Assembly (NCBI GenBank): GCA_047495785.1 | Contig: JBLDXI010000007.1 | Span: 496,001 to 560,000, forward strand | Source of the DNA: Lepidodermella squamata | Taxonomy: Eukaryota > Animalia > Gastrotricha | DNA: 64,000 bases | Direction: 5' to 3' | Shown: positions 1 through 64,000 of the stretch, one piece after another | Layout of the letters: each line of letters opens with the position of its first letter | How positions within the stretch are numbered: the first letter of the stretch is position 1 | Position numbers and translations under genes: made by a program | The notes under the pieces: generated by a model | The model's input: only the letters and a program-made list of their open reading frames with translations | Told to the model about the DNA's origin: nothing | The model's database searches: none

Positions 1-345
1 TTGAGATTGCTTATACTGGCATTTTTTGAACAAAACTTCAGACTGAGTGGTCATTTTGGATTGCATGGAATCTTCACTCGAACTAGGGTTTTCATCTCTT
101 TATGTATCACAAATAATCTCATTCTCAATTCTTAAAAAATCAAGGTCGTCAGCTTTACTGGTTTTATTTCACTTTTCTGACGAGAAATTAAAGTAAAAAT
201 AAGCTTTAAACTAATTTTCCGAGCGGCACAGCCGTATATCAACAACATGAACAATGAAAATGTGAAAATTATTCTGTGTAACCCAGGTTGTGTAACCCAT
301 AAAATGTATTCAACGAATTTCAAAACCGGTTTTTCAACTTCGAGT

Positions 346-2770
346 TCACAAGGTATCTATTCTGCAGTAGTTGTCATTGCGCTTGAAAACATTCAAAAAT
401 CCGCATTTCGCAATGTGATTATTCGATACAAATGGCCGAGGCACGCCCGCATTTCCTTCGCACTGACTGGCTTGGCTAATGTCAGATTCCCATTTGTTGT
501 CGACGAAACTTTTGACTTCAAACCAGCCGTTGTCAGTCTTCGAACAATCCATGTTAACATCGATCATCCAATAGTGGTCACCTGAAAATAGTAACAACAT
601 TAAATCCGGAGATTCACCAATAATTTTGACTTCTTACCGAAAGAATTGAAAGAATTGTACGACGAACTGCTCTTCGAACTTGTCGTCCAAACCATAGGCG
701 AACCTTGAGCTTGCTTACCCTGGTAAGAGCCTTGATTTTGCTCAGCACCATTCCAGTCCAGGTAGTTATCGCCTTTCGACCAAGCATTGTAGGCAGCGTA
801 ATTTGCCGATGAATAAGTAACATGATCGTATCGAATTGGAATGAAGCAATCGCTCGGCGAGGATTTACAGCTTGGGCGACGATTGCTGCTAACTCCACCA
901 CGCAAGAACAAGTCTTGGCCAATCGTGCTCTGGAAGTAGACGAAAACCACAGTCCGGCGGTATTCACCAGTTGCAGGTGGGGGCGCAATGATCGCTGGCG
1001 TCGTCCCAGCATTACCGCCCTCATTTCCACCACTTCCGGAATCGCCGATCTTGCTTTCTGAAAAAATAACGAAATGGTTCCAAGTTTTATATTTTCATGA
1101 ATCAGAATCTACCGGCGTGAATGGCGATCATTGGCTCTTCGGCGGAGTTGGAGATTGAGATCGAAGCCCTGCCGTCTGATCCAACAGTAATGCTATGCCC
1201 GGTACAGCTCTTGCCATCAGCGCTACGGTCGCCAGAAATAACGTCGCAGTAACGACCGGCTGGAAGACCAGTTTGAAGGGTTTGCTGTAATTGCCTGCTT
1301 CCTGAGTTGATCGCGAAGAAAGCCTTGTTTCCACGAGAGAAAGCAATCTGGTTGTCGCCATCGTCCCACCAGTTGTTGACGCCATTACTGCCAACGACGT
1401 TGCGAAATTTCGCCATGTTGGTGATGGGACGCCAACGGTGTTCGCAAACCCAGTCATTGCCGCAGGAGCCATCAGCGTTGATAGTCACAGGCTTCGTGTT
1501 GTAATTGCCATCTGAGGGTGGGCCGACCCAGTCGTTTTGGTCTTTGCCGTTCTGGAAATTGCGATTCCAGCGGTAAGAACTCATGACGCGAGCTTGTCCG
1601 TAAGGCCAGGCGAGCATGTAAGTTACTGCCATTTTGTATTGACGGGGCTTGAAAAAGTTGAGGATCTCACCGCCACCTCCATGGCCTCGTTGATTGTCGT
1701 GATTATCAATAAAGACCAGAGCCGCATTGTCCGGCATCAAATAGCCTGTGGGGAGAAAAACATTTCAATAGAGATCAAAATTTCATAGATTGTCTTACCC
1801 CATCCCTGGCCGAACGTCTTGAGATTTTTCAGTTGTCCCTTTCCGTTGAAATATTCGCTCAAATATTTTCCATAGTTGAACTCGGTAACACGAGCAAAGC
1901 TGTAATATTCCGATGATTTGATTGGCTCGCCGCCAAGATCAATTACTTCCTGGTAGATGAAGGCCTTTGAGTTGGGCTGGAAGCCTTGATCAGTTGGCAG
2001 TGTCTTCAGCATGTTGATTATCGCTTTGAGATCGCCCGGCCACATATGCTTAGCGGCATCAAGACGGAAACCGGCAACGCCCATATCAATAAGGTTGTTC
2101 AGCCAGTTTGCCAAGGTCTGACGAACGTAGGTGCTGCTTTGTTTGAGATCCACAAGTCCGACGAGCCGGCAGTTGCGAACTTGATTGGCGTCGTTATAGT
2201 TCTCAATGTTGCCACTGCTGGTCTGGCACTCCTTGCCCTTCTGATTGAAGTCGTTCGGACCCCAAGGAACGGCAGGAAAGGACGGAGTTCCAGCGTTGAA
2301 TTGGCTGCCACCAATACCAGTACTTGTTCCCGAATCAGCGCCAGCCATATGGTTGAGCAAGGCGTCGACGTAGATGCGAACTCCAACCTTATTGCAGCGT
2401 TTCACCATATCGCGGAAAGCAGCTTCATCGCCGGATCTGGAGTAGGTTTTGTACGAAACTGGTTGGTAGCGTTCCCACCAGGGTCGTTTCTCCTTTGCGT
2501 TCATGACTACGCGATGTTCGTTCGGTGGGGAAACCTGAACCCCACAGAATCCTTTTGGCGCTAGGAAACGCTCGCATTCGGCTGCAATGTCAACCCACCT
2601 GTCAAGATAATGATTGATAGTATTTCTCATTTTTGTATTGTTAGATGTTCTAACCTCCATTCGAAGAGATGCACCATAGTCTTACGACCGTCCGCGCAGT
2701 TGGCGTCGAAGTTACCATCAACAAGATGGGCATAACAAACGAAAACAAAAACGGCAACAAATGTCTTCAT
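346..2770 (-). CDS. Amy: Secreted alpha-amylase (GH13, animal type) with an extra C-terminal domain; multi-exon
   Basis: Signal peptide [19 protein letters not shown] from ATG 2770. Motifs VHLFEW|[57 protein letters not shown]. Short GT-AG introns join ORFs 1737-2660, 1102-1740, 600-950 and 346-600. Confidence 0.96.
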
Positions 2771-3471
2771 CCTATAACCTGCGAAGAAGAGAATAGTGAA
2801 ATGTCTTGGAAATGCGTACTATTTTCGATTTTATAGTCTGACATTGGTCGGAACCAACATGGGCGTAGCTAGACACTCCGTGAGAAAGATAAGAAATCGC
2901 ACTAGCAAGATAAACCTTGACCCAAAAGCGGTGCCGCGCCATTGAGAGCATTCTGGTTCCATTAGCGTTATCGTCTGCTCATTTGGCTAAACTTTTAAAC
3001 ACGAATCGATGATAAAATCAGAAAAGAGCGCGCGTTTCGCCGAAACGAAGGTCAAAGGTTTTTTGGCATGGCTCTCTTGGAAATGTGAGTCGGTATTAGG
3101 AACATGAAACGAATATAATGACCAGAGTTTTCTTATAAGGAAAAATCCTTGCGATGCTTAAATACAGCAGGCTCTGGATCCTTGGCTGACGCTTGTTCTT
3201 GTATCATACGTAAATAGCACGACATCAAATAGCTTTGTGAGTAGTTATTTGCAAGGTGGGCGTATTTACGTGCGTTTACGTTGCGTACCTATAATAAGTC
3301 GCCCCCTATCATAGAAAAAACAGGACTCTAGCTGCAAATTGAGACCGGGCAGGAAAATCGTGTTTCCTTCAGTTTTTTTTAATCACTCGCAAAATATTCG
3401 ATGATAAACAAAATTGTAAGTTGAAGAACAATAGGCAAGAAATCTAGAGCTAACATTTTGATATCACAGTT

Positions 3472-4278
3472 TTAAGTTTTTCTTCTTGTGATGTGGTCAT
3501 AGATTACCACTTGAACATACTTCGTTTCGTCTAACACAGTCCTTGTCGAGTTGTCGCCTGGACTTGGCGCCTAAAAAGAAAAAATATAGCTTAAAATTTC
3601 ACGAGCATTCTCAATTTAAAAAGATATAACCTTTGGATCGACATTGATTATTTTACGATCGCGTTTATTCTTGAATAGAAGGCCAGAAGCGTTTTCTGCG
3701 ATCACTTGAAAGTTTGGGGTCGAGTTTGACGTGGATGTCTTGGTGTCCCAATTATAGAAGCTAACATAACGCGTTAAATGCAATGAAAATGGAAAATCAG
3801 ATGCTTACCTCAAATCGGATGCTCTAGGTAGCAAACGCTTCTTATTTGCGAAAATAGGTTCCCAATCTTCGCTTTTCAAGCGATGAGCGTAGTCGATGTA
3901 ACCAGATATTTCTTGCCCCTTCGAATTTTTGTCCCGAATGAATATGATAGTCGTCATTTTACCATTTCGATTTGCCTCCTCTCGCTCTGCCAGCATTTGC
4001 AATAGGGGGTCTTTGATATCTTTACCTTGACTCGCCAGAGTCTTTTCTGTCGATCGCTTAGCGTTACGTGCTGCATCAGCTGCCGCTTTTCTTGCTTCGA
4101 ATTCTTCGCGCTTCAGAAGCTCTCCTGTGCCTCTATAACCTAACTCGACTAGTTGTCGTGCGAGCTCTTCATCTTCGAGATAAAACAAGTCAAGAGGTTG
4201 AATTTGGCTGTCTAGAAATTCCTCATAGGTCGCGAATTCGGCAATGATGTTATCGCGCCCCGCAGATTCATCTTCCAT
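3472..4278 (-). CDS. CFAP299: Cilia- and flagella-associated protein 299 (C4orf22/DUF4464 family), 3 exons
   Basis: [11 protein letters not shown]...[21 protein letters not shown] and [24 protein letters not shown]; spliced C-terminus ends [12 protein letters not shown]. Confidence 0.92.
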
Positions 4279-5877
4279 GGCTAAGTAAGTAAGATTAATT
4301 AATTAAACTTTAATACCTAAAACGATCAAAAATTATAAATTTGCACAAGCAATCATCATATCCAGTTTGACAAGGACCTATTTAAAATGTACGCGGAGTC
4401 GGCAAATATTCCACGGCATAGAATTCAGTTGTTGGATAATTTCAACAAATCACTCATTCAATGCAGTTTAGCTTCAAATTAGTTGGACGAGAAAGGGTAC
4501 CAACGGCGGGATGCCAGGGATTTGAACTTCCTTACGCGATGTCGCGCCCTAGATAATCAATCAGCAGAATCCTAAAATCGAAAAATAATTGCGATTAGAA
4601 TGCCGATTCCCCTTGCTATTGGTACTAACAGTATCACATGTTTAGGATACCTTTCACCACTGTTAGCCTGAAGGATTCATGACATCTACAATTTTTCTCC
4701 AGTTCTCACGATCAGCAGCTACTTCTCCCACCATTAGGACAAACGATGGCTTCGCGCATCCCCGGGTCTTCGATTTTTAGATGCAGCGTGGCTGCCCAGG
4801 TTAGCCGTGTCAGATTCCAGAGGCTATGAATTGCTCCCAAATGCACGTGGCAGAATAAATAAGCACTGAAAACGTTCCCGGTTTTCAGCTTTATGGAAAT
4901 GGTCGCGCTGAGAACTGATAAGCATTTTATATTCTACATTTTACATTTTTAGCGGCTAAGAATTGGTGCAAGCTCAAGGTTATGACCAAATGGTATGTGC
5001 ATATTCATACCGCCATACGCTCATCTGTGCCCATTGAATGAAGGACCGCCTAGTATGGCGAATCCAACGTAATCATACACGCATACATCACGTTAGTCAT
5101 AACGTCGCCTCACCATGCTCTCGCTGACCGACAACAGCAGTGCGCCAGACGCATTCTTGGGAAGCAGTGTTGACTGAACTGCTTGGCGTGCAGTGTTTTC
5201 CAAGCAAGTAGTACACAACTGCTCTGGGAGCAGCTAGCTTATAGCGATTCGCTTGGGATCAGCTGCATGTTGCTTGTGGAGCAATTGCCTGAGCGCATTT
5301 CATATCGCCTGGAATCTTTAACGGCGGCGGTTGCTGGTGAATGAATAATCTTTTTCAGAATCGAAGTCACAGTAGCATCCAATCAGCCAGAGGCCTCAAG
5401 TTACAGAACGCCGAGAGCTACGATCAGAGCGACTTCGGGGAGCAAGAGATCCCGCGCGCTTATTAGTGTCGTTAAGGACGCCTAATTTATTGATAATATT
5501 GTAAACGTATTATAAAATAAATAAAAAAGTATATAACATAAACAAGTATTTTCAGTTCAAATACTGGCGCGCAATATTTTTTCAGGAAGAAACTTTCTCT
5601 TCTTTTTCAGCCGAAATCAGCCGTCCTTATTTCACTTGATGCTCTATATGTGAAACTTGGTTGCCAGCGCAAATGACTTTATTCTTCTTCTTTTCGAACA
5701 TCGCGCATGTTCATTTCAACATGAAAATTCGTACTCTGAATTATTGCAATTATATTTATAAAAAAAATTGCTCAAAACAGGCTGATTAACCGCGCTCAAT
5801 ACGGTTTTGAAGAAAAAGGAAGAAAAAATCGGCTTGATAACGACTTTCAAGTCATAGTTTCAAACGTCCGTCCTCTT

Positions 5878-8350
5878 TTAGATCTTATTCGGGCAGCAAA
5901 ATAACACTAACGAGATTGTTTTGTTTTGTAGTCTTATTTTCGCTGCTTCATCGTGAATCTCGATGAAAGGAACAACGCCGTTAGGCAAGTGGCAAAGGTC
6001 GTCAAACAGATAAGTTCGCTGATCTTTAGCGACGAGTGTAACATAGTGGTCAGTACCATGAAGCACTGCTGCGTGCCTTTGGTATCTGTAGCCGAGCAAG
6101 ATGCAGGAGGTCGGCAGTTTGTCGTACTAGGCCGCACTCATGCCGGCTTGATCCAGCTCATCGCAGGAACAGTCTACTGCTAGGATGGGCGGAACTGGCA
6201 AACACTGCTGGTGGGGTGAACGATGGATCAAGCCACCAGTACGCCTCGTTCCAGTGCAGTGCAAGAATCTAATTCATCATCAGCTATAATTATGATGTAA
6301 TGCTTTTGGGTGAAGATTACCGTCTTCCATCTGGATAAAGACCGTCTCGGACGGCTGATCCTTGAGGCGGTTCCTGCTCTGAATTGAAGATTCAATCACA
6401 ACGCAGCCGGCGAAAAAGCTCCGAATTTGAGTCGAATTTGAAGTCATCAAGGACGGACAAAAACCTGATCTCATTAAATAGCTAATACCATGGACGCATT
6501 GCGCTCAATTTACCATGGCTGGGCGGAAGCGCTTTCTGAAATTCTTGTCCATAACTGGATTAGGACAAGCTTCTGACGTACACTTTTCTCTAAAGGTAAA
6601 GCGCCACCTGTCGCAGCATCTGTAAGGCAATCTTAATATTTACTGTCAACTGCGGAAAAGCTAAAGACCTGACGTGAAGACCCAGAACGGAATGGTTCAT
6701 GTCATGAATCATTGAAATTTTGGGGTAAAAAGTTAGCATAGAAAGTAGAAAGTGCTTAAAGTGTGCAGTCGCATCTCATTGTCTTCAGGTCGACCAGGCT
6801 GACGTGATGGCTAATTCGGCTAATAACTCGTAGCTTATCGCTTAACTTTTCGCAGAGGCCTTCATCGACAATTTACTTCGTAAACGTGGTCGCGGTAAAC
6901 GGATATCTGAATGAACAGAACGCAAAATTAATGAAGCGGAGGCGTTTGACGACGAAGGTGTTTTGGCATTGTGAAGATCTGAAGAATTCGATTGCGAATG
7001 GTTCCGCTTGCGAGAGCTCATGTTGCTACTTGGGCGGTCATTAGACACGGGTGTTTCAGGAACCAGTGTTCGGTCGTTTGAATTAGTTTGGTTAGTGAAG
7101 TGTTAACGATAGACCGAGGTACTGGTGACTTCGTCTGGCGCTATGTAAAACGGAGTAGGCGAATCGCTGAATCTGCCACAGGAGGCGAATTAGGCAGCGG
7201 AAGGAAGGCTGGCTGAAGCAGTGAAAGTATTAGAAGCCCTCAAAGGAGGCAAAGTAGGCAAAGCAGTGCTTTAGGCAGTGAGCGTCTAGCCTGCCTGTTT
7301 GCTTGGCATGAAAAACAGTGATTAATTCTTCGAGTACTTCCAGGTCATTCGATTTCACTCGATTGGGAAGAAAGGCGACTCGCCCAAAGTCGGGCAGTCA
7401 TTCGCCATCAGAAAGGTCGCCGAAAAAGCGACCATTTCAGAGGCGGGGTCGTTAGAGAAGTTGGCGATCACGTCGAAAACTTTATTTGTATTTTCTGGAT
7501 ATTTCGGAGACCAAAAAATTGAACGTTTTCTTGATGATTAATTTCCTGATTTAACATGCTGGCAATCGACCTATCGATGAAATCGACAGCGACGAGTAAC
7601 GCTACGCTAGAAGCCCCCTTGGTGACTTCGTCTGACGGTATGCCGCGACTGATGAGAACCTTGAATGATTTCAGGAACCCTCTGGGGGAAATATAATTAG
7701 GCAAATTATCTTAATTAGTGGCTTTTGTCAACATGTCTGAGGTTTTGTTTTACGATATTAGCTGAAATAATGAAAAAGAGGAACGAGATTAGCACCGCGA
7801 TTTTTTTGAGCAACGGTGAAGAATGGTGATACATCGGCGTAGATGAGCTCTTTGAGCATATTTTCCCGCGAAGAAACAAGTGCAGCTCGACAATTGACTT
7901 CACTTTGATCTTGCTTTGAATGACTGGCTAATTTGGGCGAATGAGGTATTTGTTTTTGGTAATGAATTCGATCGCCGGCTTGTCGTACGCCACGGCCGTT
8001 TCTTGATGATTAATTTCCTGATTTAACATGCTGGCAATCGACCTATTGATGAAATCGACGAGTAACGCTATACGTTACGCTAGAAGCCCCCTTGGTGACT
8101 TCGCCTGACGGTATGCCGCGACTGATGAGAAACTTCATCGTACCACGTCGCGCCGTTTAGTTCGGCGTGTTGAATGACGATGCTTATGTCGATCCAAAAG
8201 TGACTCCATGGTGACATCATCGTCCAGAAAAACGACAAAGAGCTAGCGTTGGCCTCCTCGAAACGGACAACCACACCCCTGAGCTCTTCGTAGCAATCCC
8301 GCGTCCCGTATAATTGATCCGAAAGAGTGCGGAAAATGTAAAATCATTCT
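5878..8350 (-). mobile_element. Decayed element or pseudogene with an OTU-like remnant (~8140-8350), a low-complexity linker and a USP/C19-like His-box remnant (~5878-6474)
   Basis: Frameshifted FRTLSDQLYGTRDCYEELR/VVRFEEAN..F/LDDDVTMESLLDR, and PPILAVDC...LPTSCILLGYRYQRHAAVLHGTDHYVTLV...YLFDD, with many stops. Boundaries approximate. Confidence 0.45.
7527..8131. repeat. ~130 bp near-identical direct repeat (7527-7658 and 7999-8131)
   Basis: tttcttgatgattaatttcctgatttaacatgctggcaatcgacctat...gacggtatgccgcgactgatgagaa occurs twice with small indels. Confidence 0.9.
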
Positions 8351-8674
8351 GTTGGCCAAATTTGAAGTGATAGCTAACGTGTTACTGGTTTACGATACGG
8401 GGTTTTTCGCTCCAAGTCCGGAGCTTTACGGCTAACTAAATCTGGTTGAATGGCGACTTATTGCTTAGTCGATTTAATAACTCAAAATTGATCTAAAAAT
8501 TCTGGGCCTGAGTTCGGTTTCTGGGCCTGAAACTCAGTCTCCGCTGATCTCAGGATCTCATTGATATCAACCAAAATTCGAATTGTGTGCTTTTTTCAAA
8601 TATCAGACGATTGTTTCGGGCAGAAGATAGTTTTTGACTAGTGTATAAATTTATGTTTTAATTTTAGGGTTTTA

Positions 8675-9613
8675 ATGAAACGGAATTTAATCAATTTCGT
8701 CAAAGCCTCCGAGCGATCACAGCCCGCTGTCAATCCATCTCCTAATAATGGCTCTGAAACTGCCGAGTTCTATGAGCAACTAGTTCTGCGGAGTCCAATC
8801 GAATCAACCTCAGCTGCAAGCAACAGCAAAGACAAACCAGCTCCTAGAAAATTGAAGAAAAAGTCTCATTCCAAAGTTGTCGCGACGTCGACCCAATCAA
8901 AGAAGTATGATGTGAACTCTTTATTCAAAGCTTGCGAGCTGCATGATTTGGCTGCTGTGAAAGAAAACCTTGACGCTGGCGTGGCGATTGATTCGATTGA
9001 CATGTATGGCTGGACTGCATTAATGGTTGCAGCGTGTCAAAGAGACGCCGAGCTTGTATCCTTTCTCCTCAGCCATGGTGCATCCACTCATATCAAGAAC
9101 AAGAAAGGAGATACGGCTGCAGATATTGCTAAGCAAAAACGCTTTTTAGAATATTTTCAACTTCTGGATCAGAGAAATAACTCAGAATCATCGACAAGAC
9201 CTACAGAACAGAGTCATGAGCAATCCGATTTTTCAGGATTTTGCGATCTGTGCAAAATCGAGACATCAACAATGAGGCGGCACTGCACTTCGCTGGCTCA
9301 TCAAATTTCTAAACCTCAGGAATCTCTTCAAATAGCAAGTTTCTCTCTCGGCAAGAAGAATAAAGGCTATCAACTCATGCTTCGCCAAGGCTGGAGTGGT
9401 GACACTGGGCTGGGCGCTGACGAGGGCGGCCGTCTATATCCAATACGGACTAGAATAAAAAATGACCGGCTCGGCGTTGGATTGGACGGCAAGAAAGACG
9501 CGAAACCTGTCGAACGGTTTGAAAAATTTGTTTCAGTTCAAGAACTGCGAACGCGGCGAAAACGAGACCAACAATTGGAGCGAGAATTACGTCGAGAATT
9601 GAATGCAGATTAA
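8675..9613 (+). CDS. GPANK1: G-patch and ankyrin repeat-containing protein 1; single coding exon
   Basis: Ankyrin repeats (GWTALMVAA), C2H2-like FCDLC..H.TSLAH, G-patch NKGYQLMLRQGW....GLGADEGGRLYPIRT..K.DRLGVG. Confidence 0.9.
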   Translation: MKRNLINFVKASERSQPAVNPSPNNGSETAEFYEQLVLRSPIESTSAASNSKDKPAPRKLKKKSHSKVVATSTQSKKYDVNSLFKACELHDLAAVKENLDAGVAIDSIDMYGWTALMVAACQRDAELVSFLLSHGASTHIKNKKGDTAADIAKQKRFLEYFQLLDQRNNSESSTRPTEQSHEQSDFSGFCDLCKIETSTMRRHCTSLAHQISKPQESLQIASFSLGKKNKGYQLMLRQGWSGDTGLGADEGGRLYPIRTRIKNDRLGVGLDGKKDAKPVERFEKFVSVQELRTRRKRDQQLERELRRELNAD

Positions 9614-9708
9614 ATTTTTTGTTACGATTTCATTTGTTACACGATATTTATTAAAACGGTTTTTTGAGAAAATCATGTCTTTTTCTTAGTGTTATTGATT
9701 TTATTGAA

Positions 9709-10209
9709 ATGGCGATGCACCCACGGTCTTTTGAGATCATTAAAGCTGTTGAACGTAAGGCTGAGGATTTGCTAACGGACCGATATTCCCTGATTGAATT
9801 GGACAAAAAGAGGCAAAAAGCTAGAGAGGCCCTAAGGTTTGATCGATATGCTAGCGTTGATGAGTTGAAATGAGCGTTTTTTTCAATTCCAGGGCGATAA
9901 AACAGCGGACTGATAACGAGAAACAGTGGATTTGCCTTGGCTCCACGTTTGTAAAATTCTCGAAAGAAGGTGCCCTGAAAGCCCTCCAAGCTGGTTAGTT
10001 TTTTAAAGGGAAATCGTGGAAAACCGATTTTTTCATTCCCCACAGATTTCGAGAAAATCGAAGCCGAAATCGAAAGCACTAGAAAATCGATGAAGCAAAA
10101 ATATTCAGAGCTTTGCGACCTCGAACGGCGGAAGGAAGTTTCTGGCTTCCAACTAGTAGCCTTGTCGTCCGAAGATCGTCTGCTTTTAGAATCCGATCTT
10201 GCATCTTGA
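9709..10209 (+). CDS. PDRG1: p53 and DNA damage-regulated protein 1 (prefoldin-like), 3 exons
   Basis: Spliced: VERKAEDLLTDRYSLIELDKKRQKAREALR|AIKQ...QWICLGSTFVK...|DFEKIEAEIESTRKSMKQK...SGFQLVALS*. Confidence 0.85.
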
Positions 10210-10398
10210 ACATTTCCATGCGCAATAAAACTGATATTTTATCCGATAATTCGTGTTTTATTTGAAAGTAATTCTGAGTAAAAAAAATTGAGGTTAAACG
10301 TAAGTTCCCTCGGAATCCAGGTGAATATTGACGGTGTAAGGTTTTGGGCTGAAAAAGAAAGAATTCATCGAAATTTTTATATTTGAATTTTCTCCTAC

Positions 10399-12136
10399 TT
10401 ACATTTCCGAATCTTCCTCCACTTTGCTGCTGGTTTCTTCTTTGCTGCAGCTGTCTTCTTTGGGCACGGGGCTATTTTCTCGTTTTTCGTAGCAGCTGTA
10501 AGAAATCTGTCTCCATCGGTCCCGGAGCTGTTTCAACAATCTGCCTGAAGTTTTGACTTCGATAATTCTATTTGATTGCCCATTCGACTCTGCATTATTT
10601 TCATCACCACTGGCAGGTGAGATCTCATTTACACCGGATGTTGTGAGATCACCGTCAATATATTTCAATATATCGGTGTCATCATCAGGTCTAATACTGC
10701 TTGTCTGCGACATCGGGATGAACTGGGCAGAAACCGAAGTTGCCATAGGCCCAACCGCAGCAACAATATCTGAATTTGATGCAACAGGCCTGCGGTTTTG
10801 CCGGCGATATTGTCGCATTTTATCGTATATGAAAAAAGCGACCATGGAAGCCATGGCAAGCGATGCGAGCGCGAAGACCATCGCACAACGATCTTCGCCG
10901 CCGAAGTCTACGCAAAATCGTCTCAAGCGGTTCAAAATCGCAAGGTGGAGATATTTCTCACCTAGGCAGTTGCGCATGTCTGTCGAGAGCACCATATTAT
11001 CCGGACATGAGCAATAAAATGAGCCTGATGATTGAATTTTTCGTGACCTATAGCAATTCAAAAAATTCTCCGAAAAATTACCGTTTGTATTGTGGCAGAA
11101 ATGAGAGCATTTCCGAGTGGAGTAAGAGGCGCATTCGTCAATGTCTAGACCGCAAAATATTAGGAAGTTCGGAAAAATTGATATCTAAGTACATACCAAC
11201 GCATCGAACTCCACTTTCCACCGAGATTTCGTACCCAGGGCTACAACCGCACTGGTAGCTACCATGAGTGTTGAGGCAAATGTCCGAACACATCGCTCGA
11301 CCGGTTAGGCACTCGTCGGCATCTTTGGACCGTTCAAAATCTGGGAGCGTTTCGATTATCAGAACATCTTACCTTCACAACTTTTCCCATCTTCACCGAG
11401 TTCAAAGCCATGAGGACATAGGCAGTAGAAAGATCCAGGTGTATTGACGCAAATACCAGTACAAGCAGCTTTTCCAGTCTGACATTCATCAACGTCTAAA
11501 AATTAGAAGATAATGAGGCCAGGAAATGTTGAAATTTTTCCAACTCACCTACGCAATCACCCCTAGGACCATCCGGTCGGAAGCCTCGACTGCAAGTGCA
11601 CCGGAAACTGCCCGGGGTGTTCACACAACCCCAGCAACCATTACTAGCTTCAGTTTCACATTCGTTGATATCTGCAAGGGAAATTTATGGGATTTAAATT
11701 TGGAGGTCAATTTAAATCAACTTACCAACACACAATCCCCTCGCATTCGCTTCATAGCCGATACAACATTTCCGATATTCAGTCTCGACTGGAGGCACTT
11801 TTTCACATCTCCAGCTGCATGACCATCTGAATGGGCAAGAAGTTAAATTTTCGCTTAAATAACCCGCGCTGTTATATACCTTTGAGGTTTGTAGCATCCT
11901 AGGCTCGTACATTTTAAGCCTTGGTCGAACATTCCGCACTCTTCTTTGCATTTATCCGGCTGTGGGACCTTTTTCCTTTCTAACCTCTCGCAGCTGTAAA
12001 AATTATTCTCCAATGTTATTCGCGGATTTTTTTATTTTCGAGTATTTTACCTTAAGCTTAGCCTGAAAAGTCCAAGTAGAGTGAATGATAGGAAGACGTG
12101 CTGAGCGATCGCGACTTTCGAGTAAACAATTACCAT
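10399..12136 (-). CDS. Type I membrane protein: signal peptide, Cys-rich (EMI-like) N-domain, 4 calcium-binding EGF repeats, TM, cytoplasmic tail
   Basis: Exons give DINEC/DVDEC/DADEC/DIDEC...C.NT.GS(F/Y).C repeats, then [22 protein letters not shown] followed by basic residues. Confidence 0.85.
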
Positions 12137-12604
12137 ATCCAGCAATCAATTTCTTTCAGACATATTATTGGCAGCCAAATTATTATTTTTAAATCTATCA
12201 TCTAATTTGGCGATTTTCCAAAATCATCAAGAATTGATTTCATATTGATTAGTGCGCGTTATTTCTGAATGCGAAAATTATGATGGCTATTAAATGCGCG
12301 GATAATCAAACAGAGGGCGCGGCAGTATTATTTCATCGCGGATGATGAACAGATGAACAGAGTGAGTATAAAAAAATAATAAATAAAAAACAATAAGGCC
12401 GAAACTAAGCTGCCAGCTTGCATCCGTCGGCGGCGCAACGAGAGCAATTGGCACACGATATATTAGAGATGCTTTCATTTACTACTCATTATTCGCAAAG
12501 CAACCCGTCGTTCAGCCGGCAGTGCCCAGTACTTACGGAGAAACTTCCCAAGCTCTCACAATAAAAATTATTTTTGTTCCCTATAGGTGCTTTTCCCAAG
12601 ATAA

Positions 12605-13590
12605 ATGGAGGTTCAAGAAAGATCTAAAAAGTTCACTGATGACTTAACTCAACTTCATGTTTTCTATTTCGCTTGTGCCCTCTACGTTCCTCTAACCCTA
12701 CTAGCTGGTATTGGCGTATTCCTCATCCAATCTGGTCTAATTCGCGGCGATGATGTTCAAACAATGTCAACTGCCTTTGTTGCTACGATCGCGCTGCCTG
12801 TCGTCGATATGGCGATTATAATTGTCTATTCGTGGTGCATGTGCCAGGACGAATACGGCACCGATTTCACGCCAAGTGGAACGGCAAATTACCTAATGCT
12901 CGTCTGCCTTAATTTGCTTAAGACTTGCAAAATTCTATGCGGTAAGTCGAATTAAAGTGAAGAAGGATTTAACGCTAAATTGTCTCTCGAAATGAATTAG
13001 GGTATATAGGAAGAAAGTTGTCCTATGTATAGAGATTTTATAAGCCAGGTCATTGAAAAGCTAATGCGATATTGGAAAAGCAAGAGCATTGTGAATCTCA
13101 ACGAGGTATTTGTAGTATAGCTTGAAGCTTTCCCAACAATTTCAGCCTTTTAGCTCAAGCTTTTAATGTCCATTGCGTCCATTAAGGTGTTCAAGACCTC
13201 CCTGGAAACAGCTTTTTATATTTTGCATCGATCATGTATTGGGAAATGCGAAATAGGAAATTATTGTGCGAGTTAAAGACTTTAACTCAAAAAATATATG
13301 AAAATTAAAATATCTAAAATCTATGATTTTTCACCGCAGCTTTCTTCAGTACGATATTCATTCTGGTGGCGTGCGCCTTGGTTGAACTCGGCATGGCCGT
13401 CCTTGCGCTCTACACAACTTGGGACGCGCCCTATTCGCCGAACGCGGGTTGCGTCAATGGCTTTGGATGCGCCAACATCATCGCGATATGCATAGCAGTA
13501 ACAAGTGCCTTCCACATCCTCATATGGCTGATCATTTCCTGCTTCGTCACAGCCTATCGAGATAAACTACAGGCTGTAACTGACCCTTAA
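12605..13590 (+). CDS. Unknown ~195 aa four-pass membrane protein, 2 exons (intron ~12942-13339)
   Basis: GT donor after KILC and AG acceptor at ccgcag join the 12605 ORF in frame to AFFSTIFILVACALVELG...TDP*; four hydrophobic segments. Confidence 0.7.
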
Positions 13591-14174
13591 ATTATTGCTT
13601 TTTAATTACAAATGAAAGGACCAAAATGTGAAGAATATAACAACGTATCGATAGGCTATTTCTTTCAAGAAATTATTTTTGTAAATAATAATTGTTTTGA
13701 AAACAGGGTAAAACTACCTTACGGTGGACGTGAAATTTATGAACCAATAAGAAATCGGTTAAGAAAAAAATAAAATCTTCCATTTGCGGTTATCAAACGG
13801 GTTGGCGTGCTGTATCTGAAATCGTTATATAGAACTGTGTTCCAATATCGTGTGGAACAAAAGATGTGACATCGTAGCGAGCTTCTCCATTATGCTCTGT
13901 CTATTCCTGCTGCACTCTTGAGCAAGCTTTTAATCATCCCATAAAGTATTAATTTTATCCGATATTATAACTGCCGGGCGTGTTATTTGCCGGCGGCTAT
14001 GTTTCAGGCGTGTTTAATTAAAAAAGCCGTTTCCAACAACGAGGAGGTTGAGGGGAAACGTGACAACAACAAACAAACACGACTACGCAATGTTTTACTA
14101 TCATCATTTCCAATAAAAAACTGAACGATGCACGACACCCTTATCCATGAAAATAAACACGCTCAAATGATTTA

Positions 14175-14561
14175 TCAACTTTGAAGTTCCTCCGCATTAC
14201 ATATGGCTGTAAAAATTTCGTCCTCGGCTTTGCGACAAAAAAGGTTAAATACCTGGATCATATGTAGATTTTTTTCGCATTATACATTATATACTCTCCG
14301 TGTGCATTCATCGGCTTTGTTTTCATCAGAGACAACCTACACAGGCGTAGTTCACTGCCAACAAATAATAATATGCAGTATACTTACTAAGCAGCTGCAT
14401 GGTATCAGCCCTGTTCTTTTATATTGCATTTTTTTGTTATTTACTTTCTCTTGCCGTGCGATGTGTACATGCGTGCTAGGTACAGTCGACTCGAGCAAAG
14501 GTGCAGCAACCAGCAGCAGCACTACAGTTATAAACGTTGACAACGCCTCGAGTATTTTCAT
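14175..14561 (-). CDS. Possible small secreted prepropeptide (signal peptide, KR site, Cys-containing mature part)
   Basis: MKILEALSTFITVVLLLVAAPLLES signal-like start; ...MQYKR-TGLIPCSCL then a gtaagt donor and a 51-nt intron. Downstream exon structure is uncertain. Confidence 0.4.
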
Positions 14562-15405
14562 ATAATACTAGCCGGGGTTTATTTGGAAACCGATTTTAAC
14601 TGATAACACGCGCAATCAAATAATCACATAAATACATCGAACTAGCGCTATATCTCAGCCTAATAGTAAATAGTATTAGGTTTATTTACTAACCAGGTGG
14701 ATCTGTAAATAGCTTAGCGCCATTAGCTCAATAAAAAATATGTAGCAGTTTTCTCAGCTGCCATTTTATTGGAATTTTTTTTATTTTCTCTCAGCTTCGT
14801 CACGCAATTTTTTCGGTATATAGCGGCATATAAGGTTTCAGGACATTTACTCGTTCGTTAATTTTGATTCGTCTCATTATATTTTTTGCGAAATAACAAA
14901 ATTATTAGACGCGTGAAAAAACTCTTATGCTGACATACGAGCCATTCGAAAAATTGAAAACATGAAGAGAATGGGTCGATAAAAAATCCACTGTACTGCC
15001 GCAGCAGAAGGCACCTATAAGCAAATAATACATATAAGTATGTAATAATATAGCGCGCAAAAGCCCCGGCCTTTCGCTCTGCGCTTCGTTTTATATTATT
15101 ATTACTATTACTATAACATGAAAATACTCGCCCAATTCAGTACGAAGCGATATGACGACTGCTATATAACAAGCTCGCGCTGAATGATGAATGATGCCCG
15201 CAAGCACTTTATTCGCGATAAAAACGTTTGCGCCAATTTTCATTTTTAGCGAGAAATTGCCGCCATTTTTGTGGCAATATTATACGAGTATATAGCAGAA
15301 CTCTCAAATTCGAAAAACATATTATATAACTCGACGGCCCCTCTTATGAAGTGCTGATATACAAGATTATCACACTCTTTATTGTCTTCAACTACACAAG
15401 CAAGA

Positions 15406-18400
15406 ATGCGGTTGTTCCTGCTGCAACTGGCACTCTTGCTGTGGAAATGCTGGCGAACTCAGTGGCAGAGAAAGGTGAATCAATAACTTTAATAAATAAC
15501 AAGAAATCTTATAATTATTATTTTATAGATTCGACTAATTGTGATAATTCTATCACCAATTGTTGTTTTCTCTGTCATTTTTTACCTGAGATCGCTCTTT
15601 CCCAAAGAATCTGATAAATCGAACCGGCAGAGTGAATGTAAGAAAAATCATATTCCCAATATCCTTTTAAATTATATATTTTTCTAGGCCGGTATGATGA
15701 AATGCCTCTTCCATCGGCTGGACCAGCTTTTCTAGAATATCTTGCAAGTCGAACTTCATGGAATTTACAATGTGATAAAACTGAAAAGTATGCATTTCCC
15801 CAGCCTCAAAGAAATATCGTTAAATCATCAATTTCAGGACAACAACACCTCCTTATGCTTCGGTTGCCGCGGCGTGTTACGCATTACACGTCATGGTCGG
15901 GAAACCTTTCAGTTATTACCCGAACACCTCAGAACCAATCCGGAATATGATGTCTGAAATCGAAGACGACATCCGATTGGTAGCGCTAACCATGACATGC
16001 CCGATTCAATCGTGGCGAAAAATATTCCGAGGATTCGCAGAACGTGACGAGATGCTGAACGCGACGGCTTGGATCGACTCGATAGCTATCGAATTTCTAG
16101 ATATCGACCCGAAAAACGCGTCACTGCCCAGCTTGGTTAAATATTCAATCCGCTGTGGATCATCAAAATTAGACCTAGATTTGAATGGACCAACGTCTAG
16201 GGTTAAGGATGCTCCGCTGTCTGTAGGCCCGAAGAACCAAGTTCACTACTTCACCAGTTTTTTCATCTACCTGCAAGACATGGTCGACAAAGCGATAATA
16301 AAGGCGCAGGTTAATAGCGTCGACTCTTCGGTGACTCAACCAATTTTTGCCGGTTTCGGTACGATCATGCAGCCGTTTCCGTACCCTTGCCATGAAAACA
16401 ACTACTTTCTTGTCCAACTCGCCGGTTATTTAACGCTGTTCTTAGTACTCGGTTGGATGTTACCGGTAGCATTTTTCGCTAAAACGGTCATTTCGGAAAA
16501 GGAACGGCGCCTTCGCGCTGTCGCCAACTGCATGGGAGTCACCCCTGGTATCAACCTATTAAGCTGGTTCACGTTCTGGTTCGCGATTATGTTGATAGCT
16601 ATCACGTGTTTACTGATCGCAATCAAAGCCGGCGACATTTTCCGGTTCGCCTCGGTGGCAGTTCTCATCGCATTTTTCTGCGCCTACTCCGCAGCAAGTA
16701 TTTCATTCTCCTTCTTCATCGCGTCGTTCTTCAACAAGGCGAGCGTCGCGGCGTTGGTCGTAGTTATCGCGCATTTCATGACATTCCTAATACACTTCGG
16801 ATTGGCGAATTCAAACGGAGGCGAAGCGCTGCAACTCGGTGATATGCTACCTGCTTCGTTACTGCCTAATATCGCGCTAGGTTTCGGCTGCGCGATTTTC
16901 GCCAGCTGGGAACGAATTTCCGTCGAGTTGAATTATTCGAATTTGAACACACCCGTCGGAGCTGAACCTGCCGATCGTTACACCATGTTGTACAACATTT
17001 TAATGCTGATTTTCGATGCAACCCTGTACTTTTTCCTCACCTGGTACATCGACAACGTTCGACCCGGCGAATTCGGTGTTCCTCAGTCGTGGGCTTTCAT
17101 GTTGAAACGATCCTATTGGTCTGATAAAAGCTATTCCCTGATTGACGAAGATGAAAATGGCGACAGTGAAATGACTGGGATTTCAACGATAAATTCGAAC
17201 TTCGAGCTCGAACCACGCCACCTTAAAATCGGCTGTTCACTCAAGCGAATCAGCAAATTATTCAACTACGGCTGTTGGCCAGGCGACAGCTCGACTAAAA
17301 TTGCTGTAGATGATTTGTCGCTAAACATTTTCGAACATCAAATAACGGCGTTACTAGGCCACAATGGTGCAGGTAAAACTACAACCATGTCGATGATAAC
17401 TGGACTTTTGACACCCTCATCCGGTGAGGTTAAAATCTACGGGCGAAATGTGGCTAGTGAAATGTCAGCTGTTCGGAATATTATCGGTTTCTGCCCGCAG
17501 CATAACGTTCTCTACGACGATTTAACCGTAGCCGAACACTTGTGGTTCTACGCCCGGATTCGAGGCGGGTCACACCTGAGTAACGCCGAGCTGCGAAACA
17601 ACATCGATGAAATGCTGAAAGATACAAATTTAACCGAGAAGCGGGACGAGTTGTCGAAATTCCTGTCCGGTGGTATGAAGCGACGGCTGTCGATTGCTAC
17701 CGCTTTCATCGGTGGGGCGAAGTGCGTTGTCCTAGATGAACCTACTGCCGGGGTGGATCCGTTCGCCCGCCGGGCGATTTGGGATTTGCTAACGAAATTT
17801 CGCCGCGATAGAACCATCATTTTGTCAACACATCACATGGACGAAGCCGAAATTCTCGGCGACCGCATTGCTATAATCTCAAATGGCCGCTTGTTAACTG
17901 TAAGTCTATCCTTTCAAAATGAAGTTCATGATTTATTATTACGGTTCTATGTCAATTGAGCAAACGAAAATTGAGCAACGAAAATAGAGCAAGGGCTTTT
18001 GAGCAACGATATTAGAGCAAACGAAATTAGAGCAAAACGACTTCTGAGCAAACGAAATTAGAGCAAAACGACACGAGAGCAAATTTTATTTAAAATAAAC
18101 AACAGCTGCAATTAATTATTAAATTTGCTCTCGTGTCGTTTTGCTCTAATCTCGTTTTGCTCAAAAGTCGTTTTGCTCTAATTTCGTTTGCTCTAATATC
18201 GTTGCTCAAAAGCCCTTGCTCTATTTTCGTTGCTCAATTTTCGTTTGCTCAATTGACATAGAACCATTATTACCTATACTTGATTTAAAATTTTTGATAA
18301 AAATTATTTTTTTATTCTGTTATTTTTTTAATTTAAAATTTAAAATTAATTTTAGGATAAATTAAATTAAATTTAAATTTAAAAATTTCCAATCGAAATT

Positions 18401-21400
18401 AAAATTTATTTGATTTGAAATTCATTTGAAAATTGATTAATTTGATTAATTTTTTTTTAATTTTAGTGTGGCTCGCCCATTTTCCTCAAACAAACCCGCG
18501 GCGATGGTTATCGGCTAACAATTGTTCCCGACTCAAAATTATCGCAAACATCACCTGAAATTATCGACAATTTCGTTAAAAAAGAGCTGCAGCTTAATGA
18601 CCCCACAGCCAATAAGAACAAATCAACCAGTGAACTGCACTATCAGCTCAACTACGATTATCTCGAACGACTTCCAGAATTTTTCAAGGAATTAGAAATT
18701 AGGAAAAACGAGTTGGGCGTGTCATCCTACGGCATTTCCGACTGCAGTTTGGAGGAGGTTTTCATTAAAATAACCGACGAAGATGAAGCGAGTAGAACGC
18801 AGAATCTCTATCAGAACAGCGCGGAATCTGACGGTAAACTCGACGCCTTCGAGCGGCTACCGGGTTTCTGGTTAACATTACAGCAATCGCATGGAATAAT
18901 CGCGAAACGATTCAATCGCATGCGTCGCAACTACAAGGGCTTTCTTATTGAACTTCTACTCCCGGTGCTGGTTGTTATCGCAGGTGTCGGGATTGTTAAA
19001 TTAGCGGCGCCGAACGAGCTCGGCCAAGTTGCTCAACCGCTGGAACTGACGCCGTGGCTGCTTCAACCCGGTCCGTTTTCGAGCTTCGAGAGTAAACTGT
19101 ACACATTTATCAGCAAGTCGAACAACGGCCAGTTCACTTATTTGGAGGAAAAACTAGCTGCAGCTGCGTTCAATGCAAGCCTAGTTGGAACTAAATGCAT
19201 GTCGAACGGCTATTCGGTGAAAAGCTATCCTTGCCCTGTTGGATTGAAAACTGGTGAAGCTGAAAATAAGGTGAAGTACAAAAAACGAACTTGCTGGTGC
19301 ACGACCGAAGATATTCAACGATGCTCGGTGGACAACCAAAGCGAGCCAATGCCGCCATCTCAAACCATCGGAACTGGAGATGACGTCATCGATTTGACTG
19401 GAATCGACGTATCTGAATATATCTTAGGTAAATTGTTTCCAATTTTCCAAGATTTTTAAGACCTTTATAATCTTTCTACAGATCAATTTTCGTTGTTGAG
19501 AGACAATTTTTACGGTGGCTTATCGTTCGTTGAGGAGGGTTTATTTTTCCCTCGGGAGAACATCAAAATTTGGTTCAATAATAAGGGATGGGTTTCAAGT
19601 GTCGCCTACAACAATTACGCCAACAATTTACTGCTGAGACTCGCCCTCAACCTACCTAACGCGTCCGACTACGGCATTGTCACTTACAACCACCCGTTAC
19701 CATACTCAGATTTCGACAAGGAAGTTCTGCTCCTCACAAAATACGACCAATTTCCATTCGCTCAGCTGACTCATCTATTGCTAATGTTATTCGCCCTCAG
19801 CTTCGTACCAGCTGGGTTTGTCATGTTCCTAGTTGAGGACCGAGTTTCAGAATCTAAACACGTCCAACTTGTCAGCGGTTTGAAGCCCTACGTCTACTGG
19901 TTGGCTAACTATCTATGGGACTGCGTTTACTGCCTGGTCCCAGCCGGGTTTTGCATAGCAATTTACGCTATTTTCAACGTAAATTACTACACATCAGTCG
20001 ATTCCATCCAAGTTTTCATCCTCCTAACGATTTTCTATGGCATTTCAATTGTTCCAATGCTTTATCCATTGTCACTTTTCATCCAGTCGCCTAGTACTGC
20101 CTTTGTTGTAGCCGCATGTGGTAACATTTTAATTGGAAGTGCAACGACTGTGTTGACGTCAGTGCTTGATCTGATGGAAGTTCGCCATGTAGCAGGGGCT
20201 GCTTCAGCTAGAAACAGGATGAAAGCCGTTTTCTTTCTCTTCCCGCAGTATTGCTACGGGCGTGGGTTATACGACCTTTCTGCTAGTTATCAAAACTACA
20301 CGTTGAAGTTAGCGGAAAGTCACGACCCGTTCAAATTCGACGTCTGCGGGCAGTATCTCCTAGCCCAGGCTATTCATGCGATTTTCTGGGTTTCCATCAA
20401 TATTGTACTCGCCTATCATCTCACGAGGTTCAAAGCAGTCTATCAACGCACTCTTAGCGTTTTCGTCAGATCAAAGAATAGCTTCACTCGGCTTATATTC
20501 AGGCAAAAAGCCGACGGTGAGAGTTACGGCATTTTAGAGAATGTAGAGTCAAATTTAGACTCGGACGTAGTCGCTGAACAAATTCGCGTATTATCCCCTG
20601 ATTTTCCTAGCGAAAACTATTCATTAGCCGTCAAAGAGTTGGTCAAAACTTTCGATACAACCCGCGGCCAGTTGACGGCTGTAGACCGGTTGACGTTCGG
20701 CGTTCAGCCTGGCGAGTGTTTCGGCCTGCTCGGCGTGAATGGTGCTGGAAAATCGACGACTTTCAACATGTTAACCGGCCTGCTCGGGCCGACGAGTGGT
20801 ACCGCGTTGGTGCAAAACTGTGATATATTAAGCTCGCGAAACGCCGCGAATAAACTCATCGGCTACTGTCCGCAGTTCGACTGCATCACGCCGCTGCTTT
20901 CCGGCCGCGAAAATCTCGAATTTTTCGCGAGAATTCGCGGCACCCCAGAGCGGTTTGTCCGGCGAGTTGCCGAGTTCAATCTACGCCGGCTTGGCCTAAC
21001 CCCACTCGCCGATAAACCCTCAATGTCGTACTCCGGCGGCAATAAACGGAAGCTATCTGTCGCAATCGCGCTATCTGGCGAGCCGCCTTTGGTGCTGCTT
21101 GACGAGCCTACAGCAGGGGTCGACCCAGGCGCGAGGCGGTACCTATGGCGCGCGATTAAGGCGGCTCTTTCCCGCGGTCAATCCGTGATTCTAACCACCC
21201 ATTCAATGGACGAATGTGAGTCGTTGAGTAGCCGTCTAGCTATCATGGTTAACGGCCAACTCCGCTGCTTGGGCAGCCCGCAGCATCTGAAGCAGCGTTT
21301 TGGCGATGGTTACTTGCTTACCCTTCGTTTCCGTCACGTGAATGACGGTTACGGGGTTAACCTCGCCAGGTTACAAGATCAAGCTCAGAAGGCGTTTGCT

Positions 21401-21697
21401 GACCGACTGCCGGATAGCCAGTTTAAATTCAAGGAAAGCCAGGATGCAGTTGCGACGTATTCCATGGCGTCGACTGTAGATTTAGCCCAGTTGTTTGGGC
21501 TGTTGACAAATCGCAGCTTCATCGCTGGGCTGCGCGTCGGTGATTTGTCGCTTATGCAAACGTCGCTCGACACAGTTTTCATCAACTTCGCGAATGGACA
21601 GCGGCCCGATGATGGCGACACTAGCAGCAATAGCAGTTTCTCGGATGTAATGGAACCGGTTATCATATCGAGTAACAGATACTTGGACGTTGAATAA
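15406..21697 (+). CDS. ABCA: ABC transporter subfamily A, full transporter, multi-exon
   Basis: N-terminal LQLALLLWKCWR; EKERRL; NBD1 LLGHNGAGKTT/LSGGMKRRL/DEPTAGVDP; NBD2 LLGVNGAGKST/YSGGNKRKL; GSPQHLKQRFG. Confidence 0.95.
17943..18265. mobile_element. Foldback-type MITE in an ABCA intron, ~145 bp TIRs built of GAGCAA subrepeats, 8-bp TSD ATTATTAC
   Basis: Starts ggttctatgtcaattgagcaa and ends ttgctcaattgacatagaacc; attattac at 17935-17942 and 18266-18273. Confidence 0.92.
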
Positions 21698-21814
21698 TTC
21701 AATGACATGCACATTTATTTTTGTAAAAGAGAATATTTTGAATAAATCTGACATTTTAATGAGCAATTTCGTTTTCTGCTCCGAATATTCGACGAAAATC
21801 TGACCGGTAAAACG

Positions 21815-22335
21815 GGAAAAGAGGGGTTTGGCAAATTTTCTATGCTTTCCAGCAGATATCGCGAAAAAATACTGAATTGACCGAAGACGACTCTTGAATT
21901 TTGAGATGTTTTTACTCAGTTTATCGTGATGATTTTAAATTTTAAATTTTCTAAATTCCGACCTCTCGGAGGCTCCCATCCTCCTCAAAAGACGAGAAAT
22001 CCCAAAGTGTCGCTGAAAAGTCTTATCGACTCAGGCTGTCGTGAAGGCTCTAGCTTGATCCCGTCATGTTCCTCACCTCAGATAACCCTAAAAGATTTGA
22101 CTGCGCACTAGAAAATTTCAAGCGTGACGAATTATTAATTGATGCAATGAAAACGCAATTAAGGCGCACTTTTTCGAAATTCTCATTTTCCACTATTAAA
22201 CTCTGCAGCCCAATTTCTCAGCAATCCTGATGACTATCAACCTCTATTTGATATCGTTCGACTCCTCGTTCATTGATCTTGAACGCGGCAATGAAATCTC
22301 ACGATTTTTCTCAAAAATGACAACAACATCCTGTT
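21815..22335. mobile_element. Diverged copy of the TTAA-flanked MITE at 56056-56587
   Basis: Left end gaaaagaggggtttggcaaa. Internal blocks gctcccatcctcct.aaaagacgag, ttcctcacctcaga..accctaaa and atatcgttcgactcctcgtt are shared with the 56 kb copy. Right end unclear. Confidence 0.75.
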
Positions 22336-22528
22336 AAAGTTGTCTTGTAGTAGTAATTTTTATTGATATACAAAAAAAACAATAATACCGACGAGTTTCC
22401 GATATCCGTACAAAAATGTTCCGCTCATTTGAAAGGTACAACGTAGATTAATACTCTGAATTATATAAAAGCTGTGATTTTAAGATGTTTTGGCAGAGTT
22501 TCACAATAATTTAAAATGCTATATATCG

Positions 22529-25269
22529 TCACAGGCTCAAGTTGCTAGAAGGCGTGCTCAGAGAGCTCAGCGATGACTCATTAGACTGCGACTTGGAGAA
22601 GGCGTGTTTCTTCGGTTTATTGCCACCACGCCGCCAATTGCCTGATTCCGGCGCGCCGTCGAAAACAGACTCCATATTTGTATTGTTGTCAATGCTAGTC
22701 GCTACGAAAAGCGACGGCGCCGTGGTTAAATCTTCAGCTAGGCCGTTACTGTTTGCCGTGTCAATCTGTTGAATCGTTGCCCCGTTCTTTAACGTGTGCT
22801 CGCTTCGACTCGAGGCGGACGGCAACTTCTCGCGAACAAATCGCATGAGTTTGATCGGCAGCAGGGATGATTGCGTCCGGCTGGTCATAAAATGACTGCT
22901 GTGATCTCGCTGGCAGTGGTTGAACTGCGATGCCAGATCAGAGGAACCCTCCCTGTGGCGGTTTTTCAAGCAGCAAATGAATATGCGAAGAAATGACCGG
23001 CGAAATTTAGGAACGGCTATTAGATAGACGATAGGGACCAACAATGCGCATGAATAAGTTAGCCAGAGGCAGATTCTCAAGGCTAATGAAGGAAAGTTCG
23101 GCAAGAAAGCTCCTGTATGAAACAATTTTTTAATAGAGAAAATTACAAAACTTTTCATGACCTACTGGCTACGACGGCGATTTGAAGAGGGGCCAAACTT
23201 AGTCCGGTAACGATTGAAACGACTCTGAGGCCATCCGTAATTTGTTTCTCGACTTTCAGCTTGCTCCACAACAATTTTTCTGAAATTTTATCAAAACTTG
23301 AATACAAAAACCACCGCCAATGGTTATAACTATACCTTTTTTGATGAGATCGTCAGCTCCGAGCAGATCGTCGTCGAGGTATTTGAAAGCTTCTTTCTTC
23401 TTTTTCTTTCCGCGGCTATCAGCGGCGTCCAGACTTGCGGCGTCAGTTTCGCTCATTTTAAAATGAAGGCCCGAGCAAACTTCAACGTCGATAACTTTAG
23501 CATCGCGATACTTTTGACGAATCGTACTGAAAAAAATGACAAATAGACGTTAATTAATTTCACTTTTTTAGTCATTCATTTGGTAAAACTTGATCATCAT
23601 TTTCGGAAATTTTCGGAACTCAATGGAAAATAAGTTGGACTTCTACAGCGTGTCCCAACTATTTTTAATTTGGCAACTTTTTGTTGGAAATTCAGCTGAG
23701 TTGTTTAAATTGAACCTACCCAGAGAATATTCCATATTTTATCCGCGATTCAACGGAAGAAATAAAAAATTCACCGGAGAATTCCCGGAAAATCTTGGTG
23801 GTAACTGTTTCGGTAATTTCGTTATTCTACCCGATTTTACCGAATCCCCCGACTTTTTTAATCAAGCGACATACTTATGATTACTATTCTCGTGATTTTA
23901 AATTTTTCCAACATCTTTCTGGCTATGAAATGTGACGTCGTCTCTCGTTTTAGAGTATCTGAACTCTTTTCGGTGCATTTTCTTTGCTTGCGTTACTTAT
24001 GGGACACGCTGCATAAAAATTCCTTTACCGATCTTGAAACCCCTGAACTCTTTGGAGGTTCTAAAAGAAATCGAACAGTGCCTTTTTAATATTTCTTTTT
24101 AAGATCACATTGACGGTAACTAGGGGTAAATTTGAACAAAACCAAGCTGTTCGAATGAAAAAATCATTATTTGCTGGAAAATTTCAGAGCTGAAAAGGGA
24201 CAAAGTTATTGATTCCTCATTCGCCCGTACATTTTGAGAAATCGTCTACTTTTACCTGTTTTGTCAGTTTAAAATGTGTTTGTCCAACTTAAGATAATTA
24301 GCGGGTAATTAAGAACACCCAGCATATTCAACAGACTCATATGGGTTTGAAGATTTTCCCTGTAAATATTAAAGCCCACGCCCAAGTCCAAAATTGCCCG
24401 ATTTTTTACCTCAACTCTCAATTAGAAGTCACCATCAGAATTTAGCCTCCTTCGATTTCAGAGAGAGTAGAGAGTAAAGGTAGGAGAAAGCAAGGATTTT
24501 AAGGGTTCTAAAACAAAATCCAGAGTCACAAAATTTTTGGATAAGGATTATGATAGATAAAAAATTTATTGAGCTATTTCGAAACTTACTCAGCTTCTTC
24601 GAAGCTTTTAGCATTGAAAGAATGAATGAAGGCCGCAATGACAGCACAAGGCACCGCGAAGCTGGCAATGATGCGGAACATGACGAAGCCATGCTCGTCA
24701 TGGTAATCACACCTGTGATCGCCATCGACCGGCAGCCAAGTTCGCCAGCCCAGAACCGCACTGACTGCCGCAACAGCGCCAATCACCCAGACTACGGCAC
24801 ATTTCCGCAGGGCCTCCCATAAATTTTCGACCTTACTATGCGACATTAGTTTCGATAAAGCTGATCTTTGATCAATTGCGATAGCAGCTAGGCCACTTAG
24901 TAAAACAGCTGTTATTGCTACGTTCGACATTTCGTAGGCTCGGCAAAGGTCGTAGCCGAACACCCACCGGCCGTCGAGCGCGTCGATGCTGATAGCCAGC
25001 GGCATGGTAAACAGCGACACAACGGCGCAAGATACGATAAGGTGGCTGATGAGAACTTTCGTGATTACCGGCACTTTGTGCGCGAGAAGGATAGAAACAA
25101 CGGCGATGATGCAAACAAGAAGGGTTAGACCGGCCAGGGCGGATAGCGGCGCTGCAACGGCGATTGCCGTTGATTTATTCGCCTCGAAATACTGCTGGGC
25201 CAGGCAGAAGTGCGACGACTCGTTCGTGCACGACGAAGTCATGTTGATAACTAGACTTGACGATGACAT
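22529..25269 (-). CDS. Divergent class A (rhodopsin-like, amine-receptor-like) GPCR, 4 exons
   Basis: TM2 FTMPL, ECL1 GRWVFGYDLC, TM3 IAIDQR (DRY position), TM5 SFAVP, TM7 WLTYSCALLVPIVY, helix 8 PKFRRSF..IFICC; in-frame splicing through 23168-23526. Confidence 0.85.
23646..24011. mobile_element. Tc1/mariner-like MITE in GPCR intron 1
   Basis: TIR ta|cagcgtgtccca ... tgggacacgctg|ca (TA TSD with one mismatch). Confidence 0.7.
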
Positions 25270-26799
25270 GTTCTCAAAAATCGCAGCCTACATCGCTAAG
25301 TTAAAAAATTGTGTTTTTAAATTATTTGTTGTGAGTGCAATTCTAGCACTAAAGGAAGTTGAGGCATCCGGTCACGCAGTGTTAAATTTCATTAGGCGGC
25401 GACACTTGCTACTGCAAAAAACTGTTAATTGGAATTGATCGCAGCGAAAATCATACAATTTGGGAAAAAATAATTGAAAAATCAATAAGTGCAATCTACG
25501 CATGCAGAATATACAGACTTCATATACCAAAATTCGTTATACTACAGAGTAATGTGGCGGAGGAATAGTCTGAGCTAATAATTTCCTGGTGGATGATGCA
25601 TTCTCGCATCTGGCTGAGAAAAAAACAATATATCGTAGAAAATCGATTTGTGAGGTCATTCACACTCGTGTTTTTACCTCGTGCTAATGTGTGCGGCTTT
25701 TCGTTGGAGAGAAAAAAAAACAGTCACTAGATGCCATCAAAAAGACGACGATAGAAGACAAGATAAGTAAGTATGCCAGGCTGCCTATAATACTCGCAAT
25801 AAGGAAGGTCACATGAAAAAATGCGCACATGCCCCAGGTAAACACGCATGGGATGTGAGAGTAGATTGCTTCTGACAGCAGCCGCTTCAGATGTCAGTCG
25901 GAAATAAGCCGTGGCCACTACGTTCATGTCATATTACCTGACGCGGATACATTTGTTTCAGACAACCGCGTTATAATCTAGGAACAGACAAACTATTTCG
26001 TTTTTTTTAAAGCCAATGTTTCAACAAAAGTAATAATATTTTGCAATGAATCGTTTCATAGCTGTTAAGATCAAGGCGTGAAGATAAAAGCCTGAGAGGG
26101 TGGGCGAAAAACCTCGAAGCAATGGGGGAAATGGGGATTCAGAACCGGCTCATAAAACATATGAATATAACCAGCGAAAAAACACGCACGAGTCTGCAGA
26201 GCGAAACGAAATAGAGAGAGAATGGAGAGAGAGGGGCACATATGTTTCTTGCAGCTGTATTCACAAAAAAATACTCGATCCGAAATGCCTGATGATAATG
26301 AGTGTAGTAATAAAATTCCGCCCTGCTCTCCAGCGCTATGTGATGAGAAATAAAATGCGGCCTATATAGAAAAGTGTCTCCAGTAAAAGTCAAGCGGGAA
26401 TTAATTTCGGTACAATAGAAAATAGAAAGCAAAGTACTTTTTTAGTAGTTCAGCGAAAATCTCATTAATTCTTTATTTCGGACAAGCTATGGGGAAAATA
26501 GCAATAATATTCGGTTTCCTCTTTCACTAAAAGGGCGTTCCGTAAATTGCGAAAACCGGCCTGTCTGTCCAAAACTCGGTAACAAAAATGACACAGATAA
26601 TTCCTAAATTTGCGTAAAAACCTACGTTAATAAATATATTTAAAATATTACTTTATTCAGTCAGGAAATTTATGAACTAAATATTGCTTTAAGATTGTCT
26701 CACGGTCCTTTTTCTAAATAGCATCACCGCATGTTATTCCATTCACAATTTCTGGTTATTAAAATAAGAATTAAATTTAGCGAGTCATTGCGGTCGATT

Positions 26800-29468
26800 T
26801 CAGAAATTGAACAAAAATCGCCGTAAATAGCCTCGAACTTGGCTTCGAGGCGGCGATGCGCCGTTTGTAGCGACCGGTCGACGGTTCGGATGTTGGGGCG
26901 GGCGTTGAGCTTTACGAGCATGGTTCATTACAGTCTTCTCCAGATGCATGCTATCGCTGTCTTGATCAATCGACCAAATCATCACGCCACCTAAACACTG
27001 ATTTTTGGCGTAGTCGATTTTCAGCTTCAGCGTCTCGTGGTCGTCGAAGCCTATCCACTGGTTGTCATTCCACGCCAAGACTTTAGTACCGGATGGGACG
27101 TCCAAGCGTGGCTTCAATGCCTTGTCATTGCCCAACATTTCCGAAATTTCGTGATAGCTCAACGTCCCGGGGTTAGCGGTGCATTTCCCGGCTTTACCCG
27201 GGCCAGAAAACGGACAGCCGGTCAAACTGCATGACCGAGAGGCTAGCGTGAAAGTTCGCGCGTAAAAGGCAAGGCCGAGGTTCAACTTCTCAGGCCTAAC
27301 ACCAGCTCTGTAATAAATTTCAATCGCAGCGTCGATTTCAGTCAAGTTAGTATGGCTGAGGACGAAGGGAGCTCGAGGAGCGTCCCAAACGCCGTGCATA
27401 TCATAGGTCATTACGTTGACCCAATCGCAGATTTCACTGATAGCCAACAGGTCGAAGTGACGCAAGTACCAGTAAGAAGCCGGAGCGGCGACGGAAAGGA
27501 GTAAGCTGTCGCCGAACTGGCGGCGAAGTTCTTTCAAGAGGAGGACGTAATTTTCCTTATCCTCCCGCTCTCCGCCACGCTCGTCCGCAACAGGGTATCT
27601 AGATTGAAGGTGACATAAAAAGAATATTTTAAGGAAGATCAACTTACTCCCAATCAACGTCAAGACCATCAAAGCCCAAAGCATTGAGCGTTGCGACTAC
27701 CGAGCTGGCGAATTCCTCGCGATTATCTCGAGATGACGTCATTTGGGAGAAGACTTTATTCGTCGGCTCGTCGTTGAAGGCCCAGCCACCTACAGCTAAC
27801 ATGACCTTCAACTTTGAATTGCGCTGTTTCAACTGAACCAGCCGTTGAGCCAGCGTTTTATCGCTCTCAGTCATCGTCAAACGATTTTCGAAAATTGTCG
27901 CGAATGAGAAAATGATGTGGGTGTAAGCGTCTGGGTTTAGGTCCTCCGGCGCGATCAAGCCGCAGTGGCGAACAGTCGGGTCCAATGACCAACCTGCGTA
28001 GTACCCTACGACGCGTTTCAGCGGTTGAGTAGCGCTGTTCGGGCAAACAGGGCGCGCTGGTTTTTCGCAGTTCGATTGGCACCCGAGGCGGCAGAATTCG
28101 GGTGTAGTCCCGCAGTAGCCAAACTGGCTACAGCAGATATTGAGAGGGCAATAGCGGTTCTCCTCAGCGGCGAATCGACCACATTCAGTCTTCGTCATGG
28201 AGTTGGCAGACTTGCCACAGTTCGAGAGGCAACCCTCGCCGCAAAACTCGGCGCCTCGTCCGCAAAATCCCCATTTAGAGCAACACGAACCTGAGAAAAA
28301 AATTAGAATTTTCCCGAAAATGTTAGGTCATTGACTTTACCATCTGAGCAGGGCTTCGTAGCCGAGCACATTTGTTCTTCTTTTTTCAAAGTTTTCGACT
28401 TCTGACCAGTAGGAACTCGACGGTCATCGTCGTAGCAATTCGATAGACAGCCGCTGCCACAAAACTCGTCTCCCATACCGCAGTAGCCCCACTTTGAGCA
28501 ACAAGATCCGTCAGCGCACGGTTTCGTCGCGCTGCACATAGTTTCCGGTTGACTTTTGCTTCTCGACGGCATCATCAACTGGTTGCTGTCAGCGTTACAA
28601 TTTGACAGGCAACCTGCGCCGCAGAAATCTGGCGTCGTTCCGCAAAATCCCCATTTTGAGCAGCAAGCATTGCCGTCGCATAACTTTGTTTTCGAACATT
28701 CGGGTTCGAAATCATCGATGTCGATATTCCCGCAGTTTGATTGGCAACCAGCGCCGCAGAACGCATCTCCCAGTCCGCAGAAGCCATACTTCGAGCAGCA
28801 GAAGCCGTTTTTGCATGGTTCAGCTTTCGAACACTGAAGTAAAGAAACAGGGCGTTGAGTTGAGCTTGCAGCGGTCTGCTCGTCGTTTGTTGCTCCTTGT
28901 TTACAATTGGACAGGCAGCCCCGGCCGCAAAATTCTTTCCCGATACCGCAATAACCCTAAAAATGACGCGTAACTGCGATCGATAGCGGGCAAATTTTAA
29001 TAAAATACCCATTTCGAACAACAAGATCCTATCAAGATAGAAAACCTGGGTTAGATAAGAGTTCGAGGGAATACTTTGATTCATACCATCAGAACATGGC
29101 CGCGTCTCCGAACACTCCTTTTCGGGTTTGTCCAGGCGTTTGCCGCAGTTTGAGAGGCAGCCTTCTCCACAATGCGATTCCTCGTAGCCGCAGTAACCTA
29201 AATTAAATGCAATAAACCGAAATCAACTGGGTCACTATAATGCGTTGGTGAAATGAGCGGCGGAATTATTACTTTGACCCCGTTTTAAAACCCGCAGTAA
29301 TCACTTCTGTGATTCATTTGAATAGAAGGTGAAGTGTTTATTACCCCATTTGCTGCAACAGCTACCGTCAGAGCAAGGTTTCGTGATGGAGCACTCCAAA
29401 GCTAGGACACGGCCGGCAAAAAATGCCAGAAAAACAGTCGCCCGGAACAAGCGGGATAGATCATTCAT
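26800..29468 (-). CDS. Secreted GH18 chitinase with 7 N-terminal hevein (ChtBD1/CBM18) domains, fungal subgroup-C-like; 6 exons
   Basis: Signal peptide from ATG 29468; repeats C....PC..G.CCSKWG(F/Y)CG....C..GCLSNC; CPLNICCSQFGYCGTTPEFC; catalytic FDGLDVDWE|YP; ASYWYLRHFD; HTNLTEI; LGGVMIWSIDQD. Confidence 0.93.
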
Positions 29469-29905
29469 TTTTCGAAATTTCAGCCAGATATCGTGGGTGA
29501 AAAACGTAGTATTATTGGAGCTTGTTTACAAGAAGGCTTGTTACAAGAATTGAAATTTCAAGCTCGTGCTCAACTGAAATCGAAACACGCGATCTAAATT
29601 TACGTAATTCGTCAGCCCTGTTTTCACGCACGACATCAAGAAACCTTAAAATCGTGCTCATCGGCGATTATTTGAAGCGCTAAAATCACTGGAGTGTGTG
29701 ATTGAGAACGATTTTCGATTTCTATTACACTGTTTTATTATTTTAAACATCTTTTTTTAATGTGAAAATGTGGTTAAACAATAAGTTTACTATCTGAGTT
29801 AACATTGAGGTTTGATTCTTCATCAATCGCAGGTACAGACAGGTGATAGCCAAAAGGCCTGGAAATACAAACTGAAAGTTGAAAGTTGAAGCAAGAATCC
29901 TAAGC

Positions 29906-31925
29906 TTACTTTTTATCGTTACTCCGTTTTCGATAAGTTTTTCTGGCGGTGTAAGTCGGCATTTTCTGAGGTATGATAAAGCGCTCCAATTGTCGATTTC
30001 CCGCGCCGATTCCAATGACTTCAAGGTGCCGGCGCTTTCGGCAGTGACGGTGCAGGACGCGGACAATAATCGATAGCGCCAAAATAGCGACAACCCCGAC
30101 GAAAACCGCGGCTAAAATGCGGTTCGTACTCGCGTTGAAGAAGTCGGAAGCGCGCTGATCTGTCGCATTAAAAGCCGAAGCTGTTCAATAATGTTGGACA
30201 CATTTCAATTACCACTACATCTACGAAAATGCGTTTTTGACTATTACATAAACATGTCGCGTTGTCTATGGCTGACAAGACTAAATTTTCCGGGCAACTG
30301 CATTCGAAAGAGCCATTAGAATTGGTGCAAAAATGAGAACAAATCATTGTTTCGGCGCATTCGTCCACATCTATTTGCGAAAAATTAAGCAAATACATTT
30401 TAAAAAGAAGCCCCGGAACCTACCAACACAACTTTTGCCATCCAAAGCCAACTTATATCCTATTGAACAGGCGCAGATATATGATCCAGGGGTATTGACA
30501 CAGTCTTCTTGGCATTGCGCTGTTCTATCAAGGCACTCGTCGATATCTGATGAGATTAAATTATGAAATGAAGACTTGAGTAAACAGATTTTACCTGAGC
30601 ACGTTTGATTGGCGTGTTTATAACCACGCTGACACGTTTTACAAGTGTAAGATCCAAAGGTATTTTGACAAATTTGCTCGCAATTCGCCGATCCATCATC
30701 GCACTCGTTGATATCTAATAGAAAATAATTACGAATATTTTTCATTTTTTTCAGGAAAACTTTACCTGAGCAAGTGATGTTGTTGTCAAGTAGCTGGAAG
30801 CCTTGCCTACACGAGCAGAAGAAGGAGCCTGGGGTGTTGAAGCAATAGCCTAAATTCACGTCGCATTTCGCCAACTTTTCGCCACACTCGTCGATATCTT
30901 CGCATTTAGATCCATCGCCCGCTAATCGATACCCACGCGGGCATTCGCACCTGTACGAGCCTTCGGTGTTAACACACCTATCGGCACATAACGGCTTATC
31001 GCTAGGCAAGGAGCATTCGTCAATGTCCTTGCACGTTTTACCATCTTCGAGCAACGAAAAGCCTGGCAAACATTCGCAACGGAACGATCCAGGTAGGTTG
31101 ATGCAAATTTGGCTGCAATTCGACGCGGATTCACATTCGTTGAAATCGTCACACGTTCTCGCCTCGTTGCCAGCGAAATAACCGGCCGGGCAGATGCATT
31201 CGAAAGATCCCTTGTAATTGACGCATTTTCCAGGTGAGCAAAGTGACGAATTTTTGTAACACTCATTCTCATCTGCATGAAAATTAATTTCAACTTAGAT
31301 TTTCAAAATTGGGTATCGAGTACCTAGGCAAGTATGCTGGTCTTTGGCTAACACGAAACCACTTGGACACGAACATTTGTAGGAACCAGGTGTGTTGATG
31401 CAAATTCCTTGGCAAGGTGGATGTTGGCTCTCCGGATCGGTACATTCATTAATCTCTGAGGAAAGGTAAAAAATGTGAAAAATTGTTGGATAAAACATCG
31501 GACCAACCTTCACATTTTCCAGTCATTGACGAATTCTTGTAACCCGGGCAGCAGCTCCGAATGTCGACGTACCTCTTTGGAGCCGGTGTACATTTCCAAT
31601 CACAGACAGATCTGAAATTCGAAGTTACAATATATTTCGATTGGGAGATGTGATAAAAAAAAATCACCTTTCTTGTTCCCCACATCCAACCTCCTTTTTG
31701 AGATGTTTGCATAACTCGTCGCCCTTCAGGTTTTTGCATACCTGATAGCAAATATCAGGGTCGCGAACTAATTGAGAATCGACAATTTCACAACTGCAGA
31801 AAAATGATAATAAATCTGAAATGTAGACAATCAATGACTTACCTCGACGAAACGCCTCGGAATAAAGTAAAAAATGTTAAGGTGAGGCCGAACAGCGAAT
31901 AACTCCCAGTGACTTTCGGTGTCAT
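29906..31925 (-). CDS. Type I membrane protein with Cys-rich N-domain and 8 calcium-binding EGF repeats; paralogue of 10399-12136
   Basis: Signal MTPKVTGSYSLFGLTLTFFTLFRGVSS; N-domain ending CCPGY...KC; repeated D(I/V)(D/N)EC...C.NT.GS(Y/F).C; TM ILAAVFVGVVAILALSIIV then RHCRKRR. Confidence 0.88.
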
Positions 31926-34185
31926 GCTACATGTTGATTATCAGAATTTACCGAAAAATTAGATTTAATAACCTAAAATTATCATCAATTTATTAACGCC
32001 TAATTTGGATTGTTTACGCTTATCAAAGTGGAGAGTTTGTTGGGAATACATCAACTTACCGTGTTTCCCAGCCGGTATTTTTAGATTACATGCGTGTAAA
32101 TAAAATAATTTTAATCCGCGCGTTCTTTTTCGCACGATCTCACCTCGTTATATAGTCGTAGTTTACCTACCTGCCGATGATAGTAGTCCGTGTCATCATC
32201 TTTTCAAAACGAAACCAACCGTATGCTAGGGCCATTATTACCTTTTTGCTAGAAAAGAAACGCGCGATGGCGGCGACAAGTGGCAGGCAACACCATCTCA
32301 TCTGAAAATAGATGAGCACGCCGCCGTAAGTTAATTCGGTTATAAATGTTTTGACCGGTGTCGCGCGCGATGATGAAGACGCGCCGCATATATGTGCGCG
32401 AGTTCAGAATTTTATTATTATTATTATCATGGCTATTACATTTCAAAGCTCAAGAGTTGCACGAGCGTAAAATAGATGGTGGCGGAACTTGAGGTGTTTA
32501 AATGAATTAAAAGATGCCAATAAACAGCAGCGGCTCGCGCGTTTGTTAAATTTACCTGGAGACGCACGTCTGGCGGTATCCGAACATGCTAATAAATCTG
32601 AGACAAAAATAACAAAAATAACCCTTTCATCTGGAACAAGTAGATGATCTCGATACAGGTGCAAACTGAATTACTCTCGTAAGATCTGGCAAAAGATCAA
32701 GAACTATGGCAACTATAAGGTGGAATCGCAAGTTTTTTTCAAGTAGTGCCTCCGAAGAAAAAATAATATTTCCTTATACGAGGGACAAAAGGTATGGCGG
32801 AAAATCCTACCCTGGGGACAGCGTTTCTTTCAAACGAATAATAGGAGATTTGCTCCGTTTTTTTCAGTGCACAAAAAAGTGCGCGTGTTTTTTGCGAATA
32901 TGCAAATGTGCATTGCAGAAAAGCAATTTACGGTTGAAGATAGCGACCAGTATTTCTTGACTTTTCCCGCTTTGTGTCACCTTGTCCCGACAAGTGGCAC
33001 CCTGAGCCGGTGGGATTTAGTTTCACCGACGCAGTGACAACAGCAGCAACAACAACAATCGGGGCGGTCAATTGACGGCCTACTGCGATGAAAATCGCTC
33101 AAATTATGAAGAAAAAACTGAATGCGAGACAACAAACAAAAATGTCACGTACGACTCCTTGTGGACTGAAATGAAAATTGCCAGGTATATTAAATGAAGT
33201 TATTTCAGTAAACATTCAACACTCGGTCTTATTCAACAAAAATGTTTACCTCATGCATTTTTTAGCGGAAATCGAAAAACAAAGGCCAGTTTTTAATCGC
33301 GAAATGAAGAAGCAATTAACTCTGTATTAGAAGTTCGAAGTTGAAGAACTGGGGAAGCGGCATGCATTTTACAACTATAGGCTGACCATTGCAAGGCGTA
33401 TAATATTATGGCTTTATATTATTCATCAATATTTTTGAGGAAGAAAGCCGTTAACGGAAAATTATGTCAGCTTTCATTTCACACTGATTTATATGAGGAC
33501 GCGCTTAGAAACCAATAGTGCACTTTAAAACGCTGGGATTTATAGATTTATCTCTTAGATATATGTGCTATTAAATAGCGACGATTAAAGCTAAGGCAAA
33601 ATCCAAATATCTACAGATTTAGGGACGCATTTCCGGTTGAGTAATAACATGCTATTCCATCATTCGATATATTTTTTTATGGTAGTTGATGTGAGGATAT
33701 ATGTAAAGTTACCAATCCGCCAGCACCAAAAACAGATTAAAAAAATCCGAGAAAAAAGTGCAGAATCACTTTCACTCGAGATTTTCCCAAGACATACAGT
33801 CGAAATTAGCTGAGGAACTTCCGAAGTCCACTCTTGGAAAATTTTGCTAATACGAAAAAAGCTGTATAAACTTTGTCAAAACAGCCCAGGATAATGCCGC
33901 CAAATTCAGTCCAGATTATTGGCCCGGAATACGTCACTGGACTCGATTTTGGATTCTCAATGGATAAATGCATTTTAAAGAGCGCTAGATTTTTGCTATA
34001 CACCTAATAAGCAAATCCTCGGGGAATAAAATTATTGACAGAAAGCGCTAATTTTGCTAATTTTGACTCTGGGTGAATTCATTGACGTGCGAAGCATTGG
34101 AGCTAAACTCGTGTTTTGTGACTCTTTTTATTGAAAAATGCAAAAAGTGAAACAACTAATCTGCAAGTTCTCATGGCTGTTAAAG

Positions 34186-34345
34186 GTACAGCGACAAAAC
34201 AGCAACTTCGCGAAACAGCGAACGCGACAAAACAGCGAAAACTTGCTATGTAAAAGATACATCGTGTTTCTGCTGTTATGTCGCAAGTTGAAAAAGTTGC
34301 AGTTTTGTCGCGTTTGCTGTTTTGGGTATTTGCTGTTATAACATG
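34186..34345. repeat. Degenerate foldback/inverted repeat made of gcgacaaaacagc subunits
   Basis: gcgacaaaacagcaa/gcgacaaaacagcg on the left and tgctgttatgtcgc/gcagttttgtcgcg on the right. Confidence 0.55.
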
Positions 34346-35368
34346 TTACGATACTGACGAAAAGAAATGTGAAAAAGTTTAGGTCAAATTTAATTTTTTT
34401 GCGCTGCATTTTCTCGACATTTTTCAACGTGGGACTCCTTTCAAATTAGTTTCGCCTGCTTTTCCCATCATTAAAATTACAAATAAAGAAGGCGGATAGA
34501 TTTGAGTGAGTTGGCGGCATCGATTTGCTATTTGATTTTTGATAACGGTAATTAAGATTTTGCGAAGTGTAGCTTGCGAACTTCAGCCGAATATAGTATA
34601 TTACTTGCACATATTAGCAACTCAACTAGGTAATTTTACGAGGAGCAGAGTAAAACAGATAAAATGAGTCTTCTTGCCAGTCCTTTTGATGTGATATTTT
34701 CACATTACTGTTTCCCTTTCCCCTAATTTCATCCAACCTTCGCTCATTGTTGAATAATGCTTAATTATTTCCCCCTTTTCTCGGTCTATACAAGATGTTT
34801 TGTATTTCGTGATTGAATAAGTTGTTGGTTTAGTTTCGATTTTTACTAACTAGAGTTCATTTCCACTGTTACCATTACTAAAATACCACTGATGCGTTGG
34901 ATGACGCTGATTGTAACCATTTCGCTCAAGTCGCTATAAAGATGCATGAAACGCATTGGTCCTAAAATACGTCCCGACATTCCGACATCAGCGCCTATGA
35001 TTGATCAGTAGTTCACGTGTGTGATGATTGGCTAATATTCACGATGAATGTCATTCGATATACCTGGGAAAGGTGTGCAAAAAGTCGCAATTAAGAATAA
35101 CGGTGCATTAGCGTGAGAAAACTGTAATCAAAAATTTGTCGGTACGGTTTGTCTGACATTTTCCAACGTAAAATTTAATCTTCTTAAGCGCATCGCTATT
35201 AAAGATTAAGGAATGGTTTCTCGAATTTAAATTATTATAATTAAAAGTGAAGCAGGATGTCTCAGCCGAACAGACATCGCCAAGCCAAGTCGAAAGTAAT
35301 TTTCGCAGTATTAAAGTAATCACCGACAATTCACGAAAAAACTTTTCTAGAATCCCAGACGATTAGCT

Positions 35369-38300
35369 ATGACTCGCTGTTTCATTGCGGCGTTTTACAT
35401 CGTAATTGTTTTAACTTCTGTCATCATTCAGTCCGCAGAGGTAGGAGACACTCGTAAGCGCCTTGTTATTCTAGCCTTCGTTGCTTTCACTGGCAATGAG
35501 CCGCGAGACGGAACTTTATGCAGGGAATCCATGCAAATCGCCGTTGATGCTGTTAATAACAAAGCCAATTCCCCTAATCGAGACATTTTAACCGACTATC
35601 GTATCGAAGTCATCTACAAAGACGAAGGGCCAAACGCGAATAAGGCTGTTGGAACCCTTTTCCAGCACCTCAACATGTACGCTGATGATGAAAATGTGAC
35701 AATGTCACCTGTAATAGTTGCACCTTACTTCGACAACGGCTGCATTCAAATCGGAACTTTTCTACACCATATCAATATTGTGGCAATCGCAACCAGTTGT
35801 GCAGGGTCGGTTTTTGACCGCAATAGGAGGATGTTTCCTAATTTCTACCGATCGCGATCGCCAACTTCCTTCATAACCTTCGTTTTAGATAGATTCGTTC
35901 GAACTATAGGTGGCTGGAAGAAAATCGCCTTGTTGACTAATGCCAACTCAAATCGCGACTATACAGCGGCTGTTTCATTAGAGAAACTTCTCAACCGAAG
36001 TGGGGTCAATGTTTCGTGGTTCGAGGTTGTTACAGAGATTACAGATGAAGTTATGCTTTCGCTTAAACGTTCCAACATTCGAATCGTTCTCGTCGAGATT
36101 TCAACCCTGTCAATGTTGGTGAATTTCTACTGCGCCGCTCATCGCCATGGAATGGTTGGAAATCGATACTTGTTCCTATCACGAGTTACAGCCATGGTTG
36201 ACCCTTCCCAAAGCTCAGCTAATTTGCCTAGAAATTGCACGGTGGGGATGCTAAGGGATGTGCTGGAAAGTGTAGTTTGGAACGGAGCTTTTATGTTCGG
36301 AGTTGAGGAATCCGGGGTGAATGAACTTGGTTATGATACTAAAGGATTCGAAGCTATGCTTGATAATCGAACCAACAGCTCTCGGATCCCTGACTACGTC
36401 CTTAGGCACCAATGTCATGACGCCATGCTTCAAGCGATTTTAACCCTCGACAACGCTGATAAATCCCTCAGATCGAAAAACTTGACCTTGGCTGATTACA
36501 GGAAGTACCCACGAGAGGTAATGCTAGCCGCTAACGAGAGTGCAGCTGGGATTGAGTACGTTAGCCTCAGAGTTGGGAAGAAACGCTACTCGTCTCGCCT
36601 AGATTTCGACCTAGAACCCTTTCCAACATTTCGATATCGCCGCAATGAATCTTTCCGACTTATGTTCAAAGTTGAACTGCTACCTAATGCTACTCCTTTT
36701 GCTTCGAATAGCTACCAATTTTTACCCCGCGATAGTGTCACCTGGAATACGCCGGATAACAGGCCACCCATAGACAATGATGTAACAGATCGGACACTCA
36801 CGCACTTGCCTGTTTACGTTAAACCATAAATTTGCACACTAATTTAAATGCATTGATTTAAAAGGTGAAAATAGTCGTAGGCCTCGGAATTTTTTGAAAC
36901 TTGGACCTAAAAATTCCTCATCTTTCAAGGATGCTAGTGATGCAAACTTCGAGGTGCGGTTCCTTCCCTATGATTTTTAAATTAGGAAAAAAGATTGTAG
37001 CGATTTTTGTCAGTTGTTAAGTCTATTTTCAAGTTTTTTTTAGCGCCACTCAAAATTTGATTGTTACGAAAAACGAACATCTGTGGCATACTCTATTTTT
37101 ATTGCTATTTTTCAGCTTTAATTTAAGTTGATCGAAAAATTGTAGATAGATATCAAAATAGAAAGAAATTGAAGCGTTTTTCATTTTTCATTCACATGTT
37201 TTCGTTTTGAGCCGCTTTACGGCTTTTCGTCGGTTGCTTCATAGCCACCTGCCGCATTTTGAGCTCATGGCGAAGGAAAGTTCCAGCCGCAACAGCGACA
37301 ATCGATTTGAAGAGTTGATGAGAGTGTGGCGCAGCACCGGCGTCGAATTCTTGGCAAAGGCCGTCAAGAAGCACCGGCCTGGCACAAGCCGCGTAAAAAA
37401 GCGTTCTTTGCACGGCAACGATGGGTAGTGAAGTTCTTATGTAATTGTCCAGATTTTCACGTATGATCGACCGGACGGATTTCACGATTCGATATACCGT
37501 CAACGACTGGCGAGTGAGACTGAAATCGTACTTTTAGATAGCGAATTCCAAGCAAAATGTTTATTACCATAATTTCCCGTCTTGTTTTCGGAAACTGAAG
37601 CCCTTTATCACACGGCATGGAGTCAGAAGGAAATCGCGTGTCAGGGAATCGATGCAGCCGGGGCATTTCAGCTTGTCAGTTAGAAGTTTTTTGACGCAAA
37701 ATCCACCAATGTTGGCAATAATTTCTTCCCCAATTAGGGGGAGCGTTGCTTCGTACTCCATTCCTCTTTGCAGTAACTCGTCTTCAGCTTCAAGTTCGTC
37801 CCATTCAGTTAAATCATGAAGCTCAGCAACCTAGAAGAAAATAAAGTCTCAATTATCGAGGCAAAATCAACCTTGGTCTGAATAAAAAATATCGAAAAAT
37901 TCAAAAAAATTATGGAAAAATCAATTTTTAAATTTAAAATTGAATTAAATCAATTTTCGAATTATTTTCCAATAAATGAGATTTTGTTTCATAGATTTAT
38001 AATAAAACCTACTTCAAATTTCTTTCACAATTTTGCAGCCTATACTAAATATTTTTATCGGTTTCAAAATTTTGGAAAAAAAAAATAAAAATGAGCACAA
38101 TTTAAGGAGGATCATCACTCACCTTTTGGCTGCTATCGTCGCCATTATACAAATGAAACTCAATAAAAATGGGTAGGAAATAGATTTCAAGAAATCCTCC
38201 TTAAAAATTTCCTCTGAAGTGCTGACTTTAATGACACATGCACACAACAACTTTACATTTTTCGAATGCTTATTTTTATCGAGTGAGCATGGCACGCGAT

Positions 38301-39560
38301 GACGCAACACAACAATACAGAGTGTGAGTAATCGATTTTTCGATATTGATTTTCTCGGCAACGAAATCGAACCGCACTACGGGACTTGGATCATTATTAC
38401 CGTAAAAAAATGCCCGATTTTTCGATATTTTTTTCAAGAATTTAGGAGAACAACGACTTTTCGGCCGGATTTATAATGGCCGATCCACGCATAATTAGTG
38501 TTTCAATGCGAAGTGCGTGAGTGTCCGATCTGTACCATCATTGTCTATGAGGCCACCTCGAGATCTTCCCTTGGAATTATCAACAATCGGATTGACAGAG
38601 ATGCAGGTGGTTTCTAAAATCATCGAGGCTTTCGCTGTTTTACTCTCGGCTATTTCCTTATTCCTAATAATTGCATTTCTTAAGAATGCAAATCATTACG
38701 AGATGCGATTTTCGAATAGTAGCCAGCTCTTTGGCTTGATTCTCGTCAACTGCTCAGCGATTTTCTTCGTTGAAACAAACGAATATTGGCCGACTTCGTG
38801 CCAATTACGGTACGCTTTCTGTATTGCCGGATTCGGTGTTGTTCACTCAATCACCGGGGCGAAAATGACGGCTATGTACTACTGCTTGAAGCAAATGAAG
38901 CCAAGTGCCCCGAACAGCAATTTTTCCCGTTTCTCAGCTTCGATGGACCGTATTTCAAGCAACGCAAGTTCAAGGCGTTATCGACTGAATTTGCCAGCTG
39001 TTGCGACTAACCACGTTACTGTAGGGCATTTGCCTCGGAGGGTTGCTTCAAAATTAATCCCGCCTGAGATTGCTAATCAATTCCTTAATAGCGATAATAG
39101 ATTCCCTATCGCCGCTCTCTGTGCATTAAACATCAACGCGGTTGTCTTAGCAGTTTGGTTAGGCATTGATTCACCCCAATATTCACTGAAAAATTTGTCG
39201 AACGAGCCGTACTACGACGCTGCTAATGACGCATTCATATCCGCCTACGCCGGGGTTTGCATTTCATCGACTAGATTAAAATGGTTTTTCAGCATCGCTG
39301 CGATTCAAGTTGTCATGCTTGTCTCGGTTCTCGGCTTTGTCTACAAAATTCTAAGCAAATTTTCTATTGCTTCTTTACCAGCAGCGAAATTCACCTGCAC
39401 TTCGACAATTATTCAATCGACTCTATTAATTGCGGCTTTGTTCACGTTTTGGATCACTGAAAACACGCCGGCTCAGGACCACATCTTTGCAGCTATGTTA
39501 ATTATTTACACTGCTGCATCAACAGCCTTGATTAGGAAATTTCTTTTGAAATGGAGGTGA
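35369..39560 (+). CDS. Class C (GABA-B-like) GPCR: Venus flytrap ectodomain plus 7TM, split by a 1.8 kb insertion/intron (36818-38606)
   Basis: Signal peptide; MQIAVDAVN...ILTDY, FPNFYR, GWKKIALL, WNTPDNRPPID; no Cys-rich domain; seven hydrophobic helices in ORF 38517-39560; both halves join in phase 0. Confidence 0.8.
36818..38606. mobile_element. Insertion carrying a DNA-transposase remnant (P-element/THAP9 C-terminal-like, minus strand 37564-37830)
   Basis: IIANIGGFCVKKLLTDKLKCPGCIDSL fits the (Y)IAG(Y/F)..KKL..CxxC...L motif; stops follow; it interrupts otherwise continuous GPCR coding sequence. Confidence 0.55.
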
Positions 39561-40436
39561 ACACTGAAATTTCAGCCTATTTTTCCGGTTTCTTCGCCAA
39601 ATAAATTCAGATTATTCAGATTATTCCAATTCGCAGTGCTGGGCAATTTCTCGAGTAAAGCAGGCTTGCAATAAATCATTGGAATATTTTTATTTTTTTC
39701 GTGGAAGATTATGCTATTAGTCACTCAGACCGAAACGGAAGTAATTAAATAATAAATAATGAAAAAAATGTAAGGAGGAATTCCGAGGGTCATTAAACCA
39801 TTAAAATGCAACAACAATTTTAATTATTTTAATAATGTGGGTCTGAATTTGAAAAATTACTGACCCATTAATATTTGAAATTCTCAAAATGACTATAGGT
39901 AGTTCCTTGAATTCATACTCACGATTGTGAAATTCGATATAAAATGATAAAATTAGCCAGAAATCAATATTATTTGTTCAAGAAATGTTCAACACTTTCG
40001 TAATGTGTTCGTAAGCACCATCTCGAAGCAACATGTGATGCTCGAAATTCAGCATAACTTTTCCCTGAATAGACAGAATTAATAATGTTTGAAGGGCTAA
40101 TTTCTCGCTGCGGTAATGCTTTGCCGATTCATTCTCTTCAATTTGTTCGTAATTGGCTATCAAGGTTATACATCACGTGCCATCAATTCGTCATCAATTA
40201 TACCTTTTTAATTTTCAGGCGCTTACTTGGACCGTATACCAGGGTTTTTACAAGTTACTGCTCGGAAGTCGGTACCAACAAGGAAGTATTGATCAACCTG
40301 TCGCGTTATACCGAAGGGTATCTTTCGAGCCATCAACTTCACCAGGGACCTTACGAAAATCTGCCGCTTGAGTGTTCTTGGTTAATTTCTCATAGCGTTG
40401 GAACCGATGATTGGGCTGTGGCTCTGTCCTTTCCTT
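39299..40436 (+). repeat. Segmental duplication copy A (GPCR 3' end, intergenic spacer, protease 5' end); copy B at 44374-45446
   Basis: AIQVVMLVSVLGFVYK...FLLKWR* and aaattagccagaaatcaat...gctctgtc.tttcctt are present twice. Confidence 0.93.
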
Positions 40437-41723
40437 CAACAGATGCAAGGTGGCCACCCGGTCGTTGAAGAGCCAATAGCCAATAGGTGGTACAGGCCAA
40501 GCGCAGAAATAATGAAATAGTCTTAAAAATAGCTCGAAAATGCCAGGTTTTACATCCGCAAAGCAAAAACTCATCAACAACAAACGCAAACCCGACGAAG
40601 AACGTAAGGTGGGTCGTCCGCCTAAACGTATTCGAGGCCAAAAGCGACCTCTTGATCCGCCCGAGTCGCCTGAACCCGTCGATAACGTTGAAGAACCGCC
40701 ACCTTGCCCGTTTGGGCGAGGACAGTCGCTGCTCTTGGTCGACCCGTCGTCTCAAACCGACTCTACAACCACGGTTTCGGTTTCTTTCCAAGTTCGTCCG
40801 TCTACTAGCCATGCCTCAGTATTAGCCCGGCCATCAGTCGTTAGTTCCTGCGTAGGTACTGATCCACTACCTATCGAGACCAGTTTTCACGTGGAAATCA
40901 AGAGCCTCAAAATCGCTACTGCTCGAAAACTGAAACAACTCTCGAAAATCGACAATCGAATCGAGCCGATTTTGCGCGTCGAATTGCCAGCCGAACTCGT
41001 CACCGACGATCGCTCTACGGCCAGCGTCGCCGGTTATATCACCCGCCAGCTGAAACTGGAGCCGGACAACAGTCAACCCGAAGTATGGCTGAGCCATGGC
41101 GGCCTAGTCAAGCCGAACGTGCACGTACTAGCTCTTGTTCGCGAGGCGATTTCTGCGCCCTACCGCCAAATCTGATATCAAAAAGAGTTCGCAGATATTT
41201 TGCACAATGCTTTAATTGCAAAAACTCCTTCTTATCAACCTAATCTGGAATTTGTACAGCCAACTGTGAAAATTTTGCAAAATATGTTATCTAAAAGAAT
41301 AACTTTATTAGATCGCGACAATAATAATCCTACTTCTATTAATCTTCGCGCTGGTCTGAACAGTGATTTTAAACGTGCTAAAGGTGCCAAACGTTCGACT
41401 TCTGAAGAAATGATTAGTGACTCGGCGCCTTTTTAATTAAAGTTATGTTTTCGTAAATGCGTGTGTTACATAGCAACAACTAGGGACGCTAGAGAGCTGA
41501 TTGGCTGTTAAAGTATGTGTCACGTGATCGAGGCGAGCGGGCGCCCTGCTGCGCCACTCAGCCTTTGTCTACCGATAGTGCGCGCTGATAAAGGGCAGTG
41601 CTCACTCCATCTCTATTCCTCCAAGCTCTTACTTCATGTGCCAAGGCGCTAGTGGGCGGTGTATACCCGAGTCTTATAGATGCGACGATCAGCGAGACTG
41701 TCCCGGTGGCGAAGATGAAGTCA
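40116..41723 (+). pseudogene. Broken duplicate of the CUB-LDLa protease gene (40116-40436 plus an LDLa fragment at 41626-41723)
   Basis: 1-nt deletion at ~40245 relative to the intact copy; homology stops at 40436; 41626-41723 matches 45777-45874. Confidence 0.85.
40540..41436 (+). mobile_element. Transposon-derived ORF with one in-frame TGA (41173-41175); AT-hook-like motif and P-element C-terminal-like motif
   Basis: RKVGRPPK; SVAGYITRQL...LSHGGLVKP; ORFs 40540 and 41200 are in the same frame. Confidence 0.5.
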
Positions 41724-42061
41724 TTACAACGCTATGAGATGCAGGGGTCAGCGGCCCGCAGTGCAATGGCCCGCCTCGCCCTGGGGCGACCGACTTGCTG
41801 AGCTCGGTTCATCCCAGTGTTTGCCAAACCCCACTTTTCAGATGTCAACGGTCAATTAAAAAACTAGACGAACTCTGCTCTTAGCTAGCCATCAAAATGA
41901 TTTATTTGATTTATTTCGCTTTAATTTTAGAACATCACCGAAATTCAGAGCTCATCTTAGCTTCCAATTCATTCGTGCCATCAATCTCCTTTCTCCTCAT
42001 CAAGTATTATCCTTTCCTCACGATACATTCAACTGGAAGCCTAGCATGATTGTAACAAGGG

Positions 42062-42898
42062 TCATTTAACTTGATCCACCACTCGGGGAGGTAAACTGCC
42101 TTGACCGCCTGGGAAACCGCCTGTGGAAGGAGCAACGCCAGTGGGCCTTCCGCCTGGGAAACCGCCTGCGGAAGAAGCAACGACATTGGGCCTTCCGCCG
42201 AAACCGCCTGTGGAAGGACCATCGCCAGTGGGCCTGCCGCCTGGGAAACCGCCTGTGGAAGAAGCAACGCCAGTGGGCCTTCCGCCTGGGAAACCGCCTG
42301 CGGAAGAAGCAACGACATTGGGCCTTCCGCCGAAACCGCCTGTGGAAGGACCATCGCCACTGGCGCTTCCGCCTGGGAAACCGCCTGTGGAAGGAGCAAC
42401 GCCAGTGGGCCTGCCGCCTGGGAAACCGCCTGCGGAAGAAGCAACGACATTGGGCCTTCCGCCGAAACCGCCTGTGGAAGGACCATCGCCACTGGCGCTT
42501 CCGCCTGGGAAACCGCCTGTGGAAGGAGCAACGCCAGTGGGCCTGCCGCCTGGGAAACCGCCTGCGGAAGAAGCAACGACATTGGGCCTTCCGCCGAAAC
42601 CGCCTGTGGAAGGACCATCGCCACTGGCGCTTCCGCCTGGGAAACCGCCTGTGGAAGGAGCAACGCCAGTGGGCCTTCCGCCTGGGAAACCGCCTGCGGA
42701 AGAAGCAACGACATTGGGCCTTCCGCCGAAACCGCCTGTGGAAGGACCATCGCCACTGGCGCTTCCGCCTGGGAAACTGCCTGCGGAAGGACGACTGCCA
42801 CTGGCCCCACCACTCGGAAAACCGCTTGATGCATACTGAGGGATAGTCGAGGACAAGGCAACAGCCAAAATCGTGAAGTCAAACCGCCCGAAAGTCAT
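42062..42898 (-). CDS. Secreted Gly/Ser/Pro-rich repeat protein (GGFPGG/GGFGG motifs; 44-aa unit, ~5 copies)
   Basis: ATG, hydrophobic FTILAVALSS leader, 132-nt higher-order repeat (45+42+45 nt), unique C-terminus. Confidence 0.7.
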   Translation of the reverse strand: MTFGRFDFTILAVALSSTIPQYASSGFPSGGASGSRPSAGSFPGGSASGDGPSTGGFGGRPNVVASSAGGFPGGRPTGVAPSTGGFPGGSASGDGPSTGGFGGRPNVVASSAGGFPGGRPTGVAPSTGGFPGGSASGDGPSTGGFGGRPNVVASSAGGFPGGRPTGVAPSTGGFPGGSASGDGPSTGGFGGRPNVVASSAGGFPGGRPTGVASSTGGFPGGRPTGDGPSTGGFGGRPNVVASSAGGFPGGRPTGVAPSTGGFPGGQGSLPPRVVDQVK

Positions 42899-44373
42899 TC
42901 TCCCAAATTACCGACAACTATGCCAAGAGCGAGTTAATAACTGAGAAAAATTCAACTGAATGACTCAAACTTGTATTACTTCATGCGGATCGTTGTAATG
43001 CGTGTCGTAGCCCGTCACATGTTCAACGCCTGAACACACTTGCAAACAAGGCACGCGATGAATAATAAGCGCAGTGGGAAAGACATACATAACATAACAT
43101 TTTCTTCATTTTATCTTTTCCTGCATTAATTAACAGCTCATTTCCGGGCCCGCCTATGTTTCGTCGGAGCGCGCGCACTGGTTGGCCGGCTGTTATGGCC
43201 AATGAGAGCGCGTTATTACGCCGCCGCGCCCGCCGCTCGCTCGCACACTCGCATTTTTCATTGCATAACGCCGCGCGCGCACGACACTCAAGTAAACGAG
43301 ACAGAACAGCACTTTATTCCAATTATTTTAACAATCAGAGCTAAATTTCAAAAACTTTCAGAGCTGAGTGATTACAACAACTGTCATGGAAAGCGCTTTA
43401 AACAAGAAACGATTAAATTCATCGATTGAAAAATTATGAAACGACTTTCAGATCAGAATTCTAATTATTTTAAATTATTGCTCACAACAAGAAAATCTCA
43501 AGTCACTGAGTGGGCGGAATGCCGTTTCTCTCACAAACATTTCTTGGGCGAATGGCGTAGTTTTTCGGCGCTCGATACTCGATACCCATTCGGTTTCTTT
43601 CCGGCGCGATGGGGTCTGGAGCCACCGACGTTAAACATCCGCCGGCTGACCGCGGTACTCTGCACATGAATAAGCGCCCCGCGATTATGTCCGTCTGACT
43701 TCATCAAGGCCCTGGCGAGCCAAGACTCAATCGCCATGACACCGGTATCTGCGAGGGTTGATAGCCGATGGCTGAATTTATTTATTTGTTTCAAAAGCCG
43801 ACTTGTTTTCAGCGATGAGACGTTCGACCTTAAAAATTGCGCAAGCGCGACAGGGTTAAAGGCGCGAACACGGCATAACACCACGTCTTTTAAAATGCCA
43901 ACGCATCTGAAATGAAGCAAAAATAATTGAAAATTGTTGCATATAAAATAGAAATAAAGGACTCACCTTTCGACGATGTTCAGGGTTGTGATCGAAAGAA
44001 AAGTGCAAACTTTGAGTCTTGAAAACATTTGAATGGGTGATCTTGGCGGGCCAATTTTTCTACCACAGGTAGCTCTTAGGTATGGCTACCACCAGGTAAA
44101 ATTTGGCTCTCATCGGGTCGTTCATTGTTGCGTAACAAAGCTTGCAAATTTACACTTTTCCTTCGTTCACAACCCTGGTCGTTGGTCATGTGACCATGCG
44201 AGTAGGAATTGCGAAACGCTGCCACGAAAAGGCGAGAACGTTGTAGGTGGGCAACACAGGGTGCGATCTTGGATCCCGGAGCTGCCAGGGATGGAAAAAT
44301 TTCTTTTGCTGTTTTTGCCAAAATGAGTAGTCATTTCAACTAAAATGCGAGCGAAGCGAGAAAATTTTGAAGA

Positions 44374-44635
44374 TGCGATTCAAGTTGTCATGCTTGTCTC
44401 GGTGCTCGGCTTTGTCTACAAAATTCTAAGCAAATTTTCTATTGCTTCTTTGCCAGCAGCGAAATTCACCTGCATTTCGACAATTATTCAATCGACTCTT
44501 TTAATTGCTGCTTTGTTCACGCTTTGGATCACTGAAAACACGCCGGCTCAGGACCACATCTTTGCAGCAATGTTAATTATTTACAGTGCTGCATCAACAG
44601 CCTTGATTAGAAAATTTCTTTTGAAATGGAGGTGA
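44374..44635 (+). pseudogene. Orphan duplicate of the class C GPCR TM5-TM7 end
   Basis: Near-identical to 39299-39560 but fused to unrelated upstream sequence at 44373. Confidence 0.8.
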
Positions 44636-45123
44636 ACGCTGTTAAATGCCTATTTTCCAATTTATTCACCGAATGAATACAGAATACAGATGATAATTAT
44701 TTGACGTGATGGGCCGTTCTCAGAGCGAAGCATGAAGTAGGCTGGAACAGTTTTTCTAATATTTTTATTTTTTCATGGAAAATATGGAATCGGATTTGCA
44801 ATGCAGACCGAAATTAATTAAATTGAAAAAATTACGTTCTCCATTAAAATCACTAAAATGTTCAACTATTAAGAATTCTGACCCCTCTTATGTCCAGAAT
44901 TCCCAAAACGACTTCACTTCCTTCACTCATGGTTGTGAAATTCGATATAAAATAATAAAATTAGCCAGAAATCAATATTATTTGTTCAAGAAATGTTCAA
45001 CACTTTCGTAATGTGTTCGTAAGCACCATCTCGAAGTAACATGTGATGCTCGAATTTGAGCATAACTTTTCCCTGAATAGACAGAATTAATAATGTTTGA
45101 AGGGCTAATTTCTCGCTGCGGTA

Positions 45124-47978
45124 ATGCTTTGCCGATTCATTCTCTTCAATTTGTTCGTAATTGGCTATCAAGGTTATACATCACGTGCCATCAATTCGTC
45201 ATCAGTTTTACCTTTTTAATTTTCAGGCGCTTACCTGGACCGTATATCAGGGTTATTCACAAGTTACTGCTCGGAAGTCGGAGCCAACAAACAAGTATTT
45301 ATTGACTTGTCGCTTTATACCGAAGGATATCTTTCGAGCCACCAAGTTGACCATGGATTGTACGAGAACCTGCCACTTGAGTGCTCTTGGTTAATTTCTC
45401 ATAGCGCTGGAAGCGATGATTGGGCTGTGGCTCTGTCGTTTCCTTACTTCGCCCTTCCTGAAGAAAGGGAACAGCTCAGCAAGTCCGAGGTTAACGGCTG
45501 GGAAACCAAGTTCGAAAATGGTTTTAGTTACTCCGAGTTCTACGCTTCAACGATCGATTGTCGCCGCAATTTCGTCAGCTTGGCCTACGAAGATCAGCAG
45601 GATACGTTGCTAGGTGTTTACTGCGGCGATGGTTGGGTTCCAAATTTCAACGGAGAATTCCGCCGAGCTGTCATCGTCAAAGTCTACGTCACACTGCCGT
45701 TTTTGGGGTTCAAAATCCGTTTCCATAAATCAGTTACACCAGCTCGATTAAACGTAGCCGAAGCAACGTGTAGTTACTCTTACTTCATGTGCCAAGGTGC
45801 GAGTGGTCGGTGTATACCTGAGTCTTATAGATGCGACGATCAGCGAGACTGTCCCGGTGGCGAGGATGAAGTCAACTGCGAACAACAAATTGTAGATGAA
45901 TCACTAGCTGCAGGGCGTGAGTCATCTGTTACGCCATCGATCGACTCCGGTTGTGGGTCTCCGAAATATCAAAATGGCGATAGTGGGTACTTCAACACAT
46001 TAGGCTACCCTTGCCATTACCCATCAAACTCCCGCTGCACATGGTATATTAACACCGAACCAGGGAAGGTTAAAATTTCCTCGTTTCTAGCTTCGATTAT
46101 TCAAACACATTTTTTCCCAGAATATTGTATTAACTTTCAATTCGATATTCGGTCTCGAGTCTGGGAATGCTGCAATTGAAGAGGAATGTCCCTTCGATTC
46201 GCTGACGCTTTACAACCTGGCTGGTAACCAGAACTCGCAGGAGCTATTTTTGAAAAAGTTTTGCGGAAATAAAGCGCCGGCTCCAATGTTGATCAGGAGT
46301 AGCTCGATCATGCTATTGTTCGAAAGCGACTCGTCACGGGAAGGTCAAGGTTTCCGCCTCGGATGGGCTGTTGTCGATGAAGCAGCCGCTTTCAACTTGA
46401 TGAAGAAACGATTGACAACAACGCCTACACCGCTAATAGAAAATCAAAAGGTAAGTCGAAATTCCGCCATTCAATCGATTAATTCCGCCTTATAAATTCA
46501 GTCATTGGTAATCGTCGAACCTACTGCATGCTCTTCAGCTGATGGCGCTGTGCTTAATTCGACCCACGGAACGATCCGCTCGCCCGGTTTCGGGACGAAT
46601 CTTTACCCGTCGTCGATTTTATGTCGGTGGATAATAAAACCGACTCTACAACCAGGCCAATCTGTTTCGTTCATCGAGCTTCACTTCTACGACTTTGTTA
46701 TCCAAGGATCGAACGGCTGTTCGGCGGACGCGCTTCGAGTACGGCACCTGGACCGTCAAAATCGATTGCGGGATGTTTCATTCTGTAACAGCAATAAACC
46801 AGCTATTGGCGAGGCTGTTGTCTTCCTGCCGAAAAACGCCGAGTTGGAACTGATTTTTCAAACAAATAGCGAGGTTCAAGAACGAGGGTTTCAGTTGGGT
46901 TTCGTTGTGATTGTCAGAGGTAACATGCCTCATCTTCCGCCAACCCCAAAACCGGCCAAGCAACGACTTTGCGGCATAAGCCGAGTCGAACCGCCTGCTT
47001 ATTCAGTCGTAAAGCCGTCGTCGCCATTTCGAATCGTCGGCGGACGAGTCGTTAAGCCCGGTTCATGGCCATTTGTTGTCGAACTCGTGTTTCAGGGCTA
47101 CCATCTATGCGCTGCAACTGTTTTGAATAACCGATGGCTTCTGACGGCCGCGCATTGCTTCCGAAGCGCAGATCGAAGGCGAACACGTGAATGGTACGTC
47201 GTTATTGGGCGGCATTCAATTTACTCAACTGTTGCTTGGGATCGACGAAGTCCTGTTCAATACGTTGCGATTCGGAATGTTTTCTTACATCGCCATTTCG
47301 GACGGACGTCGAATGCTAAGGAATATGACATCGCTTTGATTCTACTCGATCAGCCGGTAACAAAAAAAACAATGTTTGCCTTGCAACATTAAATTTTTCC
47401 AGATTAAGCTTGGAGGAATCGCGAACGCCGCTTGCTTGCCAACCCATGATACCGCGACGTCAGATCGATGTTTCGTCCTAGGTTGGGGCGAAACGAAATT
47501 TACTGGTTATTATTTTTAAAATTAGAGTTGGAAATATAGATAAATGAGAATTTTTAGGTGGCGAGGGATTGCTGAAGCAGGCTTCTATGCCAATTTTACC
47601 CAATCATATGTGCCGAGGCATGAATCTTTACTACTACGCCCTTCTTACTGATGCTATGATTTGCGCTGGGTAAGGCTCCGGAGGCGTCATTTTTAGGGTT
47701 ATCTCCAAACTTAATTCGCAGATATGAAGCAGGTGGAGTGGACGCTTGCCAAGGTGACTCGGGCGGTCCGCTATTATGTCTCGGGAAAGACAAAAGATGG
47801 GAAGTCCACGGCATTGTTTCTTGGGGAAAAGGCTGCGCAGGGGCTAGAGCTCCAGGTTAAATCGGATTATTATCAATAGAAATTGAAGTTATTACCATTT
47901 TTTTTATTTTCAGGTATTTATACCAGAGTTTACAAGTACCGAGACTGGATTCGCCAAGTCGTCACGGCCTTCTCGTGA
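45124..47978 (+). CDS. Secreted modular serine protease: CUB-LDLa-CUB-CUB-trypsin, multi-exon
   Basis: Signal [16 protein letters not shown]|GA; LDLa [23 protein letters not shown]; CUB motifs YPSNSRCTW and [14 protein letters not shown]; activation RIVGG; triad [20 protein letters not shown]. Confidence 0.93.
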
Positions 47979-50316
47979 TTTTTATTATTATTTTAATGAT
48001 TTTTGTGTTTATTCATTCCTTCATTAATCCTTGAACTTCGGAGGCTTAATAAATAATAAGATATTCATAAATTAAAGCTGTTAAATAAAACCGGACATTC
48101 GATAGCTTCTTGGTCACGAGTCACGAGTAAAAAGTAATGCGATGTGTTGAAAATCTCGATTACTTTCCGGCGACAAGACCTGACGTTTATTATTCAGACT
48201 ACATCAGACGGAAATTTCCTGGCTGTTTTCAGGGCGTTTTAGCTGTGTTGCTACAGGTATGCAAATAACGTATTATCGCGGCGAATAATGCAGCGTATGA
48301 GCCATATTTACGCTTGCTCACCGATAGTTTTAGCTGAATCGATTTTCTCAATTTTTCATCATCACCATATAGTCAAGAATAATTTGATGATCTCGCGCAG
48401 TTTCTATAAAATGCGAGATACAATACCACATTATAGTATCAATATTACCTGGCTATGGTAAATAAACCACATTTACACGCCTCTCAGAAATTCATTCTCC
48501 CGCATCACAGCAGTAACCACCAAAAAACAATGCTGGCATATAATGGGAATAATTTAGCCAGACTCATTTCGTATGCGCATTTGACGGTCCCCTATGACGG
48601 CGCTCTTTTGGACATCTACTAACACAGCAGCACTTGACAATATACGCGGTGCTGATAATCGGCGCAAAACATTTCCCGTATGTATACATCATTATATTAA
48701 ATGAGAAATGTGAATAAAATCGATGAGGCAGCATCAATAATTTGTCTTGTTGGAAGTACGAAAAAATTTAACTGCCGTCTTTCGCGAGCACATGTAAAAC
48801 ATCATTTATGATGTATTGGCGCATAAGTGGGTCTCGCGTTTTCCGACGAGAAACTAATATCTTTGCCGGCTTCGGCAGACATATTAGTAGATCGGAGACA
48901 TGTGAACAATTCACATAATAATGAATGATTCCCCGCGTCTATAACCCTCGCAATTTTACATTTTACGCGGATAGCTCAGATAAACGGACGGGATTTGCGA
49001 TGTTAGATGAGATTCAAAGCCCCGCATGGTTTCATAAGCCGATTCAGTCGAGCTTTATTTTTTCCTATAGCAACCCTTTCAAACCTCTTGGTTCATATAT
49101 ATATTTTATTTATTCTAGGCTTATGAACCGCATTTCACATCATGCATTGTTTATCCATATCTTCCTTTTCTACCTTCTATATGCAGTCTGCACGCTGTTT
49201 TAATTAAAAATTATATCTCGATGCAAGTTAAATTTACAAATGATTATCACGTCGCTAAAATCACGCCTCGCCTCGCGTAAATAAATCTAATTCTATCAAA
49301 TTACGCTCATAATTCTATGCGGTCTAGGTCACGCGCTCTGCACTACTAATTTTTACATATTGAACGACCCACAATGCCTCACCTGCTCATTCCCCAGGTT
49401 GTTACTATAATTATATTGCAATATACCCTGATGACGAAAATTAGTCACGTGGAACTAAACAGGGTATTATTTTTGCGCTTGTCGGCCTTGTGGGGACATT
49501 TGTGTGTGTGTGGTGCAAACAACTTGGTTCGGTCGACTGGCTGTTCTCGCATGTTTGAGCTAACACGCTGCCGCTTCTCATGATAGGTGCCATCTATAGT
49601 AATATACGGCCTTAAGGTCAATTCACCTGGTTTCATCTCGTATATCCTTTTACCTGTGTGAAGAGGAACAGACTCGCTGTTAGGTCGCCAGTAGACGCTA
49701 ATGACTTGTATCTCTTTATATCTTGAGACCAGAGTGACATAGCATCACTGTTTTAGCTGTTTTCCCCAATGTCAGTATAAATCAACTTATAACTATGGAG
49801 GTTTTTTGACCTGAACGTAATTATTTATTATTTCCCCTAATAAATAATTTATTCTCGGCGAGGAATGTGTCATAAAAGAAACTAGGTCTCAGGTCTCTAG
49901 GGCTTTGCTTCTATTTCTATTGCCCATCTGGAAGGAATCGAGAAATGAAATTACTATAGAATATAATATCATTTTTATTGAATTTTTTACTTCAAACATT
50001 CTTTCGGAATTTATCTATCTATAGGCTGATATCTCTCACGTTGTATCGAACCTTAATTTGCTAGTATAAGCTCACCAGGTGCGCAGATAATTAAATATAA
50101 TATTTAAATCATTTAATCCGTTGGAAAAATAGCTGACTATAAACCGCTATGTGAAATGTAGCTGCGAACCTCTTGCGCTGTCGCAAATTATTAACTTTCA
50201 AATTATTTTGTAGATTTTATTTAAATTTGAATGGACAGGTCGCGTGTGCCAACTGGCTGAAACTCTTGATATCAAATTCGGTTAATACGGAGTCCTTTTG
50301 GACATAAAAAGGATAC

Positions 50317-51170
50317 ATGGATCCAACTTCAGGCCCTCCTCCATCGTATCAGGAAGTTGTCACTGCTGTACAGTTGATGAAATGCAACCATCAAAGGCCT
50401 TCAGATGCGATAACCTCTCATCAACTGCCACCTTATAATCAAAACGCAACTGTAAATTCGACGCAGAGGCAGGCCAAGGCGCGAGATATTCTCGACAACA
50501 GCCTTTCGGATGACAGCAACTTACATCTTTCGTCACCGAGTGATAGTGAAAGTACTCTTCCAAGATGCTCTCGTTACTTTTACTCAACCAGTCACCAAGC
50601 AGCGGGCGACACTAGTATTGCTTTCTCTTTTCTACCTCAACGCTTGGATAACGTACAGCTGAGCACGAGCACGCTGTCATTTTCCGATCAAGACTTGATG
50701 GATCGAGATGAATGGCGGTCGAGAGCTAAACGCATGTCGTGGTACAGCATTTTCTGGCTGGGATGGATGTTTTGTGGAATCAAAGCTCTAATGATTTCAT
50801 ATAGGAAAACCTCAGAAATGTATGATATTTTTTTAGGCTTTATTGTCAACTTTTTTAGAATTTTTTTCCTCGCTTTAGAAAAGATTACAAAGCTGCCATA
50901 AAACTAGCAAGACTTTCATTTGTGTTGGGGAAACTTCTCGTTGTTGTAATCATCTTGTTGGCAATTGTCGGACGAGCTCGACTGGAAATCAGCTCTTCTC
51001 AGAAGTTATTCCTAATAAGGCAGTACCAATCAGTCAATGACGATCATCGAATCACGGCTTCAACAAGCGTGCAAAACACACGACTCGTCGCGCGTATCAA
51101 TGCTGGATTTCCACCCTCACTACCGCCATTCCCTTCTAGAACAGACAGTGAGCATCACTATAAAAGATGA
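50317..51170 (+). CDS. CD225/dispanin-like membrane protein with N-terminal PY motifs, 2 exons (intron 50820-50878)
   Basis: PPPSY and LPPY; spliced SIFWLGWMFCGIKALMISYRKTSEI|KDYKAAIKLARLSFVLGKLLVVVIILLAIV fits the dispanin two-hydrophobic-segment pattern. Confidence 0.55.
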
Positions 51171-51712
51171 AAATTATGGCAGGTTTTGCTATTAGCCATG
51201 CATCTTTTGCTTCATCTCACGCGATTCCCAATCGAGAATTTGAGTCTGTTATATTAGAGCGAAATTAAAATTTTAATCGGAAATAAATTGATCACTGTAC
51301 GTTATTGCTCAAGTGGATTTAACGATTCGATCCTGAAAGCGGTACGCCTTAAATTTCATGCTTACGGTATCATAACCTTCAAATCTGAACCCAGAAGCTT
51401 TAACGAAATTTACCGTTATCGTTTAAACAACAGCCATCGCGTGTTGTAGCCCAACTTGGAGGGTGTAAAATAAACCTCGAAAACGGTAATTTTGAATGTC
51501 TCATGATTTCAGCTTATTTCGAATTTTGGGGGTTAAAATCTGGGCTGGTTTATCAAATTTCGACACTGCCTATCAAAACTGAATAGCAAACTTTATCCAC
51601 TGTTTAATATCGCGTGATCGCTTTGAATTAATCGACTATTAATTAATCTATCAAAAAGCAATTTCATGGGCGAATATCAAACATTTTGTTTCGCGGATTT
51701 AAAATGTTCAGC

Positions 51713-52198
51713 CTAATGCTCCGCGCCCTTCGATTGAAGATATTTGCTGATAGAAATATGATTGTTGTTCATAGCGCAGTCCAGTGGTGTCTGGCCATTG
51801 GTAGTTCGTTGATTCAGCAGGGCGCCTTTTTCAACCAGCAGCTTAACCCCATCCTCCCGATTGTACCTAGCAGCGAAGGTCAATGCGGAGTAACCGTCGT
51901 TATTTTTCGCGTTTATGTCGGCTCCTCTGTCTAGCAGTAAGTTCATCACACCGATATGTCCAAACGTGGCGGCTTGAATTAGAGCTGTATCGCCATTGCT
52001 CGCAGCCGGTTCGGAGACATTAGCGCCAGAATCGAGCAAGCACTTGACGGCATCAAATTGACCGCTGTAAGCAGCGTAAATCAAGGCAGTCCAGCCATGT
52101 TCGTCCTTTTTATTGACCGAACTCGGATCAGCTTGTAGCAGCTCCTGAATTCGTTTTACGTTGCCTTCTTTCGCAGCTTGGCATAGCTCAGGAAGCAT
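51713..52198 (-). CDS. Small intronless ankyrin-repeat protein (~5 repeats)
   Basis: GWTALIYAA, GDTALIQAA, GYSALTFAA, GQTPLDCA. Confidence 0.9.
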   Translation of the reverse strand: MLPELCQAAKEGNVKRIQELLQADPSSVNKKDEHGWTALIYAAYSGQFDAVKCLLDSGANVSEPAASNGDTALIQAATFGHIGVMNLLLDRGADINAKNNDGYSALTFAARYNREDGVKLLVEKGALLNQRTTNGQTPLDCAMNNNHISISKYLQSKGAEH

Positions 52199-52524
52199 CT
52201 TTGATGTTCAAAAAATAGGTTAATTCAGCTAATGCTGTAAATTGCTACTAGATTCTCCCAAACGTGTGCTTATCGCGCCTTTTTACGTAAATCCTGAATA
52301 AATAATATCTAATTTCGGTGCGGCGATACGGCGCCTCGTCCTGAAAGCGGACGCTTTTTTCACAAGGCATTATAGGTATAAGTAAGTACTTACCTTATTA
52401 TACTATCAGCACGTTTCCAGTTCATAGCTCGCGGCAAAATCTAATTACCTACAACCCATTCATCGCAAAACAACTTTCCATTTGCCGCACTCGTTTTATT
52501 TTATTGGCAAATTGCAAATTATAG

Positions 52525-54698
52525 CTAAACATGATGCAAATAATCGTTTTTTGATATATCAGGCTTCAGAAACATTGGTATTATAAAAAACATGAGAAAT
52601 GGAGTCAGGATAATAAGCACAAGGTAAAACGTTGCCACGGCACGGTCTGTAACTCGGACGACGAAAAACCATTTCGAGCCATTCGCTCCTCGCCTGTAGT
52701 TCGGGGCGCCATCCCGCTGTTGGCCGAATGATAAGTGGTTCGATTCGCGATTCGACTCGCCGCGGTTGCAATTACTGCACTGGCAATGCCCGAAATACGT
52801 GTGCCTTGGGCCTTTTATAGCCTTGTTACCTCCGTCTAAGAAGGAGATTGTCTCGCCAAGTGCGGATGTGTAGAATCTATTACGGCCGTAGTAGGCTGGT
52901 AGTTGATTCGGAACAATATCGCCATCATCATCCTCATCCACAGTTCCCCCTAATTTTCTCTAGAATAATGCGAAAAATGTCGGCTAAATTCCCGAAGCCT
53001 GAAAACTACCTTTTGCTCCATGGAAAATGCATGGTCCATAGAGGGCAAAAAATCATTCGCTGCGTTGCTTTCCTTCGGAATAGGAACTTTGACGAATGGC
53101 GCCAATACTTTGCATATTGAATATAAGAGTTTATACGGCGCCAATTTAGCGTGTTCAGCCCTGTCGAGGAGAAGAAACACGAAACCTTGGCCCATTAGGG
53201 CGAATCCTATAAAGCCCATTTGGAGGACGATATAAACCGACAAAAGTGGGGTGTGTTCTAAAAGTTCATAACTTAAATTTCGAAAATGAGAAAAATTTCA
53301 AGTAACCTGAGGTTGTAGGCATCTCTGGAATGATCATCAATTGAAAAACTGTATAGGCCAATAAACTCGTAAAAGATATGTGAATTTTTATGACCTGAAA
53401 TTAAAAAATTGAGGGGCATTGAATTCGAGAAAAATTTAACAAGCCTCATGCGATGGGAGCGCAAATGTAACCAACTCGACCACAGAAATAATAGTACTCG
53501 GTATGATAACGTTCCTTTAAGAAAAGCCATCAACACGATTTTCAAGGCGAAAATAGACTTACATCACGTAAAATTGAACCTTGCGTTTAAGGTGGAGAAC
53601 GAACGAAACGCCGTCGTAGACATGAGACGGGTTAGAATAGTGAACGTTATGAACAAACCCGTGCATATCTCTCAAGTACCACTGCTCATTTTCAGTCCAA
53701 TGAGCAATTGAAATAGGAGGATCTTCGAGATAAATTGCCATCATGGAATGGAGATACATCCAGCTTTGAAACCTCAAAACGCAAATCTGACAAGCAAAAT
53801 TTAAAATTACTTTAGTGAAAGTTTTATTACCTGCTCATCGAATGGAAAATACCTGGAGTAAAAAATCTTTGGCAATTACAAACATGCTAAATAAAGCTAA
53901 AATTACGTGAGATCGAATTCGCAAACTGCAGAAAATAGCCCTCCTGGTCGAAAATGAACGTAGCCATCGCTGTAAATTCGAACCCTTTCGCCAGGTGCTT
54001 CGAATAAATCGTATTTGCGAGGAGCATTCATCAGAGCAATGTCAGGCAGCCAAACATATTTCGCTGAAAAATTGTTGGGGTTACTAGGAACCAATTTATC
54101 GTCGATTTTATATCACAGACCAGGGACTATCAAAACGTTGATGCAAGAGGGATCGGCGCATTCACCAACCCCTGGAAGATGTCTCCAATTAAGAGCCTCG
54201 TCGTTCCAATTCTATATTTTAGGAATCAATAGGGGGAAAATTCGCTCCAATTTTAGAATGAAACTAACGACATAGAGATATCCGGAGAGTGTAATCTGGT
54301 GTTCCTTTTCGTGCTGAAAAAATCAATTTGATCGAAAATTCAATTTTTTCAAGGTGTTTACAATATCTTTAATTGCTTCTAAGCAAAGGCTTATGGTGAC
54401 GTTGACCGGGTCAGCGGCATTCCGCCTCGGGCGATGTCTCGATGAATAATTCGCGAAAAGCAGGTTTTCTAAACACGCTTCGTTAGCTGCAAAAAGGCCT
54501 TAAATCAATAAACAGGTAAAAATGAATGTTCGAAGCATGGATGCTTTTATTTTCAAGAGTTCAAACGAAACATTATTACCTACCTACTTTGCTGCTACAA
54601 TTCGTTTTCGCCAACAGAGCATTCATGTTATCAGCAGCAGCCACTGAGGAGTCAAACAGAGCGAGAAGGAGAAAGACATAGTGCAAAAACCCCATCAT
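52525..54698 (-). CDS. Divergent Cys-loop ligand-gated ion channel subunit (nAChR-like, non-alpha), multi-exon
   Basis: Signal peptide; NY...RP; W.D..L.W; VWLPDIAL.N; Cys-loop CEFDLT|YFPFDEQ|IC; LKRK..FYVMNVIIP; M2 KIHISFTSLLAYTVFQLMIIPEMPTTS; M4 after VTDR. Confidence 0.88.
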
Positions 54699-55191
54699 TT
54701 TCGTGGCATGGCTATAATAATGAGAACTCCTTCTACGCATAGCTGTCCCTGTTTTCAAGGCGAATGCAGGTTGAATCGAAGTGAACATATGTAAAATCGG
54801 CTGTCCTGTCTTCATTTACACCATATGCCCAAAAATCAATAGAAACGCGGCTTCGAGTGTTTAACTTTCAACCTGGTTTTTCGATGCTGGCTACAAGTGC
54901 TAACCAAATATTTAGGGACCCGAAATCACTTTGATTAATATTCACCATCTGAGGAACAAAATTTAAGAGGTACGTGAAAGACCCGGCTGAACCAGTTTAT
55001 TTTAATATCACGTTATGCAAAATTTGAGCCTTTTAGTTACGAAAAAAATGAGTTTTTCTGTAATAACTTCCATACAATTTGAAATTATAACACGCCTTGT
55101 ATAGTAAAAGTAGCAAATGAAAGAGGAGAAAGATCGCTAGAAATAGTTTAGTGTAAATTAAAAGCCGAGTCGAATTTTAATTTTCGTCCGC

Positions 55192-56770
55192 TTAAAACCC
55201 AGCTGGTTCTGTCGATGAGCTGAGATGTCGAACATTGCATGCCGACTGCTTCCTACGAGACCGCTTCTCAGGCACAACATCGTAATCAGGATCGTGAAAT
55301 ACGTGATCATGAGGCGATTCATTGTTCTGCTCGGTTGAATCTTCCTTCATCGGCTCGACATCTGCGATTCCGCATACAGAAAGCGCTCGTTTTAGCGTTT
55401 CCTTACGTCGAACAAGTTCAGAACGGCGCGCATGTAAAGCCGATAGCTTGCTTTGAAGGCTTGCGATTTCACTTTCAACCTCGCTAACTTCGCCGTCAAA
55501 AATGTGCATGGTTGAATGAAGCGCTGTCGCTATTGTTTGTAAAACCCCCGGATTTACGCATTCAAAATCGTTGCATCGCGACGGGGCCGGGGTCATACTC
55601 GTCAGTCCGTAGGCTGGCGAGTGAGGAGGCACTGAGAGATCAAGTGTTGAATCGTCGTACGAGTTGTGATGAGGCGAGTGTAGAACTCGGGACGGCGTAG
55701 CTGAGTTTGTTGACTCCCCTGAAGAAGCGGCACTGCTATTGCTTCGACCATCCATCGCAGCCGGGTGGGCGTTATTCGAAGGTATAACGCTATCGCGATG
55801 ATTCGATTCAGGATTAGGGCTGCATTTATTCATGTGAGACTTCATCGATTTCTAAAAATAAATAGTTTAGTATTCAATTTGAAATTTGGGCAATATTACA
55901 GTGCCATCTCGAGCGGTGTACTTGAGCAATTTACCGCAAGCTTGACATACGACGAATGGAGTAGGGTGATTGTCCAACAAAACTTTCCGAAACAGCTTCA
56001 AATAAGAGAAAAAAATCATTTTTCGGATTATTTCTATACAGGATATGACCGTTAACAAGTGAAAAGTGTGGTTTAGCGTACTTTCTGTCCTTTGACGAAG
56101 GACGATTTTTGGTTTCCAAGATTTTCTTACTCAGTTGTTCTTGAGGATTTTTTATTTTTAAATTTCAGATCTCTAGGAAGCTCCCATCCTCCTTAAAAGA
56201 CGAGGATCCCCAAAGAGTCGCTGGAAGTCCTATCTATTCAGGTTTCTATTCATGTGAGAAAACTAGCTCGATTCCACTATAATTTTTGAATATCCAGCAC
56301 AATTCCTCACCTCAGATTACCCTAAATATTTTCGAGTAAGCAGAAGAAAATAAAATCAGAATTTATTGCGTGATTGATTATTAACTGATGCAATAAAAAA
56401 AAATTAGGCGCATTTTTTCGAAATTAGCATTTTTACTGGTAAACTTAAAAATTAAGCCAAATTTTTCCGCAACCTTGATGACTATCGACCTATTTTTAAT
56501 ATCGTTCGACTCCTCGTTGGTTGAACTTGAAAACGACATCAAAATCTTAAGATGTCAAATATTTTGCCAAACCCCACTTTTCACTTGTTAATTGTCAACA
56601 TTATTTACCGTCCAAACAGGGGCGCGTCCAGCTAAGCAGACAGAGAAAACAACGCGATCTGAGTTACTTTCAATTAACGATGACAGAAGAGCTCTTTCAG
56701 CTTCCAGTTGAGCCGCGGTGGCTTTTCTCGCGTCAGCTGTGCCATTACTGGACTCAGATGCTGACAACAT
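55192..56770 (-). CDS. BED zinc-finger protein with coiled coil, 3 exons
   Basis: Spliced APVWT|LF...VVCQACGKLLKY..RDGT|KSMKSHMNKC; TLDLS motif; heptad region; KRSRRK. Confidence 0.75.
56056..56587. mobile_element. MITE with ~25 bp TIRs and TTAA TSD in intron 1 of the BED gene
   Basis: ttaa|caagtgaaaagtgtggtttagc ... gccaaaccccacttttcacttg|ttaa. Confidence 0.85.
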
Positions 56771-56902
56771 ATCACGCCTAATTAAAACTCGGTCAATTAA
56801 AATCAATTGTTTTTTCTTCAAACAAGTCATAGGTATCAATTTGTGAGAAATTTTAAAACACCTAAGAATCAGCAGTCAAATTCATTGTCTCAAACATATC
56901 GT

Positions 56903-59482
56903 TTATTCAGCGTTGATTGTTCCATATTGGCGGTTCCAGGCTTCGAGTTCGACCAAATCTTTGGGAGCGACGGACGGGCGGATTGTTTGAAAGGCAGAAA
57001 TGAAATCGTGGAGAGAAACCGGGCGAATCTGTTCGTTTTTAACATCTTGCATATGTGCCTGAAGAGTTTTGAAATCATCTCTGACCTCTGATAAATTCGC
57101 ATTTGCAATGTCGACAATTGTTCGTAGCGGGCCAAGCGCAGCTTCCCGGCACAAGTGCGACATGTCACTGCCTGAATAGCCCTCAGCTCTTCGGCCGATT
57201 TCAAGGTAGTCGTCATCAGTCAAACCGCACTGGCCGTTGTCAAGCTTATTCATCAGCCGGCGGATGATTTGAACACGGGCGTCGATGGTTGGCAGGGCGA
57301 CGTAGAGCCGCTTGCCGAAACGCCGGCGAGCCGCGTCGTCGAGTTCGCTCGGCAGATTCGTGGCACCTATCATTAGAATTCGATCGTCCTCGCCGCACGT
57401 GACGCCGTCGAGTTGAACCAAAAATTCGGTTTTGATACGACGCGAACACTCCTGGTCGTCCTGGCCTCGCTTGCACAGCATCGAGTCGATTTCATCGATG
57501 AAAATAACCGCAGGCTGGCGGGTGCGAGCTACGGCAAACAATGTTCGCACCATTTTTTCCGCTTCGCCAAACTGAAATGAAATTGATTGCACTTCAAAAA
57601 TAACTTACGACTTTATATTTACCCATTTTGACATCAGAGAAGAAGCACTAATCGAGAAAAATGTGGCATTGCACTGACTCGCGATACATTTACCTGGGAC
57701 ATTTATTCGCTTGAAACTGAAGTTAGTTACTAATAAATTCATTGTCACCTATCATTGTTTTCCCTGTTCCTGGTGGCCCAAAAAGAAGAAGCCCTTTCGG
57801 TGGGCCTCGTATGCCCTTGAACAAGTCCCTATGATGACAAAATAAATTACTGAGGGAAGCTAAAAATGAAAATTTATTACGGTCTCAGCATGGGCCAAAC
57901 GATTACTTCCATGATGTTCTTCTTGACCACTTCCAACCCAGCGACATCTTCCCACTCAATTTTCGGCCCATAATCAACGATTTCACTCAAAATCAGCTCG
58001 ATCATAGCTGGGTCCAGGTTTTTCAAACGCTCGTCCTGAATCGGTTGTGGCGAATCGGCATTCAACGCGGTTTTTATGAAATTTCTGAAACATAAGCGAT
58101 ATCATGAGAATCAAGTTGAAAAAATATTCAAACTCTCTAATTGCGCCGTCCACGGAATGATGCTGCTTGCCTGATTGTTGATGCTGAGGCTGTTGTTGTT
58201 GTTGTTGTTGTTGCTCGTTTTCATTCTTTTTGTTCAATAGTGGTGACACAAACTTGGAAGCTGGGCGGAAACCTGGTCTGAAATACAGGTTAAAATCGCA
58301 CACGTTAAGACTTAATTCTAGGAATACCGATTTCCTAGTTGGCGATTTTGAGTGTTTTGTTGTGATTGAGGTGGAGCCATAGCAGCAGGGCGATTCTGTG
58401 TCGGTTCGTAAGTGGAAGCAGGTGATTCACGAGCAGCAAAGTTTTCCTTGGGTTGGCCGTCATCTCGAATCTTCGGGGTGTTATATCGCTTCTCAGCTTC
58501 CTGAAATAAACCCAATATCCAATATATCTGACTGATAAATCAAGGCAGCAATATGAGCTCACTCGTTTTTTAGCAGCATCATATTGTTTGCGCCACTGTT
58601 TCTTCGCTCGGATCTTCGGATCAGGCTCGTATTCATCGTCGTCGTCTTCCTCGGCAACATCACGCGAGTCAGACGCAGTTGAAGTTGGTGGTGGTAAAGC
58701 TGGAAGCAGAAGGAGACACATGCTCTTTCGACTACGCAATTCGTGATTTAAACTTACCAACCGGGGCCCGCATGCCTCCTAGACGCTTGACACCAGCAAC
58801 CTGTGGCAAGTTAGCAACTGAGCTAGTCGAGTTATTAGAGTAAGTGGCTGTGGCGCCAGAAAAGTTCGAGGCAGCAGGTAAGAACGAAGGAAGTAAGCTG
58901 GGCTGAAAACATAAAACAACAAAATCCCTTCCTGTAAATGCCTCAATATAGAAAGGACATACCATCTCAATTTCTGGAGGATTCGCATCGGAAAATAGCT
59001 TGAAGAAGTCCACCTTTTTACCGCCGCTGACTGTCAAATTAGGCGTTGAATCCTGCGTTGTCAGATATTAGTCAATCACAAGCTCAACTTATTTGCGATA
59101 ATACCTTCGAGGAATACAACGAAGAGTTCAAGATGGCGTCGAATTCCCGGAATTTTTCGTCCGGAATGCCGATATCTTTATCGTCATCTGAAGCCGACGG
59201 CAGGCTGCAACCTAACACACTCATAATAGGATTATTATTTATGAATTATGATCAGTACCGTCCATGGCGCTCAAGTGATTCAATAATTGCAGGGTGACAG
59301 GGGCAACGGTGTCTTGACTGAGCAGTTCAAATTTTAATAGAGTACATCGGATAGGATTAAACTGACTTTTTAAGGTTATCCGAGACAGACAATAGCTTGG
59401 CGAGAAGTTTTACATTTTCCTGTCGACTGGTGTTGCTGCTAATACCAGCAAGAGCGCAAAAGGCATCTCCAATATGATTCAT
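56903..59482 (-). CDS. FIGNL1: Fidgetin-like 1 AAA+ ATPase, multi-exon
   Basis: [30 protein letters not shown]|[45 protein letters not shown]-terminal WNRQYG; poly-Q tract at 58183-58215. The 5' start is approximate. Confidence 0.88.
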
Positions 59483-61039
59483 CTGTAAAGAACTACTGTC
59501 AAAAAACTGGTTGTAGATTGCGCGAAAAAATCCGGTCGACCGTAAATCAAAAAGATCATTCATCACGGTGATTCTGAGGTGCATAGTATCAAACTTTACA
59601 AGTTGCTTTCAGATCTCGCAAGGATATGTAAAAATTTTACGCTGCAAACTGCAAACATGGTATATTTTTGGAACAGAGGCCGGAAATGTTTGCGCGGTTT
59701 ACATTACGCCTCAACCAATTCATTCGTAACAGAAATCAACAAGTTTACACGTAAACCGAAATAAAAAATTAGCATTAGCATGAATATCAACTTAATTGTA
59801 TTCGAAGTAAAAGTTCGGAGCACAGCTTAAAACTTTCAACGCCTTTGAAATTTTGGACTTGGGATATCAGGCTTCGATAGATTTTTCAGCCGAGTTGCGC
59901 GAACTTAACAAGACAGCAGACTTTCTGTCAACGGCAGCGTATTAACATCGTTTTTTCAAGTATCATGAAGAAGGAAGTTCTGCCATACATAATATTACGT
60001 GATCAAGTCTTGATTGATAAGTTCTGCAACACAGAACACACAAAGGCTATCGCTACACCGAAGGTCGAAGGCCGCTGACGCGAAGAAAATCAGCTGACAA
60101 GCCCATTCCAAGCTTGCAAATATCCCGCCACTTTTCAAACATTTTTCAACTCATTATAATTTTACAAATTTTGAATAAACTTTCAGAAGTTGAATTACAT
60201 ATTTAGAATCTTTTGCATTTGACAACGAAATGTTTTTTGGCAGAAAATCAAAAAACGAGCAGGCAAAACCACCAAATGCCAACATAGCGCGCGACGCAGA
60301 CGTCACTTGTGAGAACATTTATCTTGTAGTGCGAATTGCCTACATGGCTTTGGGCTGTTATATAGATGGCTAAATCTTTGTCGCGTGCTCTCACTCTCTA
60401 ATGCTTTCTAGTAGTTTCAGTTCTTAATTTTCTTTTGTTAAATGCCCCCATACCTCCTGATTTTTTCTTGCGATGATACCCCATCTTAAATGGTTGATCG
60501 TTGTGTTTGATTGTATAGAATTTCTCATCATTGCTGGCTAACTAACTGCAGGTTATTTATTATTTTCATTCTTACCTGTTTTTCTCGGTTTATATGTTTA
60601 TACACTGAAGCTCTTCGATTGTTGAATGTTTAATGCGCATTCTGAATAATTGAAGGATTTCATAAAATGCTGAACTTTTGTCAATCTTCTCATCTTATAT
60701 CCTATATCTGGCATGGGATGATGACATCGTGTCGAAGGGAAAAAGGGAATATTCTTACACTAGAGCATGGTGGCATTGACGCCATATAGAGATAGAACCT
60801 CAACACGCTTTTAATATTGTTCTCGAATAGCGCATGAAGTATAGAGCGATACGCGATACGCGATGCGTATTGGCGTTCAAGCAAATGTAAATGTTGAATG
60901 TTGACCTATAACGTTCGACGCCTACCCATCATAAGTTAGCATTAACTGCATTAATTAATTCTGTACGTACCATTCCTAGATTATATGTATTTTTTTCTAA
61001 CAATTTGCTGATATTCGCGACTATTTTAAACTGCCAAAG

Positions 61040-61479
61040 ATGTCTTCCGTCACAAAGCAAAGCGCGCCTGTCACAATTATTCCATATTCCGCAAATCTGG
61101 GGCTACCGCTCGACTTTTCTACGACACCTGGTGGTACTCTCTACTCAACTACTCCGGGAGGTATGAAGTGAACATCAATTTCAAATATGATGTTGATCAA
61201 ATTAAATTCCAGGAACGCGCATCATGTACGATCGGCAATTCTTGTTGCGCTGCAAGGATTCACCCTATTCAAAGTCGTCGCCCAATGACCTCAAGTTACC
61301 TCGTGAAATCAATGCAGGTAAAGCTGAGAATCTACCATCTAATCATGTCGCCGACTTCTCGAAAGATCCTGTCATTGTAAACGGCGTTAAAGGTAGATTT
61401 CCTCTTAATTGTGACACAGTATTCCTGACCGTTTTTTTCACTTTCAGATATCAGTGATGAACCATTCGCGATGGACTAA
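61040..61479 (+). CDS. 4E-BP: eIF4E-binding protein, 3 exons
   Basis: DFSTTPGGTLYSTTPG|GTRIMYDRQFLL (YxxxxL-phi), SP sites, C-terminal FAMD*. Confidence 0.93.
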
Positions 61480-62404
61480 TCAATGGTTTAAAACCATGCT
61501 CTCTATTGACTGAGAAAAAGCTTTTTGTGGATGAAAAACTGATTTTTAAAAATTGAGGCCGTTTATCAGGACAGTTAATGATTCTTATACCTCTTATATA
61601 TTCTCACTCTCCCCTTCAAAATAATTGCTTTTACAAATTTGTGCAACCGCAATTTGTATCCTGAGCATACATTTCGGCGTTGTACTTCGTGCTCAATCGC
61701 ATCGTCCTTATGTTCAGGAGCATTACAAAGCTAAGCATCTAAATGCCATCTCCACTTTGTACCATTTTGGGTTGCACAACATTCTTGGTAAGGCGTACTA
61801 ATGTGCGTTTAATAGTTTGAATGTATGCAATCTCTATGTTAAATGAAGCTGTAAGATTTCCGAAACATGTATTTGAATAGATGCGGCACTTGCTCGAAAA
61901 TGTGTGCTTTGCTATCACATTCAAATTAACATCTTTGCGTCAATATTCAGGCTGGAAATGGTCTCCGGTGAACCGGACAAGTTACACATCGTTAAATCAG
62001 TCTCGCTGATCGATTCATCTAGCGGTTTTATATACCATAGCTCTGATTTGATGATGAGGGCTTGTTGATACAATATTTTCTATGCCTATAAAATTGCTAG
62101 CTGTAAGATTACAATATGCTGGTGTTTCTAATCGTATTTCCTGTGTTTCGCCCCTAATTCGATCATGTGACATTTTCGACGATGGGGATGCACTCCTTGA
62201 GATGAAAAGTAAAGAGGTTACGGATTTTTTATCTGATGTGACTTTTTGAACTTTATTTTTGCAAACAAATCAACTACAATCGAAACAACCAATAATCCAG
62301 CAAAAGATGAAACGAATCGTTATTACAAGCAGTAGTTTTTCACAGGAGAAATGACATCAATTCTCAACAATAAAATAATAATTTGAGGGTTTGTCGAACT
62401 GAGA

Positions 62405-63673
62405 TCAGCCATCGAGATTCTTCTGAAGATTGGTTCCGCTTAGCCAACGAGCGCGGATGTTACGGCATTTTAGCGCCAGGTGATCGTCACCGAACTCTTG
62501 GAAACACAGATTGTCCAAAGTAGCTATCAGTGGGCTATCTTTGGCAGCAAGCTGTAAAACAAATTGACGTTTTTACTCATTTTTTTCATTCATTTTCATC
62601 GACTCTTCACCTCAGCCAACCAATCCTGGAACGTGTTGTTTTCCCAACCGCCGGTTTCATGCTTTTTCGCGTGAAGATAGGCGTTGAACATCATCAACAA
62701 CACATAGCGTTCCAAGTAGTCGACGCTCTGCTTGTAAACTGACTCGACAGTCTGGCCACCTGCAGCGGCATTAGCTTCCTCATGGAGCGTGAACTGAAGA
62801 AATAAAAACGTTGCTTATCACATATCTAGGTACCCATGTGCGTCAAGTTCGAAAAAAATTACTAGACACACGAAGAGTGCGTAGTACATGGAAAGCAAAC
62901 ATTTCCCAAGTTTTACATCACACGAGTGCAAAGATCGTAAATTTATGAATAATTCAACGTCTTGGCGTCTTCCCATAGCGAGAACATTTAACCACAAAAA
63001 ACCCTACCCTCTCATTTCAACGCAGGTATGATTCACTCAGCTCATATCATTGTATTAAACACGCCATGTCTAATTCTTATCGCCGTAAATATGTGCTTTG
63101 ACCAGCCAATTTTTTTTCATTCACCACCAGCAATGTAATAATATTGACGGCTATACAAACAGCCGCTCTGCTCTCATCTGTTGCGCGTTTCATAACAATG
63201 TATTAAAGGGTTAATAATAAAATGCAGGAACCTGCAGGCAGCTGAACGGCGATAAAAAACACAGCCAGGCAGGCATATGCTTGTTTTGATGAATTTCAAA
63301 GTCTGTGCAACACGTTTTCCGCCCCTTGATAACGCTACCACAACATGCAGACTAATACTAATTCATAGGTAGTGAACTTGGCACAGGTCGTGACTCGGAT
63401 GTAATAATTACAAACAAAAAATTTGGCGCGACGTTACATTAAGCTTACCACTTTACTGAATGTAGCGAAAATGATTTCGCGCAAATGGTAGAACGTTGAA
63501 GTCATGCGATCCCAACACGCGTCGAGCACGGCGTCGACCTCGCGTTTCACCTGGTTACCCCGCGGCACCTGCTCGATCAGGCCACGCACGGCCTGAAAAT
63601 TACCCTGCGTATATTGAACGTTTTTGATTGAAACACGTTCCTCCTCGCCGACGTGACATCCAAATGGGAAGCC
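62405..63673 (-). CDS. PALD1: Paladin, last three exons (5' part lies beyond the window or was not resolved)
   Basis: GNFQAVRGLIEQVPRGNQVKREVDAVLD...FYHLREIIFATF and SVDYLERYVLLMMFNAYLH...FQDW match the paladin C-terminal motifs. Confidence 0.85.
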
Positions 63674-64000
63674 CTAATAAAAAAAATATTGCATTAATTA
63701 AAATAAATCGAAAAAATTTGATCTCATTCTCGCAGCATTTTTTGAGGTCAAATAATTAATATATTAATCCATTTTTCATGTTCATGGTACGCAATATGCT
63801 ATGCAGTCATTAAGTCGTAAATATCATTATTATTTTACGGACACGTGTTGCGCGTGTATTATTTTTTTTTACGATGCTCCATTAGGCAACGTCAAAGGCC
63901 GCTGTTCATCTGGCCTCATCTGACTATCAGGTAGGTAGCTGCGCTAGTGGGCTGACCAGACGCCCGTGTTTACAAAAGGCTTGTTTCTGAAATGGCCACC

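Follow-up and report, generated by a model that had tools for sequence, protein, structure and literature searches.

A hevein-rich chitinase of fungal type in the gastrotrich Lepidodermella squamata, and its possible acquisition by ancient horizontal transfer

The gene and its genomic setting

The window analysed here, a 64-kb stretch of the Lepidodermella squamata genome, carries on its minus strand (29468..26800) an intact six-exon gene for a predicted secreted chitinase of 770 aa. The hand-built gene model starts with an ATG at 29468, ends with a TGA at 26802-26800, and consists of exons at 29468-29345, 29197-29087, 29009..29028, 28956-28341, 28290-27648 and 27598-26800, the third of which is a microexon of 20 nt inside the second hevein module. 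The coding sequence has 2313 nt with zero internal stops, and the product has about 82-84.5 kDa and 63 cysteines. Five introns of host style with GT-AG borders had been proposed in the original prediction, and all five (147, 58, 52, 50 and 49 nt) indeed have these borders and are spliced out in contigs of a public RNA run from 2015 (X2). This includes the microexon, of whose 20 nt 17 letters are found between both sides of the joint in an RNA contig, and the gene model is therefore confirmed. The 3' part of the gene is also covered by a second, RNA-like run (X3), and the RNA contigs of two runs stop at 26639 and 26644, which gives a 3' UTR of about 160 nt (26639..26799). From there down to about 25600, no RNA contig covers the sequence.

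The flanks of the chitinase gene contain animal genes only, as had been noted from the sequence alone and is now supported by Pfam. Downstream and on the same strand lies a rhodopsin-type GPCR gene (7tm_1; first large exon at 24583..25269), an EGF gene with an EGF_CA array (30.4-31.1 kb) is situated directly upstream, and ABCA-type transporter exons (15.9-21.7 kb) and an ANF_receptor domain (35.4-36.8 kb) are found further away. A DNA contig of run X1 (29092-30347) joins the 5' part of the chitinase gene to the neighbouring EGF gene. The GC3 of the gene is 0.575, compared with 0.41-0.59 in the neighbours, and its introns of 49-147 nt compare with 48-67 nt in the neighbouring gene. Two haplotypes of the locus are present, and eight of the nine listed coding differences between haplotypes or strains are synonymous, the remaining one being a K>R exchange; such few coding variants fit purifying selection. 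The chitinase gene is a genuine, expressed and spliced nuclear gene of the host.

An ortholog exists in a second species, on the metagenome contigs L037 and L038 (ENA ERZ27333047 and ERZ23486764). It is 55-57% identical to the L. squamata chitinase, is its reciprocal best match in the genome, and has five heveins, compared with seven in L. squamata. One intron site, located in hevein 2, is common to both genes and has the same phase. The ortholog is also followed by a GPCR gene, whose best genome-wide match is the GPCR of the window (E 2.6e-19, versus 2.8e-6 for the next match). The ortholog, the shared intron and the shared GPCR together demonstrate that the gene is older than the split of the two diverged species, and that it is neither a contamination nor a chimera. 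When metagenome contigs were scanned once with the aligned pair of orthologs, no further ortholog appeared, and the best matches were only 38-45% identical.

Domain architecture and the host's other chitin genes

The protein begins with a predicted signal peptide (aa 1 to about 24; 29397..29468), a hydrophobic stretch that was judged by eye; the metagenome ortholog has a classic one. The following region (28067..29396), which is interrupted by introns 1-4, encodes seven hevein/CBM18 modules (H1-H7), recognizable as 8-Cys units at aa 25-59, 69-103, 126-160, 171-205, 225-259, 281-315 and 326-365. As membership in the hevein family was defined by the 8-Cys signature together with a score over the Pfam gathering threshold, the assignment is clear: PF00187 (Chitin_bind_1) matches exon 4 in four stretches (E 2.8e-30, 104.7 bits) and exon 5 with an E-value of 5e-20 (71.9 bits). 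H7 is of a longer hevein type that immediately precedes GH18 across the whole clade discussed below, and a module of this type is also present in the aligned rotifer and springtail relatives and in a Basidiobolus sequence. Only 16 aa separate the end of H7 from the start of the catalytic domain, and CBM18 is thus placed directly N-terminal of GH18, an arrangement characteristic of subgroup C.

The GH18 catalytic domain (aa 382-718; 26959..28018) is split by the 49-nt intron 5, and of the profile PF00704 (Glyco_hydro_18), exon 5 matches positions 1-113 (E 1.8e-25) and exon 6 positions 117-317 (E 2e-44). Intron 5 (27647-27599) interrupts the codon of the catalytic Glu within the catalytic motif DGLDVDWE (27598..27670). 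The four signature motifs of GH18 are all intact, namely DGLDVDWE, LAVGGW (SxGG-like), MTYDMHG (MxYD) and MIWSIDQD (WxxDxD), and the seven tandem heveins with an intact catalytic motif, which had been recognized at first inspection, therefore hold. The motifs ASYWYL, HTNLTEI and CPFSG..G.CT are found as well. That the protein ends soon after the catalytic domain was also correctly seen: it is followed only by a basic, Pro-rich tail of 52 aa (26803..26958) with no further domain. Pfam gave no LysM match in the chitinase, and no CBM14 match was obtained in the gene or in the entire window.

With seven modules, the array exceeds that of any of 286 relatives examined, which have four at most, and that of the metagenome ortholog with its five. 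The suggestion that the array had been amplified is supported by this comparison, but the amplification is old: a recent tandem amplification was considered and had to be rejected, because no two repeats exceed 70% identity at the DNA level. Tandem 8-Cys hevein modules (PF00187) are also known from wheat germ agglutinin and the Urtica agglutinin, which in contrast to the gastrotrich protein have no catalytic domain. In such plant lectins, tandem hevein modules give avidity for chitin.

Animal GH18 chitinases had been expected to carry CBM14, and the host itself follows this rule. In the searched genome assembly (121.2 Mb, 151 contigs), 12 other GH18 domains, which were stitched from the genome, group with crinoid and chiton chitinases on the metazoan side of the tree, and CBM14 modules lie beside several of them, including those on contigs C17 and C13, where they are placed between or beside the GH18 domains. 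CBM18 is found in just two genes of the genome, as opposed to at least 72 CBM14 matches.

Phylogenetic placement and comparison with known systems

The nearest named proteins of the GH18 domain are all fungal (45-52% identity) and come from Basidiobolus, Xylariales, Fusarium, Histoplasma (a "class V chitinase") and Colletotrichum, with annotations that include "killer toxin subunits alpha/beta", whereas insect multi-domain chitinases reach about 33-36%. Exon 6 was also used in a second, word-based protein search for short or fragmentary orthologs, which gave nothing above 51% identity, and the named matches were all Ascomycota. Look-alikes in the ESM Atlas again indicated a fungal (Ascomycota) affinity. 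In the PDB, the closest solved structures are those of metazoan GH18 chitinases from insects and human (E about 1e-33 to 1e-46).

In a maximum-likelihood tree, the chitinase falls into a 100/99 clade, with a stem of 0.74, together with fungal proteins that are named class V or killer-toxin-like and presumably represent subgroup C, and within this clade it groups with its ortholog (P0004) at 100/94. The C-like and the metazoan GH18 clades are separated at 100/99 in the free tree, and the AU test rejects a tree in which the chitinase joins the metazoan GH18 clade (p = 0.000125). The fungal type of the GH18 domain, as originally predicted, is thus borne out by the nearest named relatives, the clade and the AU test. 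The backbone of the C-like clade is a polytomy, with the chitinase and its ortholog at the base, and for this reason the chitinase is not nested in any fungal subclade. There is no supported fungal sister of the gastrotrich pair in the tree, and ten added near matches did not change the state of the base. The clade also includes the ichthyosporean Sphaeroforma, bdelloid rotifers and a springtail; in the free tree, the rotifer/springtail and Sphaeroforma groups stand together beside chytrids and Blastocladiomycota and are separate from the gastrotrich pair. Constraining all animal sequences to a single clade is not rejected (p-AU 0.10), and neither is a holozoan clade (p-AU 0.13). The original prediction had named nesting in a metazoan or holozoan clade as its refutation: a place in the metazoan GH18 clade is rejected, and for a holozoan clade the backbone and the constraint test together mean that such a nesting is neither established nor excluded. 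Another member of the basal polytomy, P0243, is a chitinase of viral or eukaryotic origin on a contig with dense open reading frames, a Met-tRNA synthetase and Arm repeats, for which Pfam gave nothing decisive. Judged from sequence comparison, the catalytic domain is not of the metazoan type but most probably of the subgroup-C/killer-toxin-like type of fungi, and it lies in a polytomy within its clade.

How does the gastrotrich chitinase compare with known systems? With fungal chitinases of presumed subgroup C (C-I/C-II) it shares the 100/99 clade, a long CBM18 module of the "ECG...CPL..CCS" type just before GH18, and the stretch DGLDVDWEYP, which corresponds to the subgroup-C consensus DGxDxDWEYP (PMC13348850). 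Fungal subgroup-C enzymes, however, are large (140-170 kDa), with LysM modules and an extended C-terminal part (PMC8042737), whereas the gastrotrich chitinase has 770 aa with a 52-aa tail, no LysM, seven CBM18 modules and an intron-bearing animal gene, and is not nested in C-I or C-II within the polytomy. In case of the alpha subunit of the Kluyveromyces lactis zymocin, the combination of a chitin-binding module with GH18 is similar, and the literature assigns it to the same broad subgroup. Of the proposed link to zymocin, only the shared chitinase subgroup stands, as the gastrotrich chitinase lacks the beta part of zymocin and of plasmid- or cluster-encoded killer toxins, and neither a nearby gamma-toxin or immunity gene nor the setting of a virus-like linear plasmid was found at its locus. 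Metazoan GH18 proteins (chitotriosidase, AMCase, insect groups I-IV) belong to the same family and have the same catalytic motif, but they carry CBM14 in place of CBM18 and form a different clade.

The most similar animal cases are the CBM18-GH18 genes of Adineta vaga, Rotaria and Orchesella, which are also intron-bearing animal nuclear genes of the same clade with CBM18 preceding GH18. Unlike the gastrotrich pair, they form their own 100/99 clade, have two CBM18 modules each, and in case of the rotifers end in a C-terminal nuclease-like domain (PF13930) that the gastrotrich chitinase does not have. Relative to Adineta and Orchesella, the chitinase and its ortholog also have in common one gain and one loss of 3 residues. 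Shared introns were considered as a sign of common animal ancestry, but the chitinase has no intron position in common with the Adineta or Orchesella genes. The sole near-coincidence, an Orchesella intron at a distance of 1 nt from intron 5 of the chitinase (at DWE/YP), is read as independent, because the closest ortholog lacks that intron.

Origin and possible function

The chitinase probably came from outside animals and has long been established in the gastrotrich lineage. We favour, with reasonable though clearly limited confidence, that this expressed host gene for a secreted CBM18-GH18 chitinase was acquired by an ancient horizontal transfer, with a fungus or an element associated with fungi as the source. 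This reading is preferred because the distribution is patchy: among the named animal matches, only Adineta, Rotaria and Orchesella carry CBM18 together with GH18. The original idea of a fungus-to-animal transfer agrees with this distribution and with the integration into the host genome, but the tree shows no nesting in a supported fungal subclade, and we infer direction and source accordingly. In the common ancestor of L. squamata and its diverged relative, the gene already resided beside the GPCR gene and had the one intron that both share; later on, the lineage probably gained introns, and it differs from the relative by two heveins (7 versus 5). The acquisition would be independent of those in bdelloid rotifers and springtails.

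What alternatives exist for such a transfer? The main one, which we regard as considerably less probable but as a serious competitor, is vertical retention: a CBM18-GH18 chitinase of this clade could have been present in the opisthokont ancestor and could have been kept in fungi, ichthyosporeans and a few animals (gastrotrichs, rotifers, springtails), while being lost in most animals. As the constraints to an all-animal or a holozoan clade are not rejected, a descent from the opisthokont ancestor with many losses is possible, and the same CBM18-GH18 architecture in Sphaeroforma, the basal position of the gastrotrich pair outside fungal subclades and the age of the gene in its lineage agree with it. 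However, it requires many independent losses, the free tree sets the rotifer/springtail and Sphaeroforma groups apart from the gastrotrich pair, the three animal groups have no intron in common, and rotifers and springtails are known for reported foreign genes; in the Orchesella genome paper, chitinases are among the candidates for horizontal transfer (PMC4987106). A more far-reaching version of the transfer hypothesis, which we consider rather improbable, holds that three groups of minute animals from soil and fresh water, the gastrotrichs, bdelloids and springtails, each captured a killer-toxin chitinase module independently, possibly via cytoplasmic virus-like elements or giant viruses, and that it became an antifungal weapon, by the seven-hevein array in gastrotrichs (the largest in the sample) or by the nuclease fusion in rotifers.

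As to function, secretion, enzymatic activity and biological role are suggested by the domain architecture. The seven disulfide-knotted CBM18 modules may together anchor the protein multivalently to chitin surfaces, in analogy to multi-hevein lectins, and the class-V GH18 domain would cut beta-1,4-GlcNAc bonds by the substrate-assisted retaining mechanism of its family. The likeliest uses would be antifungal defence or, in the gut, the breakdown of food organisms with chitin walls (fungi, some algae and protists). It appears unlikely that the protein is a non-hydrolytic chitin sensor or lectin for immune recognition or for organising the animal's own chitin matrix. GH18 proteins have repeatedly turned into chi-lectins in animals, and seven lectin-type modules make up most of the N-terminal half, but chi-lectins typically lack the catalytic Glu, whereas DxxDxDxE with its Glu and the other three motifs (SxGG-like, MxYD, WxxDxD) are kept in both orthologs. 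[quoted passage not shown] A contaminant fungal DNA or an amplification chimera, conceivable as the published L. squamata assembly derives from MDA-amplified DNA from which 370 non-metazoan contigs were removed (PMC11660948), is effectively refuted by the short host-style introns spliced in independent RNA, the host-like composition, the link to the EGF gene in DNA of run X1, the two haplotypes, and the chitinase-GPCR linkage, which recurs in another species on a contig assembled independently.

Our literature search yielded no publication that describes foreign or fungal-type genes in gastrotrichs. The gene is a clean case, as it is expressed and spliced, has conserved synteny in two species, and has coding variants that fit purifying selection, and it demonstrates that a phylum which has received little study possesses, beside a normal animal GH18-CBM14 set, a type of chitinase that is elsewhere typical of fungi. 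Taken with its counterparts in rotifers and springtails, it raises the question of whether microscopic detritus and microbe feeders have repeatedly recruited fungal cell-wall weapons, or whether an old opisthokont chitinase family has been overlooked. The seven-hevein array may furthermore be regarded as a natural experiment in the engineering of chitin-binding avidity.

Structure and expression of the gene

Six-frame translation of 26.7-29.5 kb, together with an inspection of splice sites, yields a single minus-strand gene of six exons, namely exon 1 (29468-29345), exon 2 (29197-29087), exon 3 (29028-29009, a microexon of 20 nt that falls within hevein 2 and is also seen in RNA contigs), exon 4 (28956-28341), exon 5 (28290-27648) and exon 6 (27598-26800). 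The five introns (147, 58, 52, 50 and 49 nt) are all of the GT..AG type, those of 58 and 52 nt border the microexon, and introns 2 and 4 have identical sites and phases within heveins 2 and 6. The CDS of 2313 nt encodes 770 aa (84.5 kDa, 63 Cys) that comprise a hydrophobic, signal-like N-terminus, seven 8-cysteine hevein units (H1-H7, aa 25-365), a GH18 domain (aa 382-718) and a basic, Pro-rich C-terminal tail of 52 aa. Pfam confirmed Chitin_bind_1 (PF00187) and matched Glyco_hydro_18 at full length, divided between exons 5 and 6, and the GH18 motifs DGLDVDWE(YP) (catalytic), LAVGGW, MTYD and MIWSIDQD are unbroken. Wherever gene model, Pfam and motif reading permit a check, the anatomy described in the original prediction is right.

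The gene is genuine, belongs to the host and is transcribed. When contigs of a public RNA or RNA-like run from 2015 are compared with 25.2-31.1 kb, they skip exactly the five predicted introns, and at the joint 28957-29085 they contain 17 letters of the 20-nt microexon between both sides. These contigs and those of a similar run from 2014 both stop at about 26640, which gives the 3' UTR a length of about 160 nt, and none covers the intergenic 25.6-26.6 kb. Splicing of the adjacent EGF gene, with introns of 48-67 nt, is seen in these runs as well. Contigs of a public DNA run, which may be the source data of the assembly, cover all bins with two haplotypes, and one of them (29092-30347) connects the chitinase gene's 5' part with the EGF gene. 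Eight of the nine coding differences listed are synonymous, the other being K>R, and the GC3 of 0.575 lies within the range of the neighbours (0.41-0.59). These are of animal type according to Pfam (7tm_1 GPCR, EGF_CA array, ABCA-type exons, ANF_receptor, a G-patch/ankyrin gene). Two long open exons on the plus strand (15893-21697), located upstream of the GPCR-chitinase pair, contain ABC2_membrane_3 and ABC_tran domains and represent either a full transporter of the ABCA type or a pair of half transporters.

Phylogenetic position and origin

When 1.84 billion representatives were searched exhaustively with exon 6 by HMMER, the metagenome-encoded protein P0004 was the top match and the only one at its level (56% identity), followed by numerous matches at 45-52% identity, of which many have 1000-1700 aa. 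All named matches are fungal (Basidiobolus, Astrocystis, Hypoxylon, Nemania, Fusarium, Histoplasma "class V chitinase", Colletotrichum), insect-type multi-domain chitinases have 33-36% identity to exon 6, and the closest solved structures, insect and human chitinases, score much lower. A word-based search with P0004 revealed further CBM18+GH18 carriers in chytrids, Catenaria, Sphaeroforma arctica, Adineta vaga, Rotaria and the springtail Orchesella. In Adineta vaga (L119, CP075492.1) and on a 201-kb contig (L125, ENA ERZ26165376; three tandem copies), CBM18-GH18 is fused to a weak match to PF13930 (non-specific endonuclease), and such a rotifer-type fusion of a chitin-docking enzyme with a nuclease recalls killer-toxin logic.

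The ML tree (LG+C20+F+G4 PMSF, 71 rows, 343 columns; a 97-row quick tree minus 26 long or redundant rows) contained the spliced gastrotrich GH18, P0004, 12 paralog domains of the same genome, named fungal, animal and protist sequences, and selected unnamed near matches. The 12 paralog domains cluster with crinoid and chiton chitinases (100/97) within the metazoan side. The gastrotrich gene and P0004 form a pair (100/94) inside a 51-row clade (100/99, stem 0.74) that holds all fungal proteins related to subgroup-C and killer-toxin chitinases, the Sphaeroforma group, and a rotifer and springtail clade (100/99). An AU test rejected the placement of the pair in the metazoan-type clade (p = 0.000125). 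The chitinase is firmly of fungal and not of animal type, and the descriptive claims on the gene are likewise firm. The backbone of the 51-row clade is a polytomy, and ten extra near matches did not change the tree. With groupings chosen post hoc from the tree, neither one clade of all animal CBM18-type genes (p = 0.10) nor one that also includes the Sphaeroforma group (p = 0.13) was rejected.

Two further records are worth mentioning. P0259 (EukProt, CBM18+GH18) from the streptophyte alga Mesotaenium endlicherianum is sister to the whole clade of subgroup-C-like chitinases, with a long branch and an odd amino-acid composition, and could be a contamination or another transfer. P0243 (L121/L122; ENA ERZ23491220, ERZ23491423), a GH18 without CBM18, lies in the basal polytomy; its contig is dense in ORFs, most of which could not be annotated, and also has tandem duplicates, a Met-tRNA synthetase in split form and a protein with Arm repeats; it may belong either to a giant virus or to a compact eukaryote.

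Of the fungus-to-animal transfer that had been predicted, the fungal type is supported, but the transfer itself is not demonstrated by the tree. Transfer is the more economical reading, since the gene occurs in only few animal lineages, and in ones with reported foreign genes; chitinases are among the HGT candidates of the Orchesella genome (PMC4987106). An old opisthokont chitinase family with many losses and no transfer is a serious alternative; the same restricted distribution speaks against it, and we consider it less probable than transfer. For a transfer, virus-like linear plasmids would be a conceivable vehicle; these plasmids, themselves ancient in fungi, carry killer-toxin chitinases (C-II, consensus DGxDxDWEYP) according to the literature (PMC13348850). 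Neither foreign genes in Gastrotricha nor animal CBM18-GH18 genes are the subject of any paper that we found.

Orthologue and age of the gene

P0004, P0151 and P0152 are encoded on the metagenome contigs L037 and L038 (ENA ERZ27333047, ERZ23486764). The orthologue rebuilt from L038 has 662 aa with a signal peptide, five heveins and GH18, and its sole intron (49 nt) matches gastrotrich intron 2 in site and phase (Gly of "..DG|xCC"). The best match of P0004 in the gastrotrich genome is the gastrotrich gene (55-57% identity), and the best genome-wide match of the GPCR downstream of the orthologue on L037 is the GPCR downstream of the gastrotrich gene (E 2.6e-19, 28% identity; runner-up E 2.8e-6), with four collinear tblastx segments consistent with this synteny. 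Gene, position and one intron were therefore in place before two small-intron animals, now well diverged, separated. A contaminant or chimera is ruled out by the orthologue, the shared intron site and the conserved GPCR linkage. The orthologue's start codon is preceded, at a distance of about 140 nt, by a tRNA-Trp gene (L038 137-209, L037 164-236); no tRNA was found near the gastrotrich gene at 20-34 kb.

The Adineta and Orchesella genes have six and two introns, and none coincides with a gastrotrich site; the single near-coincidence is an Orchesella intron 1 nt off gastrotrich intron 5, which the closest orthologue lacks. Gastrotrich gene and orthologue share two 3-residue length differences relative to Adineta and Orchesella, one gain and one loss.

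Hevein array, other host chitinases and function

The predicted amplification of the array agrees with seven modules as compared to at most four hevein motifs in each of the 286 relatives fetched by then, but the array is old, as DNA identity among the repeats is at most 70% (H5/H6 86% in protein). In the assembly (121,234,032 bases, 151 contigs), CBM18 is limited to the chitinase and one gene on contig C3 (C3:4476062-4476151, locus L036, about 1522), which encodes a secreted protein with one hevein similar to the H1-H6 type, possibly borrowed from the chitinase gene. There are about a dozen other GH18 domains, including pairs on C13 with CBM14 modules immediately upstream and, on C17, a tandem run of five that is interspersed with CBM14 modules. 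The latter run (C17:1097133-1110445), in which five metazoan-type GH18, each with intact DGLDxDWE, alternate with six CBM14 modules, is either one multi-domain "chitinase 10"-like gene or a tandem gene array.

Beyond its core, subgroup C is defined by size, C-terminal extension and LysM (PMC8042737). Unlike these large chitinases, the gastrotrich gene has none of the three, and it also lacks the toxin partner of killer-toxin systems. Judged from its anatomy, the protein is probably an endo- or exo-chitinase that is secreted and binds chitin multivalently, and present data agree equally with a digestive or an antifungal role in the animal.
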